This document shows positions 1 to 64,000 of a DNA stretch of 64,000 nucleotides, one piece after another. The notes beneath the pieces were generated by a model. The model worked only from the letters and a program-made list of their open reading frames with translations. It made no database searches and was not told where the DNA came from. How positions within the stretch are numbered: the stretch's first letter is position 1; every line of letters begins with the position of its first letter. The stretch lies in sequence record PV037725.1; one strand, given 5' to 3'. Both the position numbers and the translations under genes were made by a program.

Positions 1-773
1 ACCGTAAGGTAATCCTGCCGTTGGTCCGTCCACAGATCCCTGCTCTGATGGATACCCTCCCTGAAGCTGACTTCTACATTTTGGCTTATAGCCTGGGTGG
101 TGGTTCTGGTTCAGTATTGGGTCCGCTGATTACTGCTCAACTGGCTGATCGCAAAGCGGCGTTCGTTAGCTTCGTAGTCGGCGCAATGCAATCGACCGAT
201 GTGCTGGGTAACGATATCGATACCATGAAGACCCTCGAGTCTATCGCGGTTAAGAAAGGTACGCCAGTCGTAGTCAACTACACTGCTAACGCCCAAGGTC
301 GCACCTTCGATTCAATCAACAATGAAATTGCTGAGAAGATCCGCAAGGTAGTATTCCTGGTTAATCAAAACCATGGTCGCCTGGACGTGCACGACGTAAC
401 CAACTGGGTTCGGTTCAATGACAAGCATGACTATCTGATCCCACAAGTATGTGAACTGCACATCGAAACCGCTCGTAAAGATGCAGAGAACGTACCTGAG
501 GCCATCTCGACGATCAGTCTGTATCTCGATGCAGCTAAAGAAGTTGCGTTCGGTACCCCGATCTATCGTAAGGCTGGTATCATCAAAGCTGATGATCTCG
601 ATGCCACCGATGAGCAGATCCACTTCGTCATTAACTCCGTGGGCGTGACCGAGATCATGAAAACGATCACTGACACCAAACTGGAGATGACTCGTCAACA
701 GTCTAAGTTCGCACAACGTAGCCCAATCCTCGACGCTGATGATAACGTCGATGAAGACTGCATGGTAGTTTGA
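1..773 (+). CDS. phuZ: PhuZ phage tubulin (5'-truncated by window edge)
   Basis: Tubulin motif SLGGGSGS; frame open from base 3 (RKVILPLVRPQ); acidic tail ILDADDNVDEDCMVV; close to recalled 201phi2-1 PhuZ. Confidence 0.96.
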   Translation, partial: RKVILPLVRPQIPALMDTLPEADFYILAYSLGGGSGSVLGPLITAQLADRKAAFVSFVVGAMQSTDVLGNDIDTMKTLESIAVKKGTPVVVNYTANAQGRTFDSINNEIAEKIRKVVFLVNQNHGRLDVHDVTNWVRFNDKHDYLIPQVCELHIETARKDAENVPEAISTISLYLDAAKEVAFGTPIYRKAGIIKADDLDATDEQIHFVINSVGVTEIMKTITDTKLEMTRQQSKFAQRSPILDADDNVDEDCMVV

Positions 774-778
774 TTAAT

Positions 779-805
779 AGCCCCTCCTTCGGGAGGGGTT
801 TTATT
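779..805 (+). terminator. GC hairpin terminator after phuZ
   Basis: CCCCTCC-TTCG-GGAGGGG followed by TTTTATTT. Confidence 0.85.
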
Positions 806-821
806 TCGCTTAGGAGTTAAC

Positions 822-1103
822 ATGAACGACAATGATGATATCTTCAATGAAAGTTTCGCTCCACCTCCATCGTGGAAACCTAAAAGTAAATTCGAATTCT
901 GGCAGGGCGATAAGATCCACTTCAATGGCACAACGTTTCATATCTACCGGGCCACAGTAGACTATGTAACGATCATGATCCGCAAGATGGATGTTGATGC
1001 AAACCTGATGCAGTTCATGGATACGCAATACGATGCCGTTTATATTGGTCCAATGATTGAATGGACTGACGGTGTACACGTTACCTTTAAAAGGAAAGCC
1101 TAA
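822..1103 (+). CDS. hypothetical protein
   Basis: 93 aa ORF with SD AGGAG. Confidence 0.8.
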
Positions 1104-1104
1104 G

Positions 1105-1413
1105 ATGGCGTTGTTCCGCGTAGATAACACCGAGTTTGACGTTGGTGAGTATTCCCATGAGCGTATACTCTGGCTCGACGTATTAGTCCGTGGGGAACGG
1201 ATGTTTAGCGAACCGGTTCAATTGACAAATCAACCCTACGGTAAAAAGCTGGTGGAGTTGATCCGTAAATCAGAAACTACAGTTGAAGTCGTGTTCAATT
1301 CACAATTACACACCCCTGGTCATCGATACGATCATACTGTCGATTTGATCTTGCGTGATGAGGGTACTAAAGCAATTGCTTCGGCATTCAGTGTGAATAT
1401 TTTCAAAGAGTGA
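1105..1413 (+). CDS. hypothetical protein
   Basis: ATG at 1105 right after the previous stop; operon-like packing. Confidence 0.7.
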   Translation: MALFRVDNTEFDVGEYSHERILWLDVLVRGERMFSEPVQLTNQPYGKKLVELIRKSETTVEVVFNSQLHTPGHRYDHTVDLILRDEGTKAIASAFSVNIFKE

Positions 1414-1796
1414 GGTGCAGTGTGTTTGCATGGATTAAGAACTGGCTTAACCCTACGGTTCCAGAAGTTGTGCCTGAACCACCGCCAGTTAAAATCTGGC
1501 GCTTTATGCCAATGCATATCCTCCTACCCCAGACACTTGAATTGGGTGAAGGTTATTCGATCTTTGTTTCGGTCAACAACCAACCGATAGCCAAGTATTT
1601 TGATATAGTTGCACTGGGTGCCAACTTCACTCGAACCTGTAACTTGCTGAACTACGGTAGCGATACAACTGTGTTGAACTTCAATAAGCCGTTGAATCTA
1701 CGTTGTGATCCAGGTGTGGTGGACATTGATATTGTCCAAGATAATGCAATCGTAGCCAGCTTTAAAAACATCGAAATTGACCACGACTTTAAATGA
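1410..1796 (+). CDS. hypothetical protein
   Basis: 128 aa ORF, GTGA overlap with the upstream stop. Confidence 0.7.
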   Translation: MRCSVFAWIKNWLNPTVPEVVPEPPPVKIWRFMPMHILLPQTLELGEGYSIFVSVNNQPIAKYFDIVALGANFTRTCNLLNYGSDTTVLNFNKPLNLRCDPGVVDIDIVQDNAIVASFKNIEIDHDFK

Positions 1797-1804
1797 GGTG
1801 ATCT

Positions 1805-2122
1805 ATGAGTAACTGTAAAGAAGGCGAAGGCCGTACCAAATTTGCACCTATTATCTTTACCAGTGCTGCCTTGGCAACCCATCGGGATTGGCAGGTATTG
1901 CTCATTGGTGATAATGACGTACTGATCGCCGAGATTGGCCGTGTAGGTGAGTGCAGTCCAGGTCAAGATGTTGAAATTGAAAAGTGGGCTAGACATGGCC
2001 AATTCCAACTTACCATCCCAGATGGATTGTTCCTAACCTACCCAGTTCATACCTTCGACATCATTCTTCGAGTTAATGGTATCGCAGCTGAATTGTTTCC
2101 GAATATCCAAACGGTAGACTGA
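1805..2122 (+). CDS. hypothetical protein
   Basis: 105 aa ORF, SD GAGGTG. Confidence 0.75.
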   Translation: MSNCKEGEGRTKFAPIIFTSAALATHRDWQVLLIGDNDVLIAEIGRVGECSPGQDVEIEKWARHGQFQLTIPDGLFLTYPVHTFDIILRVNGIAAELFPNIQTVD

Positions 2123-2130
2123 GGTGTAAG

Positions 2131-2670
2131 ATGAATAAAGTAATCTGGACACCTGGACTAGGTGTTACCACCTTAGGTGAGTTGGATAAGATCCGACCCA
2201 AGGTGACCGTGCTGAATTGCTGGAATGCTGAGAAGTTTACACCGCCAGTACCAGTGATTAGTTTTAACGAATGGAATGGGTTGGAACCTGGTGAGCGACA
2301 TACGTATCCATTAGGTACGCATCACGTAGATGTCCAACGTATTTACTGTGATGACGTAGAGGAACAGATTGACGCGAGCTACAGGTTATTTGATTACATT
2401 GACGCGATCAAGATTATTACGTTCCTTGACAAATATCGTGGGCAGGACATCATGGTTCATTGCGCGGCAGGCGTTAGTCGTAGCCCTGCTTGCGCAAAGT
2501 TTATGGTAGAGTACCTCGGGTATCGGTTGGATGAGTTCAATAGTTCCTCGAACTTCTTTGATCGGCATAATACTCACATCTACTATACTCTGAAGCGGGC
2601 AATGCTCGACCACACTGCAACTATCCTACGAATTTTGGAGGCGAGTCATGGCAAAGAAAAAGAAGCATGA
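2131..2670 (+). CDS. protein-tyrosine / dual-specificity phosphatase family protein
   Basis: P-loop VHCAAGVSRS (HC-x5-R); SD GAGGTG. Confidence 0.85.
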   Translation: MNKVIWTPGLGVTTLGELDKIRPKVTVLNCWNAEKFTPPVPVISFNEWNGLEPGERHTYPLGTHHVDVQRIYCDDVEEQIDASYRLFDYIDAIKIITFLDKYRGQDIMVHCAAGVSRSPACAKFMVEYLGYRLDEFNSSSNFFDRHNTHIYYTLKRAMLDHTATILRILEASHGKEKEA

Positions 2671-2854
2671 AGGCAAGAATGCTCAGTTGGTTGGGGAAAC
2701 TCGATTGACTCAGCGTGAGATGAAAAAGATGCAAGCTGCTTACCACAACATTCAACGTGATAACCAGACTCGGCTAGAAGAACACACCAAGGCTCAGATT
2801 GCCGCAGGTATGGTTGACATCGGTGGAGTTGCCAATCTAGGTACGCTCTCATGA
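2648..2854 (+). CDS. small basic hypothetical protein
   Basis: 68 aa, MAKKKK start, SD GGAGG. Confidence 0.7.
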   Translation: MAKKKKHEGKNAQLVGETRLTQREMKKMQAAYHNIQRDNQTRLEEHTKAQIAAGMVDIGGVANLGTLS

Positions 2855-3033
2855 CAGGCGCAGTAGCTACATTCTGGGCGGCTGTGGTATGCATTCTGTT
2901 TATTCTTGCATCCGGAACCATACACTACCGAATAAACAAAAGTACAGATATCTTCTACAGTGTACTACTATTGATTGGTGTATTGGTCATGGTGGTATCA
3001 GGTGTAGTTTGGGTAGTCACTAACGGCGGGTAG
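2851..3033 (+). CDS. small two-TM membrane protein
   Basis: Two hydrophobic stretches in 60 aa; ATGA overlap. Confidence 0.7.
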   Translation: MTGAVATFWAAVVCILFILASGTIHYRINKSTDIFYSVLLLIGVLVMVVSGVVWVVTNGG

Positions 3034-3034
3034 T

Positions 3035-3496
3035 ATGACTAAGTTGAAAGCGCGGCTAGATAAAGCTGTAGCTGAAGACTTAGGTATTGCACTCTCATCC
3101 GATTCAATCACACTAAAGGAAGTTGCGGAACATCCGAACTTAGTAACTGCTCTAGTACTTGCTTACGTGGTGGGTGAAGACTTTTATTATGATCAGATAC
3201 CCGTATGGCGTTACGTTAATGGGATGCGAACTAAGATACCTAAGTTCCACTCGCGTCCTGTTATCGAGGCGCGATTGGCGAAGCAGCTATACAACCGGTA
3301 TTACGTAATATTTGCTGGAGCCTTAATTCACCTCAAGGTGAGCAAGCCCAGTGATCTCAAATTACGACTGCCATTTACAATAGGCGAAGACGGGACCTAT
3401 CGCTCGACGGTAGTAGTCCCTGACTCAGTAATGGGTCTTCGAAAGAAACCATTATTATTCCACAGACGACAGGTTAAGTATGAACTACAAAATTAA
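3035..3496 (+). CDS. hypothetical protein
   Basis: 153 aa ORF, tight packing. Confidence 0.75.
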   Translation: MTKLKARLDKAVAEDLGIALSSDSITLKEVAEHPNLVTALVLAYVVGEDFYYDQIPVWRYVNGMRTKIPKFHSRPVIEARLAKQLYNRYYVIFAGALIHLKVSKPSDLKLRLPFTIGEDGTYRSTVVVPDSVMGLRKKPLLFHRRQVKYELQN

Positions 3497-3854
3497 TTTT
3501 TGGAATGAGTTGTTTCAAGCCCTCATTGATATCCATCTGATCAACGGTAATGACTTCGATGGTTTTTATCACCTGGGGGCCAATGATTCATTCGTCCAAC
3601 TAGAACGTTTGGATTACTCTGCAACCACACCTTATCCATTCCTACGTTACACGTTCAAGTCACCTGAGGGTGGCGACGTAATGTTCAGCGTGAATAACAA
3701 AGAGGGTGGTGGAATGGAAACAGTACTGGATCGAGTACGCGACAAGTCTGGCTACGTTCAGCAGTTAGACATGCCCAATGAACAAGCTGAGCAGATTCTG
3801 CAACAATGCTATCTGTTCGCTGTCAAAGAAATGTCGACTATCTGGTATAACTGA
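3480..3854 (+). CDS. hypothetical protein
   Basis: 124 aa ORF overlapping the upstream gene end. Confidence 0.75.
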   Translation: MNYKINFWNELFQALIDIHLINGNDFDGFYHLGANDSFVQLERLDYSATTPYPFLRYTFKSPEGGDVMFSVNNKEGGGMETVLDRVRDKSGYVQQLDMPNEQAEQILQQCYLFAVKEMSTIWYN

Positions 3855-3861
3855 GGTCTGT

Positions 3862-4137
3862 ATGAATCGTCATGAACAGTTCAAACAACTCTGTGAAGAA
3901 TGGTTGGAGTTAGATCTTCCATTTACCTGCACTAGTCTAGACACTTATACGAGTATCCGTATTGAACGTCAGCGAAATGCATTGGTGTTTGCCAGTAAGC
4001 GTGCTGGACAAGTTACGGAACTGGGTAAAGCCAAATTGACTGAAGACAATAAGCTTGAGGGTATGGTATACGTTTCCACAACTCCTGCTCTGGGTCTGAT
4101 GTTGTACGGCCTCGAACAAGCAATCGAAAAGAACTAA
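3862..4137 (+). CDS. hypothetical protein
   Basis: ATG at 3862 with SD GAGGT. Confidence 0.7.
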   Translation: MNRHEQFKQLCEEWLELDLPFTCTSLDTYTSIRIERQRNALVFASKRAGQVTELGKAKLTEDNKLEGMVYVSTTPALGLMLYGLEQAIEKN

Positions 4138-4221
4138 CTATGGACACTAAGGCATTTATCGAACAAGTTAAGATGGATGCCTTCATGATGCTCCGTGAAT
4201 TACAGCTGAAGACATCACCTT

Positions 4222-4443
4222 ATGAAAACTGTAGTAATATGCTTGACCTTACTGGTATGCCTACTTGGCTTGAGCCGGACCAATCTAATTCGAGATTACC
4301 TCCGTCAAGAACATACCGCACAACTAGCTAAACCTAGTGGTGATAGTTATCGAGCATGTCTTAAGCGTGAGTCCGCTGGGCTCGGTGTAACTAACATTCA
4401 ACAGATGCAGAAATGCGAAGAGGAAACTAGTAATGGAAAATGA
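4222..4443 (+). CDS. exported/membrane-anchored protein, C-x18-C family copy 1
   Basis: N-terminal hydrophobic helix, YRAC-x18-C. Confidence 0.7.
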   Translation: MKTVVICLTLLVCLLGLSRTNLIRDYLRQEHTAQLAKPSGDSYRACLKRESAGLGVTNIQQMQKCEEETSNGK

Positions 4444-4687
4444 TACCCCCACCCAATCCAATCGTAAGTCTCCATGGTTTTGGATCTTTATGTGCGTATT
4501 GGTCCTGTCCGTAACGCAGTGTGCCCGCGAAGAAAATGCATCTAAAGAACGCAGAGAAGCTGAACTGAAGACATGGCAAACGTCACCAGAGGGTAACTTC
4601 AGATTCTGTATCACGACTGCAACTGGTGCGGAAGGTAAAGCCACAGTAGAACAAATTGCTGCGTGCAATAAGGCAGCCGGTCGATGA
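4433..4687 (+). CDS. membrane-anchored protein, C-x18-C family copy 2
   Basis: TM helix, FRFC-x18-CNKA; SD GAGGA. Confidence 0.75.
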   Translation: MENDTPTQSNRKSPWFWIFMCVLVLSVTQCAREENASKERREAELKTWQTSPEGNFRFCITTATGAEGKATVEQIAACNKAAGR

Positions 4688-4920
4688 ACGATGAATTTAT
4701 GAGCCCGGCCGTGGCTAAATGGATGGGTATCGTATTCGGTGGCATCTTGTTGTTTGGTGGTATCATGACTTTCAAAATGTCAATGGACCATACTAATCAA
4801 CTTAATCGAGAGTCTACTGAGCGGTTATATAAAGCTTGCACCGACACCTTACCATCATCCGACCATCCACAATATGCAACGTTGTTGGAATCTTGTAATA
4901 AAGCCTTTGGATCTAAGTAG
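4684..4920 (+). CDS. membrane-anchored protein, C-x18-C family copy 3
   Basis: TM helix, YKAC-x18-CNKA; ATGA overlap. Confidence 0.75.
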   Translation: MNDEFMSPAVAKWMGIVFGGILLFGGIMTFKMSMDHTNQLNRESTERLYKACTDTLPSSDHPQYATLLESCNKAFGSK

Positions 4921-4931
4921 TACCGTGACGT

Positions 4932-4964
4932 CATAAAGCCCCTCCGCAAGGAGGGGCACTATGC
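4932..4964. terminator. bidirectional hairpin terminator (dispersed repeat family)
   Basis: CATAAAGCCCCTCC-GCAA-GGAGGGGCACTATG between convergent genes. Confidence 0.8.
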
Positions 4965-4973
4965 TGTTCTTTT

Positions 4974-5798
4974 TTATTGAGCTGCCAAGATAGTACGGAT
5001 GTGAGTACGGTTACCTTCAGGGTCGTTGAAGCAACGTAAGATCGTCTGACACTTCTTAAGCTGTTCATCGTAAAGGTCATTCATCTCAGACCATTCGTAG
5101 ATCTTATCACGGAACACACCAAGTTCTTGACCGCCACTCAGTTGCGCCTCACCCATGCTAATGAACATCTCGTTGTAACAGTGTGCCTTAACAGCATACT
5201 CAAACAACTTAGCAAATGCGAGGTAACTAGGTTGACGGATGTTATTGAGTTCATCATCGTTACCTAAACGACATGCTAGATAAGCGGTCGCTGATGGCAT
5301 GAAGATAAACCGAACCATAAAGGTGTTGTGGTTAATCAAACCTAAGTAACTGGTCTGAGCCACAGGTGCTTTACGTGCAGCATCTAATACCTGTCGAGTA
5401 GCGGCAGTCATAGCCGACTCGTTAAAGGTCATTGCGTAACCAGTGTTCTGATAACCCAATACACCGAAGTGTACGCTGTATAGTTGAACGATTGGTCGTC
5501 CTTGGGTATATTCGTCTGGTACATAATAGACGGTTGTGTATGGATCGACGTACTGTGCTCGGACGGGGTAGTCAAGTGGAATGAACGTCTTAGTACCACC
5601 GACGATCTCAAGGTCTGGTTTAATCCGACCTTCAATCACGATTTCCTTAATACGGTGTTCCATCGAAACGTTTACGCCACAACCCGAAGTAGTCAAACTC
5701 AGATCGTCACCATCAGTAGAACTGATAAATACCTGATTCAGAATCTGACGCGGAATCCGCGGTCGAATGTAGTTAAGAGCATATTGGATAACACTCAT
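4974..5798 (-). CDS. conserved phiKZ-like core protein (probable phiKZ gp42 equivalent, likely structural)
   Basis: Long antisense-oriented ORF between phuZ and the polymerase block; assignment by synteny. Confidence 0.6.
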
Positions 5799-5894
5799 GT
5801 GCGATCGTTTCCTATAGCGCGTTACAGGGGCCTTCACGGCGTCGTAGATATACTAGGGTTGCGTATATTATACGAAGAGGGAAGCGTAATTCAA

Positions 5895-5916
5895 TTTATT
5901 TCAAATCTATATCATG
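5895..5916 (+). promoter_or_regulatory. early promoter (TATATCAT variant)
   Basis: TTTATTTCAAATCTATATCATG, same family as motifs at 12771, 20091, 21911, 34765, 40078. Confidence 0.7.
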
Positions 5917-5935
5917 ATGTTGAACAATTGCCGAG

Positions 5936-6367
5936 ATGTTTATGATGACCATTGAACCGGTACCGCCACATGCCTTACTTACGTATGACATCCGCGCGGC
6001 ACTTCGACTGCTAGACATGTATCCAATCAAGGCGTATGCACTCAGACGATATCAGGTCGAGAACAACATCAATCCTGACTACGCGATGATCATTAAAAGT
6101 GAATCACCGACAGATCAGAAACTGCGAGCCCTTGAAGCTCAGGTTATTGATGACGTAATCATCACCATGATTAACGGATTTGAACATACGTGGATTCAAC
6201 GAGACCTCAAGCATATGACGCACGACGAACTACTCTTTGCTTCGAGTCAAGCCGACTTCAGGCATGAGCTATTTCATAGTGTGCGTATCAACCCTGAATT
6301 CGCTGGAATGTTTGCTCACTATCAACGGATAGGAGAGTCGATCTTCTTAGCAGTTCCCAAGTACTAA
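5936..6367 (+). CDS. hypothetical protein
   Basis: 143 aa ORF, first gene after the early promoter. Confidence 0.75.
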   Translation: MFMMTIEPVPPHALLTYDIRAALRLLDMYPIKAYALRRYQVENNINPDYAMIIKSESPTDQKLRALEAQVIDDVIITMINGFEHTWIQRDLKHMTHDELLFASSQADFRHELFHSVRINPEFAGMFAHYQRIGESIFLAVPKY

Positions 6368-7419
6368 TGGCGGATGTAATGAACTCTAAACGTTTTATTG
6401 TGCTTGAGGCACAAGACCAAGCGAACAACATCTTGGACTTTGTTGAGTGGCTATCGCTATCTCGCCCTGACCTCGGCCTCAAGGCTCTTACTCGTCGGGA
6501 AGCATCTAACATCGTGTACTTTCTGGTGCGTGATATTGTTGATGTTCTACTGGCGCACAAGATCTACAACCCGGAGAACTCTGAGTACATTGCAAGTATC
6601 TTGTTCGGTATTCCTAAGAACAAGTTGACCCAACCACAGACAGCGTTGTATGAAGCAGTTACTGCGGAACACATGTGGGTCAGTATCATCGCCACACTGC
6701 GCAACCAAGTTAGTCATACCATCAAACAGGGTGATTGGACTGACTGGAACGTAGTTAAAGCCGGTAGCCTGGTAGGTCTGGCTGAGGGTGAAGATCATCG
6801 TATTACTGAGTTCCATAAAGAAGCTAAGGCTCTGGCTGTTGATGAAGAAGCGGTTCTTACACTTAACTGCAAGAACCCAATCAACTATCTTTACAATGAG
6901 TTCTCTAAGCGGTACGGTTCGAACTTCCACAACCTTCGCCACATGCTCGTAGACCCAGATGTTAAGTTGGATGGGTACTATCGCAAGATCCTTGAAGGTT
7001 TCGTAGCTGACCCGACTGAATACATCGTTGGGTTGTTTATCGATACCCTGATCTTGATGCACCCACAGATCGAACTCTCGAAGAATGCTCCGTCGCGTAA
7101 CAACTTCATCGAGCGTGCATTGGGTATCTACGACATGTCTAGCTTCCAATCCAAAGTGGTTCAGAAGTTGATCATGGCGTTTGGCATGAACTGGTTTAAC
7201 TATGAGATTAAGAAAGACGAGAACTACTTCGTTGAGTATTACCTCAATACCCACATCATGGCCATCTTCCAGAAACCATTCTCGACCATCACAGAAAAAT
7301 ACGAGGCAGAGTTATTGAATGCGTTGATCCGCGGAGACTATCTTCCACCACATGAGCGTGAGATTGCTGAGCGTCTTTATCTGGAGAGTTCGCAACACGT
7401 TCTTAATCTGAATACCTGA
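6367..7419 (+). CDS. hypothetical protein
   Basis: 350 aa ORF, TAATG coupling. Confidence 0.85.
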   Translation: MADVMNSKRFIVLEAQDQANNILDFVEWLSLSRPDLGLKALTRREASNIVYFLVRDIVDVLLAHKIYNPENSEYIASILFGIPKNKLTQPQTALYEAVTAEHMWVSIIATLRNQVSHTIKQGDWTDWNVVKAGSLVGLAEGEDHRITEFHKEAKALAVDEEAVLTLNCKNPINYLYNEFSKRYGSNFHNLRHMLVDPDVKLDGYYRKILEGFVADPTEYIVGLFIDTLILMHPQIELSKNAPSRNNFIERALGIYDMSSFQSKVVQKLIMAFGMNWFNYEIKKDENYFVEYYLNTHIMAIFQKPFSTITEKYEAELLNALIRGDYLPPHEREIAERLYLESSQHVLNLNT

Positions 7420-7862
7420 TGAACATACTGATCACAAATGAAAGTTGGCCCACACATAACTGGGCCGACGATGGATTCTGGGTTGCAGCGAACTTCTTTA
7501 CCCGTAGTAAACTGGTTAGAGCCATTGCAACATTATTAATGATTCAGAACGATACCGACCAAGGTGAAAGCTATGATGATGCCCTTAGTGAAACAATCGC
7601 GGAACTCATTGGTGCGCGTTTGTCTGAAGAAGACGAAGAAAATCCACCACCAACTCTCTCCGATGACGAATCAATTGCAGTTACCGAGTACCTTAAAAAG
7701 TCTGTGCAAGCGCTCCGTCCGTACATGCCTAGCGGCGGGTCACTTGAACTCATTACCTATATAAACGATCCTGAGCAGAACAAACTTTATTTGGTTGTGA
7801 GGTACTGGCCGGACGATGAGCATTCTGATAAGGCTTTCACCAGCCCTGGTGTACGGGGATAG
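7419..7862 (+). CDS. hypothetical protein
   Basis: 147 aa ORF, TGATG coupling. Confidence 0.8.
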   Translation: MNILITNESWPTHNWADDGFWVAANFFTRSKLVRAIATLLMIQNDTDQGESYDDALSETIAELIGARLSEEDEENPPPTLSDDESIAVTEYLKKSVQALRPYMPSGGSLELITYINDPEQNKLYLVVRYWPDDEHSDKAFTSPGVRG

Positions 7863-8208
7863 TTTAGGACTGGTTGAGATCTTAGGTGACAAAGTTGGTC
7901 TAAGTGTAAGTGACATCAATGACATTGTTGTTTCCTACATCGAGTACGTCAGTTTCAATTGTCCGCATAGTTTTGCAGATCGTGAAATAGTGGAGCAGTA
8001 CTTCATGGGCGATCCCATGGGGTACACTCTGCTTTATGCCGTCATAGGTCAATTCCCTGAGATCAAGGCTTATATCCCCGATCGTGTTAAGAGCATACGC
8101 TATGCACGAACACTCCAAGGAGGATTCTATTTAATTTGTGAGCACGAAGATGAACATACTCCTGACGTTCGACTCAACCCCATTCACGCAACACTTGACC
8201 TCGAATGA
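7816..8208 (+). CDS. hypothetical protein (start uncertain)
   Basis: 130 aa ORF filling the operon. Confidence 0.65.
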   Translation: MSILIRLSPALVYGDSLGLVEILGDKVGLSVSDINDIVVSYIEYVSFNCPHSFADREIVEQYFMGDPMGYTLLYAVIGQFPEIKAYIPDRVKSIRYARTLQGGFYLICEHEDEHTPDVRLNPIHATLDLE

Positions 8209-8602
8209 CGATCGTAACATGATCGACTACATCGTAAGGGAGTATGGCCCAGCACTACAGAATGCATTAGCGTTGTTTAATGGCTCATCAGACTTCCACA
8301 TTAGAACCCACTATCAAGACGCTTACTTCAGAGCGATTTTGATGTCGGGTAATGCGTTTGATGACGGCGGCACCAAGTTGTTCCGTAGGCGCACTGTAGA
8401 CGATGATGGTAACGTGTTGTCCACAAAGGCGCGTTATGATGAATTAGTAGACGCATGTGTCACACATTTCAACAGTCAGATCATCGCAGTACTCCGTGGT
8501 ATCCAGCAGCAAACACGGAGAATTTATACTGTGGATGTTGTAGGATATGAGAATAGAACCCTTAAGATCCTACTTAAAACCGATGGAGCAATTCAACCAT
8601 GA
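8150..8602 (+). CDS. hypothetical protein
   Basis: MNILL start at 8150. Confidence 0.75.
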   Translation: MNILLTFDSTPFTQHLTSNDDRNMIDYIVREYGPALQNALALFNGSSDFHIRTHYQDAYFRAILMSGNAFDDGGTKLFRRRTVDDDGNVLSTKARYDELVDACVTHFNSQIIAVLRGIQQQTRRIYTVDVVGYENRTLKILLKTDGAIQP

Positions 8603-9528
8603 CCCAATCGAGTAACATCGGCATGCTGGTTAACCATGCCGAAATAGACCACCTGTTAACATCGATGTCTGATTCACTGCGTAACGCGGCATACAAGGTG
8701 GCGAATGAAATCGCCCCCAAAGGTAGTGAGAAATACAGTGAGTTCTTTGACGACGTAGGTACCCTAATCGGTTACGATGAAGATACCAACAAGGCCATGT
8801 TGCGGGATTGTTTGGATCACTACGTACAGTATGCCAACAGTTTCGGTTCTGCTGAACGTATGGACTTCAACTATTATCTGGAGACTAACTTCCAGATGGT
8901 GCTACCCTATATCACCAGTCGTCCCGAAGTAATGTCATACCTCACTAGCTTGTTTGCCACGGCGTGCGGGATCTTGTCTAGCGTACTACACCCGGTGATT
9001 GAGGATATCTACTCCCGTGGTCAGCTCATCGATAAGATCGAGTCTTTCGTAACGGGAACGGATAACACCTATTATCTAGTGTACGGTGAGGATATCGACA
9101 ACCCGGAGACCTACGACCCAAAGGAAGACGACCTCAGTGACGTAGACGTCAGCCAGTCTCCTGAGGTGTTGCAAAGGTTGAGTGCAGTTGAGACCCGTAG
9201 ACGTGAGGATGATAAAGCTAACGCCGCGTGGAGTGCGTACAGTAAATCACTTCACGATGCATTGACTGAACCAGGTGCATTGTTAAACCATTTGGTAAAA
9301 TCAAGGTATAAAACGACGGTGCACAGACTGCACCCTGCCACGGGTGAACAAGAACCAATTAGTGAGCACACAACTACATTTGAGCCAGAGAAGTTTCCAC
9401 ACTTCGTAAAAGTTACAGATCAAAGTATCCGGCCAAGTACCCCACCTGAACCATTACCGCGCCACCCACATATACCACCTACAAATCTTAACCTTGTCTG
9501 GCATGCGCCAGGGACTGAACTTCTATGA
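8599..9528 (+). CDS. hypothetical protein
   Basis: 309 aa ORF, ATGA overlap, acidic linker. Confidence 0.8.
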   Translation: MTQSSNIGMLVNHAEIDHLLTSMSDSLRNAAYKVANEIAPKGSEKYSEFFDDVGTLIGYDEDTNKAMLRDCLDHYVQYANSFGSAERMDFNYYLETNFQMVLPYITSRPEVMSYLTSLFATACGILSSVLHPVIEDIYSRGQLIDKIESFVTGTDNTYYLVYGEDIDNPETYDPKEDDLSDVDVSQSPEVLQRLSAVETRRREDDKANAAWSAYSKSLHDALTEPGALLNHLVKSRYKTTVHRLHPATGEQEPISEHTTTFEPEKFPHFVKVTDQSIRPSTPPEPLPRHPHIPPTNLNLVWHAPGTELL

Positions 9529-9914
9529 ACTTCCTAATCATCATACCGGACCAAGAGCACTTAGTGCAATTGGCCACCAATTTCAGGCAACAAAAAGAAG
9601 AAGAACTCGCTCTCATGAAAGATAGTCCTAATCAGGCTATCTATCTAGACATGGTTCGACTTAATAACAAAGGGATGATCCTGCGTAACTTTCAAGAGTA
9701 CGTTGTCTTATTGGTGAACGCGTATCATCGTGTGATGGATGACGATGAACTCATTGAAGATATTGCGGATGGTTCTATCGACCCTGATCTAGATGCGATC
9801 ATTAAATTAATCGCACACATCGAGCAACAAGAACCATGGGGTATGGTACTTAGTTTGATCCCAGTCGATATGAATGGCACAGTTGGAGCTATCATTACCA
9901 AGAAGCCAGAGTGA
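9525..9914 (+). CDS. hypothetical protein
   Basis: 129 aa ORF, ATGA overlap. Confidence 0.8.
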   Translation: MNFLIIIPDQEHLVQLATNFRQQKEEELALMKDSPNQAIYLDMVRLNNKGMILRNFQEYVVLLVNAYHRVMDDDELIEDIADGSIDPDLDAIIKLIAHIEQQEPWGMVLSLIPVDMNGTVGAIITKKPE

Positions 9915-9949
9915 CATCATATGAATCCTTAATCTAATGGTGTCGCTTC

Positions 9950-10354
9950 ATGAACCTTCAAGAAATCCCAGCAGGGACGGTAATCTCGTTTGAGGTATAT
10001 CCATCTGCACAATACGGTAACAACTTTCAATCGGTGACGCTGTTAGGTACGTACACAGCTAGCGTTGCACGTAAGTTAGGTTTCGATTATATCGCAGCCA
10101 ACCAGAACGTTTATCAAACGCTACCAGCTGGTACTCCGATCGATCCCACACAATACAACTACTTCGAAATTCAGTACCCTTCTGGGAATACTGAGATCTT
10201 GGGTTTCCCGTGGATTCGTGAAGGTACGCTTACGATCAACAATGGTAAGCGCCTAACAGTAGTCATCGATGATATTGATGAAACCGTTAAGGACCGAGTC
10301 ATTGCAGCTATTCTCGCGCAGAACGTTAAGCCTAGCTCCACCACCTTTGCCTGA
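9950..10354 (+). CDS. conserved core protein upstream of DNA polymerase (probable phiKZ gp49 equivalent)
   Basis: 134 aa ORF, biased codons; synteny. Confidence 0.65.
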   Translation: MNLQEIPAGTVISFEVYPSAQYGNNFQSVTLLGTYTASVARKLGFDYIAANQNVYQTLPAGTPIDPTQYNYFEIQYPSGNTEILGFPWIREGTLTINNGKRLTVVIDDIDETVKDRVIAAILAQNVKPSSTTFA

Positions 10355-10360
10355 CTAGAC

Positions 10361-10398
10361 GCCTCTCCTTCGGGAGAGGCTCTATGTCGTTTCTTTTT
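10361..10398 (+). terminator. hairpin terminator
   Basis: GCCTCTCC-TTCG-GGAGAGGC then T-rich tract. Confidence 0.8.
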
Positions 10399-10438
10399 TC
10401 TACTGGCCTCCCCTTAGTATGTATATTGGGAGACAATC

Positions 10439-12589
10439 ATGGAACTTAACACCGTTAAACCGAATCCGTTTTACCTTGACATTTCTGAATATAGTCGTGA
10501 TCTAGAGATCATTGATCCGATGCAACGCGATGCCGCTTTGTATTTGGCAGCCATGACTGGTGATGACCTTGATAAATGCTTAGCCTTCGTGCAAGCCGAG
10601 ACCAGCACCGGCGGTCAGTTCGAACTGACAGATCCAAAGACCATGGTTCTAGATAAGAACCGTCACGGTGATCGTGAGAAGAAGGTTGTTAAGTTCAGCC
10701 AGTTCTTGGGGCGCATCAAGAAGAACAAACTACTGTTGTCTCCATCGATGACAGTTTATATGCCCGAAGAAGTTCGTCAATCCACTCACGCTAAGTATAT
10801 TGAAGAAGGCGTAGCTAACCGTAAGAGGGTTAAGAAAGAACAACTCCGGTTGGAAGGTGAAGGTACTGTTGAAGCAACTGAACTTGCAGCTGTCCGAAAG
10901 GGTGAACAAGAGAACTTCAAAATTAACAATAACTCCTATTCAGGAGCAACCGTTAGTCAGGCCACCATCCTTTATTACAAGTCTACTCACTCGAGTCTGA
11001 CCTCTACATGCCGTACTGCAACTTCTTATGCTAACGCAAACAACGAGAAGTTCATCATGGGTAACCGTCACTACTATGCACTAGAAGTGACTAAAGCTAA
11101 TATGCTCAGTATCGCTAACATTACTGACTTGAAGCTGCTTAAGCAATGCATGGAAAAATTCAACATGCATTACCCAACCGCAGATGAAATCGTCGATATG
11201 GTTGTTTACTCGACCACTCACTATTTCCCAGCTGACATGGATCAGATCCGTCGATTGGCTGAAGGTCTGGGTCCACTCAAGCGTGCAGCTATTATGTACG
11301 TTGGGGATCTATATCACACTTACAAACATAACCCGGAACTGGTCCGTAGCTTCTTGACTGAGTTGGGTTCTCTGGGTACCCCAGAACAAGTAGTGTCTAA
11401 AGAGACCTACGGTACGTACGACAGTGACATGCAACTGTTGTCTAGTTTCTTGTGCTTCGAGTCTATTAAAGGTCGAAACAACGATAAGTTGGCTGAGGAA
11501 TCCCCAGAAGTCTTTGACCTGATCTACGCTACCGGTAACAACATCTCACAAGTGTTGAACAAGTACGTACTGTTCATCAAGGCTTTGTTCCTGACCAAGA
11601 ACGTGCCATCCAGTATCCATGCCTTCCCAACGGCCTATCGTCGTGCAGCAGTGATCTCAGACACTGACTCAACTATGTTTACCATGCAGTATTGGGTTGA
11701 GGAATTTTTCGGTCGTATTTGTTTTACCCCTGAGGCTAAGCGTCTAGTGTTCGCACTAGTGTTCTTGGTATCGGAAGTGGTAATGCACATTCTAGCATTG
11801 CAGTCTACTGCGATGGGTGTGACTGAGAAGAAGCTTCGTCTGCTGGCTATGAAGAACGAATACTACTTCGCTGTGCTGAGTTTGACCACACGGTCTAAAC
11901 ACTACTATGCTTCTCAGGATGCTCTGGAAGGTGTAATGTTTAACAAAGCCCGTATGGAAGTTAAAGGTGTTGGTCTGCGAGACTCTAAGGTACCACCTAA
12001 GGTAAACAAAGCAGCTAAGAAGATGATGGACCACATCATCACTCAGATCAAGGCTGAACAACCTCTGGACCTACCAGCTATGTTGCGTCAGATTGGTGAC
12101 ATCGAACGTGATATCATCAACAGCATCTTTGGTGGTAAAGCTGAATACTTGACCACAGGTAAAGTGAAACCAGCTAACGCATACAAAACTGAAGACAACG
12201 CTACATTCGCTAAGTACAAGTTCTGGAAAGAAGTATTCGAACCATCGTTTGGCTTCTTGGAAGAACCACCTTACTCGTTCGTTAAAGTATCGGTGACTAT
12301 TAAGAACCGTACGACCTTTGAAGCTTGGGTTGATACAATCGAAGACAAAGGTTTGGCTATGCGTTTGAAGAAATGGAAATTGGATAACCCTAAGAAGAAG
12401 GGTATCACTAACTTCCACGTACCAATGTCTGTGGTTGAGAACCACGGCATTCCAGATGTAATCAGTCGTGTGGCAGACGTACGCACGGTAATCGCAAACA
12501 CGATGGGTTCATTCTACCTACTCATGGAATCCTTGGGCATCATGCTGTTGGATAAGAAGAACACCCGTCTCATCTCGGACTTTTATTAA
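10439..12589 (+). CDS. split family-B DNA polymerase, catalytic (motif B/C) subunit, phiKZ gp50-like
   Basis: Motif B FKINNNSYSGA, motif C VISDTDST, downstream KxY and EVKGV motifs. Confidence 0.9.
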   Translation: MELNTVKPNPFYLDISEYSRDLEIIDPMQRDAALYLAAMTGDDLDKCLAFVQAETSTGGQFELTDPKTMVLDKNRHGDREKKVVKFSQFLGRIKKNKLLLSPSMTVYMPEEVRQSTHAKYIEEGVANRKRVKKEQLRLEGEGTVEATELAAVRKGEQENFKINNNSYSGATVSQATILYYKSTHSSLTSTCRTATSYANANNEKFIMGNRHYYALEVTKANMLSIANITDLKLLKQCMEKFNMHYPTADEIVDMVVYSTTHYFPADMDQIRRLAEGLGPLKRAAIMYVGDLYHTYKHNPELVRSFLTELGSLGTPEQVVSKETYGTYDSDMQLLSSFLCFESIKGRNNDKLAEESPEVFDLIYATGNNISQVLNKYVLFIKALFLTKNVPSSIHAFPTAYRRAAVISDTDSTMFTMQYWVEEFFGRICFTPEAKRLVFALVFLVSEVVMHILALQSTAMGVTEKKLRLLAMKNEYYFAVLSLTTRSKHYYASQDALEGVMFNKARMEVKGVGLRDSKVPPKVNKAAKKMMDHIITQIKAEQPLDLPAMLRQIGDIERDIINSIFGGKAEYLTTGKVKPANAYKTEDNATFAKYKFWKEVFEPSFGFLEEPPYSFVKVSVTIKNRTTFEAWVDTIEDKGLAMRLKKWKLDNPKKKGITNFHVPMSVVENHGIPDVISRVADVRTVIANTMGSFYLLMESLGIMLLDKKNTRLISDFY

Positions 12590-12765
12590 TGACAACTGAA
12601 CGACTAATAAACGATCTAATCGAATCACTGGAAGCACCCATTACCCCACACACTACGATCACTAAGGTGATTAAGGTGTTAGAGTTCCTGAGGGATGAAC
12701 CTTACGAACTCATGGGGTTAACTGAAGCTGGTATCTCCGATGTGATTCATCGACTGATTGAATAG
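12589..12765 (+). CDS. small hypothetical protein (58 aa, not in ORF track)
   Basis: TAATG coupling; MTTERLINDLIESLEAP...RLIE*. Confidence 0.6.
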   Translation: MTTERLINDLIESLEAPITPHTTITKVIKVLEFLRDEPYELMGLTEAGISDVIHRLIE

Positions 12766-12770
12766 AAACC

Positions 12771-12790
12771 GTTTCAGATTTATATCATGA
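12771..12790 (+). promoter_or_regulatory. early promoter
   Basis: GTTTCAGATTTATATCATGA. Confidence 0.75.
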
Positions 12791-12818
12791 TTGGGATATC
12801 AACCAAAGGTACCCAATC

Positions 12819-13034
12819 ATGATTACTGTAATGTTTAAAATGCCAGATGGTCCACCGGTTAATGTGGTTGTAGCTAATCACGATGACTTGTTGGAGCTGT
12901 GCAATGCATTCGAAGATTCACATTTAGTGCAAGCATACACGATCAGTGAACCGCTACGTATCGTACATACCGTCGAGGTCTACGGTTGGCGTGAACATAG
13001 TTTCCCTAAATTCAAATATATCCAGGAGTTCTAA
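12819..13034 (+). CDS. small hypothetical protein
   Basis: 71 aa ORF after the early promoter. Confidence 0.75.
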   Translation: MITVMFKMPDGPPVNVVVANHDDLLELCNAFEDSHLVQAYTISEPLRIVHTVEVYGWREHSFPKFKYIQEF

Positions 13035-13414
13035 TGGATACGGTTCAAACAAGTAATAAGTGGCTGTGGCGCGTTGGTGATCAGGGTACCGTGGTATACA
13101 ACGTACAGCCCAACGCCGATTACGGTACAACTAAAGACAAGGTGTATCCGGCAACTATCATTCGCGCTAGTGGTTGGAGTGCAGACTTTCAACTCGTTGA
13201 TGATTTAGGTCGTGAGAAAGTTGAAAGTTCTGATCGCAACAATGACCGTGACGGGTTTGAGAGTTTCACTGTAACGATGAGTCGTGTGGATTATAATTCG
13301 CGGTGTAATGAATACCATACCGCACAGATTAAGACCCTCACTGACAAATTTGAACTGGATCTCAAAGAACTCGAACGTCAACATAGTGAACGTTGGAGGC
13401 ACGGTAACTCATGA
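13034..13414 (+). CDS. hypothetical protein (beta-barrel-like N-terminus, C-terminal coiled coil)
   Basis: 126 aa ORF, TAATG coupling. Confidence 0.75.
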   Translation: MDTVQTSNKWLWRVGDQGTVVYNVQPNADYGTTKDKVYPATIIRASGWSADFQLVDDLGREKVESSDRNNDRDGFESFTVTMSRVDYNSRCNEYHTAQIKTLTDKFELDLKELERQHSERWRHGNS

Positions 13415-15114
13415 GTAGTGTGATCCCTAAAGATCGTACAGGTATGGTTCGCCATCCTTTTAAATTGGACTGCTGGATTCCAGGTGAGCCCAGTGGTCAT
13501 AAGAACCTGTGTAACGAGATCCCAATCGGTGAAATGATGGAATGTACTCTAGGTAAACCTGATCTGTCAGCACTCACACATAACCACCTCACCCAGATTC
13601 AAATGGAACTCTGGAACAATCGTGGTGGTGGTCCTGAAGGGAAGATCATCAATTCTTTCTATTCGGGTGCGACACCAGACCAGTTGATGTCGAGTAAGGA
13701 AGTTCAGGATCATACCGATGACCTTATCCATTATCTCGGTGACGCAAAGAAAGCCTCGGACTACATTGATCGTGAGTTAGAAGCTTACGAACGGCGAACC
13801 AAGGAATCATTGGCAGAACGACTCGCTGAACATCCATATGAGATGCCTGCGCCCAAGGCCACTATGGAGGTCTACAATGAAGTCTCACTGGATTGGAAGA
13901 CCCAGATCTACAATAACGTAGTGAAACGGTTTGGTGGTCAACCCGCAATGTATCTTCAGGGTATCACCAAAGATACCAATCTCCCAGAACAGGCAGTCGT
14001 TGAATTCGCTGACGTGGTTATTAAAGAACACGACAACGATCCAAGACTCGCAGCTGACGTACTCAAAACATACCTCACTGAACACATCACCATGATGTCG
14101 TCCATGATGTTGAACAACGCACTTAAAGAAAAAGGTCTAATGGACCAACTCACCAAGGTAACGGATAACATGATCGAACAAGTCAACACCAAAGGCATCG
14201 CTAACGAAGAACTGATTAAACTGATTGAAGGCGCAGATGGTGAAAAGGGACCCGCTGGTCCACCTGCACTAGTTGATTTCGACGGTGACAGCACACGTCG
14301 CCCTAAGCGTAAGAAGTCCAAACGTAAGTCGCAACACATTCCGAACATGAAGACTGCCTCGGTTAAGCGTGCACTGGGTGCTTCGATCCTGCACATGCTC
14401 GGTACTGTACAACGTGAGACTCAAGACGCACATAAACGCGCTCTGTTGAAAGAGATCCCAGCAGCTGACCTGATTGAAATGGCTTCCGGTGAGAAGATCC
14501 CTGACTACCAAGCCAACCTGATCAACTCGTGGCAAGCCAAGGCTGATCCAGAAGCACCGATCGTTAAGCGTATGACATCAGCGGAGTACGAAGCTAAACT
14601 GGACGCCTCGCTAGCTGAACATATCAGTCCAGAACTGCTACCTGACGGCATTACCGAAGAACAACACGCTGAGGTAGTAGCCAACACCAAGACTCTCTTC
14701 ATGGATAAGTTCAATAACGGTGAAGCTCGTCTCCCAACGATAGCTGTTGACCTGGTGGGTGGTAGTCTCGACGGTAAGATCTACGACGTCAGTATCAAAG
14801 TTGATGACACCGATAAATACTTCCTGCACTATGAGAAGTTCACCGAGCTGGCTGCCGATGAATTGGAAGTAGCTATCAAGTACGTCCAAGACCGCATCGA
14901 GGCTGCGTTCTGGGATGGTCTACAACAAACCATTTTGGACTTCCTGCCAGTACAGTACGCTGAATGGAAAGAGAAGTTCACTACCGATGAGATCCTTGAG
15001 TTGATCTACAAGTTGGTCACCGGTTATACCGCGGGTTACACTCAAGCCTTTATCCACAAAGAACACAATGACCGTAAAGCAACTGAAGTAGTTCAGGCTG
15101 CTGATCTCGGTTAA
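13411..15114 (+). CDS. large hypothetical protein with an internal basic patch
   Basis: 567 aa ORF, ATGA overlap. Confidence 0.85.
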   Translation: MSSVIPKDRTGMVRHPFKLDCWIPGEPSGHKNLCNEIPIGEMMECTLGKPDLSALTHNHLTQIQMELWNNRGGGPEGKIINSFYSGATPDQLMSSKEVQDHTDDLIHYLGDAKKASDYIDRELEAYERRTKESLAERLAEHPYEMPAPKATMEVYNEVSLDWKTQIYNNVVKRFGGQPAMYLQGITKDTNLPEQAVVEFADVVIKEHDNDPRLAADVLKTYLTEHITMMSSMMLNNALKEKGLMDQLTKVTDNMIEQVNTKGIANEELIKLIEGADGEKGPAGPPALVDFDGDSTRRPKRKKSKRKSQHIPNMKTASVKRALGASILHMLGTVQRETQDAHKRALLKEIPAADLIEMASGEKIPDYQANLINSWQAKADPEAPIVKRMTSAEYEAKLDASLAEHISPELLPDGITEEQHAEVVANTKTLFMDKFNNGEARLPTIAVDLVGGSLDGKIYDVSIKVDDTDKYFLHYEKFTELAADELEVAIKYVQDRIEAAFWDGLQQTILDFLPVQYAEWKEKFTTDEILELIYKLVTGYTAGYTQAFIHKEHNDRKATEVVQAADLG

Positions 15115-15120
15115 TTCAAT

Positions 15121-15147
15121 AGCCCCTCTTCGGAGGGGCCTTTATGC
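15121..15147 (+). terminator. hairpin terminator (repeat family)
   Basis: GCCCCTC-TTCG-GAGGGGC-CTTTATG. Confidence 0.75.
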
Positions 15148-15159
15148 CCTAGGAGCTAA

Positions 15160-15390
15160 GTGATGATCATACCAAGTGCGGCGACCCTCGCTTTTGCACA
15201 GGCGATTAATAATGACAACGTCATTGAAGTTTTAAAAGACGTTCGTAAGAAATCACGTGGTGTTGATAAGATCGCAATTATCCGAAGAGTTATTGTCGGT
15301 GATGCTATTACCACAGTTTTCACGTTCTGGTTTAAAGGGTATAACGGTAAACAAACCGCACGTTATACCTACTCGATGGAGTCAAACTGA
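15160..15390 (+). CDS. hypothetical protein
   Basis: 76 aa ORF, SD AGGAG. Confidence 0.65.
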   Translation: MMIIPSAATLAFAQAINNDNVIEVLKDVRKKSRGVDKIAIIRRVIVGDAITTVFTFWFKGYNGKQTARYTYSMESN

Positions 15391-15839
15391 TGCCACCACG
15401 TATAGTTCGTCATCTCATTGCTAACCTACGCCGACACTATAACCTACATGGTACAGATATCTTAGCTTGCTATGATACCGGACTTGTAGCGTTGTTTGAT
15501 CGTCACGCTATCGATCTGGAATACGCTACAGTATCGGTAAGTCCTTCTCATTGGCGTGAGCTTTCAGCTAAGTTAGATGAAGATGCACATGTAAAACATC
15601 CAGGTAGCGGTGTACCGTGCTTGAAGCTGTTTGGCAAGTTGTATGTGCGCGCAGAAGCCCGTGTGGGGGATATGGACGTTGAGTGGTCTAATGTGACACT
15701 CTGCTATACCCCAACTGCTCGCTACCTCCGTGATAGCTTTGAACGCATCCTGATGGGTTCTCGGATTACACGTGCACAAATGGATCATGCTAATAGCCTG
15801 ATCTCCAAAACCATGGGCATTATGAGTAGAAAACTATGA
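15390..15839 (+). CDS. hypothetical protein
   Basis: 149 aa ORF, TGATG coupling. Confidence 0.75.
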   Translation: MPPRIVRHLIANLRRHYNLHGTDILACYDTGLVALFDRHAIDLEYATVSVSPSHWRELSAKLDEDAHVKHPGSGVPCLKLFGKLYVRAEARVGDMDVEWSNVTLCYTPTARYLRDSFERILMGSRITRAQMDHANSLISKTMGIMSRKL

Positions 15840-16162
15840 CCACCGATAACCTGATGCAGAAACCCATTTGGCGATTGAACCTCAAGTCTATCGTCAAAGG
15901 TCGTAAACGTGGTGGTGTTCACGCAATGGTTGTCATTGCAGCTACTGAAGCCGAAGCTCGTGAATTGGGTGCACAAAGCACCGTCGATCACCACGATAAT
16001 GAACAGTTTATACAAGGCTACATCGATCCCGATCAAACTGACTGTGTGATCATTGGATATTCTGCACCAGGTGCAGACTCGACAGTAGTTGTGGTTGATT
16101 ACGACTATGACTATGATGAAGTTAAATACGATTGGGTTAAAGTAAAAGAAGGGGCTAACTAA
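15836..16162 (+). CDS. small phage protein, VV(I/S)A...IG family copy 1
   Basis: AMVVIAATEAEAR...CVIIGY motif. Confidence 0.75.
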   Translation: MTTDNLMQKPIWRLNLKSIVKGRKRGGVHAMVVIAATEAEARELGAQSTVDHHDNEQFIQGYIDPDQTDCVIIGYSAPGADSTVVVVDYDYDYDEVKYDWVKVKEGAN

Positions 16163-16353
16163 TGCAACAGACTTTCGATGAGATCTTGCAAGACTGCATC
16201 AAACTGCGTCGTGATAAAAAGGCTGAAGTGAAGAGCACTATCACGAAAGAAGAACTCGATGCTATTCATCGCCGCCAAAACTTCGAACAAACGTTTATGT
16301 TCAACACTATCCACGGTCGTATGGGGAGTAAAGATAATGTACTTGCACGCTAA
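16162..16353 (+). CDS. hypothetical protein
   Basis: 63 aa ORF, TAATG coupling. Confidence 0.65.
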   Translation: MQQTFDEILQDCIKLRRDKKAEVKSTITKEELDAIHRRQNFEQTFMFNTIHGRMGSKDNVLAR

Positions 16354-16434
16354 TCAACTACGTACGATTCGTGGTAACCTGCTGGACTTCATTCTGGCTA
16401 ATTCAGTTACGATCATCTTACCGAGTAAGTAACC

Positions 16435-16713
16435 ATGGAACAAACGTCACTCAAAGAAATCCGAGCTGAACTAAATGCGCGTGAGTGTGCTTATCTAGAA
16501 CATCATCTGCATTTTGAACATATCCAACCGGGTCAGGGTGGCGAATTTGATACCACGGATTACACCCCGACTGAACTGCAACGTGCGAAAGATCGCCTTG
16601 ACCGCATAAATGCCATGATGCAAAATTGGCATGTTGGTTCCAAGGCATGGTACATTCAAGAAATCGCGGTAATCGCCCATTATAAAGAAGAGGATATGGA
16701 ACATGTGGAATAA
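16435..16713 (+). CDS. hypothetical protein
   Basis: 92 aa ORF. Confidence 0.7.
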   Translation: MEQTSLKEIRAELNARECAYLEHHLHFEHIQPGQGGEFDTTDYTPTELQRAKDRLDRINAMMQNWHVGSKAWYIQEIAVIAHYKEEDMEHVE

Positions 16714-17062
16714 ACCGTTGACTGTGGAAGCGCCGGTCGAAGTAGTCGTACCGCGCCCAGCCACACGTAAAGTTTACAAGCCCGAAGAAACCAGTATTAC
16801 TTTCGTTCGTAATGAGCGTCCTGATATTGACTATAAAGGTTATGCCGCTTATCTCTTTCAGTTCGACTATGTAACTGAACCGGGTGATAAGGAAGTCTAT
16901 CAGGCGATCATCTCAGCTGTCACAATGGATGAAGCGATTGCTACATTTGTTGCTGATTCAGTGCGTGGTGATGACTGGTATGTCGACGCCAAGTATACCG
17001 TCGAAGTAATCGGCATTGACTTGAATCCAAAGAGACATTCAAAATGGCTAATGGTAGTTTGA
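16703..17062 (+). CDS. paralog family copy 2
   Basis: AIISAVTMDEAI...VEVIGIDL. Confidence 0.75.
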   Translation: MWNKPLTVEAPVEVVVPRPATRKVYKPEETSITFVRNERPDIDYKGYAAYLFQFDYVTEPGDKEVYQAIISAVTMDEAIATFVADSVRGDDWYVDAKYTVEVIGIDLNPKRHSKWLMVV

Positions 17063-17385
17063 ATATTGTAAAAAAGGTTGTTGATCGTGATGACCCGAAG
17101 GAGTTTAATTGGTGGAAGCTAGAGATTAATGATAGCCGAAAGATCCCTGGTCTCCAAAAGAATTACATCTGGCATCTATCTAACGAAGGTGCTGAATACG
17201 ATACGCATGATGGTTTTGTAGTGTCTGCCCCCGACTACGATATGGCCTGGGCTTTGGCGTGTGGTCGGGGTAGGTTGCATGATTGTGCGTATGACACGGA
17301 CATTCCATGGATCGTAGAGTTGGTCGGTATCGATCTATCGCCAGAAGGTAATCGTGTTATTGAATCTTCATTCAGGGCGGGTTAG
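17044..17385 (+). CDS. paralog family copy 3
   Basis: YDTHDGFVVSAPDYD...VELVGIDLSPEGNRVIESSFRAG. Confidence 0.8.
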   Translation: MANGSLNIVKKVVDRDDPKEFNWWKLEINDSRKIPGLQKNYIWHLSNEGAEYDTHDGFVVSAPDYDMAWALACGRGRLHDCAYDTDIPWIVELVGIDLSPEGNRVIESSFRAG

Positions 17386-17391
17386 CTCGCC

Positions 17392-17688
17392 ATGGATAGA
17401 CGATCAATTGCTGAGCGTGATGAATCAAAAATCGACAATTGGGACGAGCGACGAGATGACCTGCAACGCAGATACATTGAGAAGGTAAAGATTCCAGAGT
17501 TCTTTAATAAGTACCAAGGCGAGGTATTTAGTGAAGGGTTACTGTATCTGTTGCAACAACATCTTGGTGACTATAAACGTCGTCAAGGTTGTGACTACTA
17601 TACGCTCGATGCACGTTGGTCAGACAGCAGTCAGTCAAGCATAAGTATTCTTTACAATGATCAAGTCATCTGTACACTGACCGATTAA
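17392..17688 (+). CDS. hypothetical protein
   Basis: 98 aa ORF. Confidence 0.7.
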   Translation: MDRRSIAERDESKIDNWDERRDDLQRRYIEKVKIPEFFNKYQGEVFSEGLLYLLQQHLGDYKRRQGCDYYTLDARWSDSSQSSISILYNDQVICTLTD

Positions 17689-17704
17689 AAGGTAACCTAT
17701 TTAC

Positions 17705-18076
17705 ATGGACACTTCATTTCTAACACCTACTACAAAGCAGTTCAAGTGGCGCGCAGGTAACAATGATGGTAGTTGGCGGTCTATCCACGTGGATGACCTT
17801 CTACGTAATCCTAAAGAAGGTGAGGTTAATCATAACTTCATCTGGGAAGTCAGGGTTGTGTGGAATCCCGTTGAGTATGACGATATACCGTGGGAGGTCT
17901 ACACTGGGTTTACTATCTCAGCTGATGATTATGACACTGTCTGGAAACAGATCTGTAAGTTCACAGACTTGAACGATCATGACTATGACGACGCCGTATT
18001 CAACATCCGTTTGATCGGTGTCGATCTGACGAGTGAGGGTAACCGCATTATCAACACTTCCTATAAAGGTGGCTAG
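17705..18076 (+). CDS. paralog family copy 4
   Basis: GFTISADDYD...IRLIGVDLTSEGNRIINTSYKGG. Confidence 0.8.
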   Translation: MDTSFLTPTTKQFKWRAGNNDGSWRSIHVDDLLRNPKEGEVNHNFIWEVRVVWNPVEYDDIPWEVYTGFTISADDYDTVWKQICKFTDLNDHDYDDAVFNIRLIGVDLTSEGNRIINTSYKGG

Positions 18077-18077
18077 T

Positions 18078-18539
18078 ATGACAGATGTAACAGTAAGTCG
18101 ACTGTGGGAGATCTATCAGGACATTGGTCGGTCTAATGCCGGTGCTGAACTGACTGGTGAACAAAAGGCGCAACTCGTGGTTGATCTACGTGAGGCTGCC
18201 GCCAAACTGGAAGAGCAGTTGTCAACACACCACAAGACGGAGCATGTTATCCGAGGGGGTGATGTCGTGTACGTCGAATGCCTCGGTGAGCGTGTAGTAT
18301 CTGAGTTGGATGCACTCTGGTCAGTTAAGGTTAATCGGGATACGCTGGAACCAAGTAGCGTTGATACCAACTTCGTTATCTCTGCACCCAGCTATGCTAA
18401 GGTACTGGAATTAGTGTTGCCAGTACTCGGTAAAGACCACGATGACTACGCTGATAGTCATTGGACGGTAGAGCCAATCGGTCTCGACACCCGTAAAGAC
18501 ACCAGTGACAAATACGTACTCTCTGTGGGTTCGTGGTAA
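18078..18539 (+). CDS. paralog family copy 5 (with extra N-terminal helical region)
   Basis: NFVISAPSY...TVEPIGLD. Confidence 0.75.
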   Translation: MTDVTVSRLWEIYQDIGRSNAGAELTGEQKAQLVVDLREAAAKLEEQLSTHHKTEHVIRGGDVVYVECLGERVVSELDALWSVKVNRDTLEPSSVDTNFVISAPSYAKVLELVLPVLGKDHDDYADSHWTVEPIGLDTRKDTSDKYVLSVGSW

Positions 18540-18561
18540 GACAACATACTGAGGATTTATA

Positions 18562-18879
18562 ATGCCGGTTAATGAGTTGAGTGAAATCGAACATCTGGGT
18601 AATAAGTATCTTTTGTTTGATGATACGGTTGCAGTGTCAAATGAAGCGGCCAAAGGTATCTATCGTATCATTAACGAGGGTGTGCCAAAAACTGAAGGTC
18701 CACCTTATATTGACTACGAATGCGTCGTCGAAGTTATGCTATCTGCTGAATCATTTAAGGCCGCTGTTGACGAATTCCATCATACCTACCGCGTACAACT
18801 GGGTGCGTTACACACAGTTGAGTTTATTGGTAATGACCTCAGGCATACCACCGAAGACCCAGGTTTGATGTATAAATAG
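18562..18879 (+). CDS. hypothetical protein
   Basis: 105 aa ORF, SD GAGGA. Confidence 0.75.
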   Translation: MPVNELSEIEHLGNKYLLFDDTVAVSNEAAKGIYRIINEGVPKTEGPPYIDYECVVEVMLSAESFKAAVDEFHHTYRVQLGALHTVEFIGNDLRHTTEDPGLMYK

Positions 18880-18889
18880 TAAAAAACGA

Positions 18890-18922
18890 CATATTGCCCC
18901 TCCGTAATGGAGGGGCTTTATT
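18890..18922. terminator. bidirectional hairpin terminator (repeat family)
   Basis: CATATTGCCCCTCC-GTAAT-GGAGGGGCTTTA between convergent genes. Confidence 0.8.
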
Positions 18923-20014
18923 TCAATTTTTTCTTGACTTAATGTCATCGATCAACTCGGCGATTTGTTTACGGAACATCTTAACAAATTCAGTGTTACC
19001 CATTTGATTGAAGATCTGATCGTGTGAACCCTCAACCAAGTCAATCATTACAGCGTTTACCTGAGAAGCATCATAACCATGGTTACGCAATACCATCCTC
19101 ACTAGATACCTTACGTAAGGTAGTCGTGACATAGTGACAGCCCATTGGTTCTGATACGTGATTGGTTCTCTAGGTAACTTCAATACATCAAACAGATTAG
19201 GTTTAACAATCATCGGAGTGATAGCTGCTAACCCTTCAATCTCAATCCCTTTAAGAATAGCTTCGAAGTTGATAGACTCCTCAATCTTCTTCAGTCGTTC
19301 AGAAAGGTCAGTGATGTAGAATGGATGCGGCGACGGGAATGTCGGATTAGGGATACCCTGAGACTGACGATCCAATCGGTTAAAGAAGGCAATGTCCAAG
19401 TAGCTTTCGATTAGGCTAGGCAATACGAAACTACCTACAAACCGATAAACGTTTTCTTGTTGGATGATACCTTGTGTAGTTTGCCATCTACGCCAGTAAC
19501 GGTATTGGATCATCAGCATTGGTATATTAATGCTAATCACACCAAAGGCCCGGCCTGGAGTTGTGTTGTTCATGATTGGTAGCATCATGTCGGTTCGAGT
19601 GTGGTAAAGGTACCTGACTGGTTTCAAGTCACGCCATACTTTACCTAAGCCCTCTATCTTGAATTTCTCATAGCTGGCAATAGCTACTTCTTCAGACTGT
19701 GGTCCAAGTGTAATCCCCTTGGTGTAGACCGAGCCTTTATTAATAGGTGAGACAATCCCTAACCGTGGGATAACTCCACGAGCCCATCGTTCTACGTGGT
19801 TAGCCCATTCAGCATCATCCATCTTGTTAGATAGTTCGAACTGTTGAATGATCAATGCAAATAGATTATTGGACTCGACGTACTTAGGAGCTTTCCGGTA
19901 ATAGCTCTGGACGTCCTTTATAAGTGTTTGATACTGACGTCGGACATACGCAAGGTTAGGGTCAACTGTCTGACCTAGCTTACGATTTGGTGCGTCCCGA
20001 AAGAGTGCATACAT
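18923..20014 (-). CDS. conserved core/virion protein (probable phiKZ gp52 equivalent)
   Basis: 363 aa ORF on the minus strand between polymerase and chmA; synteny. Confidence 0.65.
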   Translation of the reverse strand: MYALFRDAPNRKLGQTVDPNLAYVRRQYQTLIKDVQSYYRKAPKYVESNNLFALIIQQFELSNKMDDAEWANHVERWARGVIPRLGIVSPINKGSVYTKGITLGPQSEEVAIASYEKFKIEGLGKVWRDLKPVRYLYHTRTDMMLPIMNNTTPGRAFGVISINIPMLMIQYRYWRRWQTTQGIIQQENVYRFVGSFVLPSLIESYLDIAFFNRLDRQSQGIPNPTFPSPHPFYITDLSERLKKIEESINFEAILKGIEIEGLAAITPMIVKPNLFDVLKLPREPITYQNQWAVTMSRLPYVRYLVRMVLRNHGYDASQVNAVMIDLVEGSHDQIFNQMGNTEFVKMFRKQIAELIDDIKSRKN

Positions 20015-20090
20015 CGAGTGTCTTCCTGTGATTGTAGTGGAGCAACATACAGTACGGTTGATGAGTATATAACATTGTAGGGTAATAGAT

Positions 20091-20112
20091 TTTATTTCAG
20101 ATTTATATCATG
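20091..20112 (+). promoter_or_regulatory. early promoter
   Basis: TTTATTTCAGATTTATATCATG. Confidence 0.75.
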
Positions 20113-20142
20113 TTTGTGTAATTAATAGAGGGTGTAAATAAA

Positions 20143-20400
20143 ATGGTCCAGCCATGCTGTGATAATACCTACGCTAAGTATCAAGTAGAACCCCATGTCG
20201 TACAACCTGAGCGTTTTAAAAAGTTGTTTGGTGTTGATGCGGAGACAGAGACGGTAGAGGAAAAGGGTACTGAATGGGCAACGTTTATATTCTCGCAACA
20301 CGGTCATTATCCACGTGAGACGTTTGTAATACGCGGCAGCCAACGTGCGAGACTATGTACATGCGAATGTCACGTCATTGGAACTAACGTCTGTCACTGA
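20143..20400 (+). CDS. hypothetical protein
   Basis: 85 aa ORF, SD GAGGG. Confidence 0.65.
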   Translation: MVQPCCDNTYAKYQVEPHVVQPERFKKLFGVDAETETVEEKGTEWATFIFSQHGHYPRETFVIRGSQRARLCTCECHVIGTNVCH

Positions 20401-20419
20401 ATATAACTGAGGAAGACCT

Positions 20420-20596
20420 GTGGAAACAATTCTTAGCATTACACGTAAAGCGGCTAACACCAAGATCACTTCAGAATTCTTGATGCGCGGTAACAATATC
20501 GATCTGTTCCGTAATAGTTACAGTCGGCTACAGCGCAAAGTTCGTGAAGGTTCTAACATCGTTGCCATTCATGTAAATAAGGTAGGTGCAGTATGA
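20420..20596 (+). CDS. small hypothetical protein (58 aa, GTG start, not in ORF track)
   Basis: SD GAGGA, open frame, ATGA overlap with the next gene. Confidence 0.55.
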   Translation: METILSITRKAANTKITSEFLMRGNNIDLFRNSYSRLQRKVREGSNIVAIHVNKVGAV

Positions 20597-20853
20597 CACT
20601 TGAACAATACGTTACCAACGAAGTCGCAGCGCTGGCTCAGATCGGACTTAATGTCATGCCGTGTGATCCAAACGCAATCCATGAACTGGTGGTAGTATTG
20701 GAACCACGTTTCATGGATACTTACTGGGAGATGACTCTAGGTTCCCATGATGACTTCGATTGGACACACTACGAGCAAAGCTGTGAGCGACTGATGAATA
20801 AGATTCGCACTGGTAATACCATCCAACGTGTTGTAGTCACTCGGAGGGTATAA
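20593..20853 (+). CDS. hypothetical protein
   Basis: 86 aa ORF. Confidence 0.7.
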   Translation: MTLEQYVTNEVAALAQIGLNVMPCDPNAIHELVVVLEPRFMDTYWEMTLGSHDDFDWTHYEQSCERLMNKIRTGNTIQRVVVTRRV

Positions 20854-20855
20854 TA

Positions 20856-21086
20856 ATGTTGGCAACCTTTCGTGTTCAACATCACGACGATAGTAACACC
20901 ACTGAGTTCGTCACGTTCGAGAGAAACAGTGTCTATCACCTAGTAATGATGCTCGAGCTTAACAACAACGTTAAAGCTTACAGTATCATTGCTGAAGGTG
21001 AACCATTGGCCAGTCCGCACATGACTTATTCATTTAGTCGTAACATCGAAATGGCTAAGTACACCACTCAACCTTTCGAATGGTGA
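20856..21086 (+). CDS. small hypothetical protein
   Basis: 76 aa ORF, SD GGAGG. Confidence 0.7.
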   Translation: MLATFRVQHHDDSNTTEFVTFERNSVYHLVMMLELNNNVKAYSIIAEGEPLASPHMTYSFSRNIEMAKYTTQPFEW

Positions 21087-21090
21087 TCGG

Positions 21091-21465
21091 ATGATCTCTA
21101 AAGGTAAGCGTAGATATCTGGTTACACTATATCAACCCGATGGCTTCTTTTATCGTGGTGGCAAACTTTGCTATAGACTGGGTGATCGGATCTTAGTTGG
21201 TCTCGACCCTCGACCAGAGGGTGTTGAGGTATATGGCACTCCGGTAGCATACGACATCGAGTTTGATGTATTAAAGAAGGACTACACCCTCGGTACATTT
21301 AAGCCATCAGTGATTAGTCAGTGGGGGCAATTGGGTGAGCAGCTATCTACGATGACTCAATTTAGTCGGCATCACATGGCAGTCAGTCACCCAGATAACT
21401 TTCAGTATCGGTTGCAGAATGAGCTGATAAAGCAGGCTAGTGGAAAAGAATACCAGCAAGGCTGA
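21091..21465 (+). CDS. hypothetical protein
   Basis: 124 aa ORF. Confidence 0.7.
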   Translation: MISKGKRRYLVTLYQPDGFFYRGGKLCYRLGDRILVGLDPRPEGVEVYGTPVAYDIEFDVLKKDYTLGTFKPSVISQWGQLGEQLSTMTQFSRHHMAVSHPDNFQYRLQNELIKQASGKEYQQG

Positions 21466-21525
21466 TCTAATAAGAGACAGTGCCGTCATGGACTGCCATA
21501 CTAACTTATTCCCTGTGGTGTAACC

Positions 21526-21798
21526 ATGACTGAACAACTTAGCTATACTGCAACCCTAACGTTCGACGAAATTGCCGCGCATTGTACAAATGTTGGCCAT
21601 AAGCCCTGGGACCCTGATTACAACCAGTCAGATTTCACCGTGTTCTTCATTGAGCTGGCAGGTAAAAAGGATATCACCCTTTTTGCAGACTCGATTGAGG
21701 ATGCTACACGGAAGATTGAAACCGTAGCTAAACATCTAGGCGCACTGGAGGTTGAAAACATTCGACGTAAAGTGTATCCAACGCCAGACGAAAGTTAA
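21526..21798 (+). CDS. hypothetical protein
   Basis: 90 aa ORF. Confidence 0.7.
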   Translation: MTEQLSYTATLTFDEIAAHCTNVGHKPWDPDYNQSDFTVFFIELAGKKDITLFADSIEDATRKIETVAKHLGALEVENIRRKVYPTPDES

Positions 21799-21910
21799 GG
21801 AATACTTTTTGTAGTATCTTATGTAACACACTTAACTGTGTTGCACCCCAGGCGTTTATAGCCTGATAACCAGACTATGATGCCTGAACCAGTAATAAAG
21901 TCGTGATTAG

Positions 21911-21936
21911 AAAAAATCTCAGATTTATATTACTAC
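21911..21936 (+). promoter_or_regulatory. early promoter for chmA
   Basis: AAAAAATCTCAGATTTATATTACTA containing the phiKZ early consensus TATATTAC; near-identical to 34765. Confidence 0.85.
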
Positions 21937-22006
21937 TGTGAATCTCAGTACAAGGTTCACTTGCATCAACTTGATCAAGCACTAAAAACACCTAAAGGAA
22001 AGAATC

Positions 22007-23905
22007 ATGATTCGTGATACCGCTACCAACACCGCAACTTCTGCACCACAGCAAGCTGTACAGAAACAAGCACCAATTCAAGAAGCAATCCAGGTACCTC
22101 AAATGCAAAACACCCAAACGCAACAAGCCCCATCGTACGCTGGTACTGGTGGCATCAACTCCCAATTCGCCCGTTCGGGTAATGTACAAGGTGGCGATGC
22201 TCGTGCAAGCGAAGCTCTGACCATCTTCACCCGACTGAAAGATCAAGCTGTTGCTCAACAAGATCTGGTCGACGACTTCAGCATCCTGCGTTTCGACCGT
22301 GACCAACATCAGGTAGGTTGGTCTGCTCTGGTAATCGCCAAACAGATCTCTCTGAACGGCCAACCAGTTATCGCAGTTCGTCCTCTGATCCTGCCTAACA
22401 ACTCGATCGAATTGCCAAAGCGCAAAACCTCGATCCAGAACGGCATGCAGACCGACATCATCGAATCCGACATCGACGTTGGTACCGTGTTCTCTGCACA
22501 GTACTTCAGCCGTCTGTCCACCTACGTTCAGAACACTCTGGGTAAGCCTGGTGCTAAAGTAGTACTGGCTGGTGCATTCCCGATCCCTGCTGATCTGGTT
22601 CTGAAAGATGCTGAACTGCAACTGCGTAACCTGCTGATCAAATCGGTTAACGCCGCTGACGACATCCTGGCTCTGCACTCCGGTGAGCGTCCTTTCACCA
22701 TCGCTGGTCTGAAAGGTCAGCAAGGTGAGACTCTGGCTGCCAAGATCGAAGTCCGTCAACAGCCGATCCACGACACCGTTGGTAACCCAATCCGTGCCGA
22801 CCTGATCGTAACCACTCAGCGTGTTCGCCGTAACGGTCAACAACAAGAGAACGAGTTCTACGAGACTGATGTCAAGTTGAACCAAGTTGCAATGTTCACT
22901 AACCTGGAGCGTACTCCTCAGGCTCAGGCTCAGCAACTGTTCCCGAACCAACAGGTTACTCAGGCTCCAGCTCCTTGGATTGCCGCTGTAGTAATCACCG
23001 ACGTTCGTAACGCTGAAGGCATTCAGGCTAACACTCCAGAAATGTACTGGTTCAGCCTGTCCAACGCCTACCGTTCGACCAACGGTCACGCTTGGGCTCG
23101 TCCATTCCTGCCAATGACTGGTGTCGCTAAAGACATGAAAGACATCGGTGCTCTGGGTTGGATGTCCGCTCTGCGTAACCGCATCGACACCAAAGCAGCT
23201 TCGTTCGACGACGCTCAATTCGGTCAACTGATGCTGAGTCAGGTTCAACCTAACCCAGTGTTCCAGATCGACCTGAACCGTCTGGGCGAAACCGCTGTAA
23301 TGGATGGTCTGCTGCTGGACGCTGCTGGTGGTCCAAACGCTCAGAAGGCTGCTGCTACCGCAGTACGTCAGATCAACAACCTCGGCGGTGGCGGTTTCGA
23401 GAAGTACTTCGACTACACCACTCAGCCAATCCTGGAACGTACCGGTCAATCGATCGATCTGGGTAACTGGTTCGATGGTGATGAGAAACGTGACCGTCGT
23501 GACCTCGACAACCTGGCTGCTCTGAACGCTGCCGAAGGTAACGAGAACGAGTTCTGGGGCTACTACGGTGCTCAGCTGAACCCAGGTCTGCATCCAGATC
23601 TGCGTAACCGTCAGTCGCGTAACTACGATCGTCAATACCTGGGTAGCACTGTTACCTACACCGGTAAAGCCGAACGTTGCACCTTCAACGCTAAGTTCAT
23701 CGAAGCGCTGGATCGTTACCTGTCGGACGCTGGTCTGCAAATCACCATGGACAACACTTCGGTGCTGAACAGCGGTCAACGCTTCACCGGTAACTCGGTG
23801 ATCGGTAACCAAATGGTTGGTGGTCAGGCTCAGGTTCACTCGGCTTACGCTGGTCAGTCTGGCTTCCAGTACCAGCAACCAACTGGTCCATCGGCTTTCT
23901 ACTAA
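22007..23905 (+). CDS. chmA: chimallin, phage nuclear shell protein (ChmA/PhuN)
   Basis: 632 aa, very similar to recalled 201phi2-1 gp105 (MIRDTATN...YAGTGGINSQF...GPSAFY); extreme codon bias; directly upstream of nvRNAP beta'. Confidence 0.95.
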   Translation: MIRDTATNTATSAPQQAVQKQAPIQEAIQVPQMQNTQTQQAPSYAGTGGINSQFARSGNVQGGDARASEALTIFTRLKDQAVAQQDLVDDFSILRFDRDQHQVGWSALVIAKQISLNGQPVIAVRPLILPNNSIELPKRKTSIQNGMQTDIIESDIDVGTVFSAQYFSRLSTYVQNTLGKPGAKVVLAGAFPIPADLVLKDAELQLRNLLIKSVNAADDILALHSGERPFTIAGLKGQQGETLAAKIEVRQQPIHDTVGNPIRADLIVTTQRVRRNGQQQENEFYETDVKLNQVAMFTNLERTPQAQAQQLFPNQQVTQAPAPWIAAVVITDVRNAEGIQANTPEMYWFSLSNAYRSTNGHAWARPFLPMTGVAKDMKDIGALGWMSALRNRIDTKAASFDDAQFGQLMLSQVQPNPVFQIDLNRLGETAVMDGLLLDAAGGPNAQKAAATAVRQINNLGGGGFEKYFDYTTQPILERTGQSIDLGNWFDGDEKRDRRDLDNLAALNAAEGNENEFWGYYGAQLNPGLHPDLRNRQSRNYDRQYLGSTVTYTGKAERCTFNAKFIEALDRYLSDAGLQITMDNTSVLNSGQRFTGNSVIGNQMVGGQAQVHSAYAGQSGFQYQQPTGPSAFY

Positions 23906-24099
23906 GTCGTAAGGACTCACCAGAAGAACCAACGTAGGTACCGCCTAAATGCTGGACTAAAAGGTACTTACGTTGTAACCCTCGTTGTGGATAGGTTTCT
24001 ATTCATACGAGCCTGGTGACTAAGCTAGCTGGATGACGGCTCAACCTGCTCAATGGTGGGATCATTCAATACCCCCAGTTAACTCTGGACCGAATAAGT
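23906..24099 (+). ncRNA. candidate structured RNA / structured 3' UTR of chmA
   Basis: No plus-strand ORF; nested helices 23917-23923/24013-24019, 23930-23942/23963-23975, 23981-23994/23999-24011. Confidence 0.45.
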
Positions 24100-24139
24100 G
24101 GGCTACTCCTTCGGGAGTAGCTCATCTATTCCTTTTTTT
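24100..24139 (+). terminator. terminator of the chmA transcript
   Basis: GGGCTACTCC-TTCG-GGAGTAGCTC then CCTTTTTTTG. Confidence 0.85.
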
Positions 24140-24161
24140 GTAATTACCGAAAGGTGTTTAA

Positions 24162-24494
24162 ATGCAAGCCGAAACTCGTGAATTGATGTGGGCAATGAAT
24201 CGTTCGATTGGTGAAACCGTACGTGCTACTGGTGATACCTCCGTAATCAAAGATCAGTGCATTGGTATTCAAGAGGGTGATCAAGAATTCAAAGAAGAAC
24301 GAGATAATACACTTTACAACATGGGTGTTAAAGATGGTATCGCTCGTTTTGTAGACCATATTCACGATGCAGGTTATGTCATCCATGATCCTAATGGGGT
24401 TGTCATCAAACCACATCATCCTGAACACGCTGAGCAAGCAGAGACATTCTCTGAAACCTTCTGGGGTTCCTATTGGGTTAAAGTAAGCAACTGA
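24162..24494 (+). CDS. hypothetical protein
   Basis: 110 aa ORF, SD AAGGTG. Confidence 0.75.
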   Translation: MQAETRELMWAMNRSIGETVRATGDTSVIKDQCIGIQEGDQEFKEERDNTLYNMGVKDGIARFVDHIHDAGYVIHDPNGVVIKPHHPEHAEQAETFSETFWGSYWVKVSN

Positions 24495-24586
24495 GTGGGG
24501 TGAGTATGAAACTCATACACTGGACATGTCGTCGTTGTGGTATGGCAAAATGTCTTTGCATCAAATTGAGTAAGTGAGGTAGTTAC

Positions 24587-26050
24587 ATGGGTCTATATTT
24601 GTCCGTAGTCGACCTGGACGAAGTACACGACAACTTTAAAGGTAAGATGGTTTATGCTAACGACTTCAACACAGGTACAGTTGAGGGTAAGGACGCATTC
24701 CATCGACACTTCTATTCTCACTATAAAGACTCGGAAGCCGTAGAGAACTCTGCGAGCTGTGACTGTGAGTTTCTAGATGAGGCTCACTTCCTTGATGTGA
24801 TCTGTGAAAACTGCGGTACTCCCGTAGTATCCACCAGCAACCGACCAATCGTACCATCCATGTGGATTCGTGCACCAGAGGGTGTAGATCGTTTGATCTC
24901 TCCACAACTCTGGATTATGTTGTCTAACTATCTCACGATGAAAGAGTTCGACTTCCTCGAATATCTGACTAACACGAGTTATAGTTACGATGATGCATCT
25001 ATTACGTCTAAAGAAACTCGACGGAAGCTGGACAAGTTGTTGGTTAAAGGTTTCCCACGTGGGTTGAATAACTTCACTCGGAACTTTGATGAGATCTTCC
25101 AGTTCTTGCTGGATGCTAACATCATCCACAACAACAAAGGTGAGATGAATGCGTTCATCACAGCCAACAAGCACAAGATGTTCCCACGGTATATCCCGAT
25201 TCCATCGAAGCTTTGTTTCGTAGCTGAATCGACTACCTCTGGTAACTATCTGGATGAACCAATTGGACCAGCTATCGAAGCCGTACTGACCTTCTGTAGT
25301 ATTGGCAGTAGTCCGATTCCCATTAAGCCCCAAACCGTCCAGAACCGCGTTGCAGAGTCACTGAAGAACCTTGCGGTGTATCACAAGAACCTCGCTAAGA
25401 CTCGTGTAGCTCAAAAGCCTGGTCTGGTACGTCGTCACGTATTGGGTGGCCGTCTCAACTTTACTGGTCGTGGCGTAATTACCTCTATCAGTGATCCGCA
25501 TGATTACGATGAACTCCACGTAAGTTGGGGCATCATGTGTCAGCTGATGAAATATCAGTTGGTTAACAAACTCAAGCGTAAGAAGCGTTGGACATCCCGT
25601 AAGTGTACCCAACACATCTATGAACACACCTTGCAATACTGTCCGATCCTGAATGAGTGTTTCCTAGAACTCATCGCAGAATCTAAGTATAAAGGTATCG
25701 GTGTTACATTCCACCGAAACCCGACGTTGCAGCGTGGTTCTACTCAGCGGTTCTTCATCACCAAGGTTAAGACTGACCTGCGTGATAACTCCATCAGTAT
25801 GTCGGTATTGTGTCTTAAGGCACCTAACGCCGACTTTGACGGCGACCAACTGAACATGACCCTGTTGCCGGATAACTATCTGGTTGACGCGTGTGAGCGT
25901 ATTGCACCACACACCTGGGTACACTCGACTGATGATCCACATCAACTGTCTGGTAACCTTGAACTGCAAGGTCCGGTCGTAGAAACGGTAGTTAACTATG
26001 GGCATGAAGAATATCTTCCAACGCTGGAAGAGTGGCTTGCTGGGGTATAG
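24587..26050 (+). CDS. non-virion RNA polymerase beta'-like subunit with the catalytic motif (phiKZ gp55-like), uninterrupted
   Basis: NADFDGD; Zn-finger CDC...CENC; GGRLNFTGRGVI; HRNPTL. Confidence 0.93.
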   Translation: MGLYLSVVDLDEVHDNFKGKMVYANDFNTGTVEGKDAFHRHFYSHYKDSEAVENSASCDCEFLDEAHFLDVICENCGTPVVSTSNRPIVPSMWIRAPEGVDRLISPQLWIMLSNYLTMKEFDFLEYLTNTSYSYDDASITSKETRRKLDKLLVKGFPRGLNNFTRNFDEIFQFLLDANIIHNNKGEMNAFITANKHKMFPRYIPIPSKLCFVAESTTSGNYLDEPIGPAIEAVLTFCSIGSSPIPIKPQTVQNRVAESLKNLAVYHKNLAKTRVAQKPGLVRRHVLGGRLNFTGRGVITSISDPHDYDELHVSWGIMCQLMKYQLVNKLKRKKRWTSRKCTQHIYEHTLQYCPILNECFLELIAESKYKGIGVTFHRNPTLQRGSTQRFFITKVKTDLRDNSISMSVLCLKAPNADFDGDQLNMTLLPDNYLVDACERIAPHTWVHSTDDPHQLSGNLELQGPVVETVVNYGHEEYLPTLEEWLAGV

Positions 26051-27155
26051 AACAAGCCCTGAAGAGATTCCGACGATCGGAGAGTCTCTGACCCAATATC
26101 GTAATAATGCCAAAACTAAGAAGGCGGTCGAATGGTGTAGTGCCATTCGATCGTCCTACGCTCGATCGTTCAGCTATCAGTGGAGTCCATGGGATAAGTT
26201 CCTGTGGCTCTATGGCCTTTCTGATAGAAAGCCAGAGGCGCGGGTGAGGTTATATGAATACTTTGGGTGTCCAACCACACCGATGATCCCGGCTGAACAT
26301 GTTGACGTGATCGTTGCACTGACCAAGGTATTGGGTGACGAATCCGTTACACATCTGGATCGACGTGCTGCCGAAGCTTACTGTAGATCTTTGAATAGAG
26401 TACTCAGTAATCCAGATTGGGTGGCATTGACGAAAGAGGTTTTCCCATGTTTGCCCGGCGGTGAAAATCGTATTGTTGGTGAATATATTCGACAACAGTA
26501 CTCTATCAGGGACGCCGACATAGCCGAATATAAGCTGGCCATATTGGTGTGGGACATTTCAGGTCGTCCTGACGAACCAGACTACTCACTTGTAGCCTGT
26601 CCGAATGAAGTAAGACGGCTTGAGTGTAAGTACTATCGTAAGGCGTTCAGAAAACTACAGTCAGTTATTGCTGACTGGGCGCAATTAGGTTGGAGGAGTT
26701 GTTGCGACTTCCCACAAGAACTCACACCTGGCGTAATGGCGTTGTATGACCACCACTGTCGATTCAAAGACGAGGAACCTGTTATGGTTGATAAGTCAGT
26801 TACCTTAGTGTTGCTAGAACGTGTGGCTACTAGCATCGCCCCTGCACAATGGCACGTTGCGATTGATGGTAAACACTATCCAGTGAAACTGGGTGGTATT
26901 CCAGAAGACCTCGATGCCTTTACCAAACCGTTCTATAAGTTCACCAATGATCGACCTGAAGGCGAAAACATCTGTAAGGTGTTGATTGCTAGCGGTACCG
27001 ATGGACATTACTGGACATTCGTAGTCAATGAGACTTACGATATCCTGGCTATTTGGGATAACGATGAAGAGCCAATGCTGGGTGTTACAATCCCAGTAGA
27101 TTCTAAAGCCCTTTCGTTGTTTCGTATTGACTGTTCGCTGAAGAGTGTACTGTAA
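25998..27155 (+). CDS. hypothetical protein
   Basis: 385 aa ORF. Confidence 0.75.
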   Translation: MGMKNIFQRWKSGLLGYRTSPEEIPTIGESLTQYRNNAKTKKAVEWCSAIRSSYARSFSYQWSPWDKFLWLYGLSDRKPEARVRLYEYFGCPTTPMIPAEHVDVIVALTKVLGDESVTHLDRRAAEAYCRSLNRVLSNPDWVALTKEVFPCLPGGENRIVGEYIRQQYSIRDADIAEYKLAILVWDISGRPDEPDYSLVACPNEVRRLECKYYRKAFRKLQSVIADWAQLGWRSCCDFPQELTPGVMALYDHHCRFKDEEPVMVDKSVTLVLLERVATSIAPAQWHVAIDGKHYPVKLGGIPEDLDAFTKPFYKFTNDRPEGENICKVLIASGTDGHYWTFVVNETYDILAIWDNDEEPMLGVTIPVDSKALSLFRIDCSLKSVL

Positions 27156-27334
27156 TGAAGCTGATCGATCTCGATGAACTTGAGTCTCGTGTTAAATCCA
27201 TTAAGCGACCAACTCCACACCAAGTCCTTAACTTGATCACGGTAATGAATCGGGAGATCAACTCGAAACATTACCTGCATACATCTAGTATAGGGCTTGG
27301 AACCATTGAAGAGGGGCTTTATGCGAAAGCATGA
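27155..27334 (+). CDS. small hypothetical protein (59 aa, not in ORF track)
   Basis: TAATG coupling; MKLIDLDELESRVKSIK... Confidence 0.55.
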   Translation: MKLIDLDELESRVKSIKRPTPHQVLNLITVMNREINSKHYLHTSSIGLGTIEEGLYAKA

Positions 27335-27509
27335 GACACATCGTATCCGTCGTGGGGTATTAGTGGAAATCCCTGAAGCGTGGCGTGGTCAAGTACCATC
27401 TAACCAAACCATGCTCCAACGGAAAGCTGCACGCATCGAAGTAAGGGCTAAGAAGAAACGACGTCTACGTACTGAAAGTGCGTTCCACTGGAATTCACAA
27501 ATTGATTAA
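27321..27509 (+). CDS. small arginine-rich protein
   Basis: ATG at 27321 with SD GAGGGG; R/K-rich. Confidence 0.65.
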   Translation: MRKHETHRIRRGVLVEIPEAWRGQVPSNQTMLQRKAARIEVRAKKKRRLRTESAFHWNSQID

Positions 27510-27525
27510 ACAGAGGGACACCTTA

Positions 27526-27957
27526 ATGGGTTTAGTATTGAAGTTTGATAAAACTGAAGACGGTTTAGTGATCGATGGAAATCCGGTTACAATCTTTCTC
27601 GGTAACGAAAGTTGCCTAGTTGAGACTAGCTCGTTTTCACTGACTTACAAACTTCCACCTCATGCTCTGCCTGAAGGTAGCAAGCATGAAATCAGTTATA
27701 CGTTTAAAGCTGATGACACCGGTGTAGTTACGTCGGTTGAATGTGGTCGATTCGAAGTGATGGACCATCCAATCACCGGAAAGCGTTACGTTAGTGATAG
27801 TTTTCCAGAAATGGATTATGTCTACCTCTTAGATGATGCAGCCGTATTAGAATTCTTTAAGGTAACTGTCGATGGTACAGTCATGTCTGTAAAAGACTAC
27901 CTATCAATCCGGCCAGCTAACCCGCTTGAGAACTCTCTCGATCACATTGGGTGGTAA
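27526..27957 (+). CDS. hypothetical protein
   Basis: ATG at 27526, SD GAGGG. Confidence 0.75.
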   Translation: MGLVLKFDKTEDGLVIDGNPVTIFLGNESCLVETSSFSLTYKLPPHALPEGSKHEISYTFKADDTGVVTSVECGRFEVMDHPITGKRYVSDSFPEMDYVYLLDDAAVLEFFKVTVDGTVMSVKDYLSIRPANPLENSLDHIGW

Positions 27958-27959
27958 GG

Positions 27960-28340
27960 ATGTTTGATACTAAAGATACAGTTAGATTGCAACGTGATAC
28001 GTATCACGATGGTTCAGCCAGTCACTACTATGGTATCGTGGTGAATGGTGAGCATCACAAGATCTATATGCATGAACCTTTCCGCCCGTCGTTCCAACCG
28101 TTCGGTAGATTCTTTGTATTCAATCGGCGTGATGCCACTTTTACGGAACATCGAATCATCGTTGATAAAGACCGAGAAGCCTTGTTGCAGATCGACGACA
28201 ATGGTACCATTCTGAACATTGGTGTGGGCGGAAAGGATCTTAGCTTTTTTGATGTTCCTAAAGACCATGAGTTCTGGAAATTTGCATTCACTCGTCAACC
28301 AGCAAGTAACTTGTTTGAGCAACCAAAGACGACTGATTAA
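27960..28340 (+). CDS. hypothetical protein (FDVPxDH family)
   Basis: C-terminal FFDVPKDHEFWKFAF. Confidence 0.75.
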   Translation: MFDTKDTVRLQRDTYHDGSASHYYGIVVNGEHHKIYMHEPFRPSFQPFGRFFVFNRRDATFTEHRIIVDKDREALLQIDDNGTILNIGVGGKDLSFFDVPKDHEFWKFAFTRQPASNLFEQPKTTD

Positions 28341-28359
28341 ATTTGAGATCTATATCACT
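28339..28359 (+). promoter_or_regulatory. early-type promoter variant
   Basis: AAATTTGAGATCTATATCACT. Confidence 0.5.
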
Positions 28360-28391
28360 GGTATGCTCAAGGTAATCAATGAGGAATAACT

Positions 28392-29003
28392 ATGCAATAT
28401 CAAGCCCATGGCGTGGACCTTATGGACATCGCTTGCGGCGGTTTTCTGGATAACAACACTACTAGTTGGTTGAATCAACGTAGTGAAGCTTTGATGTCTT
28501 CAGTGAGCGTCAACACACAGAACTGGTTCAACAAAGCTCGAACGTTCTATACGTCGATCTCTGAATCGGATGCCGTCCAAGCTCTGCGTAACCTTACGGT
28601 GAAAGCAGATGTAAGCTGGAAGGGTAACAACATCCATTTGTGTAACAGCATTGAGATGGTTCAAACTGCGAACCCAATCATGCAACGTTATGTAATGGCT
28701 GAACCACGTTTGCGTGATATGTATCTCAACCAATCGGTTGAAGGTTATACCGGTAGCTATGAGAACTATCATGGCGATGCGTTGGGTATAGGTCATTACG
28801 ATTATCGTCGTGTAACTGATGGTATTGTGATGGTTCATGAAGACCACGCAATCGTGAATGAGTTCCATGAACTGATTCCAGACACTGACAAAGAACTGGA
28901 CATCTTCCAGAAGGCCGACATCATCCGTACTTGGAACCTGGTTAACAGGGCTCTGGATGCTGGTGAGATGGACCCAACCAGTCCGATCGGTAACATGCTT
29001 TAA
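28392..29003 (+). CDS. conserved core protein (probable phiKZ gp59 equivalent; possibly nuclear import factor Imp3)
   Basis: 203 aa, SD GAGGA, own promoter and terminator; equivalence by synteny only. Confidence 0.55.
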   Translation: MQYQAHGVDLMDIACGGFLDNNTTSWLNQRSEALMSSVSVNTQNWFNKARTFYTSISESDAVQALRNLTVKADVSWKGNNIHLCNSIEMVQTANPIMQRYVMAEPRLRDMYLNQSVEGYTGSYENYHGDALGIGHYDYRRVTDGIVMVHEDHAIVNEFHELIPDTDKELDIFQKADIIRTWNLVNRALDAGEMDPTSPIGNML

Positions 29004-29005
29004 CC

Positions 29006-29037
29006 GCATAAGCCCCTCCGAGTGGAGGGGCATTTAT
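29006..29037 (+). terminator. hairpin terminator (repeat family)
   Basis: GCATAAGCCCCTCC-GAGT-GGAGGGGCATTTAT. Confidence 0.75.
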
Positions 29038-29049
29038 TCCGAGGTGCAC

Positions 29050-29448
29050 ATGAAAGTCTTCTTTACAAAATTACCAAATGGTGATTGGATTTGCTATGAC
29101 CGATTCAACGAAGGCGGAGATCGGTTTGTAGATCCTGCCAAGATTCAAATACTCGTAGATGCGTTTAAGGATATCGGTGGGTCTGTTTGGGCCAATAACC
29201 GAGATGGTAATGACATCACCCTGTTCCAATGGGTCGACCATGAACTGGAAGGTTTTGGTAAGATTTACCACAACGTGTACGTTAATATCATCAACGGTGT
29301 TATTAAAGGCTGTAACATTCGGGCGGGTCATGAAGGTGAAGAGATCGCTGAGTTCGCCGACCGTTTCGCGCTGGAGTTAATTGAACTCCCAGCATTTGAT
29401 CTATACGCATATCCTACCGATGGGGAAGCTGACAATGAACCAACCTGA
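29050..29448 (+). CDS. hypothetical protein
   Basis: ATG at 29050, SD GAGGTG. Confidence 0.75.
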   Translation: MKVFFTKLPNGDWICYDRFNEGGDRFVDPAKIQILVDAFKDIGGSVWANNRDGNDITLFQWVDHELEGFGKIYHNVYVNIINGVIKGCNIRAGHEGEEIAEFADRFALELIELPAFDLYAYPTDGEADNEPT

Positions 29449-29875
29449 TGGCGATTGGCTGTACCGAGCTTTGAAGGCTGCCGGTGAGCCACAAAACAGC
29501 GACTTCTTTAATCAGTGGACTACACCAAAGGAAGGTCACTTGGTTGATCCAGATAAGTTGCCAAAGATTCCATACCTGTTCTACTTCGATGACAAATACC
29601 ACTGGATCGTAAAACATCCTAATGGTCAAGACCAAGTTGTAGATCGGGAACTATGGGCCAAGTTCTTTGATGTACCAGCGATGAATGATCGGGTCGATCG
29701 AAATCATTACCTCGACACCAATGTAGTAGACCAGTTCTATGGTGAGATGCGTCTCACTATTGAGGTCCAATGGCGTGAGGGTATGGTGAGAATGGTTAAC
29801 CTAGTCGCCCCCGATGGTGATCATATCAAATCCAACCTCAAGCAGTTCCACATTACTCGATACCAAGCGGTCTAA
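29435..29875 (+). CDS. hypothetical protein
   Basis: ATG at 29435, SD GGGGA. Confidence 0.75.
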   Translation: MNQPDGDWLYRALKAAGEPQNSDFFNQWTTPKEGHLVDPDKLPKIPYLFYFDDKYHWIVKHPNGQDQVVDRELWAKFFDVPAMNDRVDRNHYLDTNVVDQFYGEMRLTIEVQWREGMVRMVNLVAPDGDHIKSNLKQFHITRYQAV

Positions 29876-29893
29876 TTAGCATTATCTTGTGTA

Positions 29894-29932
29894 GTGGAAC
29901 CTTCGGGTTCCACGTCACTTGCTTTCTTTTTT
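29894..29932 (+). terminator. hairpin terminator
   Basis: GTGGAACC-TTCG-GGTTCCAC then T-rich tract. Confidence 0.7.
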
Positions 29933-29947
29933 GTTGAGGAATTAATA

Positions 29948-30361
29948 ATGGCAACGTTCGGTGCGTATAAAAGCGTCAACACCTTAGTACATTTTGCAGA
30001 TGCTCTTGCAGAACATGGTCCGTATGATCCTAATGAACGGGTTGTCGTACAGCGTTCTCTGGATGGTCGCTACACACTCGATGGCTTAGATGCCTTTGAC
30101 AGTGATGGTAAGCCAAAGATTGGTTTAGAGTTACGCTATTTCTATAATAACGCCATCCGTGGTGTTACCTACATTAGTAATGGTCAGATGTACGTTGAAG
30201 CTGATGGTAAGCGCTATGTGGTTTATATCTCCGATGCTGGTGGTAAGATCCTACCTTACAGTATCAGTGTAACGTATAAAGACGATCCGAATATGTATTT
30301 GATCGATCGATTTGACCTGCCGTCAGATCATCCGTTCTTACAGGCGTTTAGTACAAAATAA
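29948..30361 (+). CDS. hypothetical protein (FDLPxDH family)
   Basis: ATG at 29948, SD GAGGA; C-terminal RFDLPSDHPFLQAF. Confidence 0.75.
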   Translation: MATFGAYKSVNTLVHFADALAEHGPYDPNERVVVQRSLDGRYTLDGLDAFDSDGKPKIGLELRYFYNNAIRGVTYISNGQMYVEADGKRYVVYISDAGGKILPYSISVTYKDDPNMYLIDRFDLPSDHPFLQAFSTK

Positions 30362-30412
30362 CTTAGCGGGGCCGTTGGCTCCGTTTTCTGACCCATTCTT
30401 TTTTGGTGACCC

Positions 30413-30817
30413 ATGGCACTTTCAATCCCAACTATGAGTATCACTGGCTGGGTCAGTGATATCGCAGCTAACGCAGACTACCTTTTAGCCTGCTACATTA
30501 CGGCTAACGTACACGACTCAGTATTGCATCAAGGACAAAATACTACGATGCAATATACATTGAAGGAATTTGCGAATAACATGCAAGCTATTGAAGAGCG
30601 AATGCATGATGACCTACTCGCTAAGTTCCAAACTGTTTTCGGTAACACGGCTGAAGTTACAGTCGAAGTAGATACCGAGAATGATGAGAAACCAGGTCAA
30701 TACACCATTCGATTTACCGGTACTGTCTACGACGGTACGGTTGCCTATGTAGTAGGTCGCTTAGTGCAATATGAGAATGGGCGTGTGATCAAAATCGTTA
30801 AGATCAACAATGGGTAA
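30413..30817 (+). CDS. conserved core protein
   Basis: 134 aa ORF at the start of the conserved block before the nuclease. Confidence 0.7.
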   Translation: MALSIPTMSITGWVSDIAANADYLLACYITANVHDSVLHQGQNTTMQYTLKEFANNMQAIEERMHDDLLAKFQTVFGNTAEVTVEVDTENDEKPGQYTIRFTGTVYDGTVAYVVGRLVQYENGRVIKIVKINNG

Positions 30818-30823
30818 TTTCAA

Positions 30824-31330
30824 ATGACTGACCAAGCTCCTAATGGACCTCTCGACCTTCTGGCTCGTGACGTAAGTATTCTCAAAACTGAACTGTCCAA
30901 GATCAACAAACGTCTAGATGAGATGGACGCGTTTACACTTAAGATTCTCCACACAATGAAACGTGGTGAGGAATCGTTTGATCTGCGTGTAGCTCGTGCA
31001 CAGTACAACCTGTATTCCGGTCTGGCGCATTCTATCGAACATTCCATTGAAGACTACAGTGACCGGCTTAAAGCCCGTCAGCGTGGCTTTGAGGTACAGG
31101 TGGTGGACGGTAAGACAGTTCTTGAGAATGCCGATACTATCCAAGTGGCTAAGAATGCTGAAGGTGGTTTCGATTACTCACCGGCGTCGCGTCCTGACGA
31201 AATCAACAACTTCGGTACAGAAGCCTTGACTCGATACTTCGAAGAGACTCCATCGTTGTTTGAATCGCGCTCTGTAATTCTGGTCAACGTCTTGACTGAA
31301 GTACTGCCAGAGGTACCTACGAATGGCTAA
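30824..31330 (+). CDS. conserved core protein
   Basis: 168 aa ORF, coiled-coil N-terminus. Confidence 0.75.
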   Translation: MTDQAPNGPLDLLARDVSILKTELSKINKRLDEMDAFTLKILHTMKRGEESFDLRVARAQYNLYSGLAHSIEHSIEDYSDRLKARQRGFEVQVVDGKTVLENADTIQVAKNAEGGFDYSPASRPDEINNFGTEALTRYFEETPSLFESRSVILVNVLTEVLPEVPTNG

Positions 31331-31928
31331 GCCTAATTACCTTACCGGTATGTTGGTGGGTAATCAGGAATTAGAACGGGCAATGGCTGACATCCTTGCT
31401 AATGACGAAAGGCAAACACCGATCGTTGCCGAGGATGTATTCATTAACCAAATCATTCCTATCCTTCAACAGATCTGGAAACCAGAGAACCTCAAACGTT
31501 ACATGCGTTATGTAGCTGAACCAATGCAGTCCTTGCGGGTTGCAGGTGTACGTGACGGTCAAACGGTTGTACTGTTTAAAGTTCCTCCACTGATGGGTGG
31601 TGTAGATACTACGTCACCAGTTACAAACGGCATCACGATTAACCAGCTAGTTGAGTATGCATCTATTATGCGTTCACGGCATACTGGTGAGAACGTAGAT
31701 GGTAACGTTGCTGAATACCTCACAACGATTACTAACCAAGTAACCCCAGAGCACAAAGTCCTGGTTCCCATTGCCGCTATCTTGGGAGTGTACGGTAAGA
31801 CCTTCCTAGACGACATGGGTCATCCGTTGTACGCTCTTGATGGTGTGGCTAATCAGGTTACAGGTGAACTACCTAGGCCTAAGGACGAAGTTGCATTCGT
31901 TAGCACCGGATATTTAGATGAAGACTGA
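31323..31928 (+). CDS. conserved core protein
   Basis: 201 aa ORF, SD GAGGT. Confidence 0.75.
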   Translation: MAKPNYLTGMLVGNQELERAMADILANDERQTPIVAEDVFINQIIPILQQIWKPENLKRYMRYVAEPMQSLRVAGVRDGQTVVLFKVPPLMGGVDTTSPVTNGITINQLVEYASIMRSRHTGENVDGNVAEYLTTITNQVTPEHKVLVPIAAILGVYGKTFLDDMGHPLYALDGVANQVTGELPRPKDEVAFVSTGYLDED

Positions 31929-33063
31929 CCAGACTAAAAAGCCTGGTGTGTTTAGCTATATCAGTCTTGGTGATGTCCATCTCGGGCATCGCCAGACATC
32001 CGCTACCCACATCATCCGCAACTTGAACCGTATGATCCAAGATGATCTGTTAAAGACTCTTGATGCGATCTTTATTACTGGTGACCTATTTGATCGACAG
32101 CTTAATAATGGTGACGAAGACGTTCACGCTATTAACCGCTGGATCACTTTTCTGATGTTCAAGTGTGCTGCGTATGATGTCCACATTTTTATCGTGGAAG
32201 GTACGCCAAGCCACGACCGTATGCAATCCCAGTTCTTCGTAGAACAGAAAGTTAACGCTAATATTCCAGTTAACCTACACTACGCTAAGGAACTTGAGAT
32301 TGTCTACAATGAGCGCTTTGACGCTCATATTCTTTTTGTCCCAGATAAGTGGCATCCGTCTACAGCAGTGACATTGTCACAGGTTAAAGATCTCATGGCC
32401 GCTAAGGGGCTTGAGCAAGTTGACTTCGCTATTATGCACGGGGCTTTTAGTTATCAACTACCTTCTATAGTAGAAGAGCCAACCCATGATGAAGAAGAAT
32501 ATCGAAAACTCGTACGCTACCAGATTCTCATTGGGCATGTACACATTCAAACCATCAGCGAAAAGATATACGCTGCCGGATCTTTCGATCGGATATGCCA
32601 CAACGACGAAATACCAAAGGGCATGTTCCATTTCAATGTTCGAGAGGATGGCACATTCGAAGCAACCTTCATTGAGAACCATTGGGCCAAACGGTACGTC
32701 ACGTGGGATGTCCACGGGCTTGATACCAAAGAACTTAACCAAGCGGTTAAACAGCGCATCGAAGACCTCCCTCGAGGTAGTTCAATCCGACTCCGATGCG
32801 ATCCCGGTGACGTAGCCAACGGTGACATTGATTCTTTCCGGAAGGAGTACCCTTCTCAGGATTGGCAGATCACTGTGGAAAAAGCTACTACTAAGAAGAA
32901 TACTGTAATGGAATCCATTCGTAACTTTGACATGTCCGAGTTTGTACCTTTGACGGAAGATAACTTACTTGAGATGCTGCTGTATGAACTGGAATCCAAA
33001 GGGCACTCTGAGACAACCATTACCCGTTGTGCTAAGAGATACACTGATTTAATTAAAGGCTAA
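31918..33063 (+). CDS. SbcD/Mre11-like metallophosphoesterase nuclease
   Basis: DVHLG, GDLFD, GTPSHD, MHG and GHVH motifs. Confidence 0.9.
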   Translation: MKTDQTKKPGVFSYISLGDVHLGHRQTSATHIIRNLNRMIQDDLLKTLDAIFITGDLFDRQLNNGDEDVHAINRWITFLMFKCAAYDVHIFIVEGTPSHDRMQSQFFVEQKVNANIPVNLHYAKELEIVYNERFDAHILFVPDKWHPSTAVTLSQVKDLMAAKGLEQVDFAIMHGAFSYQLPSIVEEPTHDEEEYRKLVRYQILIGHVHIQTISEKIYAAGSFDRICHNDEIPKGMFHFNVREDGTFEATFIENHWAKRYVTWDVHGLDTKELNQAVKQRIEDLPRGSSIRLRCDPGDVANGDIDSFRKEYPSQDWQITVEKATTKKNTVMESIRNFDMSEFVPLTEDNLLEMLLYELESKGHSETTITRCAKRYTDLIKG

Positions 33064-33066
33064 ACC

Positions 33067-33891
33067 ATGGATCTCATTGAAAGAGAAGTTGGTAAGATAC
33101 CAGTTAGTATCGGAACCTCTCTTGCCTTTGAGGGTTACTTAGGCATCCATCCAGGCGAACCTAAGCAGCCACTTGACGTTAAAACGGTTAAAGAGATTTG
33201 GGTCAACCTTCGTACGTTGGCCCGAAACTTGTGGCAAGCTGTACCCACCGCAGAGGTAGCGAACTTAAACCCTGCGGCAGCAGTGGATGTTCTAATGCAG
33301 GAGGTACAAACCATTCCCGTCGCTCTTGCTCAGTATAACGCCAGGGCAAAGGTCCGCTACTATATCACGGGTAAAGACTCGATGAAGTGGGCCTTCCCTA
33401 AGGCTACGTTTAAGCAAGCCCGAACGCCAAAGCAAATGGCATACGAAGTTTATGAACGTTATGCATCTATCGAATTGTATCGACGGATGAAAGACGAAGG
33501 TATGGAGGTTATTCTAGTTGAGCGTAAGCCACCCTCTACAGATGGTACAGTGGCCCTACTGACTCACTACCCTTCCGACCTTTTGTGGAAAGAGAACTTC
33601 CAAAGGTTATTGTTGTTAGAGTCACATACGGGGAAACTCAAACCGTGGAACCTGTGGTACTCGAAGTTGCACAATATCACCGAAGCAACGCCAATGCCTT
33701 TCAACAAGTTTACATTACAGGTATTTGGGGATAGCGTGGATATCGAACCACAACCCCGCAACATCATTGGTCAATTGAAACAGTTAGCGCTGAGCAAGCG
33801 CTGGAGTCCTGTTACAACTGAAGCAAAAATGTATCATGACATTCAGTCAGGTAGCAAAGAACTTAAGGAAGCTTACGCTAAGTTGAGATAA
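33067..33891 (+). CDS. conserved core protein, possible 5'-3' exonuclease/RNase H-like
   Basis: 274 aa; HYPSDLL and QVFGD motifs; adjacent to SbcD; fold call is inference. Confidence 0.45.
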   Translation: MDLIEREVGKIPVSIGTSLAFEGYLGIHPGEPKQPLDVKTVKEIWVNLRTLARNLWQAVPTAEVANLNPAAAVDVLMQEVQTIPVALAQYNARAKVRYYITGKDSMKWAFPKATFKQARTPKQMAYEVYERYASIELYRRMKDEGMEVILVERKPPSTDGTVALLTHYPSDLLWKENFQRLLLLESHTGKLKPWNLWYSKLHNITEATPMPFNKFTLQVFGDSVDIEPQPRNIIGQLKQLALSKRWSPVTTEAKMYHDIQSGSKELKEAYAKLR

Positions 33892-33956
33892 TACTGGCGA
33901 GCTTATAGTACGTAACACTTTCGCGAAGTGTAAAATTTAAAACTCTGGAGTTAACA

Positions 33957-34691
33957 ATGTCGCAACAACAAAACTTTCCTGCACCAACCCTGAACGTCTT
34001 TTCCGTTATGTCGAACTGGATGTTTGCTGACCCTGTCGAAGGTGCTCAGAAACGACCAAGCATGCGAGTAGGCGTATTCGGTAACGTGCCACGAATCACT
34101 GTGAAGACCAACCTTCCTAACGACATCAACCATGGTAAGATCGACTTTAACATGGACTTGGCTACATTCGCTGTAGGTATGGCATACCTGCAAGATCTGG
34201 TAGAAGGTAAAGATGTTCCTCAGGAAATGAAGCTCGAGTATCAGGATGACTTCGTAGCCGGTAAGAAACTGGATAAGATCATCACCCTGTCCACTTGGGT
34301 TATCGGTAAAGCTACCGATGGTCGAATCTACATGGCTGTGATTAGCTCCCAAGCTAGCCGTCCACGTATTCGTTTCTTCTTCGGTCCTACCAAGTACCAC
34401 AACCTCAAACTGGGTGATAATTCACAGGTTGGCGCAGATAAGATGTCGGCTGCTTATGCTCGTGGTTTCGCACGTAGCTCTGAGCAACTGGTTTACATCC
34501 TGTTGGGTGGTCCATCCTTCGACCCTAACGCCAAGAACGTTGCTAACCCTGCCAACTTCGGCGGTGGTCAACAAGGTGGTGGCGGTCGTCCAGGCGGTAA
34601 CGGCGGTGGTCGCCCACAATACAACAACAATAGTGGTGGCGGTGGTTCCGCTCCAGCTGCTGACGCGGAGCTACCTAGCTTCGATTGGTAA
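33957..34691 (+). CDS. chmC: probable ChmC, nucleus-associated RNA-binding protein (phage SSB-like fold; phiKZ gp67 equivalent)
   Basis: 244 aa, G/N-rich disordered tail ending PSFDW, directly upstream of the gp68-like gene. Confidence 0.7.
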   Translation: MSQQQNFPAPTLNVFSVMSNWMFADPVEGAQKRPSMRVGVFGNVPRITVKTNLPNDINHGKIDFNMDLATFAVGMAYLQDLVEGKDVPQEMKLEYQDDFVAGKKLDKIITLSTWVIGKATDGRIYMAVISSQASRPRIRFFFGPTKYHNLKLGDNSQVGADKMSAAYARGFARSSEQLVYILLGGPSFDPNAKNVANPANFGGGQQGGGGRPGGNGGGRPQYNNNSGGGGSAPAADAELPSFDW

Positions 34692-34705
34692 TCCTTTCTT
34701 AACAT

Positions 34706-34733
34706 CAGCTATCTTGATTCGTCAGGATAGCTG
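34706..34733 (+). terminator. 12-bp hairpin after chmC
   Basis: CAGCTATCTTGA-TTCG-TCAGGATAGCTG. Confidence 0.7.
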
Positions 34734-34764
34734 TATGCCCTCTTACCCGGTTCAGGGTTAATAC

Positions 34765-34789
34765 AAAAAATCTCAGATTTATATTACTA
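34765..34789 (+). promoter_or_regulatory. early promoter
   Basis: AAAAAATCTCAGATTTATATTACTA, identical core to 21911. Confidence 0.85.
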
Positions 34790-34814
34790 TGGTGTAGTAA
34801 GTAGAGGATCAACT

Positions 34815-36398
34815 ATGAAGTTCTTTGTGTCTAATGTACAAGGTGCAGGTTTCACGCAAGTGGGTATTACTCACGGTGCAGAAACACTGCTGTGGTCTAC
34901 ACGTACTTACAGTAAGGTGCAACTAGCAAACCCTAATCGGGTGTTCAGTGAGTTGAATGGTTTCTTAGAGACTCTTCCACCACACGTACATGACAAAATG
35001 TTTACCAGCTATAGTGAAGTGAACCGGTTGTTTAAGATGGGGCATGATCCATCTCACTTGGTGAATACCTTGGTGTACCACATCGAGGAGATCTACAAGT
35101 GTTTGCCAATGAATGCTTTGCGTCGTTGGTTGTTGACCATTGGTAACATCTATATCCCGAGCGATACTCAGGATGTCATCACTCAAGACTCTCGCTATAA
35201 CAAGCGCGGTCAAACCTATCTGAAGTCAGACTACATTAACCTTGCAACTGTCGCGATGGCGTTGCAAGCAATGATTCCAGTTTGGGGTGAGTACATCGAT
35301 CAATGCACCGACCAAGAACTCTATAAAGAGAACTCGGTTGTTGGTTTGGTACACCGTTGTGAAATGACCAACTGGCCATTGAACGAGGTTGACTCCACGG
35401 GTGAGATGATCCCAACCGCTTGGGATAAACTGGATGACTATATCCGGTATCGTGTTGAAGACGAACCAAACACATTGCCACGGCAGTGGGCTGGTCAATC
35501 TGCAACCGACGTTCGAGTGTTGTTGCATTCCAAAGTACTGGTACGTCGACTGACTATCATTCCTTTGAACGATCATTCGAGCCACTCGATTGTATCTAAC
35601 ATCTTCAGCTATGTACGTACCAACGTATCTCCAGCTGAACGTAGTACTGCTGATCGCGTAGCTAAGAAACAACCTGAGGGTGGTTCTAGCATGGATGACG
35701 AAAACAAAACGTCGTTCATCGAGTCTCACAAAACCACAGGTCGGATCAGTCCGGGTGACATTACGATGTATAACCTGGAAGCAAAAGACTACGAGTTGCT
35801 AGCCGAGACCGTAGACCCTACGATCTGTAAAGATAAACTGGCTCAGTGTATTAGTTGTATCAATCAGGTTTCGGGGATTGAGATCAGACCACACCAGATC
35901 TTGCTGGCACAGTGGGTGATGGCTAAAGCATATCCAGCTCGAGCTTTCTATCATATCTCGAAACTCCCAGTGAACTATCTGTTGGCTACTGCTCAGGCAT
36001 TGCTATGGCATTGGGGCTTTAAAGACGCGGCAATCATGATGCAGGTTGAACCCGTGATGTATGGTGAGCACGGTTCTACTACACAGCTTACGCAGGCCCG
36101 CCAAGGCTCGCGTATTGCAAACCGGTTCCGTCCTCAACTGGATGAACTGTTCCCGCACATGAAACTTCAGAAGACTCCACAGAACGGTTCGGAAACTCCG
36201 AAGCCTGAAAACATGGCTGGGTTGGCTATCAATAACTGTAACCATTCCATCCGCGGTTCTAACTGGGTTTACCATGGTCCAATGAAGTTGTTTGAAGAAG
36301 CTGGTCAGATTACACATAACCGTGTACTGATCGTTCCGCAGACAATCAAGCATACGCTCACCGAAGTTGTACTTCACTTGGCACAGATCAATCAGTAA
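34815..36398 (+). CDS. non-virion RNAP promoter-specificity subunit (phiKZ gp68-like)
   Basis: 527 aa; size and position between ChmC and PicA; early promoter. Confidence 0.7.
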   Translation: MKFFVSNVQGAGFTQVGITHGAETLLWSTRTYSKVQLANPNRVFSELNGFLETLPPHVHDKMFTSYSEVNRLFKMGHDPSHLVNTLVYHIEEIYKCLPMNALRRWLLTIGNIYIPSDTQDVITQDSRYNKRGQTYLKSDYINLATVAMALQAMIPVWGEYIDQCTDQELYKENSVVGLVHRCEMTNWPLNEVDSTGEMIPTAWDKLDDYIRYRVEDEPNTLPRQWAGQSATDVRVLLHSKVLVRRLTIIPLNDHSSHSIVSNIFSYVRTNVSPAERSTADRVAKKQPEGGSSMDDENKTSFIESHKTTGRISPGDITMYNLEAKDYELLAETVDPTICKDKLAQCISCINQVSGIEIRPHQILLAQWVMAKAYPARAFYHISKLPVNYLLATAQALLWHWGFKDAAIMMQVEPVMYGEHGSTTQLTQARQGSRIANRFRPQLDELFPHMKLQKTPQNGSETPKPENMAGLAINNCNHSIRGSNWVYHGPMKLFEEAGQITHNRVLIVPQTIKHTLTEVVLHLAQINQ

Positions 36399-36412
36399 GA
36401 GGTAGGTAATAG

Positions 36413-38083
36413 ATGTTTAACATTAACTCGGGCGCAACCGTAGGTAACTCGAATGTGCGCTTTGAACCTAACGGGTTCATTGCCGTAGAGACTGGTACCT
36501 ATCAAGCTCAAGGTCTTCGACCGTTCAAAAGTAACACCAACGAGGCAGTGGTAAGTGCACTGCGTCAAGCTACTCAAGACGGTCTCAACCTCGGCGTAGC
36601 AGCCGTGCAGGAGATCGCCTCTGACGTTATTGTTCCACAAGCGATGGTCGAAGGTGAGGTAATGATTCCTCATGGCTTTACTTCTCGTCGTTTCCGTCTG
36701 CTCTGCCGTGTGAATGAATCCCATCCATTCATCCAGGGCACCACAACTCAACGCGTATTCTTTGGCTATTCAGATCACTGTGACGTAGCTCTCGGTGGTA
36801 AGAATCTGCCAGACGACATGCGTATCTACTTCAACTCTGAAACCATCATTCAGGAATCGGTAGTCCCGACTCCACATGGTCCTCAGACTCAGGCACGTAT
36901 TATCGGCTCTAACCAGATTCTCTCTCCAGTGAATATGGTGGAAGGTCATAACGGAATGTTTTCTCGTCCGAGTAACTTCCTGATTCGTCCTGAAGATAAC
37001 TTTAACCTCATGCAAACCAAAGCTGTTGCAAAGAACTTGCAAGACAATGGCTTGGTTGATGTGAAGATCGATACTTCCTACGACTATCGTACGATGGTTG
37101 GTGAAGGTGGTTCGTTCAAGTATTCGCAGCGTAAGGATACTTCTCCAGTTCGTTATCTATCGAGTTCTCTCGGTGCTTATCAGCATGCTCGTTCCGAATA
37201 TAACGATTCGATGCGTGACTCGGATGTTCTGCTGTTCAACAAAGGTTCTGATCCAACAGAAGTGTTGTTGGGTGAAGCAGCTAACATGTGTCGTAACCAC
37301 GCCATCCAGTCCAACACCTTCCTAGGTATCTTGCGTGAGCACGCAGGCTTCATGGAGAAAGGCTATGTGACTTGGGGTCGTCTGAAAGCACTGTTCCCAG
37401 AGTTGGCTGATCCGGTTGTAACTAAGTTCGCAATGAACGATGGTAGCTCCCAGCGTAAAGTATCTCAGTCGCACCACTCGCAGACATTCAATGGCGCTGA
37501 CAATACCGCTATCGCAGTATCGTTGCTGTCTCAAGCAATCCCTTCGATCATGATGGATACATTCTTCAGATCGGTATCGTTTGCGGTGACTAACGGTCAA
37601 GGGCCAAATGAATATCTGTTCGAGATCTTTCCGAACGGTACTCAGAGCATCATCCGTAACTTCGATATGCGTCCTTATATCCAACAACTGGAACGTCGTG
37701 TTAAAGTCGACATCCTGAATAACATCTCCCGTGGTAACCAGATCCCATTCCGTATTAGCTGTAGTTCGGACTTGGCTGGTGAAACCGTAGTGGATATCTC
37801 GTTGGGTTCCGATCCAGTTGAGCGTTACGTAGCACCAACATTTGCGGATAGTTTGTTCTCGCCAGTAATCACCCGCAACCAAGAACTGTCCAATGAAATC
37901 GCAAGTGGTATCACTTGGTTGGTTCGTAGTGTTATCGACGGTGATTCACAACGTGCACCACAGATCGATCTATCGAAAGCATACACGCCGTATCAACATC
38001 CAGTAGCGCCAGCTGCACAGTACAATCCTCAAGCAATTAACACCGGAGCACAGAACAATGTCGCTAACCTTGGCCTCCTATAA
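36413..38083 (+). CDS. picA: probable PicA/Imp1 nuclear import protein (phiKZ gp69-like)
   Basis: 556 aa, conserved position between the gp68-like gene and the nvRNAP genes; synteny-based. Confidence 0.7.
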   Translation: MFNINSGATVGNSNVRFEPNGFIAVETGTYQAQGLRPFKSNTNEAVVSALRQATQDGLNLGVAAVQEIASDVIVPQAMVEGEVMIPHGFTSRRFRLLCRVNESHPFIQGTTTQRVFFGYSDHCDVALGGKNLPDDMRIYFNSETIIQESVVPTPHGPQTQARIIGSNQILSPVNMVEGHNGMFSRPSNFLIRPEDNFNLMQTKAVAKNLQDNGLVDVKIDTSYDYRTMVGEGGSFKYSQRKDTSPVRYLSSSLGAYQHARSEYNDSMRDSDVLLFNKGSDPTEVLLGEAANMCRNHAIQSNTFLGILREHAGFMEKGYVTWGRLKALFPELADPVVTKFAMNDGSSQRKVSQSHHSQTFNGADNTAIAVSLLSQAIPSIMMDTFFRSVSFAVTNGQGPNEYLFEIFPNGTQSIIRNFDMRPYIQQLERRVKVDILNNISRGNQIPFRISCSSDLAGETVVDISLGSDPVERYVAPTFADSLFSPVITRNQELSNEIASGITWLVRSVIDGDSQRAPQIDLSKAYTPYQHPVAPAAQYNPQAINTGAQNNVANLGLL

Positions 38084-39383
38084 CAACATCCTACCTTCGT
38101 TCAGCATCGTAGCTGACGATGATGGTCGACTGAGTCAAAAGAACCCACTGGGTACTCTGGCTCCTTTGAGCATCGAAGGGCGTCGTCTGGTCCTTCCGAC
38201 CAAGACCTGGATGAAGAAGGGTTTTGGTGAAGACCATTTGCCTTTCCACCCACTGTGTGAAGTAATGTCCCGTGAGGGTACTTCGCCAGTCATCCAACTG
38301 TTGCAGCGTCAAGCTAAAGCAGTTATCTCCTACAACGTATTCAGCCTGTTGCAAGGTCTGCTGCGCATTGCGGTTGATAAGGAATCTCACAAGGATCTCC
38401 CGATCGAATGTACCGACTTCCTGAAGAAGCTGAGTAATGCCGACAAAACCACTTCGGAACTGTTGGATAAGTTGCTGGGCGCCGCTACTAAGAAGAACCG
38501 TCTGTTGACTGTTTATCTGAAGAACGGCGGTAAGTACGATGGTAAGAAAGTTAACCGCACGGCAATCATCCGATTCCCGATCATGGAAGACTTGCAAGCT
38601 GATCTGACTAACACCAACGTGTTGGGTGTGACGATCCCTAAGAAACAACGTCCTACTCTGATCGCACTGTTCAAGTTGGTTCTGCCGTTCGGTGATAGCC
38701 CTGAGGAATACTCCTTCGGTACTACCGCTCGTGTAGCTCCTTACTACACTGCACTGCTGACTGCGTATCACAAAGTCATCACAGTTCTGAATCAGTCGAT
38801 CAATACCTACGCGCCAGTGTTGTCCACTGTAACCCCAATCGAGTTGTTCGAGTTGGATGCACTGGACGAGTTTTCGAAGATCTATAACGAACTCCCAGCC
38901 TTTAATGGTAACGAGGGTTCTACTAAAGATCAGCCTGAAGAAGCTAGTGAAACCACTAAGCCTAAAGCTCCAGTTCGTGAAAAGGCAGTGGTAGCTCAAG
39001 TGACACGTGAAACAGCTGGTGGTGCTGTATTGGCTCCAGCTCCAGTAGCTGAGCGTCCTAGTAGTGGTGGTGCATCGATGGCGGACTTCATGGCTGCCCT
39101 CAACCCACAACCGCAGTTCAACAACTACGGTCAACCACCGGCTACCAACTATGGTCACTACCCACAAGGTCAGTTCCCACAGAACGGCGGCAATGGTTTC
39201 AACAACGTGACTGGTTTCCAACAGCCACAGTACACTCAACCACCGCAGGGTAATCCATACGCACCGATCCCAACTGCTGCTCCATGGGAGCGTCAGCAAC
39301 AAGGTACGTGGGGTGGTCAACCGGCAAACCCATTCATGTCCGCAACTCCAACCGGTCGCGGTAACGGCATGGGTCTGATCTAA
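38058..39383 (+). CDS. conserved core protein (phiKZ gp70-like) with a long Q/P/G/N-rich tail
   Basis: 441 aa; low-complexity C-terminal ~150 aa; synteny. Confidence 0.7.
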   Translation: MSLTLASYNNILPSFSIVADDDGRLSQKNPLGTLAPLSIEGRRLVLPTKTWMKKGFGEDHLPFHPLCEVMSREGTSPVIQLLQRQAKAVISYNVFSLLQGLLRIAVDKESHKDLPIECTDFLKKLSNADKTTSELLDKLLGAATKKNRLLTVYLKNGGKYDGKKVNRTAIIRFPIMEDLQADLTNTNVLGVTIPKKQRPTLIALFKLVLPFGDSPEEYSFGTTARVAPYYTALLTAYHKVITVLNQSINTYAPVLSTVTPIELFELDALDEFSKIYNELPAFNGNEGSTKDQPEEASETTKPKAPVREKAVVAQVTRETAGGAVLAPAPVAERPSSGGASMADFMAALNPQPQFNNYGQPPATNYGHYPQGQFPQNGGNGFNNVTGFQQPQYTQPPQGNPYAPIPTAAPWERQQQGTWGGQPANPFMSATPTGRGNGMGLI

Positions 39384-39387
39384 GACG

Positions 39388-39428
39388 GCATAAGCTGGGG
39401 TCTTCGGACCCCAGTTTATTCCTTCATT
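39388..39428 (+). terminator. hairpin terminator
   Basis: GCATAAG-CTGGGGTC-TTCG-GACCCCAG-TTTATT. Confidence 0.8.
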
Positions 39429-39445
39429 TTTTCTATAGGTGTAAT

Positions 39446-39703
39446 ATGTCAGATTATAAAGATCGCATCGTTGAATACCCATGTCCTGGCGACACGTGGG
39501 TAGTCGAAGGGGATATACCCTATCTCACTGTAACTGGTATTACGCCTACCGGTGTTATCTACTACATCATCGGCTTAAATGCTGGACAGGTAACAAAAAA
39601 GATGGCTACCTTAGGTGCATTCAATGCGTTGTTGCTTGATCGAGGACTAGGGAATCCATATTACGCCACCGATAGTTGGATTAAAACCCACGGTGCATTC
39701 TAA
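39446..39703 (+). CDS. hypothetical protein
   Basis: 85 aa ORF, SD AGGTG. Confidence 0.7.
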   Translation: MSDYKDRIVEYPCPGDTWVVEGDIPYLTVTGITPTGVIYYIIGLNAGQVTKKMATLGAFNALLLDRGLGNPYYATDSWIKTHGAF

Positions 39704-40062
39704 CGCTTTAATGTCATGAAATATTGCTGTAGTTCGGCAATAGCATTAGGGTGTGGTTCAATGAACCTTGGTACCGAGCCATCAGAGTATGGATCACGTA
39801 ACGATGCTCCAAACTGACTTGGGTGGGTCATACCATTAACTCGCATCATGTACCAGAATTGCTCAGCACGATAACCTTTAGACTGTAGGAATCCATAGAA
39901 GTCACCTTCAAATTGGTAATACTCGTCTGCGGTGATTTCTTTTTGAACAGCGTAGATGGTCCGCAATTGCGGCATGTGCATCTCGATGATGTGCATGAAT
40001 ACTTTGTCATAGAACATGGTGGGGCCAGGCTTGAGCATCTGTGCAACGATTGTAAAGGCCAT
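39700..40062 (-). CDS. conserved hypothetical protein, possible LysM / T4 gp53-like wedge fold
   Basis: YQFEGDFYG...WYMMRVNGMTHP resembles the Y-GD..W-I..N-I..P pattern; weak. Confidence 0.5.
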   Translation of the reverse strand: MAFTIVAQMLKPGPTMFYDKVFMHIIEMHMPQLRTIYAVQKEITADEYYQFEGDFYGFLQSKGYRAEQFWYMMRVNGMTHPSQFGASLRDPYSDGSVPRFIEPHPNAIAELQQYFMTLKR

Positions 40063-40077
40063 GAAGGTCTCCCATAG

Positions 40078-40102
40078 ATTTTATTTCAGATTTATATTAC
40101 TA
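40078..40102 (+). promoter_or_regulatory. early promoter for nvRNAP beta/beta'
   Basis: TTTTATTTCAGATTTATATTACTA. Confidence 0.85.
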
Positions 40103-40132
40103 AGGTGTAGTTATATATGGTTGGGGGTGTAG

Positions 40133-40312
40133 ATGACTGATTCGTTAGAACGTATCGTTAGTAAAAATTTACCTGAGGGCAAACTATATGTAGAGGAAAG
40201 TATTAGTGAGAATTGGCACCGACATGTTAAACAGCATGGACCGGGGCCAGAGGCTTATGCCCTGTACAACCTAGCAATGTGTGAGTTTGAGGAAAACAAA
40301 TGTTCGAAATGA
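40133..40312 (+). CDS. small hypothetical protein (59 aa, not in ORF track)
   Basis: SD GGGGG, open frame overlapping the nvRNAP start. Confidence 0.5.
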   Translation: MTDSLERIVSKNLPEGKLYVEESISENWHRHVKQHGPGPEAYALYNLAMCEFEENKCSK

Positions 40313-42417
40313 AACGGGTTGCACGAGAGATCAATAACCGCTATGTGGGTAATGCTATCATTGACCCATGGCTCGGTACTACTTCTGCTGCTCGAGGCGC
40401 AATGTTGTTGGGTCAAGTTACTCAAGCCCCAACTATCATCGGTGCTGAGCCACGTATCTTCCAGACTGGTGGAGAACTACGGTTCGGCGAACATAACTTC
40501 GATATCCGTATCCCGGATGATTGCCAGATCCTAAACGTTGTTCGTAAGTATCCCACAGGTATGGGTGCTGACGCAATTCGACATAACCCTGAAACCACTA
40601 TCGTCTACGAGAACTATTACGACGAATACAAAACTGTAGGTATCGTTAAGGTACCTGAGTTCATGAGCTTCCACCAAACCTTCGGGTTCAAGTTGAAGCG
40701 CACTAAAGATGTGTGGGATAACATCCATCCAGGTGCAATGATCTCCAAAGACACTATCCTCGCTGAGTCTGTTGGTAAATCAGAAGACGGTCACTTCTGT
40801 GCGGGTATGAACGTTAACGCGTGCTTCATCTCTCATCATGCAACCATTGAAGACGGATTCTTGATCTCTGATGAGATTCTTGAGCAGTTTGCACCACGTG
40901 CATATGGTACAGCCATTGGTAGCTGTGGTCGTAAAAGTTTCTTCCTTTATGCCTATGGTGATAAGCAGTTCCCAGATATCGGTGATCGCATTCGTGAAGA
41001 CGGCGTTGTATTTGCGATGCGTGACCTCTCGGACGACTTGGCTCCAGCTGAAATGACCAAGCGTGCATTGTCTGATATCGACCGTACCTTTGACCGAGTT
41101 GTAATCGGTGAGCCGGGCGCAGTCGTTAAGGACATCAAGATCTATCGTGACGAACGTCAGAACCCAAGCTATATCCCATCGGGTATGGAAGGTCAGCTGG
41201 TTAAGTATTACGATGCTCTGTGCATGTACTATCGTGAGATCCTGCGCATCTATAACGATCTCAAGAAGAAGCGTAAAGACCGTCTGCGAATCTCTGACGA
41301 GTTTAACCAACTGATCGTTGAAGCCATGATCTATCTGCCACAAGCAGAAGGCCAACGTAAACTGACTCGCATGTATCGTCTGGACCCATTGGACGAATGG
41401 CGTGTAGAGATCACTTATGAATCCCTGAAGCAACCAGGCGGTGCGTACAAGATCACAGACTTCCACGGTGGTAAGGGGGTTGTTTGTAAGACCATGCCTC
41501 GAGCGATGATGCCTCGAGACCAATATGGGAACATTGCTGACGTAGCGATCTTTGGTGGTTCGACTATGCGTCGATCTAACTATGGTCGAATCTACGAACA
41601 TGGCTTTGGTGCAACTGTACGCGATCTGATCCAACGACTGCGTGTAGAAGCTGGTATGGAACGTCATGGGAATGACATCGATTCTAAGATTGGCCTGTCT
41701 CGTTCGATTTTGGCACACAAGCCTGAATGGATTGAGTATGCATTCAATGAACTCCAAGAACTCTGGTGGATCATTGCACCCACCATGCATGAGATCATGA
41801 AAGACCATCCGGATCGTAAGCAGTATGTTCACGATTGTCTGCTTGCTGGTTGGACTACAGTCTATACACCAATCGATGACACGACTCACTTGCCTACCGC
41901 GATGGACACGGTAATCAATAGTCGCTTCTGCCCGAACTACACACCAGTGACCTTCACTGACCCAGGTGGTAAAGTAGTAACCACCAAGAAGAACGTTCTG
42001 ATCGGTCCTCTGTACATGATGTTGCTTGAGAAGATCGGTGATGACTGGTCGTCTGTAGCATCTGTTAAAGTACAGCAGTTTGGCTTGCCGTCTAAGCTAA
42101 ACAACTTTGACCGTTCGAGTACACCTGGTCGTGAATCTGCTGTTCGATCGTTCGGTGAATCCGAGACTCGTTCTTATAACTGTACTGTAGGTCCTGAGGC
42201 GACGATGGAGTTGGTGGATCAAACCAACAACCCATTGGCTCACGTTGAAGTAGTAGAGCAGTTCCTGACTGCGGAGAAGCCATCCCGTATCGACCGAGCG
42301 GTTGATCGCGTGAAAGTTCCATTCGGTAACTCTCGTCCAGTTAGTCTGCTGGGTCACATGATGCAAACTCGAGGTATTGAATTCCAGTACTCGTCGAGCC
42401 CAGATGCGTCGCACTAA
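40300..42417 (+). CDS. non-virion RNAP beta-like subunit (phiKZ gp71-73-like), uninterrupted
   Basis: TIEDGFLISD, YKITDFHGGKGVV and IGPLYMMLLEK motifs of the RNAP beta C-half. Confidence 0.9.
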   Translation: MFEMKRVAREINNRYVGNAIIDPWLGTTSAARGAMLLGQVTQAPTIIGAEPRIFQTGGELRFGEHNFDIRIPDDCQILNVVRKYPTGMGADAIRHNPETTIVYENYYDEYKTVGIVKVPEFMSFHQTFGFKLKRTKDVWDNIHPGAMISKDTILAESVGKSEDGHFCAGMNVNACFISHHATIEDGFLISDEILEQFAPRAYGTAIGSCGRKSFFLYAYGDKQFPDIGDRIREDGVVFAMRDLSDDLAPAEMTKRALSDIDRTFDRVVIGEPGAVVKDIKIYRDERQNPSYIPSGMEGQLVKYYDALCMYYREILRIYNDLKKKRKDRLRISDEFNQLIVEAMIYLPQAEGQRKLTRMYRLDPLDEWRVEITYESLKQPGGAYKITDFHGGKGVVCKTMPRAMMPRDQYGNIADVAIFGGSTMRRSNYGRIYEHGFGATVRDLIQRLRVEAGMERHGNDIDSKIGLSRSILAHKPEWIEYAFNELQELWWIIAPTMHEIMKDHPDRKQYVHDCLLAGWTTVYTPIDDTTHLPTAMDTVINSRFCPNYTPVTFTDPGGKVVTTKKNVLIGPLYMMLLEKIGDDWSSVASVKVQQFGLPSKLNNFDRSSTPGRESAVRSFGESETRSYNCTVGPEATMELVDQTNNPLAHVEVVEQFLTAEKPSRIDRAVDRVKVPFGNSRPVSLLGHMMQTRGIEFQYSSSPDASH

Positions 42418-42427
42418 GAGGTAGTTC

Positions 42428-44407
42428 ATGCGTAAGATGAATGTGTACAATGCACGGGACTTGGTTGACATGTCCTATGATGATCTGTTTGCTATTCCTG
42501 ATGAGTGGCATAAGGTCAAGTTTGCTGATGGTGAACTGATTGTAAAAGATCGGATCACTAAACTCACGGCATGTCTGTGGGGTCCATTCAAAGACTACCC
42601 TGATGTGCCCATTCTCAAAGAGCACCATATCTTCGACAAACGCGTAACAGCTAAGTCGTTGGTTAAACTCGTAGAGAAAATCATCTGGCATATCCACGCT
42701 ACAAACCCAACACCAGTAGATCCAGAAGTATTGGCACGACTGGCAATCGAAGCGAAGAACACGTTCTATAATCAGGCGACTATTCGACTGAGTGAGTATG
42801 TGGCTACGCTGAGTATGTTCGAGATCAACGAGGTATGGCAACATCCTCTGGTGCGTGCAGCTAACACCAATATCGAACCGACTACCCACGGTATCGAGCA
42901 GGTGTCGTATAAACAACTCAAGGATGCTTTCCTAGATCCAAATGAGTTCAAGGGTAACTCCATCATTGAGGGTCTGAAGTCTGGTACACAAAAGCTTGAA
43001 CAGCTTTATCAGGCATTCGGTCCTCGGGGTTTCCCTACCGACATTAACTCTGATATCTTCCCTGAGCCTGTGCTTACGGGTTACATTGAAGGTATCTGGG
43101 GTCTCTATGAAAACATGGTTGAGTCTCGGTCTGGTACCAAGGCTCTACTGTATAACAAAGAACTCCTACGGGTTACTGAATACTTCAACCGTAAGTCTCA
43201 GCTGATTGCACAGTATGTAAACCAACTACATCGTGGTGACTGTGGTGCCGACTATATTACCTTCCCGGTGATGAAAGGTTATCTCAAAGCCATGAATGGT
43301 AAGTTCTATCTTAACGAAGAAACCGGTAAGATGGATGTAATGCGTGGGGACGAAGAACATCTGATCGGTAAACGAATCAAGATGCGTTCCGTAGTTGGTT
43401 GCAGACACCCTGATCCACAAGGTATCTGTACAACGTGTTATGGTCTACTTGCGGATAACATCCCTCGTGGTACCAACATTGGTCAAGTAGCTGCTGTATC
43501 CATGGGTGATAAAATCACCTCGGCAGTATTGTCCACTAAGCACACTGACGCAACTTCGGCAGTAGAGCAATATAAGCTGGGTGGTATCGAACTCAAATAT
43601 CTTCGTGAGGGTAGTCTATCGGAAACACTGTATCTCAAGAAAGAAATGGCTGGGTTAGGTTATAAGTTGATGATCTCCCGGAACGAAGCTGCCAACTTGG
43701 CTGACGTTCTGATGATCGATAACCTACACGGATATCCTCCAACTTCCGCATCTGAGATGACTAAACTGTGCTTGGCTCGACAAGTTGATGGTGTGGACGT
43801 CGGTGATGTTCTGACTGTTAGTTTGTATAACCGTAAAGCCAGTCTGTCGCTCGATATGCTGAAACATGTTAAGAAGGTTCAATGGCGCCCTGATGATAAG
43901 GGTAACATTGTAATTGACCTGGAGGGTTTCGATCACTCGTTGCCATTCCTGACGTTGCCGTATAAGCACGTTAACATGTACGAAGTAATGAAGCGGATTC
44001 AAAGCTTCTTGCACTCGGGTTCGGATACCGAAGGTTCTAAGTTGAGTTCCGACAAGGTAGGTTTTACTAGCAAGACCTATCTTAAGAACTACGAAAACGT
44101 CATTGAAGGTGTAGTTGCAACTGCGTCGCTGATCAACGAGAAGATTCATTTGCCTCTCGTACATTGTGAAGTGTTAGCGTATGCTATGACTATCAAATCT
44201 GCTCAGCGTAAAGACTACAACCTACCTAAGCCTGGTTATCTCGGTCAGTTTGAGAAGTATAACAAACTGATGCAATCCCGTGACCTGGCTGGTACGATGG
44301 CCTTTGAGAAACAACATGAGCCTTTCGCTAACCCAGCAAGCTTCCTCTATACTCAACGTAATGATCATCCATATGCTCTTATGGTGATGGGAGGCAAGCT
44401 CAACTAA
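42428..44407 (+). CDS. non-virion RNAP beta'-like subunit (phiKZ gp74-like)
   Basis: Zn site RSVVGC...GICTTCYG; SAVLSTKH trigger-loop region; GDCG. Confidence 0.88.
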   Translation: MRKMNVYNARDLVDMSYDDLFAIPDEWHKVKFADGELIVKDRITKLTACLWGPFKDYPDVPILKEHHIFDKRVTAKSLVKLVEKIIWHIHATNPTPVDPEVLARLAIEAKNTFYNQATIRLSEYVATLSMFEINEVWQHPLVRAANTNIEPTTHGIEQVSYKQLKDAFLDPNEFKGNSIIEGLKSGTQKLEQLYQAFGPRGFPTDINSDIFPEPVLTGYIEGIWGLYENMVESRSGTKALLYNKELLRVTEYFNRKSQLIAQYVNQLHRGDCGADYITFPVMKGYLKAMNGKFYLNEETGKMDVMRGDEEHLIGKRIKMRSVVGCRHPDPQGICTTCYGLLADNIPRGTNIGQVAAVSMGDKITSAVLSTKHTDATSAVEQYKLGGIELKYLREGSLSETLYLKKEMAGLGYKLMISRNEAANLADVLMIDNLHGYPPTSASEMTKLCLARQVDGVDVGDVLTVSLYNRKASLSLDMLKHVKKVQWRPDDKGNIVIDLEGFDHSLPFLTLPYKHVNMYEVMKRIQSFLHSGSDTEGSKLSSDKVGFTSKTYLKNYENVIEGVVATASLINEKIHLPLVHCEVLAYAMTIKSAQRKDYNLPKPGYLGQFEKYNKLMQSRDLAGTMAFEKQHEPFANPASFLYTQRNDHPYALMVMGGKLN

Positions 44408-44422
44408 ACTGGAGGTCGAGGC

Positions 44423-44448
44423 GACGGGAGGGCTTCGGCTCTCCCGTT
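44423..44448 (+). terminator. hairpin between nvRNAP and helicase genes
   Basis: GACGGGAGGGC-TTCG-GCTCTCCCGTT. Confidence 0.7.
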
Positions 44449-44465
44449 ACACTCGTTAATTTTTT

Positions 44466-46007
44466 ATGAAGCCCTTACTAATCGCAGAACGTTATACACA
44501 TGGAGTTCGCTTATCTGGGTATACACGAGAAACATTCGATAAGATGGCTGCTTTCCTTGAAGGGTTAAACCTCAAGGAGCCAAAGAAGCTGCCCGGTAAT
44601 CGAGTAATCATGGAACTCAAGAAGCGTTATTACGGTGTGTTCGAGGACTTCAGTGAGGTCTACATCCATCGCAATAGTCTTCCTGATCTCATTGGTTACC
44701 TTGAGAACCGCGGTATCCCTAAAGACTATGTGCAAATCATTGACATCCCTGTACCGCAAGCTGCATCAGCACACTACGACATGTACGAGATGTTTGTTCT
44801 TCGGGACTATCAAGAACTTATCGTTGAGGATATTCTCAGACCTGGGTACCATTCTGCTAGGGTGGACTTGCAAACGGGTAAGGGTAAGACACTCAGTGCA
44901 TTGGCTGCGCTTGCTAGACGGAAGTGTCGTTGTGTTGTCATGGTTCCACCTAAGTACTTCGGTATTTGGATTAAGGCTCTTAAGGAAACCTATAAAGGTT
45001 ATTCTGATGAGACTCTGAACTGGATGACTGTGTCTGGTTCCGCCGAACTACAGAAACTAATTGACAGAGGTATTGAGAATGACTTGGAGGGAGTCGACGT
45101 TATTGTTATTTCTAACGTCACTTACCGGTCGTACATCGACAACTATGAAAAGTATGGTTCGAAGATTTCTACCCTTGGCTATAATTGCCCGCCTCCGCGG
45201 TTCCATGAAGCCGTTGGTGTTGGCGTACAAATCAATGACGAAATCCAAGAAGATCCAGGTCTTGTTTTCCGTATCGATATGTATTCTAATATTAATCTTC
45301 AAATCTATCTGTCTGCTACTCCTTTTACGGGTAATGCCTATGTAACAAAGATGATTGAGAAGATGCTCCCACCGGATACCCTAGTAAGGTTACCGAACTT
45401 GGACGTCTATATCAACGTCATGTGTTTGAGGTATTGTGAACCTAGTATCAAACCTAAGGATTACTTAACCCCGTTCAAGAACACGTATAATCATGCGCGT
45501 TACGAAACGCAAATGATGAAAGACAAGAAACGATTAGTCTCATACAAATCCATGGTAGGTAACATCACCAAAGGTTTGTTTGTTAATGACCAGCTTCCCA
45601 AGCAGAAGCTATTGTTGCTCTGTGCTACGGTTGCGTTCATTGATGAAGTTGTAAACTATCTACAGGAAAGGTTCCCTGATCTTCAGATCAATGGCCATTA
45701 CTCAGGTAGTCCGTTTGAACGGTTGCAAAAGAATGACATCACTGTCTCGACGATTAAGTCTTCGGGTACAGGTGTAGACATCCACAACCTGAGGGAAGTA
45801 GGGCTACTACAGGCTACTGACTCTAAGAAAGATAACATCCAGATCTTGGGTCGACTACGGAAGTTGAAAGACTATCCTGATGTTGTACCACGCTTAACGT
45901 TCTTGGCTTGTGAGACAATACCTCACCACATGCGTTACGCGAACTCGAAGAGAGATCACTTTGATGGACGAGTCTTGAACTTTAAGACGATGCGAATTGG
46001 GATGTAA
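44466..46007 (+). CDS. SF2 helicase (phiKZ gp75-like)
   Basis: Walker A LQTGKGKT, Walker B NDEIQ, motif III LSATP, motif VI QILGRLRK. Confidence 0.88.
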   Translation: MKPLLIAERYTHGVRLSGYTRETFDKMAAFLEGLNLKEPKKLPGNRVIMELKKRYYGVFEDFSEVYIHRNSLPDLIGYLENRGIPKDYVQIIDIPVPQAASAHYDMYEMFVLRDYQELIVEDILRPGYHSARVDLQTGKGKTLSALAALARRKCRCVVMVPPKYFGIWIKALKETYKGYSDETLNWMTVSGSAELQKLIDRGIENDLEGVDVIVISNVTYRSYIDNYEKYGSKISTLGYNCPPPRFHEAVGVGVQINDEIQEDPGLVFRIDMYSNINLQIYLSATPFTGNAYVTKMIEKMLPPDTLVRLPNLDVYINVMCLRYCEPSIKPKDYLTPFKNTYNHARYETQMMKDKKRLVSYKSMVGNITKGLFVNDQLPKQKLLLLCATVAFIDEVVNYLQERFPDLQINGHYSGSPFERLQKNDITVSTIKSSGTGVDIHNLREVGLLQATDSKKDNIQILGRLRKLKDYPDVVPRLTFLACETIPHHMRYANSKRDHFDGRVLNFKTMRIGM

Positions 46008-46010
46008 TTA

Positions 46011-46036
46011 ACCCCTCCTTCGGGAGGGGCTTTATT
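46011..46036 (+). terminator. hairpin terminator (repeat family)
   Basis: CCCCTCC-TTCG-GGAGGGG-CTTTATT. Confidence 0.8.
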
Positions 46037-46041
46037 CCGTT

Positions 46042-46251
46042 ATGAGGTGTAATATGGGTTTTGCATTTACAATGGTAATGACGTTTCTGACGACAACGGC
46101 AGTGTGGTTAATTACAAAGGCATTTCATGCTCGCTGGGGTCAAGGTACCTATTCATCTGGTGTGGGTGCACCACTAATCATTGGTAGTACCGCGGGAGTA
46201 AGTTTCTTCTTCTGGGCTCATGTATCCATGGCGTTGTTCAATAGCTATTAA
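46042..46251 (+). CDS. small two-TM membrane protein
   Basis: Two hydrophobic helices in 69 aa. Confidence 0.7.
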   Translation: MRCNMGFAFTMVMTFLTTTAVWLITKAFHARWGQGTYSSGVGAPLIIGSTAGVSFFFWAHVSMALFNSY

Positions 46252-46262
46252 TTGGGGGTTAT

Positions 46263-46496
46263 ATGTGGTCGATTGAAACAATACGTAGTGTATTCTACGG
46301 TGGCGTACCCCTTATATTCTCGTTTCTATTCACTGGGTTGATGGCACTTTACATCTTTTCACGGTGGAAGAATACACCCTACATTGGGCAGCGTCGCCAT
46401 ATTAAGGAAACCCTTCAATGGTGTACGTTCTGGATTAAGGTACTCCTTGTTTGGGGTACGATTGCATTCATTCTCTATGGCATCGAGGTAAAGTAA
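46263..46496 (+). CDS. small two-TM membrane protein (WxNTP...WCTFW family)
   Basis: Paralog of the next gene. Confidence 0.75.
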   Translation: MWSIETIRSVFYGGVPLIFSFLFTGLMALYIFSRWKNTPYIGQRRHIKETLQWCTFWIKVLLVWGTIAFILYGIEVK

Positions 46497-46721
46497 ATGG
46501 TACTTGCAGCTAATTTCGCATTGGGCTCATTGATCGGATTCATGATACTGGTTCTGCTTAACCTAGGGCTTCTGGTGATCAGGGCTCAGTGGTTCAATAC
46601 GCCTGATGTTAACCATCAAAAGAAAATCACTGATTCTCTTAAGTGGTGTACCTTCTGGAGTAAGTGTACCCTGGCCAACACGGTCATTTTCTTTATTCTC
46701 TTTGCACTCACGGTGAATTGA
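46497..46721 (+). CDS. small two-TM membrane protein (WxNTP...WCTFW family)
   Basis: Paralog of the previous gene. Confidence 0.75.
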   Translation: MVLAANFALGSLIGFMILVLLNLGLLVIRAQWFNTPDVNHQKKITDSLKWCTFWSKCTLANTVIFFILFALTVN

Positions 46722-46931
46722 ATGTTCCAGTTAATTACAGCTGTACTAATGGCATGGCTTATGTTGTTCTGGTACATGCAGTGGAAGCCTCTACTAGCTC
46801 ATGTAAAAGATGATGGTACCTATATTCATGTTACTCACGTATTCCTTGCCTTGGCTCTTATGAGTGCCTTCACGGTGGTGTCCTACGCGCTCCTTGAGTA
46901 TGTAGTTAAATGGTTTATTAATGGAACGTAA
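46722..46931 (+). CDS. small two-TM membrane protein
   Basis: Two hydrophobic helices. Confidence 0.7.
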   Translation: MFQLITAVLMAWLMLFWYMQWKPLLAHVKDDGTYIHVTHVFLALALMSAFTVVSYALLEYVVKWFINGT

Positions 46932-46973
46932 TATAACCCTATATTACATCTGTGAATAGACAGGAGGTGTAGC

Positions 46974-47186
46974 ATGGAAATCATTCTAGCTATTGTACTT
47001 ATTGTCGACGCGGTCATGTTATCCAAATTCCTTGGATCAATGATACGCGCCAGGTTTAATCCCCTTGTTTACATCAACTCCAAGTTCTGGACTCGCGTTG
47101 GTATCCTGGTCATCTTCCATGTGGTGATGACTGTGATATCTTTGTTCGTCCTTTATATAGGTGCGATTGTAAGGGCAGCTCTGTGA
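46974..47186 (+). CDS. small two-TM membrane protein
   Basis: SD AGGAGG; TATATTAC at 46940-46947 upstream. Confidence 0.75.
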   Translation: MEIILAIVLIVDAVMLSKFLGSMIRARFNPLVYINSKFWTRVGILVIFHVVMTVISLFVLYIGAIVRAAL

Positions 47187-47194
47187 GGTAACGC

Positions 47195-47398
47195 GTGAAT
47201 AATAGTTTCAAGTATCGCATGAAGGTAAAGTCCGATAATTACTTTGACCTAATCAATCGAGGTTATGTCGTTAGTCAAACGGATTGCGCTGAAGGTGAGG
47301 CATGGTTGTTAACCAATAGCCCTAAATACCTCACGATGTTTGTAGAGGGTGATGGTATTGAGATTATCACACCCGCTATGGAAATCAAGCAGGACTAA
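47195..47398 (+). CDS. hypothetical protein
   Basis: 67 aa, GTG start, SD GAGGT. Confidence 0.65.
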   Translation: MNNSFKYRMKVKSDNYFDLINRGYVVSQTDCAEGEAWLLTNSPKYLTMFVEGDGIEIITPAMEIKQD

Positions 47399-47402
47399 TA
47401 CG

Positions 47403-47435
47403 GCATAAAGCCCCTCCGAAAGGAGGGGCAATATG
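47403..47435. terminator. bidirectional hairpin terminator (repeat family, minus orientation)
   Basis: GCATAAAGCCCCTCC-GAAA-GGAGGGGCAATATG between convergent genes. Confidence 0.8.
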
Positions 47436-47454
47436 TTGTATTTCTTTTTTTGTT

Positions 47455-47838
47455 TCAGCCACCAAGACCACGTAACAATTGACCAGCTTGGATACCTTCT
47501 TGAATCGACCGAGACTCACACAGTTCAGTAATGAACCTAGCATCATCAAATGGTAATTCAAAGAAGTCCAATAGTCCCATCCCAGTGACCACACCAATAC
47601 GACAGTTAATAAACTTCCGTATCCATGTGCGTCTTGGGCCACCCTCGATGATATCCTCTTTAGGATGCATCCTGACTAGATCTAGAGGATCGTCAGTCTG
47701 GTGTGTACAGATACCACGGTCTCGATGGTAAGCCTTGCGGGTAACCATCTGAGTAACGACTGAACGCATTGGCCCGGTTTCCATATAGATCCGTTCCAAC
47801 TCAGAGTTCTCAATCTCACGTAAACCAAACGTGGCCAT
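47455..47838 (-). CDS. 127 aa ORF; probably the C-terminal part of a -1 frameshift product (tail-chaperone T-like)
   Basis: No SD before the ATG; frame open upstream to the slippery site at 47940-47946; GLLDFFELP motif. Confidence 0.7.
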   Translation of the reverse strand: MATFGLREIENSELERIYMETGPMRSVVTQMVTRKAYHRDRGICTHQTDDPLDLVRMHPKEDIIEGGPRRTWIRKFINCRIGVVTGMGLLDFFELPFDDARFITELCESRSIQEGIQAGQLLRGLGG

Positions 47839-47912
47839 CGTTACATGGCCATCATTATCATGAAGATCTATCTTCAGTCGACTTGCTTTAGGATCACTAA
47901 CTTCGGAATCTA

Positions 47913-49535
47913 CTAAGCAGCTCTCTGGCCCGCTAACGTAAAAAAAGTTGCGAGCATGTCCAGTGGTACGAGGTGAGGTAACCGCTCATTATAAGTCAGA
48001 CCTTGCGGCGACTTACATTCAGGGCAGTTATGTGATGGTAGTGCACACAGACCAATGATAGTATCGTTGGAGTAAGCGTTAACACTATCAACAAAGCGGT
48101 CGAAGTATTCATGCTCGGAGATCGTCGAGGAGATGAAGTCCATGATGATTTCTTGGTCGTCAGTAAAGAACTGATCATCCAAGCTAGTAGCCTCATCATC
48201 TTTCAGATAAATCGCTTCTACCCAGTGAGAGTACTGAGTTGCTTTGGTGGCGTGTTGCAGACGACGGATGTACTCGTAGCGCTGGTTACCATCAGGCGAT
48301 TCGTTGAACGCACCTTTGGACATCTCGATCAGAGTATCGTACCAAAGCTTAGCTGAGATACGACGCTTGGCGATCGATGGTGGGGCGATCTTAATACCAA
48401 CACCTTGAGATTCGCCAGAATCGCTAGCGCTGTCAAACCACTTAACGGTTGCATTACCGATGGTGAAAGCTTCACGGTATGCTTTGAACTCTTCTTCGGT
48501 AGCAGGTTTGAATTGCTTAGCAATGAAGCGACGTTGGTCTTGGGTGAATACTGCGTCATCAAAGAACACGACGTTAGACATGTTCATCTTGAACTCAGTA
48601 ACACCGTTACACTTGTCTGGGTCAGCGATGCATGGAACACTGTAGTTGAAGCCATCTGGATACATAACTGCGGCCAGTGCGTGATGCAACAGGCTTTCGT
48701 CAAAGATGCTCATCTCTTGTTCAAGGTCACTAGGGGTAGCGAACTGACGGTTCGATGCAACAATGCAGTTAACGGCCAGATCAGTAACAGCATCCAGCAT
48801 ACGGAAGTTAGCGTGGGAGAATGCCAGACCTTTAGTGTCGTTACCCAGCTTCACTCGCAGGGATTGCAACTCAGTTTGCATTGCTACGATCTCACCCAGC
48901 GAAGGGCGACGCAGTCGTACCCAGATACCCGAGTGTGGCAGGAAGGCTTCGTAGTTACCGCCCAGACCAGCTTTATAACTCAGGTAAGCCAGAGCGGCTT
49001 CCTTAGAGTTCTTCTTACTGCGGTCGTATGTCTGAGCAGGGCGACCAGGGCGTACTAGGCGTTCTTGACCAGGTACACTGATACCATCGCGCCAGTGAGA
49101 CTCGCCGCGCTCTGTAGCGCCTACTGGAGTCTCATCCAGTGACAAGTGACCCAAGCCAGCAAACAGATGCGCCAGCCAGATGTCGTCGTGCTCGTTGGTA
49201 ACCAGATCACCCGAATGCATTGCTTCGAGTAAGGCGCCGTTACGTTCCAGAACTTTGTTAACGTTCCGATAAGATTCCTGAATGATGGACATGATAGCCC
49301 GAGTATCTTTCAGGGGTGCACCAGAAGCTTTACGCTCCTGGCTAAAGTGTACAAACTTTTGTTCAGGTTTGAACAGGTCCTTTTCAGGAACCTCCAGTGA
49401 TGGTGGGAGATCATCACTACGTTGTTCCACTGGTACAGCAGCTGGAGCATTCTCGTGGTCCACTACTTCTTTGAGTGCGGCCAGATGGAAATCATTGGTG
49501 TAGTTATCTTCGCGATCGAAGGTATCTTCAGACAT
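47913..49535 (-). CDS. conserved core protein (phiKZ gp77-like); T4 gp26 / tail assembly chaperone-like
   Basis: About 540 aa; VRLRRPSLGE motif; CIADPDKC and CPEC Cys pairs; start at MSEDTF after SD GAGGA. Confidence 0.65.
   Translation of the reverse strand: MSEDTFDREDNYTNDFHLAALKEVVDHENAPAAVPVEQRSDDLPPSLEVPEKDLFKPEQKFVHFSQERKASGAPLKDTRAIMSIIQESYRNVNKVLERNGALLEAMHSGDLVTNEHDDIWLAHLFAGLGHLSLDETPVGATERGESHWRDGISVPGQERLVRPGRPAQTYDRSKKNSKEAALAYLSYKAGLGGNYEAFLPHSGIWVRLRRPSLGEIVAMQTELQSLRVKLGNDTKGLAFSHANFRMLDAVTDLAVNCIVASNRQFATPSDLEQEMSIFDESLLHHALAAVMYPDGFNYSVPCIADPDKCNGVTEFKMNMSNVVFFDDAVFTQDQRRFIAKQFKPATEEEFKAYREAFTIGNATVKWFDSASDSGESQGVGIKIAPPSIAKRRISAKLWYDTLIEMSKGAFNESPDGNQRYEYIRRLQHATKATQYSHWVEAIYLKDDEATSLDDQFFTDDQEIIMDFISSTISEHEYFDRFVDSVNAYSNDTIIGLCALPSHNCPECKSPQGLTYNERLPHLVPLDMLATFFTLAGQRAA
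47916..47946 (-). other. candidate programmed -1 ribosomal frameshift site
   Basis: Minus strand ACT TTT TTT ACG (T-TTT-TTT), 5-nt spacer, hairpin AGCGG-GCCAGAGAG-CTGCT; the -1 frame runs into the 47838 ORF. Confidence 0.7.
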
Positions 49536-50001
49536 CTTTTTCTTCCTCAATGGACAATTCGGTGATACCCACAGCTTCTAGTTCAGCTACGATGTTCAAC
49601 ATCAGTGGGTGGATAGCTTGTTCCAAATGACCCTGAACTTTTGTATAGCCCAGAGTCAGGCCGTTCACCAATGGCAGCTCTTCTTCAGTTGGTGCACCTG
49701 TCTTACCTTCATGTTTCTCATACAGGGCTACCAATGCAGCAGCTACGTTGGCTACGTCTTTGCGGAGAGTATTGTATTTTGCTTCAAACCCTTCTGGGTC
49801 TGTGAGGAGAGCTTTGTATTCTTCCAGTTTAACACTGATCGGATAAACTACCAGTGAGGTTGAGTTGATACCTTGAGCCAGAGCACGACCAAGTTCGGCG
49901 ACGATGCTCCAACCAGCTTGTTTCAAAAGTTCTTCTGCGGCCTGTGCAGATTGATCGGCTACGTCTTCGGTGATCAGGTCGAGGGCGTTGATAGGTTCCA
50001 T
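49528..50001 (-). CDS. hypothetical helical protein
   Basis: 157 aa ORF, SD AAGGA. Confidence 0.8.
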   Translation of the reverse strand: MEPINALDLITEDVADQSAQAAEELLKQAGWSIVAELGRALAQGINSTSLVVYPISVKLEEYKALLTDPEGFEAKYNTLRKDVANVAAALVALYEKHEGKTGAPTEEELPLVNGLTLGYTKVQGHLEQAIHPLMLNIVAELEAVGITELSIEEEKDV

Positions 50002-50029
50002 GGTTTTTCCTTTAAATCGATTTAGGTGA

Positions 50030-50124
50030 TAGTGTTGTTAACATAGATATAACACGAATGGTAAACTTTACCTAAATATAAAGGATACGTATCACCATAA
50101 CGGTATGTTAATACATCAACACTA
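50030..50124. promoter_or_regulatory. divergent promoter region with mirrored TATG late-promoter cassettes
   Basis: TAGTGTTG-TTAACATA vs TATGTTAA-tacat-CAACACTA inverted repeat; TATG on both strands. Confidence 0.55.
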
Positions 50125-50134
50125 AGGTGCTTAA

Positions 50135-50986
50135 ATGAAACTCGAAATTCAAGATGCTATATCGTCACTGGTCCCACCTGAACAGTTGGCTGTGATACTC
50201 GACGTGGTCAATACTCTGTTAGACCAAGATTACGTTCTGGCTCTTGACGAACTCAATACAGTTCTGATGATTGCTGACGACTATGCTGACTCCGCAATGT
50301 TAGTCGCTCGGATCAATGACGTACTGACGTATGCATTGAACTACATTCTCAATGAACGAGAAGTGGTAGTAAGTGATGACGCTAGCCTTGGACTTCGACT
50401 GGCTGTAGTTAATGCCTTGTTGTATATCCCACGATATATCATCCCTGAAGACTTGGCACATATCTTCCAGCAGGGGTACGACGGCGTTGAGACAATGGCT
50501 CAACTCGTGGCATTCTTTAGTATGTATGAAGTGGATGAGTTAATTAGCCATATTGAAGACGTGGGTGATAATGCACTAGCTTTTATTAAGCAGTACATTG
50601 ACGAACGCATTCAAGTCATGGGTGAGTATCATGGTAGTCGTCCACCGGTAGAACGCATTAAGATCATCAACCAACTTATCCGTACGAATGGTCGTGAACG
50701 ATTCAGTATGATGCTTGAGTTGGCAAACGCCGGTGTACGTGTAGGTCGTAGCTATGATGACCTGATCAATATTTCCTTCGAAGGGCTGGAAACGCGTAAC
50801 CCTTCAGAAGCAGCTAGCCAGATGGCTGGACTTGCTTTCTTTAGCGATATCCCTCTGGCGAATATCTGGAACAAACTGGATACTAGCCTTGATGATTACA
50901 CTGACAACCCAATGGAACGTAAACTGATGCTTGATGAGTTTGCGGATATCAAAATTAAGCTGGGTGATATTAATGAAAATACGTGA
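50135..50986 (+). CDS. conserved core protein (phiKZ gp79-like)
   Basis: 283 aa; synteny upstream of the virion RNAP subunit. Confidence 0.7.
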   Translation: MKLEIQDAISSLVPPEQLAVILDVVNTLLDQDYVLALDELNTVLMIADDYADSAMLVARINDVLTYALNYILNEREVVVSDDASLGLRLAVVNALLYIPRYIIPEDLAHIFQQGYDGVETMAQLVAFFSMYEVDELISHIEDVGDNALAFIKQYIDERIQVMGEYHGSRPPVERIKIINQLIRTNGRERFSMMLELANAGVRVGRSYDDLINISFEGLETRNPSEAASQMAGLAFFSDIPLANIWNKLDTSLDDYTDNPMERKLMLDEFADIKIKLGDINENT

Positions 50987-52310
50987 TTACTTTCTCATGG
51001 CGTTGAAAGACGGTATGGGTCGTAAACGAATTTGGATGAATGCTTTAGTGAGCGTCGTATTCAATAGCGATGCTACACCGGATTACAAATGGAAGATCCA
51101 TTACGAGGACAAGCGTGCATACTTTTACATGCCTGACAGTGATGAGGCTATCGACCTTGACGATTACACGCCCGGCGAAGCGCTTATCCACTTCCGAGAT
51201 GAGTTTATCTTAGCGCCGGGTGAGATTGCCAATTACCTAGGTAGTGAACCGCTAGTGACCTGCTATGGTAATGTGTTCTTCAACCAACTATGTTTGGTAG
51301 AACCTTTTGGTACGCTGATTCCTTTTGCTACAGGTACGATTGTACCAGCTAAGTTTGAGGACTTTATCCTTGAGCGAATGATTGACGATCGTGAAGATGG
51401 TAATGTTACGGAGATGGCCACTGATGGTAAACTCTATGTTTGGCAATACCTTAAGTTCTGCGATCATTGCCTTGCTATCCCTGGGTATGCTGACGGGCTG
51501 GTTACTTCGACTACTCGAAAGTCCCTACTGTCTAACCCTGAATGGCCTGCTATTCGGGCTGCTTGGATAGAGAAGAACAAAGATCGTTTGAATGATCCTG
51601 CTGCCGTAGCTGAGCTTTCAGTTATTGCTGCACAAGTTGACGCTGAGTGGCTTAAGGATGACCCAGCTTGGGTATTCTACTCAGCTAAGAAAAAGCTAGA
51701 AGGTGCACGTCGTAAAGTGCATTACATGTTCGGCGGTGAATCTCCTTTCTCCGATGGTACGACTGTTGAGTTTATCTCTAAGTCGCTCGAAGAGGGTATT
51801 GATACTGATCACATGCCGGTGATGAACAACTCCCTGCGTTTCGGTTCGTACAACCGTGGTTCGCAAACGGCGTTGGGGGGTGAATCGACTAAAACGATTT
51901 ACCGGATGATGGGTACATCTCGTGTAATTGAGCATGACTGTGAAACATGGATTGGTGTGCCTACTCTGGTAACCAAACATAATACTAAAGGTCTAATCGG
52001 TTACTCTTACATCGAAGATGGTAAGTCTATCGAGATTACTAAAGACCTGGTTGATTCTTTAGTGGGTACTAATATTGCAGTACGTGGACCGATGGTCTGC
52101 AAAGCTGGACGAGATCGCGAGAAAGGGACCATCGGTAGTGGTAAGAACATCTGCGCAGTGTGTGCAGGTAGAGACCTTGCTGAGAACCCCTATGGCATCC
52201 CAGCAGCAGTAGCTGGTGTTGGTGGCCGATTCCTCATGGTGTTCATGTCTAAGATGCACTCCAGTACACTACGTACTGTTGAATGGGATATGGATGCCCG
52301 TCTCACCTGA
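50973..52310 (+). CDS. virion RNA polymerase beta'-like subunit (phiKZ gp80-like)
   Basis: RGSQTALGG bridge-helix region, HDC, RGPMVC...ICAVCAG Zn site, FMSKMH. Confidence 0.85.
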   Translation: MKIRDYFLMALKDGMGRKRIWMNALVSVVFNSDATPDYKWKIHYEDKRAYFYMPDSDEAIDLDDYTPGEALIHFRDEFILAPGEIANYLGSEPLVTCYGNVFFNQLCLVEPFGTLIPFATGTIVPAKFEDFILERMIDDREDGNVTEMATDGKLYVWQYLKFCDHCLAIPGYADGLVTSTTRKSLLSNPEWPAIRAAWIEKNKDRLNDPAAVAELSVIAAQVDAEWLKDDPAWVFYSAKKKLEGARRKVHYMFGGESPFSDGTTVEFISKSLEEGIDTDHMPVMNNSLRFGSYNRGSQTALGGESTKTIYRMMGTSRVIEHDCETWIGVPTLVTKHNTKGLIGYSYIEDGKSIEITKDLVDSLVGTNIAVRGPMVCKAGRDREKGTIGSGKNICAVCAGRDLAENPYGIPAAVAGVGGRFLMVFMSKMHSSTLRTVEWDMDARLT

Positions 52311-52342
52311 TCAATATCTGATTTTACTCAGTTGGTGAATAC

Positions 52343-53290
52343 ATGATCGAATGTCTGTTGTTTGATATGGACACTGAATCTAGATTAAGAATCTATGAAC
52401 AGTCTAACTTTATTAACCGGTATAATACTGGTGGGCTCGTATTAAATAACTACTATTATCTGGCTGGTGGTACTACAAGTAATCCACCTGGGACGTCTTC
52501 CCAGACAACCCCATTTGCCAGAATAGATTTAGATACGCTAGAAACATGGGAAGATCTAGCTCCACCGCCGATTGATTTAGGGAATGGCGTCAGTCTCATA
52601 CATCACAACGGTTTGATTTATGCAATAGGTGGTCGTGGTAACAATGGCGTTGCTGTACGTGCCGTCTATACTTACGATCTAGCTAACGACACCTGGGCAT
52701 TTTTAACAACACTGCCAGCGGTCATCCAGTACGATACTTGTGCCGTTGGGCCTAAGCCTGGTGATCCAGTACCACTTGTGTATTTCACGTCGGGTAACAC
52801 GGCCATGCTGTATACGCTTAACTTGGATACGTTTGAAATTACAAGTATCCCCACACCTTTACGGATCACATTTAATCGTGTAGTCCGTGTGGGTAATAAC
52901 GTACACATCGTAACTGGCTATGATTTAGCTGCAAGTGTGGCCACCTTGGATCATTTGATCTACAATATCGATACTACTGAGTGGACCACACTAGTAGACG
53001 TCGGACGTGTTCCAGTCCAAGAAGGTGGTATCTGTACAGACGGTACCAACATCTATCTCTATGGTGGCATAGTGGACCAACCAGAGGGCGCCAATTACCA
53101 AGAGAACGATGATGGCATTTACATGAGTGATGGTGAAACCAATAACTGGACACTGTTAACGAGTACTGGTCGAAAAGTTGCTAATAACCCACTCTGCTAT
53201 TTCAATGACCGACTGATGTCGGCTGGTGGGTTTTGGTGGCAAGCTCAGATATCTTATGCCAACACCTTAACCTACCGCTTAACAACATGA
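52343..53290 (+). CDS. Kelch-repeat beta-propeller protein
   Basis: Six Kelch-like blades (YYLAGG, IYAIGG, VYFTSG, VHIVTG, IYLYGG, LMSAGG) with following W/YD motifs. Confidence 0.8.
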   Translation: MIECLLFDMDTESRLRIYEQSNFINRYNTGGLVLNNYYYLAGGTTSNPPGTSSQTTPFARIDLDTLETWEDLAPPPIDLGNGVSLIHHNGLIYAIGGRGNNGVAVRAVYTYDLANDTWAFLTTLPAVIQYDTCAVGPKPGDPVPLVYFTSGNTAMLYTLNLDTFEITSIPTPLRITFNRVVRVGNNVHIVTGYDLAASVATLDHLIYNIDTTEWTTLVDVGRVPVQEGGICTDGTNIYLYGGIVDQPEGANYQENDDGIYMSDGETNNWTLLTSTGRKVANNPLCYFNDRLMSAGGFWWQAQISYANTLTYRLTT

Positions 53291-53377
53291 TGCACGTGTA
53301 GGTCTACTAGGCTCACAAATTACTATGAACAGGGTATGGATTACCATACCCACAACTTACACAGAGGTTTAACATAC

Positions 53378-54709
53378 ATGGCTAAGAATTCTGGCTTCGC
53401 AGCTCTGGCTGCATTGCAAAACAAAATTGAAACAACTCAACCAGTGGAAGAAGTTAAAACCCCAGTTACTGAACAACCTACACCAGCACTCTTCGAATCA
53501 GTAGAAGACGAACAGACCGGCGTGGAAGAAGAATCTTTTGAATCTTCAACCGCGGAATCTGATGTTGCTAATAAGCTGGCTGCAGCAGCTCGTGGTGAAT
53601 CCCCGGTTATTGCACAAGTTGATGAACTTGCTTATATTCAACCTGAGTCGTTCGCTTCTGAAACAACTGAACCGAATATCTCTACTGACGTCAAAGGTGT
53701 TGCCCCGGCAGAACCTGTATTCGATGCTCCAGTAGTAGAGCCTGTGGTTAAAGAATCTGTATATACTTCTCAACCAGTTGATCAGTGGTCCACACCTGAA
53801 CTGGAAGCCTACATCGCCGGTACCTGTGAAGAAGAGACCTATGTAGAGCAACTGAAGCTGGCAGTTACTGAACATCGCAAACGTGAATCGACTCTGGCCA
53901 AGGCTTGGACGGTTGTAGAATGCCGTGAATATCTCTTGACAGGTAAAGCGCCAGCTAAGACTTCCAAAGGTGCATGGGTTAAAGACGTTACACGTGTGTA
54001 TCGTCGTGAACACGAATGGGAAACCAACGAACTGGAAAGTTGGGCACTCGGTGAAATCAAAGCTGAAGGTGCTACTACTGATGGCGGGTTGGCGGTTGAA
54101 CTCAAACAGCGTCTGAACCTACCACTGAAGTCCTACGATGTTCAGGCAATCATCACCAACTATCGCTATACAACTGCTCAGGTTAATGAGACTCGTGAAG
54201 AGACTCGCCCTGAACCAAAAACTCAAGAAGTTTCCGAAGCCCGTGTTGCTGAAGTAACTAAAGCCATTCAACTCGAAGGAGTTACCGCTGTGAACCAATC
54301 CTACATTGACTCATCCCTTGCTCAATTCGAAGCAGTAATGAAGCCAGGTCGTGCTGTTACTGAACGCGCCGCCGGTGATGCACAAACTCTGTTGCGTGAT
54401 GTAATCCGTTACTCCATTCAACTTCCTGATCCAGTGGGTGCTCGCTCTGCTATGCAGTACCTGTTGGAATACTTCCGTGCCCGTCGTGACATCGGTCAGA
54501 TCTTCGAAGACACTTACGCCTTCCGTGGTATCCCTGACATGCGTAGCACCAAGAAAGAACAAGTAGCTCATCATGACCTGCTGACTCTGTTCTTGGTATA
54601 CGCTGACTCGATGGTTGAGTTGCGTGCTCAGACCGACATCCCTAGTTTGATCGGTAACGTTAACCCACAGTTCCAATCCCGTGTACTTGAGTTCTTCGCT
54701 CGACAGTAA
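53378..54709 (+). CDS. conserved protein with an acidic disordered N-terminus (phiKZ gp81-like position)
   Basis: ATG at 53378, SD GAGGT; TATG upstream; three W-x3-E repeats. Confidence 0.75.
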   Translation: MAKNSGFAALAALQNKIETTQPVEEVKTPVTEQPTPALFESVEDEQTGVEEESFESSTAESDVANKLAAAARGESPVIAQVDELAYIQPESFASETTEPNISTDVKGVAPAEPVFDAPVVEPVVKESVYTSQPVDQWSTPELEAYIAGTCEEETYVEQLKLAVTEHRKRESTLAKAWTVVECREYLLTGKAPAKTSKGAWVKDVTRVYRREHEWETNELESWALGEIKAEGATTDGGLAVELKQRLNLPLKSYDVQAIITNYRYTTAQVNETREETRPEPKTQEVSEARVAEVTKAIQLEGVTAVNQSYIDSSLAQFEAVMKPGRAVTERAAGDAQTLLRDVIRYSIQLPDPVGARSAMQYLLEYFRARRDIGQIFEDTYAFRGIPDMRSTKKEQVAHHDLLTLFLVYADSMVELRAQTDIPSLIGNVNPQFQSRVLEFFARQ

Positions 54710-54712
54710 ATC

Positions 54713-54745
54713 ATATAGTGCCCAGCCTTCGGGCTGGGCTTTATA
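54713..54745 (+). terminator. hairpin terminator (repeat family)
   Basis: GCCCAGCC-TTCG-GGCTGGGC-TTTATA. Confidence 0.75.
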
Positions 54746-54773
54746 CATGTTATTTTTACACATTGGTAAAGCT

Positions 54774-55514
54774 ATGATCGAGCAATTAATGCTGGTAGGT
54801 TCAAAGAGTCCATACCCTGATATTCCGGGCAATGGTCCAGGACCAGGAACCCTTTTGAAATACGACGCCGATAATGACGTCGGGTATTTTGGTACTTTAG
54901 CAGACAGTGCTTTCTTTACGTATAGTCAAATCGAGGCGGCTGCAAAGACACCGTTACCGGGAACAGCAGTTAACCGTACATCAGCTAATTACTGGATAAA
55001 GGCATATTGGAAAGGTAAAATTATCTATATGCCACGAACCGTTATTCGCAGTGGCACCAGTTGGGCTGATATTTATCGGGCGGGTATGATTTATGGTATT
55101 GATGGGCCAGGTAGCTATGTTCCAACGACTGGTGCGGTAAACCAGTTAACGACTATCACCTTGACCGCATCTGACATGACTCGGTACGTTTACAAAATAC
55201 GTGCGATTAGTGCCTACGGGGTTAACCCATTACCTGCATCCCTGTTAACTTCGCAGATTGCTGTATCTGAGTATACATTGATTCGTGAACGATTAGCACC
55301 TTCTGGAAATGCCCCAGCAGGATGGGCCTGGGGGGCTATTGGTACGATTAGTGGTCAGACGATGGGTTATGAGAGTATAGCTGGGTCACCTATCCGTGGT
55401 TGTATGGTAAACAATAACGGTAACTATCTTAACCGTACCCTTTGGGATATCACAACTACACAATTCTGTCAATTCTATCCAGTATTGGAACTGATTGAAG
55501 TTATTAAACCTTGA
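54774..55514 (+). CDS. virion structural protein of the phiKZ tail-associated paralog family (gp131-135-like)
   Basis: MIEQLML start; GPGP...GYFG...WIKAYWKGK...SWADIYRAGMIYG pattern. Confidence 0.65.
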   Translation: MIEQLMLVGSKSPYPDIPGNGPGPGTLLKYDADNDVGYFGTLADSAFFTYSQIEAAAKTPLPGTAVNRTSANYWIKAYWKGKIIYMPRTVIRSGTSWADIYRAGMIYGIDGPGSYVPTTGAVNQLTTITLTASDMTRYVYKIRAISAYGVNPLPASLLTSQIAVSEYTLIRERLAPSGNAPAGWAWGAIGTISGQTMGYESIAGSPIRGCMVNNNGNYLNRTLWDITTTQFCQFYPVLELIEVIKP

Positions 55515-55517
55515 CGT

Positions 55518-55553
55518 CATAAGACCCCTCCAGTAAAGGAGGGGCTTTATGCT
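55518..55553. terminator. bidirectional hairpin terminator (repeat family)
   Basis: CATAAGACCCCTCC-AGTAAA-GGAGGGGCTTTATG between convergent genes. Confidence 0.8.
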
Positions 55554-55554
55554 G

Positions 55555-55968
55555 TTATTTACCTAAAGCCTCAAGCTCTAAGATCTCTTTGTATACCTGT
55601 GCGCGTTCTTCAACAAACTTACACTCAGCTGTAGTCAACCAAATCTGATCATTGTTGAATGCCATCAATGCATAATGACACATCTTGGCAATGGAACGGT
55701 CAACGGATAACATATTGTCTTCCGTCATATCTAGTCGCATAGGTAACAATTCAAAGCGTGTACCATCACGTGGATCTAACTCAGAGCAGATCTCCAACAC
55801 GCTGGCTCGAGCATACATGTCAATGAACTCACTGCGAATGTAGTCGATGTTACGTTGACCACGGTGGTCACTGTATAGACCTTGTTGCTGCCCTTTCAAT
55901 ACTTCTTTAGCAAACTCAACTGCCTCCTCTGCAACCTTGCTTAGGAGATACTGTACAAATGTCATCAT
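55555..55968 (-). CDS. MazG-like nucleotide pyrophosphohydrolase
   Basis: KVAEEAVEFAKE...RSEFIDM matches the all-alpha NTP-PPase EExxE...ExxD signature. Confidence 0.7.
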   Translation of the reverse strand: MMTFVQYLLSKVAEEAVEFAKEVLKGQQQGLYSDHRGQRNIDYIRSEFIDMYARASVLEICSELDPRDGTRFELLPMRLDMTEDNMLSVDRSIAKMCHYALMAFNNDQIWLTTAECKFVEERAQVYKEILELEALGK

Positions 55969-55969
55969 T

Positions 55970-56260
55970 TTAGTAACCCTTGTAGGCACACCACTCGAAA
56001 GTGGAGAAGATGGTCTTTAATAGATCGTCACCAAATACACTGTTGATATAGTTGATGTGTAGTGTAACAGCACTATGTGCGGGTGTGACAAAAGTAACCT
56101 TCTGATCAAACACGTCGTGTTTAGCAATTAAGCCATTGCACCATTGTGCGCCACTCGTACAAATGTATACATCGTAGCTACGTGCTTCAAACTCAGGTTT
56201 GGCCAAAGCCACATGAGCCTGGATTAGCAGCATTTCATTTTGACAGCATGGACATTTCAT
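55970..56260 (-). CDS. Zn-ribbon protein
   Basis: CPCC...YICTSGAQWC. Confidence 0.65.
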   Translation of the reverse strand: MKCPCCQNEMLLIQAHVALAKPEFEARSYDVYICTSGAQWCNGLIAKHDVFDQKVTFVTPAHSAVTLHINYINSVFGDDLLKTIFSTFEWCAYKGY

Positions 56261-56629
56261 TTAGTAACCTTCATTTAAAAGTTCTGCCAAGGCTCGCGCC
56301 TGACTGATTGGTGTGGATGCAAACATGTCGCTCAGGCAATAGTCTCGAATAGCTGAGTTCTCAGCTAGCTCACGCATGAGTTCGGGGTTAGCCTTAGCCC
56401 ATGTTGCCCAAAGAGCTTTATAGTCCTCATACGTCGGATTGAAGCCTTCCAGAGGGGGTTTCCCTTTGGCGTCTCTCCAGTTATCCGTATAGACACGATA
56501 ACCCTTGCAATCTAGTTGCCATGCTTCTTCAATAGTTCGCCCATCAGGTAGAGTTGCAAACAATGCACTAAAACGAGTGTCACCTTTGGATGAACACTCG
56601 TAACCATCATAGCGCTTCCATGTGTACAC
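56261..56629 (-). CDS. conserved phage protein, possibly NADAR-like
   Basis: SSKGDTRFSALF...DGRTIEEAWQLDCKG resembles the NADAR N-terminal FS..F...DG..E..YQ..K pattern. Confidence 0.5.
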   Translation of the reverse strand: MYTWKRYDGYECSSKGDTRFSALFATLPDGRTIEEAWQLDCKGYRVYTDNWRDAKGKPPLEGFNPTYEDYKALWATWAKANPELMRELAENSAIRDYCLSDMFASTPISQARALAELLNEGY

Positions 56630-56643
56630 AATACTTGGGCTTA

Positions 56644-58767
56644 CTACTTTGGGAGTTCAACCTCTACCTGCTCACCTTTCGACTTCAGGTATGCTTTCAG
56701 TAGAACATCCAGACGCGGTGCCTTAAGAACCTTCTGAGCGATCTCAATTGCGTTAGTGCGACTACCAGTCAGGTTAACACCCAACTCACGTTTAGTAGAG
56801 TCAGACACACCTTGTAGCGCGGCTGTTTCCATAAGCGTTGTTTCACGAGCAATGTTCAAGATCTGACTAACGTTTGGATATGTCGATACAATGTCCAAGT
56901 CAGCTACGTGGGCAAAGATCAGAGATCGGTAGTTAGGGAAGTCCTTAACACACTTAATCCCATTAGGTCCCGTCATGTAGGCTGGCAGTGTTACAATCCA
57001 ACCATCATGACCCACTACGTACTGATCGAGTTCATGTAGCATCTGGTCAGAGCTAGAACCGATTACGCAAGGTTCTTCACGGTTGAGATACCAGAAGTGC
57101 ATGTCGTCACAGAGACGTTTAGGGTTAGAGTTAAAGTTCTTATAATCAGAGCTTTTAGAGAACAGGGTAATCGAACTACCCAAGTCACTGATCTTCTCAT
57201 CGAGTTGTTCCAGTCGAATGCTATCGATGATGTTGTAAAGGCCATAACGGACTTTATGCTTCGATTGCATCTCACGGTGCCACTCGATCCCGAACAGGTG
57301 ATCGGTTTCTGCAAACTTCAACTTACCAAAGTTCAGCTTGAAGGATACCTTAAACCCAGGCTGTACGTTTACGCCCCATACTAACTCATCAACCGATTCC
57401 CAATAAGGTTCACGTATTTCGGTGATGTTATCACCTTCACTGAGGTCGTAGATAACCGATGCATCATCGTCATCTTCAAAGTCAGGAACCGAATCATTTT
57501 CGTCGTCCTCTTCGTCGTCAGGTTCTTCCTCTTCGTCGTCTTCAACGCCAGAATAATCAACTTCAGTTTTAAAGGTGACGGTATCGTTGATTGGGTTAGA
57601 GACTGCCCAATAAGGGTGTGCACCAGAGCGGTCAGCGATAGCCTTGTTAGCACTCTTAATGAATGCCTTCAGGTCTTCCTCAGTTTTAATCTCAGCTTCT
57701 TCATCAACGCTGAGTTCTTTCTTAAGGATTGCATCCAACGCATAGCTCGGTTCTTTACCTTTAGCCAGTCGAGTTACACGATAGACCGCCATACTGTCAA
57801 GACACTGAAAGCTAGCCGGTGCGGTAATCCAGTGCCATTGGTCTTCTGGACCTTTAGACTTGGTTACACCTGATGCCGTAGTCGACATTGGGTCATCGTA
57901 CTTATAATGGAACTTACGATACTCAGGTGGAATGCTTGGATCACTAAACACGTCAGCTGGATCAATACCCGCATCTTCCAGAGTCTTCAAGATTCGACTA
58001 ATGTCGAAGTTGATGTTCCAGAAAGCAAAGAAGTCAGGCTTCCATTCATGTAGGCGTTTCATGCACTCGATAACGATATCGGCAGAGGTCTCTACTACGA
58101 CCACTTTAATATCAAGCTCACGCGCTTTACGCAGTGTAACCAACTCAGGGATACGCTCGAGTTCTTCAAACGTCTCAGCTACAGGATCTTTGAGGTCACT
58201 TACCCATTCTTTCAGGTAAGCCAAGAATACGTTCTTCTTGTGGGTAACAGACATACAGATGATCTGACCGTCCTTATCCTTGTGGATAACGTTGGTCTCA
58301 ATGTCACCGCCTGCTACTGTGTTACGAGAGATCAGATCTGGCGCGGCTGTTTGGTAATCGTGTTTCAAACAACATACGCTGGATACGTCACTACCGTACA
58401 GATAAGGACTACGTGCCAATTGCTTAGGACGAGGGTTAGGACCCATCGAGTAGTCTCTCAACGCTTTGGCTACAGCGTAGTTCATCTTAGACTGGGTAGT
58501 CTTAAACTTACGTAATTGATTAACGGGCATGTAATCCCGCTTCTCTTTGTAAGTACGTAGGCGTTCTTCCTTGTAGGCCATTGGGTCTACATAGAAAGTT
58601 CTTTCGTAGTTAGGGATAATCTTGATACGTGGTATACGTCGCTTGTCCTTTAGATGGACAACCTCCTTAACTACGTGAATGTCATTACGACCACCTTTCT
58701 CGGTTACATAGGTGATGTGTTTGGCTTCTACGCCTACCACATCCTCTTTGCTGTATTGCTCGTCCAT
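56644..58767 (-). CDS. split family-B DNA polymerase, 3'-5' exonuclease + motif A subunit (phiKZ gp82-like)
   Basis: ExoI DIET, ExoII WNINFD, ExoIII YNIID, PolB motif A DLDIVSTYP. Confidence 0.9.
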   Translation of the reverse strand: MDEQYSKEDVVGVEAKHITYVTEKGGRNDIHVVKEVVHLKDKRRIPRIKIIPNYERTFYVDPMAYKEERLRTYKEKRDYMPVNQLRKFKTTQSKMNYAVAKALRDYSMGPNPRPKQLARSPYLYGSDVSSVCCLKHDYQTAAPDLISRNTVAGGDIETNVIHKDKDGQIICMSVTHKKNVFLAYLKEWVSDLKDPVAETFEELERIPELVTLRKARELDIKVVVVETSADIVIECMKRLHEWKPDFFAFWNINFDISRILKTLEDAGIDPADVFSDPSIPPEYRKFHYKYDDPMSTTASGVTKSKGPEDQWHWITAPASFQCLDSMAVYRVTRLAKGKEPSYALDAILKKELSVDEEAEIKTEEDLKAFIKSANKAIADRSGAHPYWAVSNPINDTVTFKTEVDYSGVEDDEEEEPDDEEDDENDSVPDFEDDDDASVIYDLSEGDNITEIREPYWESVDELVWGVNVQPGFKVSFKLNFGKLKFAETDHLFGIEWHREMQSKHKVRYGLYNIIDSIRLEQLDEKISDLGSSITLFSKSSDYKNFNSNPKRLCDDMHFWYLNREEPCVIGSSSDQMLHELDQYVVGHDGWIVTLPAYMTGPNGIKCVKDFPNYRSLIFAHVADLDIVSTYPNVSQILNIARETTLMETAALQGVSDSTKRELGVNLTGSRTNAIEIAQKVLKAPRLDVLLKAYLKSKGEQVEVELPK

Positions 58768-58992
58768 CGTAGTGCCTCGGGTGAATAACTGTATTACATT
58801 AGGACTGCTAGTATTGTTAACCTAGGGGTTAACGGGTAGAGCACTAAGGAGTCTATTGCTAACGCAATAAGTGTATATTAAGAAATAAAGGCCTTCGGCC
58901 CATCCTATGCTCTTAGTGCACTGTCTACATTAGATCGAGACACACAGTATTTCTTCACAATCTTTATGATTCCAATTTAATAGGTTACCACC

Positions 58993-60270
58993 ATGTTAAC
59001 CAACACTATTTCACAAGAGGTCTTAGCCATTGGAGCTAAGACTCCACTTGTAGACATCTGCCTTAACTATGTTAAGAAAATGCGTGAAGCATGGCCTGAC
59101 TATCCGAATAATGACAATCGTTTTAGTTATTCAGATAAGCCATGGATTGAAGCCACTAACGAGTTCGTCAAGCTGATTCGAAATAAGGTAGGCCCTAAGA
59201 TCTCTATTGACGTCTACAGTGGACACGACTACTTCAATATGGGTGTAACATCCCAGATCTGGTTTAATGGCCACTCAGGCTCTAGATGGTATAACGACCC
59301 TAACATGAAAGTCTTCACCAAAGACGACGTTGATGTAAACGAGTCGCTCACCATTGATCTTAAGAATGTGACTGTTAAAGGGACATTGGTTGATACATTG
59401 CAGTTCAGGTTGTATTACACTGAGGCTGTGATGTTCAACAAAAGTATGTTCACGGATCAAGAAGTTGTTGCTGTGTTCCTACATGAGTTCGGACATATCT
59501 TTAACACGTTCATGACCCTAGGCGATTACGTATGGCTTAACTATTATCTGACTGACGGGATCGAGATCTTGTTGGGTAAGAAGAAGAACGTATTTAAGAT
59601 TAATATCTTATCTGATGCAGCGATCGCTAAGATGGGTATGTCTAACAAAGACGTTGATGCATTCATGAACGATCGTAATGAGGAAACCGCTAAACGGGTT
59701 ATCCTTAGTTTGGCTAAGCTCGAACCTCGTCATCATCTTACGCAGAACGATCTGTTAGCAAACCGTCGTGAAGAGCAGCTCGCTGATCTATTCGCCACCC
59801 GTCTTGGTTATGGCCGACACTTTGCCCAATTCGAATACAAGACCGCTAAGTACTTCGGTGATCCTGAATTGAGTGGTACCAACTGGGTAGCAGAAACAGC
59901 CAAGGCTGTATTCGCCGTCGCCACCTTACCTTTGACCGTTCTTTGGATTATAGGTCATGACCCACTACAAGGTGGTATGAAAGGGCGGTACGATGATCCA
60001 TTCACACGTATCACAAAGATTCGTCGTGACATGGTCGCACAACTTAAGAATCCTGGCCCATTAGATCGTGACGCTTTAGTGGCCGACATCGCGGTGTTGG
60101 ATGATGTCTTAAAAGAGTACAGTACTAACGTTTCTTTCTACGATAGTCTCATTACTTTCTTCAGACCCAACCAGCGTAAGCAGCAGCAAAATACTAAGGT
60201 CGAGAATGATCTAGAATCCCTATTTAACAATGACCTGTTCTTGCAGGCATTTAAACTCAGTAAACTCTAA
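58993..60270 (+). CDS. virion (head) protein with an HExxH metallopeptidase motif
   Basis: VFLHEFGH, downstream EEQLADLFA, one hydrophobic helix; start of the structural block. Confidence 0.7.
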   Translation: MLTNTISQEVLAIGAKTPLVDICLNYVKKMREAWPDYPNNDNRFSYSDKPWIEATNEFVKLIRNKVGPKISIDVYSGHDYFNMGVTSQIWFNGHSGSRWYNDPNMKVFTKDDVDVNESLTIDLKNVTVKGTLVDTLQFRLYYTEAVMFNKSMFTDQEVVAVFLHEFGHIFNTFMTLGDYVWLNYYLTDGIEILLGKKKNVFKINILSDAAIAKMGMSNKDVDAFMNDRNEETAKRVILSLAKLEPRHHLTQNDLLANRREEQLADLFATRLGYGRHFAQFEYKTAKYFGDPELSGTNWVAETAKAVFAVATLPLTVLWIIGHDPLQGGMKGRYDDPFTRITKIRRDMVAQLKNPGPLDRDALVADIAVLDDVLKEYSTNVSFYDSLITFFRPNQRKQQQNTKVENDLESLFNNDLFLQAFKLSKL

Positions 60271-60281
60271 GGTGAATCCCC

Positions 60282-60716
60282 ATGCGTATCGGTTTTGAAA
60301 TCGCTCGTCTCCTCAAAGAAGTTCGTTCCCAAGAAGGTAACGATCGTGCAACTCGTGCTGCAATGGTAGCTAATGCCCTTGGCTACTTCTATCCTGTTGA
60401 TCCATCCCTGAGTGCCATTGAAAATGCCGAAGTGCATATGTCAGCTGCACGTAAAGTGATTAGCCAGATCAACGAAAACCTGACCCTTGACACCAAGCTT
60501 TGCCTGGAACTGTTCAAGCAAGTCATGTTCATCCGCCTCGAACTGATTAATGGTGCCACTGATTCTTCGATCATTGAAGCCGCAATGCGTTCGCATACAG
60601 CTAACCTGCATCAGACTACCTCTGAGACTGTAGCTGTAACTGCACTGGTGACCAATCTCGAATTCGCCCGTGCTCAGAATGGTATTCGTCAGGTACTGGC
60701 CTCAGTCACGGAGTGA
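60282..60716 (+). CDS. probable virion structural protein
   Basis: 144 aa helical ORF in the structural operon. Confidence 0.65.
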   Translation: MRIGFEIARLLKEVRSQEGNDRATRAAMVANALGYFYPVDPSLSAIENAEVHMSAARKVISQINENLTLDTKLCLELFKQVMFIRLELINGATDSSIIEAAMRSHTANLHQTTSETVAVTALVTNLEFARAQNGIRQVLASVTE

Positions 60717-60720
60717 TTCC

Positions 60721-61023
60721 ATGACCGACTATGCACGTACTGTGTATCCACGAATTACCAAGGGTTACGCAAAGTCACTCATCGCTGAAGAAGAGATCAT
60801 CACCTGTCCTAAGATGTGTATGGTGGTCTGTATGGTTCGATTGACTAATGGTCATCGTTTACTTACCGATGCGATTGTGGCTAATAGTGGTTTGTTTGAT
60901 CCTGATAAAGGAACTCAGATCGCTCGCGAGAAAATGATCAACAAGATCATGGACCTTGAAATGTATCAGATGCGAACGCGCCTGACCGAAGAACGAACTA
61001 AGGAGGCCACCCATGTTGAGTGA
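60721..61023 (+). CDS. N4 Gp49 / Sf6 gp66 family protein (Acb4-like nucleotide sponge candidate)
   Basis: PRIT...SLI.EE...VVCMVRLTNGH...FDPDKGTQIAREKMINKIMDLEMY follows the family pattern. Confidence 0.7.
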   Translation: MTDYARTVYPRITKGYAKSLIAEEEIITCPKMCMVVCMVRLTNGHRLLTDAIVANSGLFDPDKGTQIAREKMINKIMDLEMYQMRTRLTEERTKEATHVE

Positions 61024-62257
61024 TGCCGAACTGTTAGACAATCAAACCCAAACACTAGAAGAAGTGTTGGACAAGCTCCACGACCGGTCTGATGAACCAC
61101 TAGAACGAGCGGTAGCCGTTGACGTTGGTACAAATGCAATTCAAGTAGCGGTTGAATGTTTGCATACCCTGGCTGATCTCACGCGCACCATCAGACGTGA
61201 AGGTGTCTCTAAAGCCGACGTACAAGCCTTACGGGCTATTCAAACAAGAATGCAACCCTACGCTAGACTTCCAACTAAAGTTGCTCTGGAAGCCTACGAG
61301 GGCCTCTTCACACCGTCTCGTACAATGATCAACCAAACAGTTTCGCAAGAAGCTAGCTTGGCTGAATTTGGTAAGACGCTGAAAGAGTGGTTCTTCATCT
61401 TTGTTGACTTCATCATCCGTGTAACGGACTGGTGTCGTAAGGTGTGGAACTCAGAAGACGTTATCCGTACTCGACTGAAAGCATTAGATACCCAGCTGAT
61501 GTCCGCTTACAACCAGATGATGCAATATGCCGAGTATAGTAAGCAGAATAAACGTGACCCATTGAGTCAGTTGGACGATCTTGCTCGTACCGTATTGAGC
61601 GATCCTAAGTTGACCCAGTCGCGTAGTATGATCATCGCCTTTAACGTAAATAAGAATACCCATGGTATTAAGAACGTTGACAGTATGATCGATCGTTACG
61701 TAGCCAACAGCTTAAAAGATATCTCCTCACTTAAGACCCACATCGAACAGAACAAACCCGGTTCGGTTAGCGGTTGGCCAGGCGTTGAGATTAATTCTTT
61801 AGCTGAACAGCTGGAACAACTGACGGTTGCCCAGGATGAGAAAGACTATCTGATCAAAGCAGTTACTCTAGACTTCTGGCGTAATCCTCGTGGTCTGGTA
61901 ACTCGTGAGATCTTTGCACCGTCCCACAACATCGAGCAAGTTCAGAAGATCGCAAAGGAAATCCGTAGCATCAAACGGAATGCCAACTTCGACGACTTAA
62001 AAGAAATCGATATTGTCGTCCAGGCTATCGATGACCTCACTAAAACCGTAAGTGGTTTGGAGCGAGTCATTAAGTTCAAGCAACAGCTTTACGCGGATTA
62101 TTACAAAGCGTCTGCAACCTACGCTAACTTCTATATTCGTGCACGTGACACTATTGCAGAAGAAGTCCGTGTGAATCTGGTGGATGACAAAATCAAGGTT
62201 GCCCTTGATAAGTTAGATAAGACCTGGGCTGAGCTTTTGAACAGCATGGGTATTTAA
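61013..62257 (+). CDS. virion head / inner-body-type structural protein
   Basis: 414 aa helical; ALE-A and SQE-A resemble prohead-protease cleavage sites; SD GGAGG. Confidence 0.65.
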   Translation: MLSDAELLDNQTQTLEEVLDKLHDRSDEPLERAVAVDVGTNAIQVAVECLHTLADLTRTIRREGVSKADVQALRAIQTRMQPYARLPTKVALEAYEGLFTPSRTMINQTVSQEASLAEFGKTLKEWFFIFVDFIIRVTDWCRKVWNSEDVIRTRLKALDTQLMSAYNQMMQYAEYSKQNKRDPLSQLDDLARTVLSDPKLTQSRSMIIAFNVNKNTHGIKNVDSMIDRYVANSLKDISSLKTHIEQNKPGSVSGWPGVEINSLAEQLEQLTVAQDEKDYLIKAVTLDFWRNPRGLVTREIFAPSHNIEQVQKIAKEIRSIKRNANFDDLKEIDIVVQAIDDLTKTVSGLERVIKFKQQLYADYYKASATYANFYIRARDTIAEEVRVNLVDDKIKVALDKLDKTWAELLNSMGI

Positions 62258-62260
62258 CGA

Positions 62261-62294
62261 CATAAAGCCCCGACCGAAAGGCCGGGGCAATATG
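62261..62294. terminator. bidirectional hairpin terminator (repeat family)
   Basis: CATAAAGCCCCGACC-GAAA-GGCCGGGGCAATATG between convergent genes. Confidence 0.8.
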
Positions 62295-62299
62295 CTGTC

Positions 62300-64000
62300 T
62301 TAGACTGGTTCGAGAGTATGACGATACCAGTTGAAAATCAGGTCGTCTTCAATGGTCAACTCTTGGTTAGGGAGTACAACCAGTTTCTGACGTACCGACA
62401 ATCGTACTGCGTCATCTTCAACCGTGATGATGGCGTAGTTGTTAGTACCACCAAGACCTTTGGTTTCGATAGCCATTACTTCATCACCAGAGGTTTCAGT
62501 CAGACGACTGGTAGCCTCAGAGATACTGATAGTACTACGTTCCAAGAACTCCGCGATGGTACTCTTAGTGTTAGCAATCAAACCTGGGCGAATGGTAGGG
62601 TTGGTATAACCCGAACGACTAAGGTAATAACTGAAGCTAAAGGACTGGTCTACTGGGATAGTGATCTGTTGACCTTCACGGATCGATGCAACGGTATCGC
62701 CGAACGTGGTGGTGGGGTACAAGAACAACTCAGCTTCACCCAACAGTCTTGAATCTAACAACTCAATGTCATTATCAATCCAAGTTACCAACTGCATCGG
62801 GATCTCTTTGGCGTAAGTCGCTGCTTCACGTTCACTAGCAAAGTAATATTTACCGTCAACCATGAACAACGTGGTTTCGTACTTAAGCTTTCGAGCAGCA
62901 ATCAAAATCGGCTGACCATCCGCGTTGTACATCGGATCACCAATACGGTGATCGTAGACAGGCTCACCAGCGTCAGTCAGTACTGGATCACCCACCCGGT
63001 GAAGGATATTGTACGACAAAGAACCATCTGGGTTGATAGTGATTACAACGTTACCGTTAGCATCGGTCTCGTAAACAGTCTGGGTGTAATAAGCTGGTAC
63101 GTTAAACTCATACTTCTTATACGACTCAGAACTAATCACTGGACGACTACGGCGCCACAGTTTCGTCATCTCATAGCCAAACACGGTTTCTAGGATTTCA
63201 CGAGTAACGCACATGAACTGGGCTGGGAGCAAATGAGTTTGCACCAGATCGTCAAGCTCGTTAGGTTTATACCCTGGTGTAACAGAGTTAACCACGCAGA
63301 TTGTAACAGCTAGGTTGGTATTCAGTGGAGCGAAGTAACCATTCTGTACAGTACTGAACATCGACATGTTAGTTGTGCGCAATGCATTACTAGCGTTAAT
63401 GTCAAAGTTAGTCATGATATCGAATTGGTAGATCGGCTCACCTTCTTGACGACCTAAGAACGTACCGTTAACAGAGGCCCAACGCGATTCACCAGCTGGT
63501 TGATAACCGATTTGTAAAACAACCTGATCGTCTTCCAGCTGCTTGAACTGCTCGCTCGTCTCAAGTACTACACGAATCCGATAACCACCTTCGATACGAT
63601 TAATGTCGTAAGAACTAATGGCTGCTTGCAGGTTAGCTGAATCGTTCTCACCCACAAACGTCTTAGTGGTGATGGTTGGATTATCCAGGTAGTAAGGGCG
63701 CATCTCAAAGTTGTCGTTAGAGATGTCCATCACGTTGTGCAGTGGCGAGTAAACGTATCGAGCGTTGTTAACTTCACGCGCACACTGTTCAGCCGGGATC
63801 GTATTAAGACGTGTAATCTCCGAGTCAGGTAAAGGTGTGACCTTACCGTTGTTGTAGTTATACAACATGCTTGGGAGAATAGTCAGTCGATTACCGTTGT
63901 CCGATACGTGAGTCGAACCGCCGAAGGAGTCCATATCGAATGTGATCTGAGACATCGCCACACCAGCACCAGACGTAATATCCAGATTACCCGTAGTCGA
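62300..64000 (-). CDS. large virion structural (baseplate-region) protein, 5'-truncated (phiKZ gp87-like)
   Basis: Frame open to the window end; beta-rich; synteny after the head genes. Confidence 0.7.
   Translation of the reverse strand, partial: STTGNLDITSGAGVAMSQITFDMDSFGGSTHVSDNGNRLTILPSMLYNYNNGKVTPLPDSEITRLNTIPAEQCAREVNNARYVYSPLHNVMDISNDNFEMRPYYLDNPTITTKTFVGENDSANLQAAISSYDINRIEGGYRIRVVLETSEQFKQLEDDQVVLQIGYQPAGESRWASVNGTFLGRQEGEPIYQFDIMTNFDINASNALRTTNMSMFSTVQNGYFAPLNTNLAVTICVVNSVTPGYKPNELDDLVQTHLLPAQFMCVTREILETVFGYEMTKLWRRSRPVISSESYKKYEFNVPAYYTQTVYETDANGNVVITINPDGSLSYNILHRVGDPVLTDAGEPVYDHRIGDPMYNADGQPILIAARKLKYETTLFMVDGKYYFASEREAATYAKEIPMQLVTWIDNDIELLDSRLLGEAELFLYPTTTFGDTVASIREGQQITIPVDQSFSFSYYLSRSGYTNPTIRPGLIANTKSTIAEFLERSTISISEATSRLTETSGDEVMAIETKGLGGTNNYAIITVEDDAVRLSVRQKLVVLPNQELTIEDDLIFNWYRHTLEPV

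What the first reader, a model, noticed from the sequence alone, without database searches (positions are those of the whole stretch)
23906..24139. Multi-branch structured RNA between the chimallin stop codon and its terminator
About 190 nt of non-coding sequence in an otherwise tightly packed genome. It folds into an enclosing helix TCACCAG/CTGGTGA (23917-23923 with 24013-24019), a 13-bp stem CAACGTAGGTACC/GGTACTTACGTTG (one G-U), and a 13-bp bulged stem CTCGT-GTGGATAG/CTATTCAT-ACGAG. Small hairpins follow (24027-24041 and CCAG/CTGG near 24075-24088). The G-U pairs argue for RNA rather than DNA structure. Inference: a 3' UTR element on a very highly expressed early mRNA (stability, export through the nuclear shell or EPI vesicle, ChmC binding, localized shell translation) or a processed sRNA.
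Basis: partly seen in the sequence, partly recalled or inferred. Interest (0 to 1): 0.7.

Follow-up and report, generated by a model that had tools for sequence, protein, structure and literature searches.

The report
Conserved folded RNA after chimallin gene
The 230 bases between the nuclear-shell (chimallin) gene of Pseudomonas jumbo phage Viktualia and its terminator encode a real, evolutionarily conserved folded RNA built from several modules, including a three-way junction that is in no RNA database searched; its job is still unknown.

Summary
The window is Pseudomonas phage Viktualia. chmA (22007-23905) is followed by 256 non-coding bases.

It folds far better than shuffles (z -5.9). Single-sequence folding of 7 of 9 related sequences gives the same junction.

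Across 13 phages (ChmA 52-90% identical), 31 of 33 base pairs show changes on both sides. Cells are 93% paired, against 32-40% when partners are slid. Every phage has a different P2 stem but nearly the same 18-20 nt loop (RCCUAAnUnnUGGnUnAAA). G-U pairs outnumber A-C mismatches 31:8, so the sense-strand RNA is what folds.

Two further covarying modules follow (B, 24024-24068; C, 24075-24088). Then comes a terminator whose core motif recurs elsewhere in the genome. Modules A-C are single-copy per genome, always between chmA and that terminator. They are mosaic: some relatives lack them.

There is no Rfam match and no published description. The only hint is eCLIP coverage peaks in the same gap of PhiPA3. 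This scan already noted a mosaic structured chmA 3' UTR in PhiPA3, but from a different sequence family.

Function is inferred only. The most likely reading is a factor-binding 3' UTR domain or stable 3'-derived RNA. Control of read-through into the downstream non-virion RNA polymerase (nvRNAP) gene is the main rival.

The parts
21921..21933 (+). Early (virion-RNAP type) promoter motif AGATTTATATTAC, 74 nt upstream of the chmA ATG. Next + strand copies are at 28346 (2 mismatches) and 34775.
   Evidence: conserved in the chmA 5' regions of relatives (printout)
22007..23905 (+). chmA (chimallin / nuclear shell protein), 632 aa
   Evidence: Pfam PF25677, E 2.8e-232; annotated nuclear shell protein in PV037725.1
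23917..24019 (+). Module A: three-way junction. P1 is 23917-23923 with 24013-24019. J1/2 is 23924-23929. P2 is 23930-23942 with 23963-23975. J2/3 is 23976-23980. P3 is 23981-24011. J3/1 is 24012.
   Evidence: MFE z -5.86; model R1 hits in 13 phages; 31 of 33 pairs covary; same fold from single sequences; one copy per genome
23943..23962 (+). Conserved P2 loop (consensus RCCUAAnUnnUGGnUnAAA). A possible 2-bp CC/GG closure leaves an 8-nt apical loop and an A-rich 3' bulge.
   Evidence: near-identical loop on 12 different stems; Phabio has GC/GC in place of CC/GG
24024..24068 (+). Module B: invariant GCUAG(C) at 24024-24029. Helix B1 is 24030-24036 with 24062-24068. An asymmetric internal loop has CGGCUnAA (24037-24044) opposite one A (24061). 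Hairpin B2 is 24045-24050 with 24055-24060.
   Evidence: model R2: 8 strong hits; covariation in B1 and B2; single copy in the genome
24075..24088 (+). Module C: hairpin CCAG-UUAACU-CUGG
   Evidence: 100% of cells paired; CCAG/CUGG becomes CCGA/UCGG, CUGG/CCAG or CUGGC/GCCAG in relatives
24092..24139 (+). Module D: long-stem intrinsic terminator. The core GGGCUACUCC-UUCG-GGAGUAGCUC (24100-24123) is extended by 24092-24099 pairing with 24124-24131. The U7 run is 24133-24139.
   Evidence: The core CTCCTTCGGGAG occurs 4 times in the window.
24033..24143 (+). GenBank CDS0299 (36 aa); judged not to be a gene
   Evidence: It overlaps modules B-D and the terminator hairpin. No PHROG family. The reading frame is not kept in relatives. 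Near-identical relatives carry frame-breaking indels at 24042, 24050 and 24052.
24162..24494 (+). Downstream 110-aa ORF of unknown function. It does not co-vary in presence with the RNA modules.
   Evidence: present in L111, L112 and L116, which lack modules A and B; replaced by 29 nt in close relatives
24587..26050 (+). Non-virion RNA polymerase (nvRNAP) beta'-like subunit gene (201phi2-1 gp107 / phiKZ gp55 homolog)
   Evidence: Pfam RNA_pol_Rpb1_2; annotation

Best explanation
The stretch is the folded 3' end of the chmA messenger RNA. Shown: transcription can start at the early promoter motif at 21921. The RNA after the stop codon folds into a three-way junction (A), a helix/internal-loop/hairpin module (B) and a small hairpin (C), directly before a long-stem intrinsic terminator (D). 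Helices are kept by compensatory changes, while the P2 loop, the junction strands (AAAGACC, UAAAA) and the B internal loop (CGGCUnAA) are kept in sequence. Inferred: these conserved unpaired surfaces are a specific docking site for a trans-acting factor, most plausibly an RNA-binding protein of the phage or host. That factor would set the fate of the chmA transcript (stability, handling or export, translation). Because the modules sit next to the terminator, they probably also persist as a stable 3'-derived small RNA after the coding part decays.
For: Structure: z -5.0 and -5.9. The same 3WJ comes from single-sequence folds of 7 of 9 homologs besides the window; L108 keeps P1 and P2, Phabio keeps P1, P2 and the P3 tip, and L113 differs in P2. 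Covariation in A: 92.8% of cells paired against 68.5% shuffled and 32-40% slid, with 31 of 33 pairs changed on both sides. Covariation in B and C: 90.2% against 71.6% and 19-40%, with 13 of 17 pairs changed on both sides. A structure-blind MAFFT alignment with RNAalifold already recovers P1 and P3 with covariation. Sense-strand RNA: G-U to A-C is 31:8 and 18:5. In 95-99% identical relatives, 23966 A>G and 23970 A>G turn U-A into U-G within P2. Specific recognition surface: loop sequence is conserved on 12 different stems. Locus specificity: one copy per genome, always after chmA, in five whole genomes. Outside support: eCLIP coverage peaks between chmA and gp54 in PhiPA3, read by the authors as small regulatory RNAs bound by ChmC (PMC11077065).
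Against: There are no transcript-end or abundance data for Viktualia or 201phi2-1; the public runs hold only assembled contigs of relatives. No binding partner is identified. Modules are missing in some relatives (L111, L112 and L116 have little more than the terminator), so they are dispensable or replaceable. In L113 and L114 an extra 75-78 aa ORF sits between chmA and the modules, so the link is to the terminator-proximal position rather than strictly to chmA. The PhiPA3 eCLIP evidence concerns a different sequence family.
Confidence: 0.45

Rival explanations
1. Read-through (attenuation or antitermination) control. The modules act in cis on the transcribing phage RNA polymerase, or bind a factor that does. 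They would set how much transcription passes the terminator into the nvRNAP beta' gene, fixing the ratio of abundant ChmA to scarce polymerase subunit.
For: No early promoter motif lies between 21933 and 28346 on the + strand. In 201phi2-1, ONT-cappable-seq found no promoter for gp107, and the nearest predicted early promoter lies about 3 kb upstream, a distance that matches the start of chmA (PMC11512511). In L004, L049, L115 and L129 the RNAP gene starts about 30 nt after the U-run, leaving no room for a promoter. The polymerase mRNA must therefore cross this terminator. A structured conserved RNA followed by a terminator and then a gene is the classical leader layout. The 201phi2-1 authors also infer antitermination in this phage.
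Against: No alternative antiterminator pairing with the terminator arm appears in the MFE or centroid; all modules fold independently beside an intact terminator. Relatives without modules keep the same terminator and gene order. The downstream gene varies (a 105-122 aa ORF, a 186-aa ORF, or RNAP directly). No similarity to known antitermination RNAs was found in Rfam.
Confidence: 0.2
2. Trans-acting base-pairing sRNA. A 3'UTR-derived or internally promoted small RNA uses the conserved single-stranded P2 loop as a seed against a host or phage mRNA.
For: The loop is a conserved, predicted-unpaired 18-20 nt stretch. A-rich linkers plus a terminator U-tail resemble Hfq-type sRNAs (my knowledge). 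Phage 3'UTR-derived ncRNAs are documented in PAK_P3 (PMC10914365). The PhiPA3 peaks were interpreted as sRNAs.
Against: Sites complementary to the loop are not enriched in four whole phage genomes: counts equal the reversed-pattern control. Loop pairing with the chmA 5' UTR is not above shuffles in 9 phages. The elaborate covarying junction with conserved junction strands is unusual for a simple seed-bearing sRNA. Host targets were not tested.
Confidence: 0.15
3. Passive 3' stabiliser only: stacked hairpins that slow 3'-to-5' exonucleases on a very abundant early mRNA, with no specific partner.
For: The position is directly upstream of the terminator, the helices are very stable, and the element is dispensable in some relatives.
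Against: It does not explain why loop and junction sequences are conserved while stems drift. It does not explain the low-stability but covarying module B. The long-stem terminator alone should already protect the 3' end.
Confidence: 0.1
4. A tertiary-folded catalytic or ligand-sensing RNA: a new self-cleaving ribozyme that releases the 3' fragment, or an aptamer.
For: A three-way junction with highly conserved junction nucleotides, a conserved tetraloop (GUnU) in P3 and an A-rich bulge in P2 suggests tertiary contacts.
Against: No match to any Rfam ribozyme or riboswitch model. No alternative expression-platform pairing. L108 lacks P3, and 201phi2-1, L110 and L115 keep only P2. A catalytic core would not tolerate such losses.
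Confidence: 0.05

Closest known systems
   Same: Same genomic slot (chmA stop to nvRNAP beta' gene). A long ORF-free stretch of 515 nt with a stable fold (z -3.1), mosaic modules and a CUCCUUCGGGAG-type terminator.
   Different: A different sequence family: models R1 and R2 find nothing in PhiPA3, phiKZ-type KTN4, PS119XW or Psa21. PhiPA3 and phiKZ share their own motifs.
sRNAs of 201phi2-1 and phiKZ found by ONT-cappable-seq (Poppeliers 2024, PMC11512511; Putzeys 2024, PMC10914365), e.g. sRNA005 upstream of the gp277/gp182 tail gene
   Same: Short structured phage RNAs delimited by a conserved terminator and conserved by position across jumbo-phage genera.
   Different: Most of those (8 of 11, including sRNA005) are 5'UTR premature-termination products. 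None is described in the text for the chmA 3' region. Table S4, with the three intergenic sRNAs, was not available, so overlap cannot be excluded.
3'UTR-derived ncRNA1 and ncRNA2 of phage PAK_P3
   Same: Abundant processed RNAs derived from the 3' UTR of an upstream phage gene, lacking their own TSS.
   Different: Unrelated phage and sequence; no covariation-supported multi-branch fold reported.
HK022 put RNA (cis-acting processive antitermination RNA; from my knowledge)
   Same: A phage-encoded structured RNA in the nascent transcript upstream of terminators that must be passed to express downstream genes.
   Different: put is two stem-loops acting on host RNAP. Here the RNA is a 3WJ plus further modules, and the polymerase is a divergent phage multisubunit enzyme. 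No sequence or model similarity; mechanism untested.
Three-way-junction elements in viral 3' UTRs of eukaryotic viruses (flavivirus xrRNA, Y-shaped 3' CITEs; from my knowledge)
   Same: A conserved 3WJ in the 3' UTR of a viral mRNA acting on RNA stability or translation.
   Different: Analogy only. The hosts lack Xrn1-type and cap-dependent systems, and there is no homology.

Membership tests
Any Rfam 15 family (4227 models, including hammerhead, twister-sister, riboswitches, Rsm and Y RNAs) | Covariance-model match at or near the gathering score | tested here: not met
   Window 23500-24600 at E<=10 gave only a 20.6-bit sbrA hit on the terminator (gathering score 45). Seven homologous loci gave 0 hits at E<=0.1.
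Intrinsic terminator of the repeated Serwervirus/Phikzvirus type | G+C-rich hairpin followed by a U-run; a core shared by many sites in the genome | tested here: met
   12-bp stem plus U7. The core occurs 4 times in the window. The literature reports one terminator motif at 59 sites in 201phi2-1, with long-stem combinations of two motifs. This applies to module D only; the match to the published motifs is my inference.
Structured non-coding RNA under selection | Helices kept by compensatory substitutions across diverged sequences, above controls | tested here: met
   (0 of 500 shuffles reach the observed values; slid controls 19-40% paired). Searches are independent of the model-fitted alignment.
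3'UTR-derived small RNA | A discrete, abundant RNA species sharing the mRNA's terminator, with a processed or own 5' end | not testable with these tools
   The public runs held only assembled contigs of relatives, with no read ends. The 201phi2-1 supplementary tables are not held.
3'UTR-derived small RNA | A conserved single-stranded seed with identifiable complementary targets | tested here: inconclusive
   The seed-like loop is conserved. Complementary sites are not enriched in the phage genomes, and there is no pairing with the chmA 5' UTR. Host targets were not tested.
Transcription-attenuation leader (riboswitch or protein-controlled) | Mutually exclusive terminator and antiterminator pairings | tested here: not met
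   The MFE and centroid keep all modules and the terminator together, and no competing helix with the terminator arm appears.
Transcription-attenuation leader (riboswitch or protein-controlled) | The downstream gene depends on read-through of the terminator | tested here: inconclusive
   No early promoter motif lies between chmA and 28346. There is no room for a promoter in L004, L049, L115 and L129. No promoter was found for 201phi2-1 gp107. Middle and late promoters could not be scanned.
Rsm/Csr-titrating RNA | Several invariant GGA motifs presented in hairpin loops | tested here: not met
   The P2-loop GGA is GGC in 201phi2-1 and GGU in L110. No RsmY or RsmZ hit in Rfam.
PhiPA3/phiKZ-type chmA 3' UTR RNA | Sequence and structure homology to that region | tested here: not met
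   R1 and R2 with filters off give only chance-level hits (E>0.1) in PhiPA3, KTN4, PS119XW and Psa21. The position is the same but the family is different.
Small protein-coding gene (GenBank CDS0299) | An open frame conserved in relatives | tested here: not met
   The frame stops after 3-20 codons or lacks a start codon in relatives. Close relatives carry frameshifting indels. No family hit.

The most novel reading that the evidence does not exclude
The three-way junction with its invariant loop is a dedicated address label on the chmA message. A phage factor would recognise it to route or translate this one mRNA at the right place and time, for example handing it over from the early-infection vesicle or locating shell synthesis. 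Alternatively, it is the RNA half of a polymerase-modifying antitermination system for the phage's own multisubunit RNAP. Either would be a new RNA-based control mechanism in nucleus-forming phages.
Probability: 0.12. Interest if true: 0.85.

Novelty: new variant of a known kind. Interest (0 to 1): 0.6.

Why it matters
ChmA is the defining protein of nucleus-forming jumbo phages and one of the first and most abundant products of infection. How its mRNA is made, handled and balanced against the neighbouring polymerase gene is not understood.

This work delivers a covariation-supported RNA family with defined helices, a defined conserved loop and natural presence/absence variants. It lies at exactly that locus in the Serwervirus-like clade, which includes the model phage 201phi2-1, and in Phabio.

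That turns a vague idea of "RNA peaks after chmA" into precise, testable objects: loop mutants, module deletions and pull-down baits. It also corrects a spurious CDS in the GenBank record.

Tried and rejected
1. Known RNA family: Rfam scans of the window and of seven homologous loci were negative.
2. Dispersed repeat or generic terminator accessory: models R1 and R2 find one copy per genome. Other terminators with the same core lack modules A-C.
3. Long-range pairing of the P2 loop with the chmA 5' UTR or RBS: not better than shuffled loops in 9 phages.
4. Phage-encoded antisense target of the loop: counts equal the reversed-pattern control in four genomes.
5. Small ORF (CDS0299): rejected.
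6. DNA-level or antisense-strand structure: rejected by the G-U/A-C asymmetry and the weaker minus-strand fold.
7. Co-occurrence with the downstream 110-aa ORF as a partner protein: none, because the ORF is present where modules are absent and the reverse.
8. Transcript evidence from public runs: only assembled contigs of relatives, so no ends.
9. A metagenome scan for more chmA loci returned only a contig already held.
10. A scan of viral contigs with the loop pattern gave about 100 hits. Apart from the chmA loci of 201phi2-1 and two metagenomic jumbo-phage contigs (G001, G002), they lacked a flanking stem.
11. Unverified lead, from memory only: GGCUCAACCUG in module B of Viktualia and L107 resembles a 16S rRNA segment. 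It is not conserved in the other phages, so I give it no weight.

Full report
**Identity and setting.** The window is Pseudomonas phage Viktualia (PV037725.1, 322,655 bp, host P. syringae). Window position 1 is record position 124,001. ORF 22007-23905 is chimallin/ChmA (Pfam PF25677, E 2.8e-232). Its nearest named relative is 201phi2-1 gp105 (90% aa identity). After the stop codon come 256 bases without a credible gene. Then follow a 110-aa ORF (24162-24494) and the non-virion RNA polymerase (nvRNAP) beta'-like gene (24587-26050). An exact early-promoter motif (AGATTTATATTAC) lies at 21921, 74 nt before the chmA ATG. The next + strand copies are at 28346 (2 mismatches) and 34775.

- The three helices form a three-way junction (3WJ, module A, 23917-24019). 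On its own it gives z -5.86 on the + strand and -3.54 on the - strand.
- The CCAG/CUGG hairpin (24075-24088) and a long-stem terminator with a U7 run (24092-24139) follow.
- Two corrections. The gap is 256 nt, not about 190.

**Relatives.** ChmA has many uncultured relatives at 64-89% identity. I fetched the chmA 3' regions of 14 of them, plus 201phi2-1, Phabio, PhiPA3, Psa21, KTN4 (phiKZ species), PS119XW, RVTF4 and D6. Reading them side by side shows that the gap is built from separable modules.

*Module A (3WJ)*
- P1 has 7-11 bp.
- J1/2 is (C)AAAGACC.
- P2 has 9-13 bp. Its sequence differs in every phage, but it carries a nearly constant 18-20 nt loop (RCCUAAnUnnUGGnUnAAA).
- J2/3 is UAAAA/C.
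- P3 has a 3-4 bp tip closed by a GUnU tetraloop.
- J3/1 is a single nucleotide.

*Module B.* An invariant GCUAG(C) is followed by helix B1. B1 encloses an asymmetric internal loop (CGGCUnAA opposite one A) and hairpin B2.

*Module C.* A 4-5 bp hairpin.

*Module D.* The terminator. Its extended stem explains the conserved ACCRAAUAR just after module C.

**Covariation.**
- A covariance model of the 3WJ (R1) finds one hit in each of 13 phages, always just after chmA. These include Phabio, whose ChmA is only 52% identical (E 8.5e-5).
- On that alignment 92.8% of cells are standard pairs, against 68.5% after shuffling partners and 32-40% when partners are slid by 1-3 columns.
- 31 of 33 pairs have changes on both sides, and 0 of 500 shuffles reach any observed measure.
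- That alignment was fitted to the model, so I checked two model-independent lines. A plain MAFFT alignment with RNAalifold recovers P1 and P3, with 12 of 18 pairs compensated. Single-sequence folding of ten homologs gives the same three-way junction in the window and 7 others. L108 has P1 and P2 only. Phabio keeps P1, P2 and the P3 tip in a slightly different fold, and L113 departs in P2.
- For 201phi2-1, L110 and L115 only the P2 hairpin is truly homologous. Their P1 and P3 columns in the model alignment are forced.
- A second model for modules B and C (R2) gives 8 strong hits. On that alignment 90.2% of cells are paired, against 71.6% shuffled and 19-40% slid, with 13 of 17 pairs compensated. 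This holds even though B and C are not thermodynamically unusual (z -0.3).

**Which strand, and RNA or DNA.** G-U pairs outnumber A-C mismatches, which would be G-U on the other strand, by 31:8 and 18:5. Contigs of 95-99% identical relatives in public runs carry 23966 A>G and 23970 A>G. Both turn U-A into U-G inside P2. The sense-strand RNA is therefore what is selected.

**Not a gene, not a repeat, not a known family.**
- GenBank's 36-aa CDS0299 (24033-24143) runs through module B, module C and the terminator hairpin. It has no family and is not open in relatives. Near-identical relatives break it with indels.
- R1 and R2 each find one significant site per whole genome in Viktualia and 201phi2-1. 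R1 also finds one site in Phabio and in two complete metagenomic genomes.
- Other terminators with the same CUCCUUCGGGAG core lack modules A-C.
- Rfam 15 has nothing here or in seven homologous loci.

**Distribution.**
- Full or variant 3WJ: Viktualia, L004, L049, L106, L107, L109, L117, L113 (P2 loop replaced) and Phabio.
- P1 and P2 only: L108.
- P2 hairpin only: 201phi2-1, L110, L115.
- Module B: Viktualia, L106, L107, L109, L113, L114, L115, L129. In L049 it lies 5' of the junction.
- Only the terminator, with or without a small hairpin before it: L111, L112, L116.
- In L113 and L114 an extra 75-78 aa ORF sits between chmA and the modules.
- More distant genera give no model hits. PhiPA3 (515 nt), Psa21 (435), KTN4/phiKZ (394) and PS119XW (391) still have long gaps in the same slot. 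The first three were folded and are significantly stable (z -3.0 to -3.8). phiKZ and PhiPA3 share their own motifs.
- RVTF4 and D6 have only about 90-100 nt.
The Viktualia modules are a different sequence family.

**Literature.**
- I found no description of this RNA.
- The 201phi2-1 ONT-cappable-seq study reports 11 sRNAs, three of them intergenic. Its text never mentions the gp105 region, and its tables were not available.
- The same study found no promoter for gp107 (nvRNAP beta'). It predicted the nearest early promoter about 3 kb upstream, a distance that matches the start of chmA. It also describes repeated long-stem terminators and infers antitermination.
- The phiKZ dRNA-seq and ONT studies do not mention a chmA 3' RNA.

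**Mechanism.**
- Shown: a sense-strand, modular, structure-selected RNA lies directly before the terminator. It has conserved unpaired surfaces and is unique to this locus.
- Inferred, as the best reading (0.45): those surfaces dock a specific trans-acting factor that controls the fate of the chmA transcript, and the terminator-proximal modules persist as a stable 3' fragment.
- Main rival (0.2): control of terminator read-through. In L004, L049, L115 and L129 the polymerase gene starts about 30 nt after the U-run, so its mRNA must cross this terminator. No early promoter motif intervenes in Viktualia. Against this rival, no antiterminator alternative pairing is visible, and module-less relatives keep the same layout.
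- A base-pairing sRNA (0.15) is weakened by the lack of complementary sites in phage genomes and in the chmA 5' UTR. Host targets remain open.
- A purely passive stabiliser (0.1) does not explain the sequence-conserved loops.
- A ribozyme or aptamer (0.05) is hard to square with natural variants that lack P3 or P1.

**Verdict.** The finding is real, specific and undescribed as an RNA family. Its general kind is already hinted at in the field: a structured phage 3' UTR or 3'-derived RNA. Its function is open. Public transcript data could not be brought to bear here, so the decisive steps are experimental or need the published supplementary tables.

Noticed in passing
window 24033-24143 (+): GenBank CDS0299 (36 aa, hypothetical protein) overlaps modules B-D and the terminator hairpin. 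It is not conserved as a reading frame and is almost certainly a mis-call.
   Followed up: yes
L107 5040-6893, L109 5102-6899, L108 2622-4491, L112 3416-5470: In several uncultured relatives the nvRNAP beta' gene (487 aa and intact in Viktualia at 24587-26050) is called as a 378-419 aa product. It is followed directly by an HNH/NUMOD endonuclease gene, which suggests a mobile intron-type insertion in the polymerase gene.
   Followed up: no
window 24168-24527: Contigs of 95-99% identical relatives in two public runs replace 358 nt, essentially the whole 110-aa ORF, with 29 unrelated bases. That ORF is therefore dispensable among close relatives.
   Followed up: partly
window 21921-22006 and the homologous 5' regions of relatives: The chmA 5' UTR is itself highly conserved across the clade. 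It contains the early promoter motif, a palindrome AACTTGATCAAG about 35 nt before the ATG, and an identical RBS block CTAAAGGAAAGAATCATG.
   Followed up: partly
L113 3511-3738; L114 4442-4678: A 75-78 aa ORF of unknown function (no PHROG match for the L113 copy, the only one scanned) is inserted between chmA and the RNA modules in two relatives. It is preceded by its own hairpin.
   Followed up: partly
L134 3046-3439 (KTN4/phiKZ) and L119 3259-3773 (PhiPA3): The phiKZ-type and PhiPA3 gaps after chmA share their own conserved blocks: CCUCGGUAGAUAGGG, a covarying hairpin, CCCGAUUCUAAU, and also CUAUCACUACACGAG and CACUUAACC. This is a second RNA family in the same slot.
   Followed up: partly
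window 21992-23932 (-): A 646-aa open frame runs antisense across the whole of chmA. It is most likely a by-product of chmA codon usage rather than a gene.
   Followed up: no
L002 3874-3893; L110 4414-4434; L118 3399-3420: A further small module, a hairpin GGGAUC-GAAA-GGUCCC right after the chmA stop codon, is shared by 201phi2-1, L110 and Phabio but is absent from Viktualia.
   Followed up: no

What the first reader, a model, noticed from the sequence alone, without database searches (positions are those of the whole stretch)
47455..49535. Candidate programmed -1 frameshift producing a G/GT-type chaperone pair in a nucleus-forming jumbo phage
Seen in sequence: eight codons before its stop, the ~540 aa minus-strand ORF reads GCA ACT TTT TTT ACG, a canonical X-XXY-YYZ heptamer (plus-strand A7 at 47940-47946). 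After a 5-nt spacer comes a hairpin (AGCGG/CTGCT, 47934-47916). The -1 frame is stop-free for 34 codons (YVSGPESCLVDSEVSDPKASRLKIDLHDNDGHVT) and runs in frame into the 127 aa ORF at 47838. That ATG has no Shine-Dalgarno, and the -1 frame is closed by TAA TGA about 40 nt before the slip site with no start codon in between. Established: tailed phages make tail assembly chaperones G and GT this way. Inference: these two 'hypothetical' core genes are one recoded locus giving ~540 aa and ~693 aa products, and are the jumbo-phage tail chaperones. I do not recall this being annotated for phiKZ-like phages.
Basis: partly seen in the sequence, partly recalled or inferred. Interest (0 to 1): 0.85.

Follow-up and report, generated by a model that had tools for sequence, protein, structure and literature searches.

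The report
Conserved frameshift in jumbo-phage assembly gene
Two adjacent "hypothetical" genes of nucleus-forming jumbo phages are almost certainly one gene read in two frames through a conserved -1 ribosomal slip at a run of T's, and the same trick turns up, apparently undescribed, in the baseplate-hub assembly genes of many T4-like phages.

Summary
The window is Pseudomonas phage Viktualia, a 201phi2-1 relative. Every sequence detail in the finding holds. These are the T_TTT_TTT heptamer eight codons before the stop of the 540-aa ORF, a -1 frame closed about 40 nt upstream, 34 start-less open codons, and an in-frame run into the 127-aa ORF.

Comparison makes recoding very likely (about 0.9):
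- All 43 distinct Chimalliviridae junctions keep one in-phase N_TTT_TTY site followed by 151-179 open -1 codons.
- The first Phe codon is always TTT, although TTT is only 33% of Phe codons in these genes.
- 39 of 43 have no start codon before the site.
- The start-less linker evolves like coding sequence.
- No fused homologue was found.

Function is less certain (about 0.6). The upstream protein is not a lambda G/GT member. Its confident model does resemble T4-type baseplate-hub assembly proteins (Pfam PF12322, gp26/gp51).

In T4-like phages, 79 of 79 PF12322 genes end in the same Phe-Phe slip site. Their -1 extension is the peptide that cyanophage records call "gp51". A T4-type phage instead carries the short and long forms as two separate genes.

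I found no publication on either frameshift.

The parts
47913..49535 (-). Upstream ORF (0 frame), 540 aa plus TAG. It equals Viktualia CDS0333, 201phi2-1 gp136, phiKZ gp77 and Chimalliviridae core gene cg18. This is the short product.
   Evidence: PHROG 4585 E 6.5e-167. AlphaFold model pLDDT 82.7, pTM 0.80.
47940..47946 (-). Slippery heptamer T_TTT_TTT (Phe531-Phe532 in the 0 frame), eight codons before the stop.
   Evidence: It appears to be the only T7/A7 run inside a long ORF in the 64 kb (with the ORF list). In-phase N_TTT_TTY is present in all 43 distinct related junctions.
47455..47946 (-). The -1 frame reading from the slip site to TGA: two Phe codons plus 161 codons. This is the C-terminal extension of the long product.
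   Evidence: The PHROG 12109 profile starts 13 positions before the annotated ATG. Model of the piece: pLDDT 69.6, helical.
47839..47912 (-). Linker between the 0-frame stop and the first start codon of the -1 frame. It is coding in the -1 frame only and has no ATG/GTG/TTG.
   Evidence: Close-pair substitutions by codon position are 19/16/56, and synonymous to non-synonymous is 43:20. The rest of the ORF gives the same pattern, 133/68/310. The indel against 201phi2-1 is 3 nt.
47455..47838 (-). Downstream ORF as annotated (127 aa; CDS0332, 201phi2-1 gp135, PHIKZ076.4). It is an annotation artefact of taking the first ATG.
   Evidence: Gene callers give homologues starts scattered over about 70 alignment columns.
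47986..47991 (-). TAA TGA closing the -1 frame 13 codons before the slip site.
47916..47934 (-). It is not supported.
   Evidence: z = +1.21 against dinucleotide shuffles, and the stem is not in the MFE fold. The 60 nt downstream give z = +1.4.
47832..47851 (-). 7-bp hairpin whose 3' arm holds the ATG of the annotated downstream ORF.
   Evidence: The arms are conserved in 201phi2-1. Its role was not tested.
47410..47429 (.). GC-rich 8-bp hairpin between convergent genes, just after the end of the -1 frame. It is the likely end of the transcription unit.
49528..50001 (-). Upstream neighbour (157 aa, phiKZ gp78 homologue). It overlaps the start of the 540-aa ORF by 8 nt. A short same-strand ORF sits here in all 14 records opened; homology to phiKZ gp78 is stated only for 201phi2-1.
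   Evidence: PHROG 14050, function unknown.

Best explanation
The 540-aa ORF and the 127-aa ORF are one recoded gene.

**Mechanism (inferred, not measured).** Most ribosomes read the 0 frame and stop eight codons after Phe531-Phe532, giving the short form. A fraction slip back one base while the two tRNA-Phe sit on T_TTT_TTT. Those ribosomes continue for 161 codons in the -1 frame and give a long form of about 693 aa with a helical C-terminal domain.

**What comparison shows directly.**
- The -1 stretch upstream of the annotated ATG is protein-coding.
- It has no start codon.
- The slip site, its codon phase and the -1 register are conserved across Chimalliviridae.

**Function (inferred).** I infer this from fold similarity and shared architecture. 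The protein looks like an enlarged relative of the T4-type baseplate-hub assembly chaperones gp26/gp51 (Pfam PF12322). The short and long forms would act together as non-virion assembly factors of the tail hub, by analogy with lambda G/GT.

**Separate confidences.** Recoding about 0.9. A ribosomal rather than transcriptional slip about 0.8 of that. The hub/tail-assembly function about 0.6.
For: **Window.** The heptamer, frames, stops and absence of a start are as described. This appears to be the only coding T7 run in 64 kb.

**Family survey** (13 relatives' GenBank loci plus 38 IMG/VR loci plus the window, 43 distinct junctions):
- Each has exactly one in-phase Phe-Phe site, N_TTT_TTY, 8-44 codons before the stop. 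The -1 frame is then open for 151-179 codons, and it often opens only 0-4 codons before the site.
- The first Phe codon is TTT in 43 of 43. TTT is 33% of the 958 other Phe codons counted in these genes. If lineages were independent, log10 P = -23.
- The second Phe codon is TTT in 26 and TTC in 17. The preceding base is T in 28, G in 12 and A in 3.
- 39 of 43 have no start codon in the -1 frame before the site. The first one after the site lies anywhere from codon 8 to codon 135.

**Linker.** It evolves like the rest of the ORF.

**No in-frame fusion.** None among 47 homologues of 504-569 aa in a search that allowed 297-945 aa. None among the best 150 of 1700 cluster representatives, which all end within about 25 residues (most within about 10) of the end of the profile match.

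**Function.**
- Foldseek of the pLDDT-82.7 model against BFVD finds several T4-like proteins labelled "baseplate hub assembly protein" or "baseplate hub subunit", with E 1.2e-4 to 8.7e-4, probability 1.00 and target-normalised TM 0.46-0.55.
- Profile-profile alignments are colinear and place the C-terminal Phe-Phe of one family on that of the other.
- 79 of 79 distinct PF12322 genes of T4-like phages have T_TTT_TTY at their C-terminal Phe-Phe, with a conserved 57-71 codon -1 extension.
- A Tequatrovirus carries the long form in frame as a separate gene 51.
- T4 gp26 and gp51 are listed as hub assembly chaperones, and gp51 is absent from the particle (PMC3004832).
- 201phi2-1 gp135 and gp136 carry no virion or mass-spectrometry note, unlike their neighbours gp138-140. 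Goslar gp81 and gp82 are not mentioned in the virion-structure preprint, which models 28 proteins.
Against: - There is no experimental evidence of the long product.
- No significant downstream RNA structure exists in this clade, and no upstream Shine-Dalgarno-like stimulator is evident.
- In 15 of 43 lineages the heptamer is imperfect (G or A at the first position), so the P-site tRNA would re-pair with one mismatch.
- The invariant Phe-Phe could in part reflect protein constraint.
- Homology to PF12322 is not significant by sequence: no Pfam hit, hhalign E 0.017-0.075 with probability below 3%, and HMM scores of about 6 bits.
- No solved structure matches.
- The neighbours are RNA polymerase, helicase and small unknown ORFs, not tail genes.
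- Similarity between the jumbo-phage -1 domain and the T4-like -1 peptide is only suggestive (E 0.057).
Confidence: 0.6

Rival explanations
1. Transcriptional slippage. The phage or host RNA polymerase stutters on the T run and adds one base to a share of the mRNAs. Standard translation of those mRNAs then gives the long form.
For: The runs are 7-8 T's in 28 of 43 jumbo-phage junctions and 6-7 in all T4-like ones. Chimalliviruses transcribe with their own unusual polymerases (annotated neighbours). No RNA stimulator was found for a ribosomal slip in this clade.
Against: Fifteen of 43 lineages keep only 5-6 T's, written G/A_TTT_TTY. From general knowledge that is short for polymerase stuttering, but it is still a workable A-site slip for tRNA-Phe. 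One metagenomic clade has an 8-10 bp stem starting 7 nt after the site, which is the classic spacing for a ribosomal stimulator. The wobble base of the second Phe codon is free to be T or C, as expected for the Z position of a ribosomal heptamer.
Confidence: 0.1
2. Two independent genes. The downstream protein is started on its own, at the ATG at 47838, at a non-canonical codon in the linker, or by termination-reinitiation after the upstream stop.
For: This is how every record opened annotates it. 201phi2-1 has a TTG overlapping the stop. A few T4-like phages have an ATG 1-4 codons after the site.
Against: The 201phi2-1 TTG is TTA in Viktualia. The first canonical start wanders from codon 8 to codon 135 of the -1 frame, and in phiKZ it would delete half the domain. 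The linker is under the same purifying selection as the rest. There is no Shine-Dalgarno, and the ATG lies in a stem. Independent initiation explains neither the invariant -1 register nor the TTT codon choice.
Confidence: 0.05
3. An artefact or a decaying gene: a homopolymer sequencing error or a recent frameshift mutation split one ORF.
For: The break is at a homopolymer. A few related records do carry extra irregularities. RTH11 has a register one base off, RVTF4 has one extra frameshift in the downstream part, and one IMG/VR contig has several frame changes and stops.
Against: The same break, in the same register, occurs in 43 distinct junctions from isolates and metagenomes with 20-100% protein identity. 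It also occurs in the best 150 of 1700 cluster representatives. No intact fused version was seen.
Confidence: 0.02
4. Recoding is real, but the protein has nothing to do with tails. It could, for example, serve the phage nucleus, replication or transcription.
For: The locus sits among RNA polymerase, helicase and polymerase genes. cg18 is listed only as a hypothetical protein in the core genome. Sequence-level links to PF12322 are not significant. The chimallivirus protein has four invariant Cys and a 190-residue N-terminal part that the T4-like proteins lack.
Against: Several independent BFVD models of T4-like hub assembly proteins match at probability 1.00. Both families share a rare architecture: a C-terminal Phe-Phe slip site with a -1 extension. 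Chimallivirus genomes are scrambled, so gene context is weak evidence.
Confidence: 0.3

Closest known systems
Lambda gpG/gpGT and the conserved tail-assembly-chaperone frameshift of long-tailed phages (Xu, Hendrix and Duda 2004; cited in PMC9024508)
   Same: Both use a -1 slip on a heptamer near the end of the first ORF. Both give a short and a C-terminally extended form with the same N-terminus. The second ORF has no start of its own. The arrangement is conserved while the sequences diverge. The products are presumed to be non-virion.
   Different: The protein family is different: no Pfam chaperone hit, HK97 chaperone Foldseek E 2.8, and chaperone-labelled BFVD hits with E 0.2-1.7. It is four to five times larger. 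It is not between the tail-tube and tape-measure genes. The slip site is a Phe-Phe U run.
T4 gp26 and gp51, baseplate-hub assembly chaperones (Pfam PF12322 T4_baseplate; PMC3004832 Table 2)
   Same: The fold is similar by Foldseek against predicted structures. Profile alignments are colinear and end on the Phe-Phe of both families. Outside the T4-type genus the PF12322 gene has the same T_TTT_TTY site and a -1 extension.
   Different: The jumbo-phage protein does not reach the Pfam threshold. It carries an extra N-terminal region of about 190 aa and a four-Cys site. Its -1 domain is about 160 aa instead of about 60. In the T4-type genus itself the two forms are separate genes without a slip site.
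E. coli dnaX (tau/gamma) and IS3-family transposases, the textbook bacterial -1 frameshifts (own knowledge)
   Same: Tandem tRNA slippage on an X_XXY_YYZ heptamer gives two products in a set ratio.
   Different: Those use A_AAA_AAG with lysine tRNA, plus a defined upstream Shine-Dalgarno-like element and a downstream hairpin. No such stimulators were detectable here. In dnaX the shifted product is the shorter one.

Membership tests
Programmed -1 ribosomal frameshift site | In-phase slippery heptamer X_XXY_YYZ | tested here: met
   T_TTT_TTT at 47940-47946. Across 43 junctions the pattern is N_TTT_TTY, with N = T in 28, G in 12 and A in 3.
Programmed -1 ribosomal frameshift site | The -1 ORF is conserved and coding, and has no initiation site of its own | tested here: met
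Programmed -1 ribosomal frameshift site | Stimulatory RNA structure 5-9 nt downstream (or an upstream Shine-Dalgarno-like element) | tested here: inconclusive
   None is significant in the window (z +1.2 and +1.4), and no consensus fold was found. A clear 8-10 bp stem occurs 7 nt after the site in one metagenomic clade only.
Programmed -1 ribosomal frameshift site | The trans-frame protein is demonstrated | not testable with these tools
   This needs proteomics or ribosome profiling of infected cells.
Lambda-type tail assembly chaperones G/GT | Sequence or fold membership in a tail-assembly-chaperone family | tested here: not met
   No Pfam or NCBIfam hit. PDB Foldseek gives HK97 chaperone 2ob9_B at E 2.8, probability 0.06. 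BFVD chaperone-labelled hits have E 0.2-1.7.
Lambda-type tail assembly chaperones G/GT | Position between the major tail gene and the tape-measure gene | tested here: not met
   The neighbours are a 157-aa unknown ORF, small unknown ORFs, a helicase and RNA polymerase subunits.
Lambda-type tail assembly chaperones G/GT | Short and long forms made by a -1 slip near the end of the first ORF | tested here: met
   This is a sequence-level signature only.
Pfam PF12322 T4_baseplate (gp26/gp51 hub assembly chaperones) | Match to the family profile above the curated cut-off | tested here: not met
   No hit for the window protein or for 32 relatives. hhalign gives E 0.075 and 0.017, with probability below 3%.
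Pfam PF12322 T4_baseplate (gp26/gp51 hub assembly chaperones) | The same fold | tested here: met
   Foldseek of a pLDDT-82.7 model against BFVD gives five or more models labelled as T4-like hub assembly or hub subunit, with E 1.2e-4 to 8.7e-4, probability 1.00 and TM (target) 0.46-0.55. Both sides are predicted models, since no solved structure exists.
Pfam PF12322 T4_baseplate (gp26/gp51 hub assembly chaperones) | C-terminal Phe-Phe slip site with a -1 extension (a feature found here, not part of the Pfam definition) | tested here: met
   79 of 79 distinct T4-like loci and 43 of 43 chimallivirus loci.
Pfam PF12322 T4_baseplate (gp26/gp51 hub assembly chaperones) | Required for hub assembly and absent from the virion | not testable with these tools
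   The only evidence is indirect. The 201phi2-1 annotation carries no virion note, and the proteins are not mentioned in the Goslar virion-structure preprint.

The most novel reading that the evidence does not exclude
A -1 frameshift at a C-terminal Phe-Phe would be an ancient, shared feature of one superfamily of hub-assembly chaperones. That superfamily would span T4-like phages (Kyanoviridae and several Straboviridae lineages, among others) and the nucleus-forming Chimalliviridae. It would be the contractile-tail counterpart of lambda G/GT. The classical T4 pair gp26/gp51 would then be a secondary resolution of the two frameshift products into two genes. This would give a function to Chimalliviridae core gene cg18. 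It would also redefine the small "gp51" ORF of hundreds of cyanophage genomes as the tail of a trans-frame protein.
Probability: 0.45. Interest if true: 0.85.

Novelty: new variant of a known kind. Interest (0 to 1): 0.82.

Why it matters
- **Annotation.** It would correct the annotation of a core gene in every nucleus-forming jumbo phage (216 records in the phage collection hit the upstream protein) and give that gene a first functional hypothesis.
- **Reach of the principle.** The "two forms from one gene by frameshift" rule of tail assembly would extend from siphophage-type chaperones to a different protein family in contractile-tailed phages.
- **T4 gp26 and gp51.** It offers a simple evolutionary reading of the long-puzzling T4 pair as the short and long forms of one ancestral recoded gene.
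- **Gene finders.** Tools that ignore recoding mis-start or miss the second ORF, as one search shows for the jumbo phages. Unannotated gaps in Aeromonas phages 65.2 and Aeh1 show the same.
- **Proteomics.** Protein databases built from such annotation lack the long form, so proteomics searches cannot find it.

Tried and rejected
- **Sequence libraries.** Pfam, NCBIfam and PDB sequence searches of both pieces and of the family profile found nothing usable. PHROGs gave only unknown-function families, plus one member at E 0.019 to a "baseplate hub" PHROG.
- **Foldseek against the PDB.** No hit with E below 1 for the upstream model and none at all for the -1 piece.
- **RNA structure.** There was no excess of stable folds downstream of the site across 43 junctions compared with control windows: mean z -0.17 against -0.44. 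RNAalifold of ten sequences from the TTTTTTC clade gave no consensus, although six of them share an obvious stem.
- **HMM and profile comparisons with PF12322.** These were sub-threshold. The -1 domain against the T4-like -1 peptide gave E 0.057.
- **Literature.**
  - The searches "frameshift + phiKZ + jumbo phage", "ribosomal frameshift + Chimalliviridae", "programmed ribosomal frameshift + phiKZ" and "gp51 + frameshift + baseplate hub" found nothing relevant.
  - The "gp77" hits referred to other phages' numbering.
  - The PCH45 transposon-screen preprint does not name the homologue in its main text.
- **Sequencing error or pseudogene.** Rejected on distribution.
- **DLP6 peptide search.** The "gp51" peptide of DLP6 did not reach T4-type phages by tblastn. 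The link was made instead through a KVP40-like gp26 query and an HMM of the -1 peptides.
Full report
**1. Where we are**

The region is 100% identical to Pseudomonas phage Viktualia (PV037725.1). It is 79% identical at the DNA level to 201phi2-1, a nucleus-forming Chimalliviridae phage.

- The 540-aa minus-strand ORF (47913..49535) is Viktualia CDS0333 and 201phi2-1 gp136. The 201phi2-1 record calls gp136 similar to phiKZ gp77 and EL gp47.
- The 127-aa ORF (47455..47838) is CDS0332 and gp135. In phiKZ the second ORF is PHIKZ076.4, not gp76.
- In the published core genome the first gene is cg18 (Goslar gp081, phiKZ gp077), listed as a hypothetical protein (PMC10299810 supplement).

**2. The observation**

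- The 0 frame reads ACT TTT TTT ACG, with the T7 run at 47940-47946. Eight sense codons and TAG follow.
- The -1 frame is shut by TAA TGA 13 codons upstream and has no start codon up to the site.
- It is then open for 161 codons and runs into the annotated ATG at codon 34.
- That ATG has no Shine-Dalgarno and lies in the 3' arm of a 7-bp stem.
- T7/A7 runs are depleted in this genome piece, with 3 found against 10.5 +/- 3.8 expected. By the ORF list the other two fall between ORFs, so this appears to be the only one inside a long ORF.

The proposed hairpin is the one weak point. The complementary 5-mers exist, but the 77 nt from the site fold no better than shuffled sequence (z = +1.21). The stem is also not in the minimum-energy fold.

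**3. Is the -1 stretch really translated?**

*Comparison with 201phi2-1.* The T run and the next 26 nt are identical. Between the 0-frame stop and the ATG the differences are mostly synonymous in the -1 frame, and the only indel is 3 nt. The TTG that the 201phi2-1 annotators used as a start is TTA in Viktualia.

*Linker selection.* I measured five close pairs over the 24 linker codons that lie wholly downstream of the 0-frame stop.
- Substitutions fall 19/16/56 on codon positions 1/2/3.
- Synonymous to non-synonymous codon changes are 43:20.
- The rest of the ORF gives the same pattern, 133/68/310 and 229:140.

*Other signs.* The PHROG profile of the downstream family begins 13 positions before the annotated ATG. 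Gene callers give its homologues starts scattered over about 70 alignment columns. The linker is therefore coding, yet it has no start.

**4. Conservation across the family**

A tblastn search finds the upstream gene in 216 phage records. I read 13 GenBank loci from relatives, from phiKZ to Goslar, SPN3US, PCH45 and RSL2. I also read 38 IMG/VR loci.

Among 43 distinct junctions:
- Each has exactly one in-phase Phe-Phe site, N_TTT_TTY, 8-44 codons before the stop.
- A -1 frame of 151-179 open codons follows. That frame often opens only 0-4 codons before the site.
- The first Phe codon is TTT in 43 of 43, although TTT is only 33% of the other 958 Phe codons counted in these genes. If lineages were independent, log10 P would be -23. 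They are not independent, but protein identities go down to about 20%.
- The second Phe codon is TTT 26 times and TTC 17 times. The base before is T 28, G 12 and A 3. An A-site tRNA-Phe re-pairing one base back predicts exactly this: the third base of the first codon is fixed as T and the last base is free.
- In 39 of 43 there is no start codon in the -1 frame before the site. The first one after it lies anywhere from codon 8 to codon 135, and at codon 85 of 165 in phiKZ.

No in-frame fused version appeared. The 47 homologues found were 504-569 aa long, in a search that allowed 297-945 aa. The best 150 of 1700 cluster representatives all end within about 25 residues (most within about 10) of the end of the profile match.

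Exceptions:
- One contig ends before the site.
- The RTH11 record has its register one base off, and its annotated ORF runs on in a third frame.
- RVTF4 has one extra frameshift in the downstream part.
- One metagenomic contig has several frame changes and stops.

I describe these as they stand and give neither their places nor any remedies.

**5. Ribosome or polymerase?**

Runs of 7-8 T could in principle make an RNA polymerase stutter. Against that:
- Fifteen of 43 lineages keep only 5-6 T's in the form G/A_TTT_TTY.
- One metagenomic clade carries an 8-10 bp stem that starts 7 nt after the site and contains the 0-frame stop (z down to -3.2). That is the classical ribosomal arrangement.

In the window's own clade I found no stimulator. 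The strong nucleotide conservation after the site can be explained by double coding. I therefore favour a ribosomal slip, at about 0.8 of the recoding probability, but cannot exclude transcript slippage.

**6. What the protein is**

Sequence libraries are silent. The upstream piece gives a confident model (pLDDT 82.7, pTM 0.80). The -1 piece, modelled on its own, is a moderately confident helical domain (pLDDT 69.6). Neither matches a solved structure. The HK97 tail chaperone appears only as noise, at E 2.8.

Against predicted viral structures the upstream model first recovers chimallivirus homologues. It then hits a series of smaller proteins labelled "baseplate hub assembly protein, bacteriophage T4-like", "baseplate hub subunit" and "baseplate protein". 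These have E 1.2e-4 to 8.7e-4, probability 1.00 and target-normalised TM 0.46-0.55. Those labels belong to Pfam PF12322.

I fetched a bona fide member from phage DLP6. Its accession came from PMC5349666, and it matches PF12322 at E 3e-55. I then built its family.

Profile-profile comparison with the chimallivirus family is not significant: E 0.075 and 0.017, probabilities below 3%. It is colinear, though, and with deeper profiles it aligns the C-terminal Phe-Phe of one family with that of the other. Plain HMM scores are about 6 bits.

T4 gp26 and gp51 are listed as hub assembly chaperones, and gp51 is absent from the particle (PMC3004832).

**7. The unexpected corroboration**

The PF12322 alignment also has an invariant Phe-Phe at its very end. 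In 80 of 80 IMG/VR loci of T4-like phages (79 distinct):
- That Phe-Phe is written T_TTT_TTY, 0-3 (rarely 8) codons before the stop.
- The -1 frame then runs 57-71 codons, while the +1 frame typically closes after about 5.
- 67 of 79 have no ATG, and 45 of 79 have no ATG/GTG/TTG, in the first 12 codons of that frame.
- Only 3 have a start upstream.

The -1 peptide is conserved. It is what cyanophage records annotate as a tiny separate "gp51 baseplate hub assembly catalyst". Its DLP6 copy hits 476 phage records, some of them at unannotated DNA.

The same layout is in S-PM2, the KVP40-like phi-pp2, and Aeromonas phages 65.2 and Aeh1. In the last two the -1 ORF lies in an unannotated gap.

In a T4-type phage (UFV-AREG1) there are instead two PF12322 genes:
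- Gene 26 (208 aa) has the domain only, and its Phe-Phe is written TTC TTT, which is not slippery.
- Gene 51 (250 aa) has the domain at 1-201, plus an in-frame tail at 200-244. That tail matches the HMM of the -1 peptides at 19 bits, E 5e-8 for two targets.

So where the frameshift is absent, the long form exists as a gene of its own. This argues that the long form is a real, needed product. No paper on this was found.

An Ackermannviridae member has the -1 ORF but only a T_TTC tetramer. I did not follow that up.

**8. Synthesis**

The chimallivirus locus shares three things with the PF12322 genes: a fold (predicted against predicted), a slip site at the same C-terminal Phe-Phe, and a -1 extension.

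A weak alignment (E 0.057) also places the end of the jumbo-phage -1 domain on the conserved core of the T4-like peptide.

Absence from virions fits a chaperone. 201phi2-1 gp135 and gp136 carry no virion or mass-spectrometry note, unlike their neighbours gp138-140. Goslar gp81 and gp82 are not mentioned in the virion-structure preprint, which models 28 proteins.

Against the functional reading:
- The gene neighbourhood is not tail-related.
- The homology is not proven by sequence.
- The jumbo-phage protein has an extra N-terminal part of about 190 aa and four invariant cysteines, C302, C309, C504 and C507.

**9. Verdict**

- The recoding interpretation is strongly supported (about 0.9).
- "G/GT-type" holds as an analogy of mechanism and probably of role, but not as family membership.
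- The better-supported relative is the gp26/gp51 hub-assembly chaperone family (about 0.6).
- The hairpin is not supported.
- I rate this a new variant of a known kind, and of high interest. It touches a core gene of all nucleus-forming phages, and it exposes a seemingly unreported frameshift in a classical T4-family assembly gene.

Each frame was handled separately. No majority sequences are given.

Noticed in passing
L053:10050-11369 (DLP6), L054-L133 (IMG/VR), L134, L135, L137, L139: The PF12322 "gp26" genes of T4-like phages end in Phe-Phe written T_TTT_TTY in 79 of 79 distinct loci. The conserved 57-71 codon -1 extension is the small ORF annotated as "gp51 baseplate hub assembly catalyst" in cyanophages. 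It usually has no start codon of its own. In Aeromonas phages 65.2 and Aeh1 it is not annotated at all.
   Followed up: yes
L138:756-2185 (Escherichia phage UFV-AREG1, Tequatrovirus): The T4-type genus has two PF12322 genes instead. Gene 26 has the domain only and a non-slippery Phe-Phe. Gene 51 has the domain plus an in-frame tail that matches the HMM of the other phages' -1 peptides. The short and long forms are thus separate genes.
   Followed up: yes
L136:901-1865 (Klebsiella phage 0507-KN2-1, Ackermannviridae): The PF12322 gene has a 58-codon -1 ORF after it, but only a T_TTC tetramer rather than a full heptamer. How, or whether, it is decoded is unclear.
   Followed up: no
L036, L039, L043-L046 (IMG/VR chimallivirus-like contigs), 7 nt after the slip site: An 8-10 bp stem that contains the 0-frame stop codon (z down to -3.2). 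It looks like a classical frameshift stimulator, but it is confined to this clade. RNAalifold over a wider set found no consensus.
   Followed up: partly
L013 (Xanthomonas phage RTH11), L006 (Pseudomonas phage RVTF4), L052 (IMG/VR contig): These records have irregular versions of the locus. RTH11 has its register one base off, and its annotated 627-aa ORF runs on in a third frame. RVTF4 has one extra frameshift in the downstream part. L052 has several frame changes and stops. They could be sequencing errors or decay.
   Followed up: partly
window 47832-47851 (-): A 7-bp hairpin whose 3' arm contains the ATG of the annotated 127-aa ORF. Its arms are conserved in 201phi2-1. It would further disfavour independent initiation there.
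   Followed up: no
window 47410-47451: An 8-bp GC-rich hairpin, followed by an A/T run, lies between the convergent gene ends. It is the likely terminator closing the three-ORF unit 50001 to 47455.
   Followed up: no
window 47913-49535 (-), residues 302, 309, 504, 507: Four invariant cysteines (C-x6-C ... C-x2-C) across 32 homologues suggest a zinc site. By its aligned position it looks like an addition to the PF12322-like core, but that was not checked.
   Followed up: no
window 49528-50001 (-): The 157-aa upstream ORF (phiKZ gp78 homologue, PHROG 14050, function unknown) overlaps the start of the 540-aa ORF by 8 nt. A short same-strand ORF sits in this position in all 14 records opened, although homology to phiKZ gp78 is stated only for 201phi2-1. 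It may belong to the same functional module.
   Followed up: partly
BFVD hits (ranks 13-19, 250-670 aa proteins of other large myoviruses): A graded series of intermediate-sized structural relatives lies between the 250-aa T4-like proteins and the 540-690-aa jumbo-phage proteins. This hints at one superfamily. Their genes were not checked for the slip site.
   Followed up: no

Follow-up and report, generated by a model that had tools for sequence, protein, structure and literature searches.

The gene at positions 60721 to 61023 (+ strand) of the window, a stretch of 64,000 nucleotides from the genome of Pseudomonas phage Viktualia (PV037725.1), belongs to the Acb4 family (PF13876) and probably encodes a functional, diverged immune-signal sponge. 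The protein is most likely a homotetramer that acts in the cytoplasm as a sponge for cyclic nucleotide immune signals, with its pocket and its inter-dimer joint apparently remodelled.

Nucleus-forming jumbo phages shield their DNA from nucleases, but defences that rely on small-molecule alarm signals can still reach them. Many Pseudomonas chimalliviruses outside the phiKZ genus were found to carry a Tad1-like gene together with a conserved Acb4-family gene fixed in the head-vertex block, and the latter points to a second anti-signalling layer. This bears on host-range prediction for jumbo phages against Pseudomonas. This is a modest advance on a known family: a published list already contained the orthologs, and the function in these phages is inferred.

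The Viktualia record comprises 322,655 bp (host P. syringae), and record positions are obtained by adding 124,000 to the window positions used here. The gene of interest corresponds to CDS0349, annotated as 'hypothetical protein'. It starts with ATG, stops with TGA and encodes 100 aa (11.5 kDa). It was characterized through its open reading frame and translation, Pfam, AlphaFold2, Foldseek and a tetramer prediction.

Family assignment

The original prediction was that the protein is a diverged member of PF13876 and that this family includes the anti-CBASS sponge Acb4. In the profile search, the protein matched PF13876 (Phage_gp49_66) with 39.1 bits (E 1.1e-9) against a curated cut-off of 27 bits, residues 12-88 spanning the full profile (1-82 of 82), and it matched PHROG 322 with an E-value of 5.8e-25. 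It was the only PF13876 gene in the Viktualia genome. Six other jumbo-phage orthologs were tested and all were above the cut-off (29.2-44.5 bits). Membership was thereby confirmed, and so was the divergence, with 29-45 bits for the jumbo-phage orthologs compared to 89-120 bits for canonical members. The equation of PF13876 with the Acb4 sponges is stated by Chang et al. (bioRxiv 10.1101/2024.12.30.630793), who described gp1.3 of phage SPO1 as anti-CBASS 4 (Acb4), a PF13876 member whose tetramers act as a sponge for 3'3'-cGAMP and for cyclic dinucleotides related to it. N4 gp48 has also been named Acb4 and has sponge activity (PMC12657230). The SPO1 Acb4 gene was taken from the phage record, and its residues agreed with all numbered contact residues in Chang et al. 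On the PF13876 profile it scored 35.5 bits over part of the profile, below the 39.1 bits of the Viktualia protein.

The Viktualia protein could be connected to SPO1 Acb4 only by combining Pfam with hhalign and a comparison of folds. By hhalign, the jumbo-phage clade aligned to N4 gp48 with 95.5% and an E-value of 1.4e-8. The match of the clade to SPO1 Acb4 alone was weak (E 0.0037, probability 8.9%) and served for its register alone, which agreed with MAFFT and with the structural ranges. Sequence searches of the PDB with the single protein and with a 14-sequence profile did not recover the SPO1 Acb4 structure, 9E4W. The best PDB sequence match, LAS1 (E 0.6-0.9), was dismissed as chance.

The orthologs from 201phi2-1, PhiPA3, Phabio, Noxifer and Psa21 are all present among the 1,331 Acb4 homologs in Table S3 of bioRxiv 10.1101/2024.12.30.630793, and the GenBank note for the RVTF4 ortholog already names the family. 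The Viktualia gene therefore adds a member to a known family; the assignment to Acb4 is correct and, for this clade, not new.

Predicted fold and oligomeric state

An AlphaFold2 model built on a 46-sequence alignment (mean pLDDT 87.2) had a helix at residues 14-19, strands at 21-29, 34-41 and 46-52, and a long helix at 61-97. In this model the protein has the Acb4 protomer fold, three antiparallel strands flanked by N- and C-terminal helices. When the model was compared to the PDB with Foldseek, ranks 1-13 were all chains of 9E4W (E about 1e-3, TM 0.56-0.71), and the next entry had an E-value of 0.13. VIA-align likewise placed SPO1 Acb4 at the top (9e4w_N, Z 8.8, rmsd 2.6 over 74 residues); a comparison of a model with Acb4 had been proposed with the original prediction. 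After 9E4W, VIA-align returned release factor RF2 (Z 8.1), ribosome hibernation factors and double-stranded-RNA-binding domains; matches to the same three groups have been reported for SPO1 Acb4 (Chang et al.).

The four-copy prediction gave an ipSAE of 0.86 (median of three runs), compared to 0.00 for the best of three controls, with a contact agreement between runs of at least 95% and a partner pLDDT of at least 83. In calibration, the ipSAE mark was reached by 20 of 30 proteins solved as one-chain pairs and by 1 of 23 solved as single chains, a calibration that is only rough for a prediction with its own alignment and four copies. Two interfaces were predicted. One, through residues 23-54, gives a sheet-on-sheet dimer; the other, the 'joint', links two dimers, with helix residues 79-89 of one closing around the 41-45 loop of the other. 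The SPO1 Acb4 tetramer is likewise built of beta-sandwich dimers and a 'joint' (Chang et al.). The Viktualia protein is thus confidently predicted to be a homotetramer with both SPO1 Acb4 interface types, and part of this result may be due to likeness to the solved complex. Across the predicted joint, H45 and the L-E-M-Y segment were in contact (e.g. residue 45 with 81, 82 and 85), which suggests co-adapted remodelling beside the ligand site.

SPO1 Acb4, the best structural match of the Viktualia model, is a PF13876 protein of similar size (96 aa compared to 100 aa) that shares the three-antiparallel-strand core with flanking helices, both tetramer interface types (predicted for Viktualia) and an atypical Pfam score (35.5 and 39.1 bits, respectively). 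It differs in having two C-terminal helices where one long helix is predicted for the Viktualia protein, and the two are only 16-19% identical in structural alignments, with 8 of 10 ligand-contact residues different. SPO1 Acb4 is also acidic and encoded among small early genes, whereas the Viktualia protein is near-neutral and encoded in a head-structural block. Across seven jumbo-phage orthologs the pI ranged from 6.1 to 9.3 (neutral to basic), compared to 4.7 and 4.95 for N4 and SPO1 Acb4, respectively.

Changed motifs and selection

The protein was aligned by MAFFT with N4 gp48, RSL1, Fifi011, RHph_N65, a Vibrio phage, epsilon15, BMBtp3 and SPO1 Acb4. With N4 gp48 and the canonical PF13876 members, the Viktualia protein shares the N-terminal P-R-I-T motif, the L-x-N-G turn, F-D-x-x-x-G, an A-R pair and L-E-x-Y; it has no C-terminal extension and no fused Tad2 or Sequestin domain. 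Where canonical members have G-E/K-S-A-C, the Viktualia protein has T49-D-A-I-V53, and K-I-W-x-L-E-G-Y is replaced by K-I-M77-D-L-E-M-Y82. MAFFT and hhalign against N4 gp48 agreed on both changes, in keeping with the N4 Gp49/Sf6 gp66 register and the altered motifs (TDAIV, MDLEMY) that had been read from the sequence originally. In the MAFFT alignment, N-G-F also reads N-G-H. In the model, TDAIV would lie in the strand leading to the ligand loop and MDLEMY in the inter-dimer joint, so that both the joint and the pocket would be remodelled.

The clade assembled from genomes and metagenomes (n=46) had an intact frame in every member, with 11 invariant and 15 nearly invariant positions. A51, V53, A54, N55, G64, K71, I76, E80 and Y82 were invariant in all 46, and the conserved positions include the changed A-I-V-A-N stretch. 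The syntenic proteins of Psa21, RVTF4 and Noxifer keep a more canonical T-E-S-x-x-C and, by this reading of the alignment, are therefore motif intermediates. SPO1 Acb4 itself has I-K-F-L-A-Y in place of W-x-L-E-G-Y, with W, E and G all missing. The dN/dS values were 0.13 (Viktualia/201phi2-1) and 0.065 (PA1C/PhiPA3), and the gene is under strong purifying selection. We read TDAIV and MDLEMY as changes fixed in a jumbo-phage subclade, with the joint and pocket apparently remodelled and not decaying.

Ligand pocket

The pocket was compared in the register in which Viktualia residue i corresponds to SPO1 residue i+3. The SPO1 ligand-contact residues K36, F48 (base-stacking), E49, V56 and Y57 are then C33, H45, R46, V53 and A54 in the Viktualia protein, and F62, N63, I66, T70 and K81 are F59, D60, K63, I67 and D78, respectively. 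Only two of the ten (V56 and F62) are identical. N4 Acb4 and other canonical members are likewise unlike SPO1 at most contact positions; therefore the contact residues do not define the family. At five pocket-equivalent positions (V53, A54, F59, D60 and I67) the Viktualia protein matches canonical Gram-negative members, where V/C, A, F, D and I agree with the canonical members rather than with SPO1. Within the clade, R46, V53, A54 and F59 show little or no variation. Taken together, however, conservation at the pocket-equivalent positions did not significantly exceed that of the remaining fold (P = 0.19). Ligand specificity therefore cannot be read from the sequence.

Chang et al. tested eight Acb4 homologs, not named in the text; all of them bound 3'3'-cGAMP, and those from phages of Gram-negative hosts also bound c-di-AMP. 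The altered ligand specificity put forward in the original prediction is possible for the Viktualia protein. An Acb4 domain from another Pseudomonas phage occurs in Ab09 gp59, an Acb4-Sequestin fusion; its Acb4 domain, when isolated, forms a tetramer in SEC-MALS, and 3'3'-cGAMP and 2'3'-c-di-AMP are ligands of the fusion. In contrast to this two-domain protein, which is encoded in a variable anti-defence island of an N4-like phage, the Viktualia protein has one domain only, and its jumbo-phage gene is syntenic and has been inherited vertically.

Gene context and expression

The gene was said originally to be embedded in a structural operon, and its neighbours agreed with this. Upstream is a gene for a phiKZ gp85-like capsid vertex-binding protein (60282-60716, +; PF25615, E 6.4e-64; PHROG 14569) and downstream one for a phiKZ gp86-like capsid vertex-binding protein (61013-62257, +; PF25617, E 4.6e-124; PHROG 14440). 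The tightly packed block begins with a gene for a phiKZ gp84-like head protein (58993-60270, +; PHROG 2767, E 2.9e-99); the 201phi2-1 record describes gp145 as 'similar to phiKZ gp84' and detected by virion mass spectrometry. The gaps between the four genes of 58993-62257 are 11, 4 and -11 nt.

The ribosome-binding sites were read directly from the sequence. The Shine-Dalgarno sequence of the Acb4-like gene, GGAG (60710-60713, +), falls within the final codons of the gp85-like gene, whose stop (60714-60716) is separated from the ATG by 4 nt; across seven phages this spacing was 0-17 nt. The site of the gp86-like gene, AAGGAGG (61000-61006, +), lies within codons K94-E95-A96 of the Acb4-like gene, which overlaps the gp86-like gene by 11 nt (61013-61023). 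In 201phi2-1 the AAGGAGG is identical, and in seven phages the overlap or spacing at this junction ranged from -32 to +3 nt. The conservation of K94 and E95 near the C-terminus is therefore probably caused by the gp86-like translation signal rather than by the function of the Acb4-like protein itself.

Between the end of the gp86-like gene and a convergent gene, a GC-rich hairpin was found at 62267-62288 (nine pairs, eight of them G-C). The terminator scan called it on the - strand, and it is likely the end of the transcription unit; on the + strand, the scan found no terminator-like site in 58993-62257 ahead of this hairpin. A sigma-70 promoter scan found nothing, and is uninformative here since phages of this kind use their own RNA polymerases. 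The sequencing runs that contained DNA of the block were DNA-type metagenomes only, with no RNA run among the matches. Judged by the arrangement of the block, the Acb4-like gene would be expressed late, together with the head genes. This context is atypical, as known acb4 genes are found among small early or anti-defence genes: SPO1 Acb4 is active early in infection (Chang et al.), and in N4-like phages the anti-signalling hotspot lies beside replication genes, unlike the position of the Viktualia gene.

Distribution and inheritance

The slot between the gp85- and gp86-like genes is occupied in Viktualia, 201phi2-1 (gp147), PhiPA3 (gp088), PA1C, Phabio, Psa21, RVTF4 and Noxifer, as well as in metagenomic contigs, and extends over five named genera. 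Identity to the Viktualia protein was 76% for 201phi2-1, 46% for PhiPA3, 45% for Phabio, 31% for Psa21 and 29% for Noxifer, and the divergence tracks that of gp84, gp85 and gp86. The gene has been inherited vertically within the head-vertex block of Pseudomonas chimalliviruses.

Among Pseudomonas phage records, a gp85-like gene was present in 68 and an Acb4-like gene in 20. The phiKZ genus, about 48 of the 68 gp85-bearing records, is without the gene and has gp85 and gp86 10 nt apart. Phage D6 (OQ363659.1) also lacks it, with a clean 10-nt junction between its gp85- and gp86-like genes. The D6 flanking genes are 69-74% identical to those of Psa21 and RVTF4, both of which carry the gene; the absence from D6 is therefore a loss, a clean natural deletion. 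Of the two absences, the one in D6 is the only clear loss. The phages without the gene (phiKZ, D6) and those with it (Psa21, RVTF4, PhiPA3, 201phi2-1) make up a natural comparison set.

The Acb4-like gene is thus an old one that has been passed on vertically and under selection, yet virions can be made without it, as the phiKZ genus lacks it and D6 has lost it cleanly. Such a profile suits a counter-defence gene of the accessory type and weighs against an essential structural role.

Near-identical DNA of 58993-62257 was also observed in metagenome contigs from food, soil, wastewater and rhizosphere in 11 studies, with shares of 0.14-0.81 of the words sampled. Phages resembling Viktualia therefore seem to be widespread in the environment.

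The Tad1-like protein and packaging

The position among head genes had raised the possibility of a packaged sponge. Such a protein would enter the capsid, perhaps by way of the vertex-binding complex of gp85 and gp86, and would be injected with the DNA to quench signals from the first minutes of infection. For this there is a precedent in the same phage group. The phiKZ gp184/Tad1 is a minor capsid protein with its N-terminus wedged in the capsid, and its C-terminal sponge domain is reportedly freed by the head protease and injected (PMC12676376); the Goslar preprint also lists gp184 among the minor components of the vertex-binding complex to which gp85 and gp86 belong. Moreover, the immediate neighbours of the Acb4-like gene are the gp85- and gp86-like genes, to both of which it is translationally coupled. 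As members of nucleotide-signal sponge families of Pseudomonas chimalliviruses, the two proteins are alike in being tied to the capsid vertex complex, physically for gp184 and by gene position only for the Acb4-like gene. They are unrelated in fold and family, and gp184 is a virion protein with a long N-terminal capsid-anchoring extension.

That extension comprises about 100 residues of the 230 aa of phiKZ gp184, with the Tad1-like part at 111-230. The Viktualia homolog (record positions 311238-311849, outside the window) is 203 aa long, of which about 85 residues form an acidic N-terminal extension, and it is 59% identical to phiKZ gp184 over the C-terminal 119 residues; 201phi2-1 also has such a homolog. 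With both a Tad1-like and an Acb4-like gene, Viktualia therefore carries two predicted sponge families. No Tad2 domain (PF11195) was found in the Viktualia genome.

In the 100-aa Acb4-like protein, by comparison, the fold begins at about residue 12, and the roughly 11 residues ahead of it leave no targeting extension or propeptide of the capsid-anchoring kind. In the 201phi2-1 record, gp145, gp146, gp148 and gp149 are marked as virion proteins by mass spectrometry, and within this series the mark is missing solely for gp147, the ortholog with 76% identity, although a small low-copy protein could escape detection. The same holds for annotation in PhiPA3, PA1C, Phabio, Psa21, Noxifer and RVTF4, where it is the sole gene of the block without a virion-protein annotation, and phiKZ assembles the vertex complex without this gene. 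Because it has no N-terminal extension and gp147 is not among the recorded virion proteins, packaging of the Acb4-like protein is unlikely, contrary to the earlier suggestion, and a capsid-loaded, injected sponge is distinctly improbable.

Function and alternative explanations

Literature searches found no study of 201phi2-1 gp147, PhiPA3 gp088 or a jumbo-phage Acb4, and no report of binding or defence rescue for the clade. The following sequence of events is proposed. The protein would be made in the cytoplasm alongside the head proteins from a single, translationally coupled transcription unit and would probably not be packaged. The tetramer would then sequester cyclic nucleotide alarm signals, most likely the cyclic dinucleotides of CBASS, so that abortive-infection effectors, which the phage nucleus cannot exclude, would never be switched on.

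A decaying or non-functional Acb4 remnant was also considered, as loss of function had been suggested in the original prediction. The low Pfam score (39 compared to 89-120 bits for canonical members) and the altered hallmark motifs could be taken this way. The functional founder SPO1 Acb4, however, is just as atypical and scores lower still (35.5 bits), which makes loss of function unlikely. The changed motif is invariant (A51, V53, A54, N55) in a clade where 46 of 46 frames are intact, the dN/dS is 0.065-0.13, the gene keeps its own ribosome-binding site, and the fold and tetramer predictions are confident, the latter passing its controls. A remnant is thus very improbable. More weight is due to an Acb4/double-stranded-RNA-binding-like fold recruited for another task, such as help in head assembly or RNA or ribosome binding. 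The long residence in the structural block would then reflect that task: the gene has been inherited vertically at a single site throughout the history of the structural genes around it, with identity tracking that of gp84, gp85 and gp86, which is unusual for anti-defence genes. The mostly different ligand-contact residues, a clade pI above that of the validated Acb4s, and RF2 (Z 8.1), hibernation factors and dsRNA-binding domains as the next matches after 9E4W point the same way. These last matches, however, come with the fold itself, as SPO1 Acb4, a bona fide sponge, has them too; the prediction retains the tetramer interfaces of the Acb4 type, and a gene lost cleanly by D6 and absent from the phiKZ genus (about 48 of 68 gp85-bearing records) is dispensable. 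Such a recruited, non-sponge role is accordingly considered unlikely.

A further reading is that the clade, with its fixed N-G-H-R, D-A-I-V-A-N and L-E-M-Y, is an Acb4 variant that sequesters, by its remodelled joint and pocket, a signal other than cGAMP, or else that the protein enters the capsid in low copies with the gp85/gp86 vertex complex; this is unlikely. Cyclic tri-AMP, the activator of NucC, is a candidate for such a signal, and the NucC pathway reportedly acts against phiKZ-like phages despite the nucleus (PMC12676376). If either were true, nucleus-forming phages would have a second dedicated anti-signalling device, hard-wired in the head module.

Other features of the head block

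In the gp84-like head protein (58993-60270, +), residues 164-168 form an H-E-x-x-H motif, which was kept in all nine gp84-like proteins examined, including phiKZ gp84. The protein also had a weak Pfam match to Peptidase_M48 (E 0.039). A virion head protein may here contain a site like that of zinc metalloproteases.
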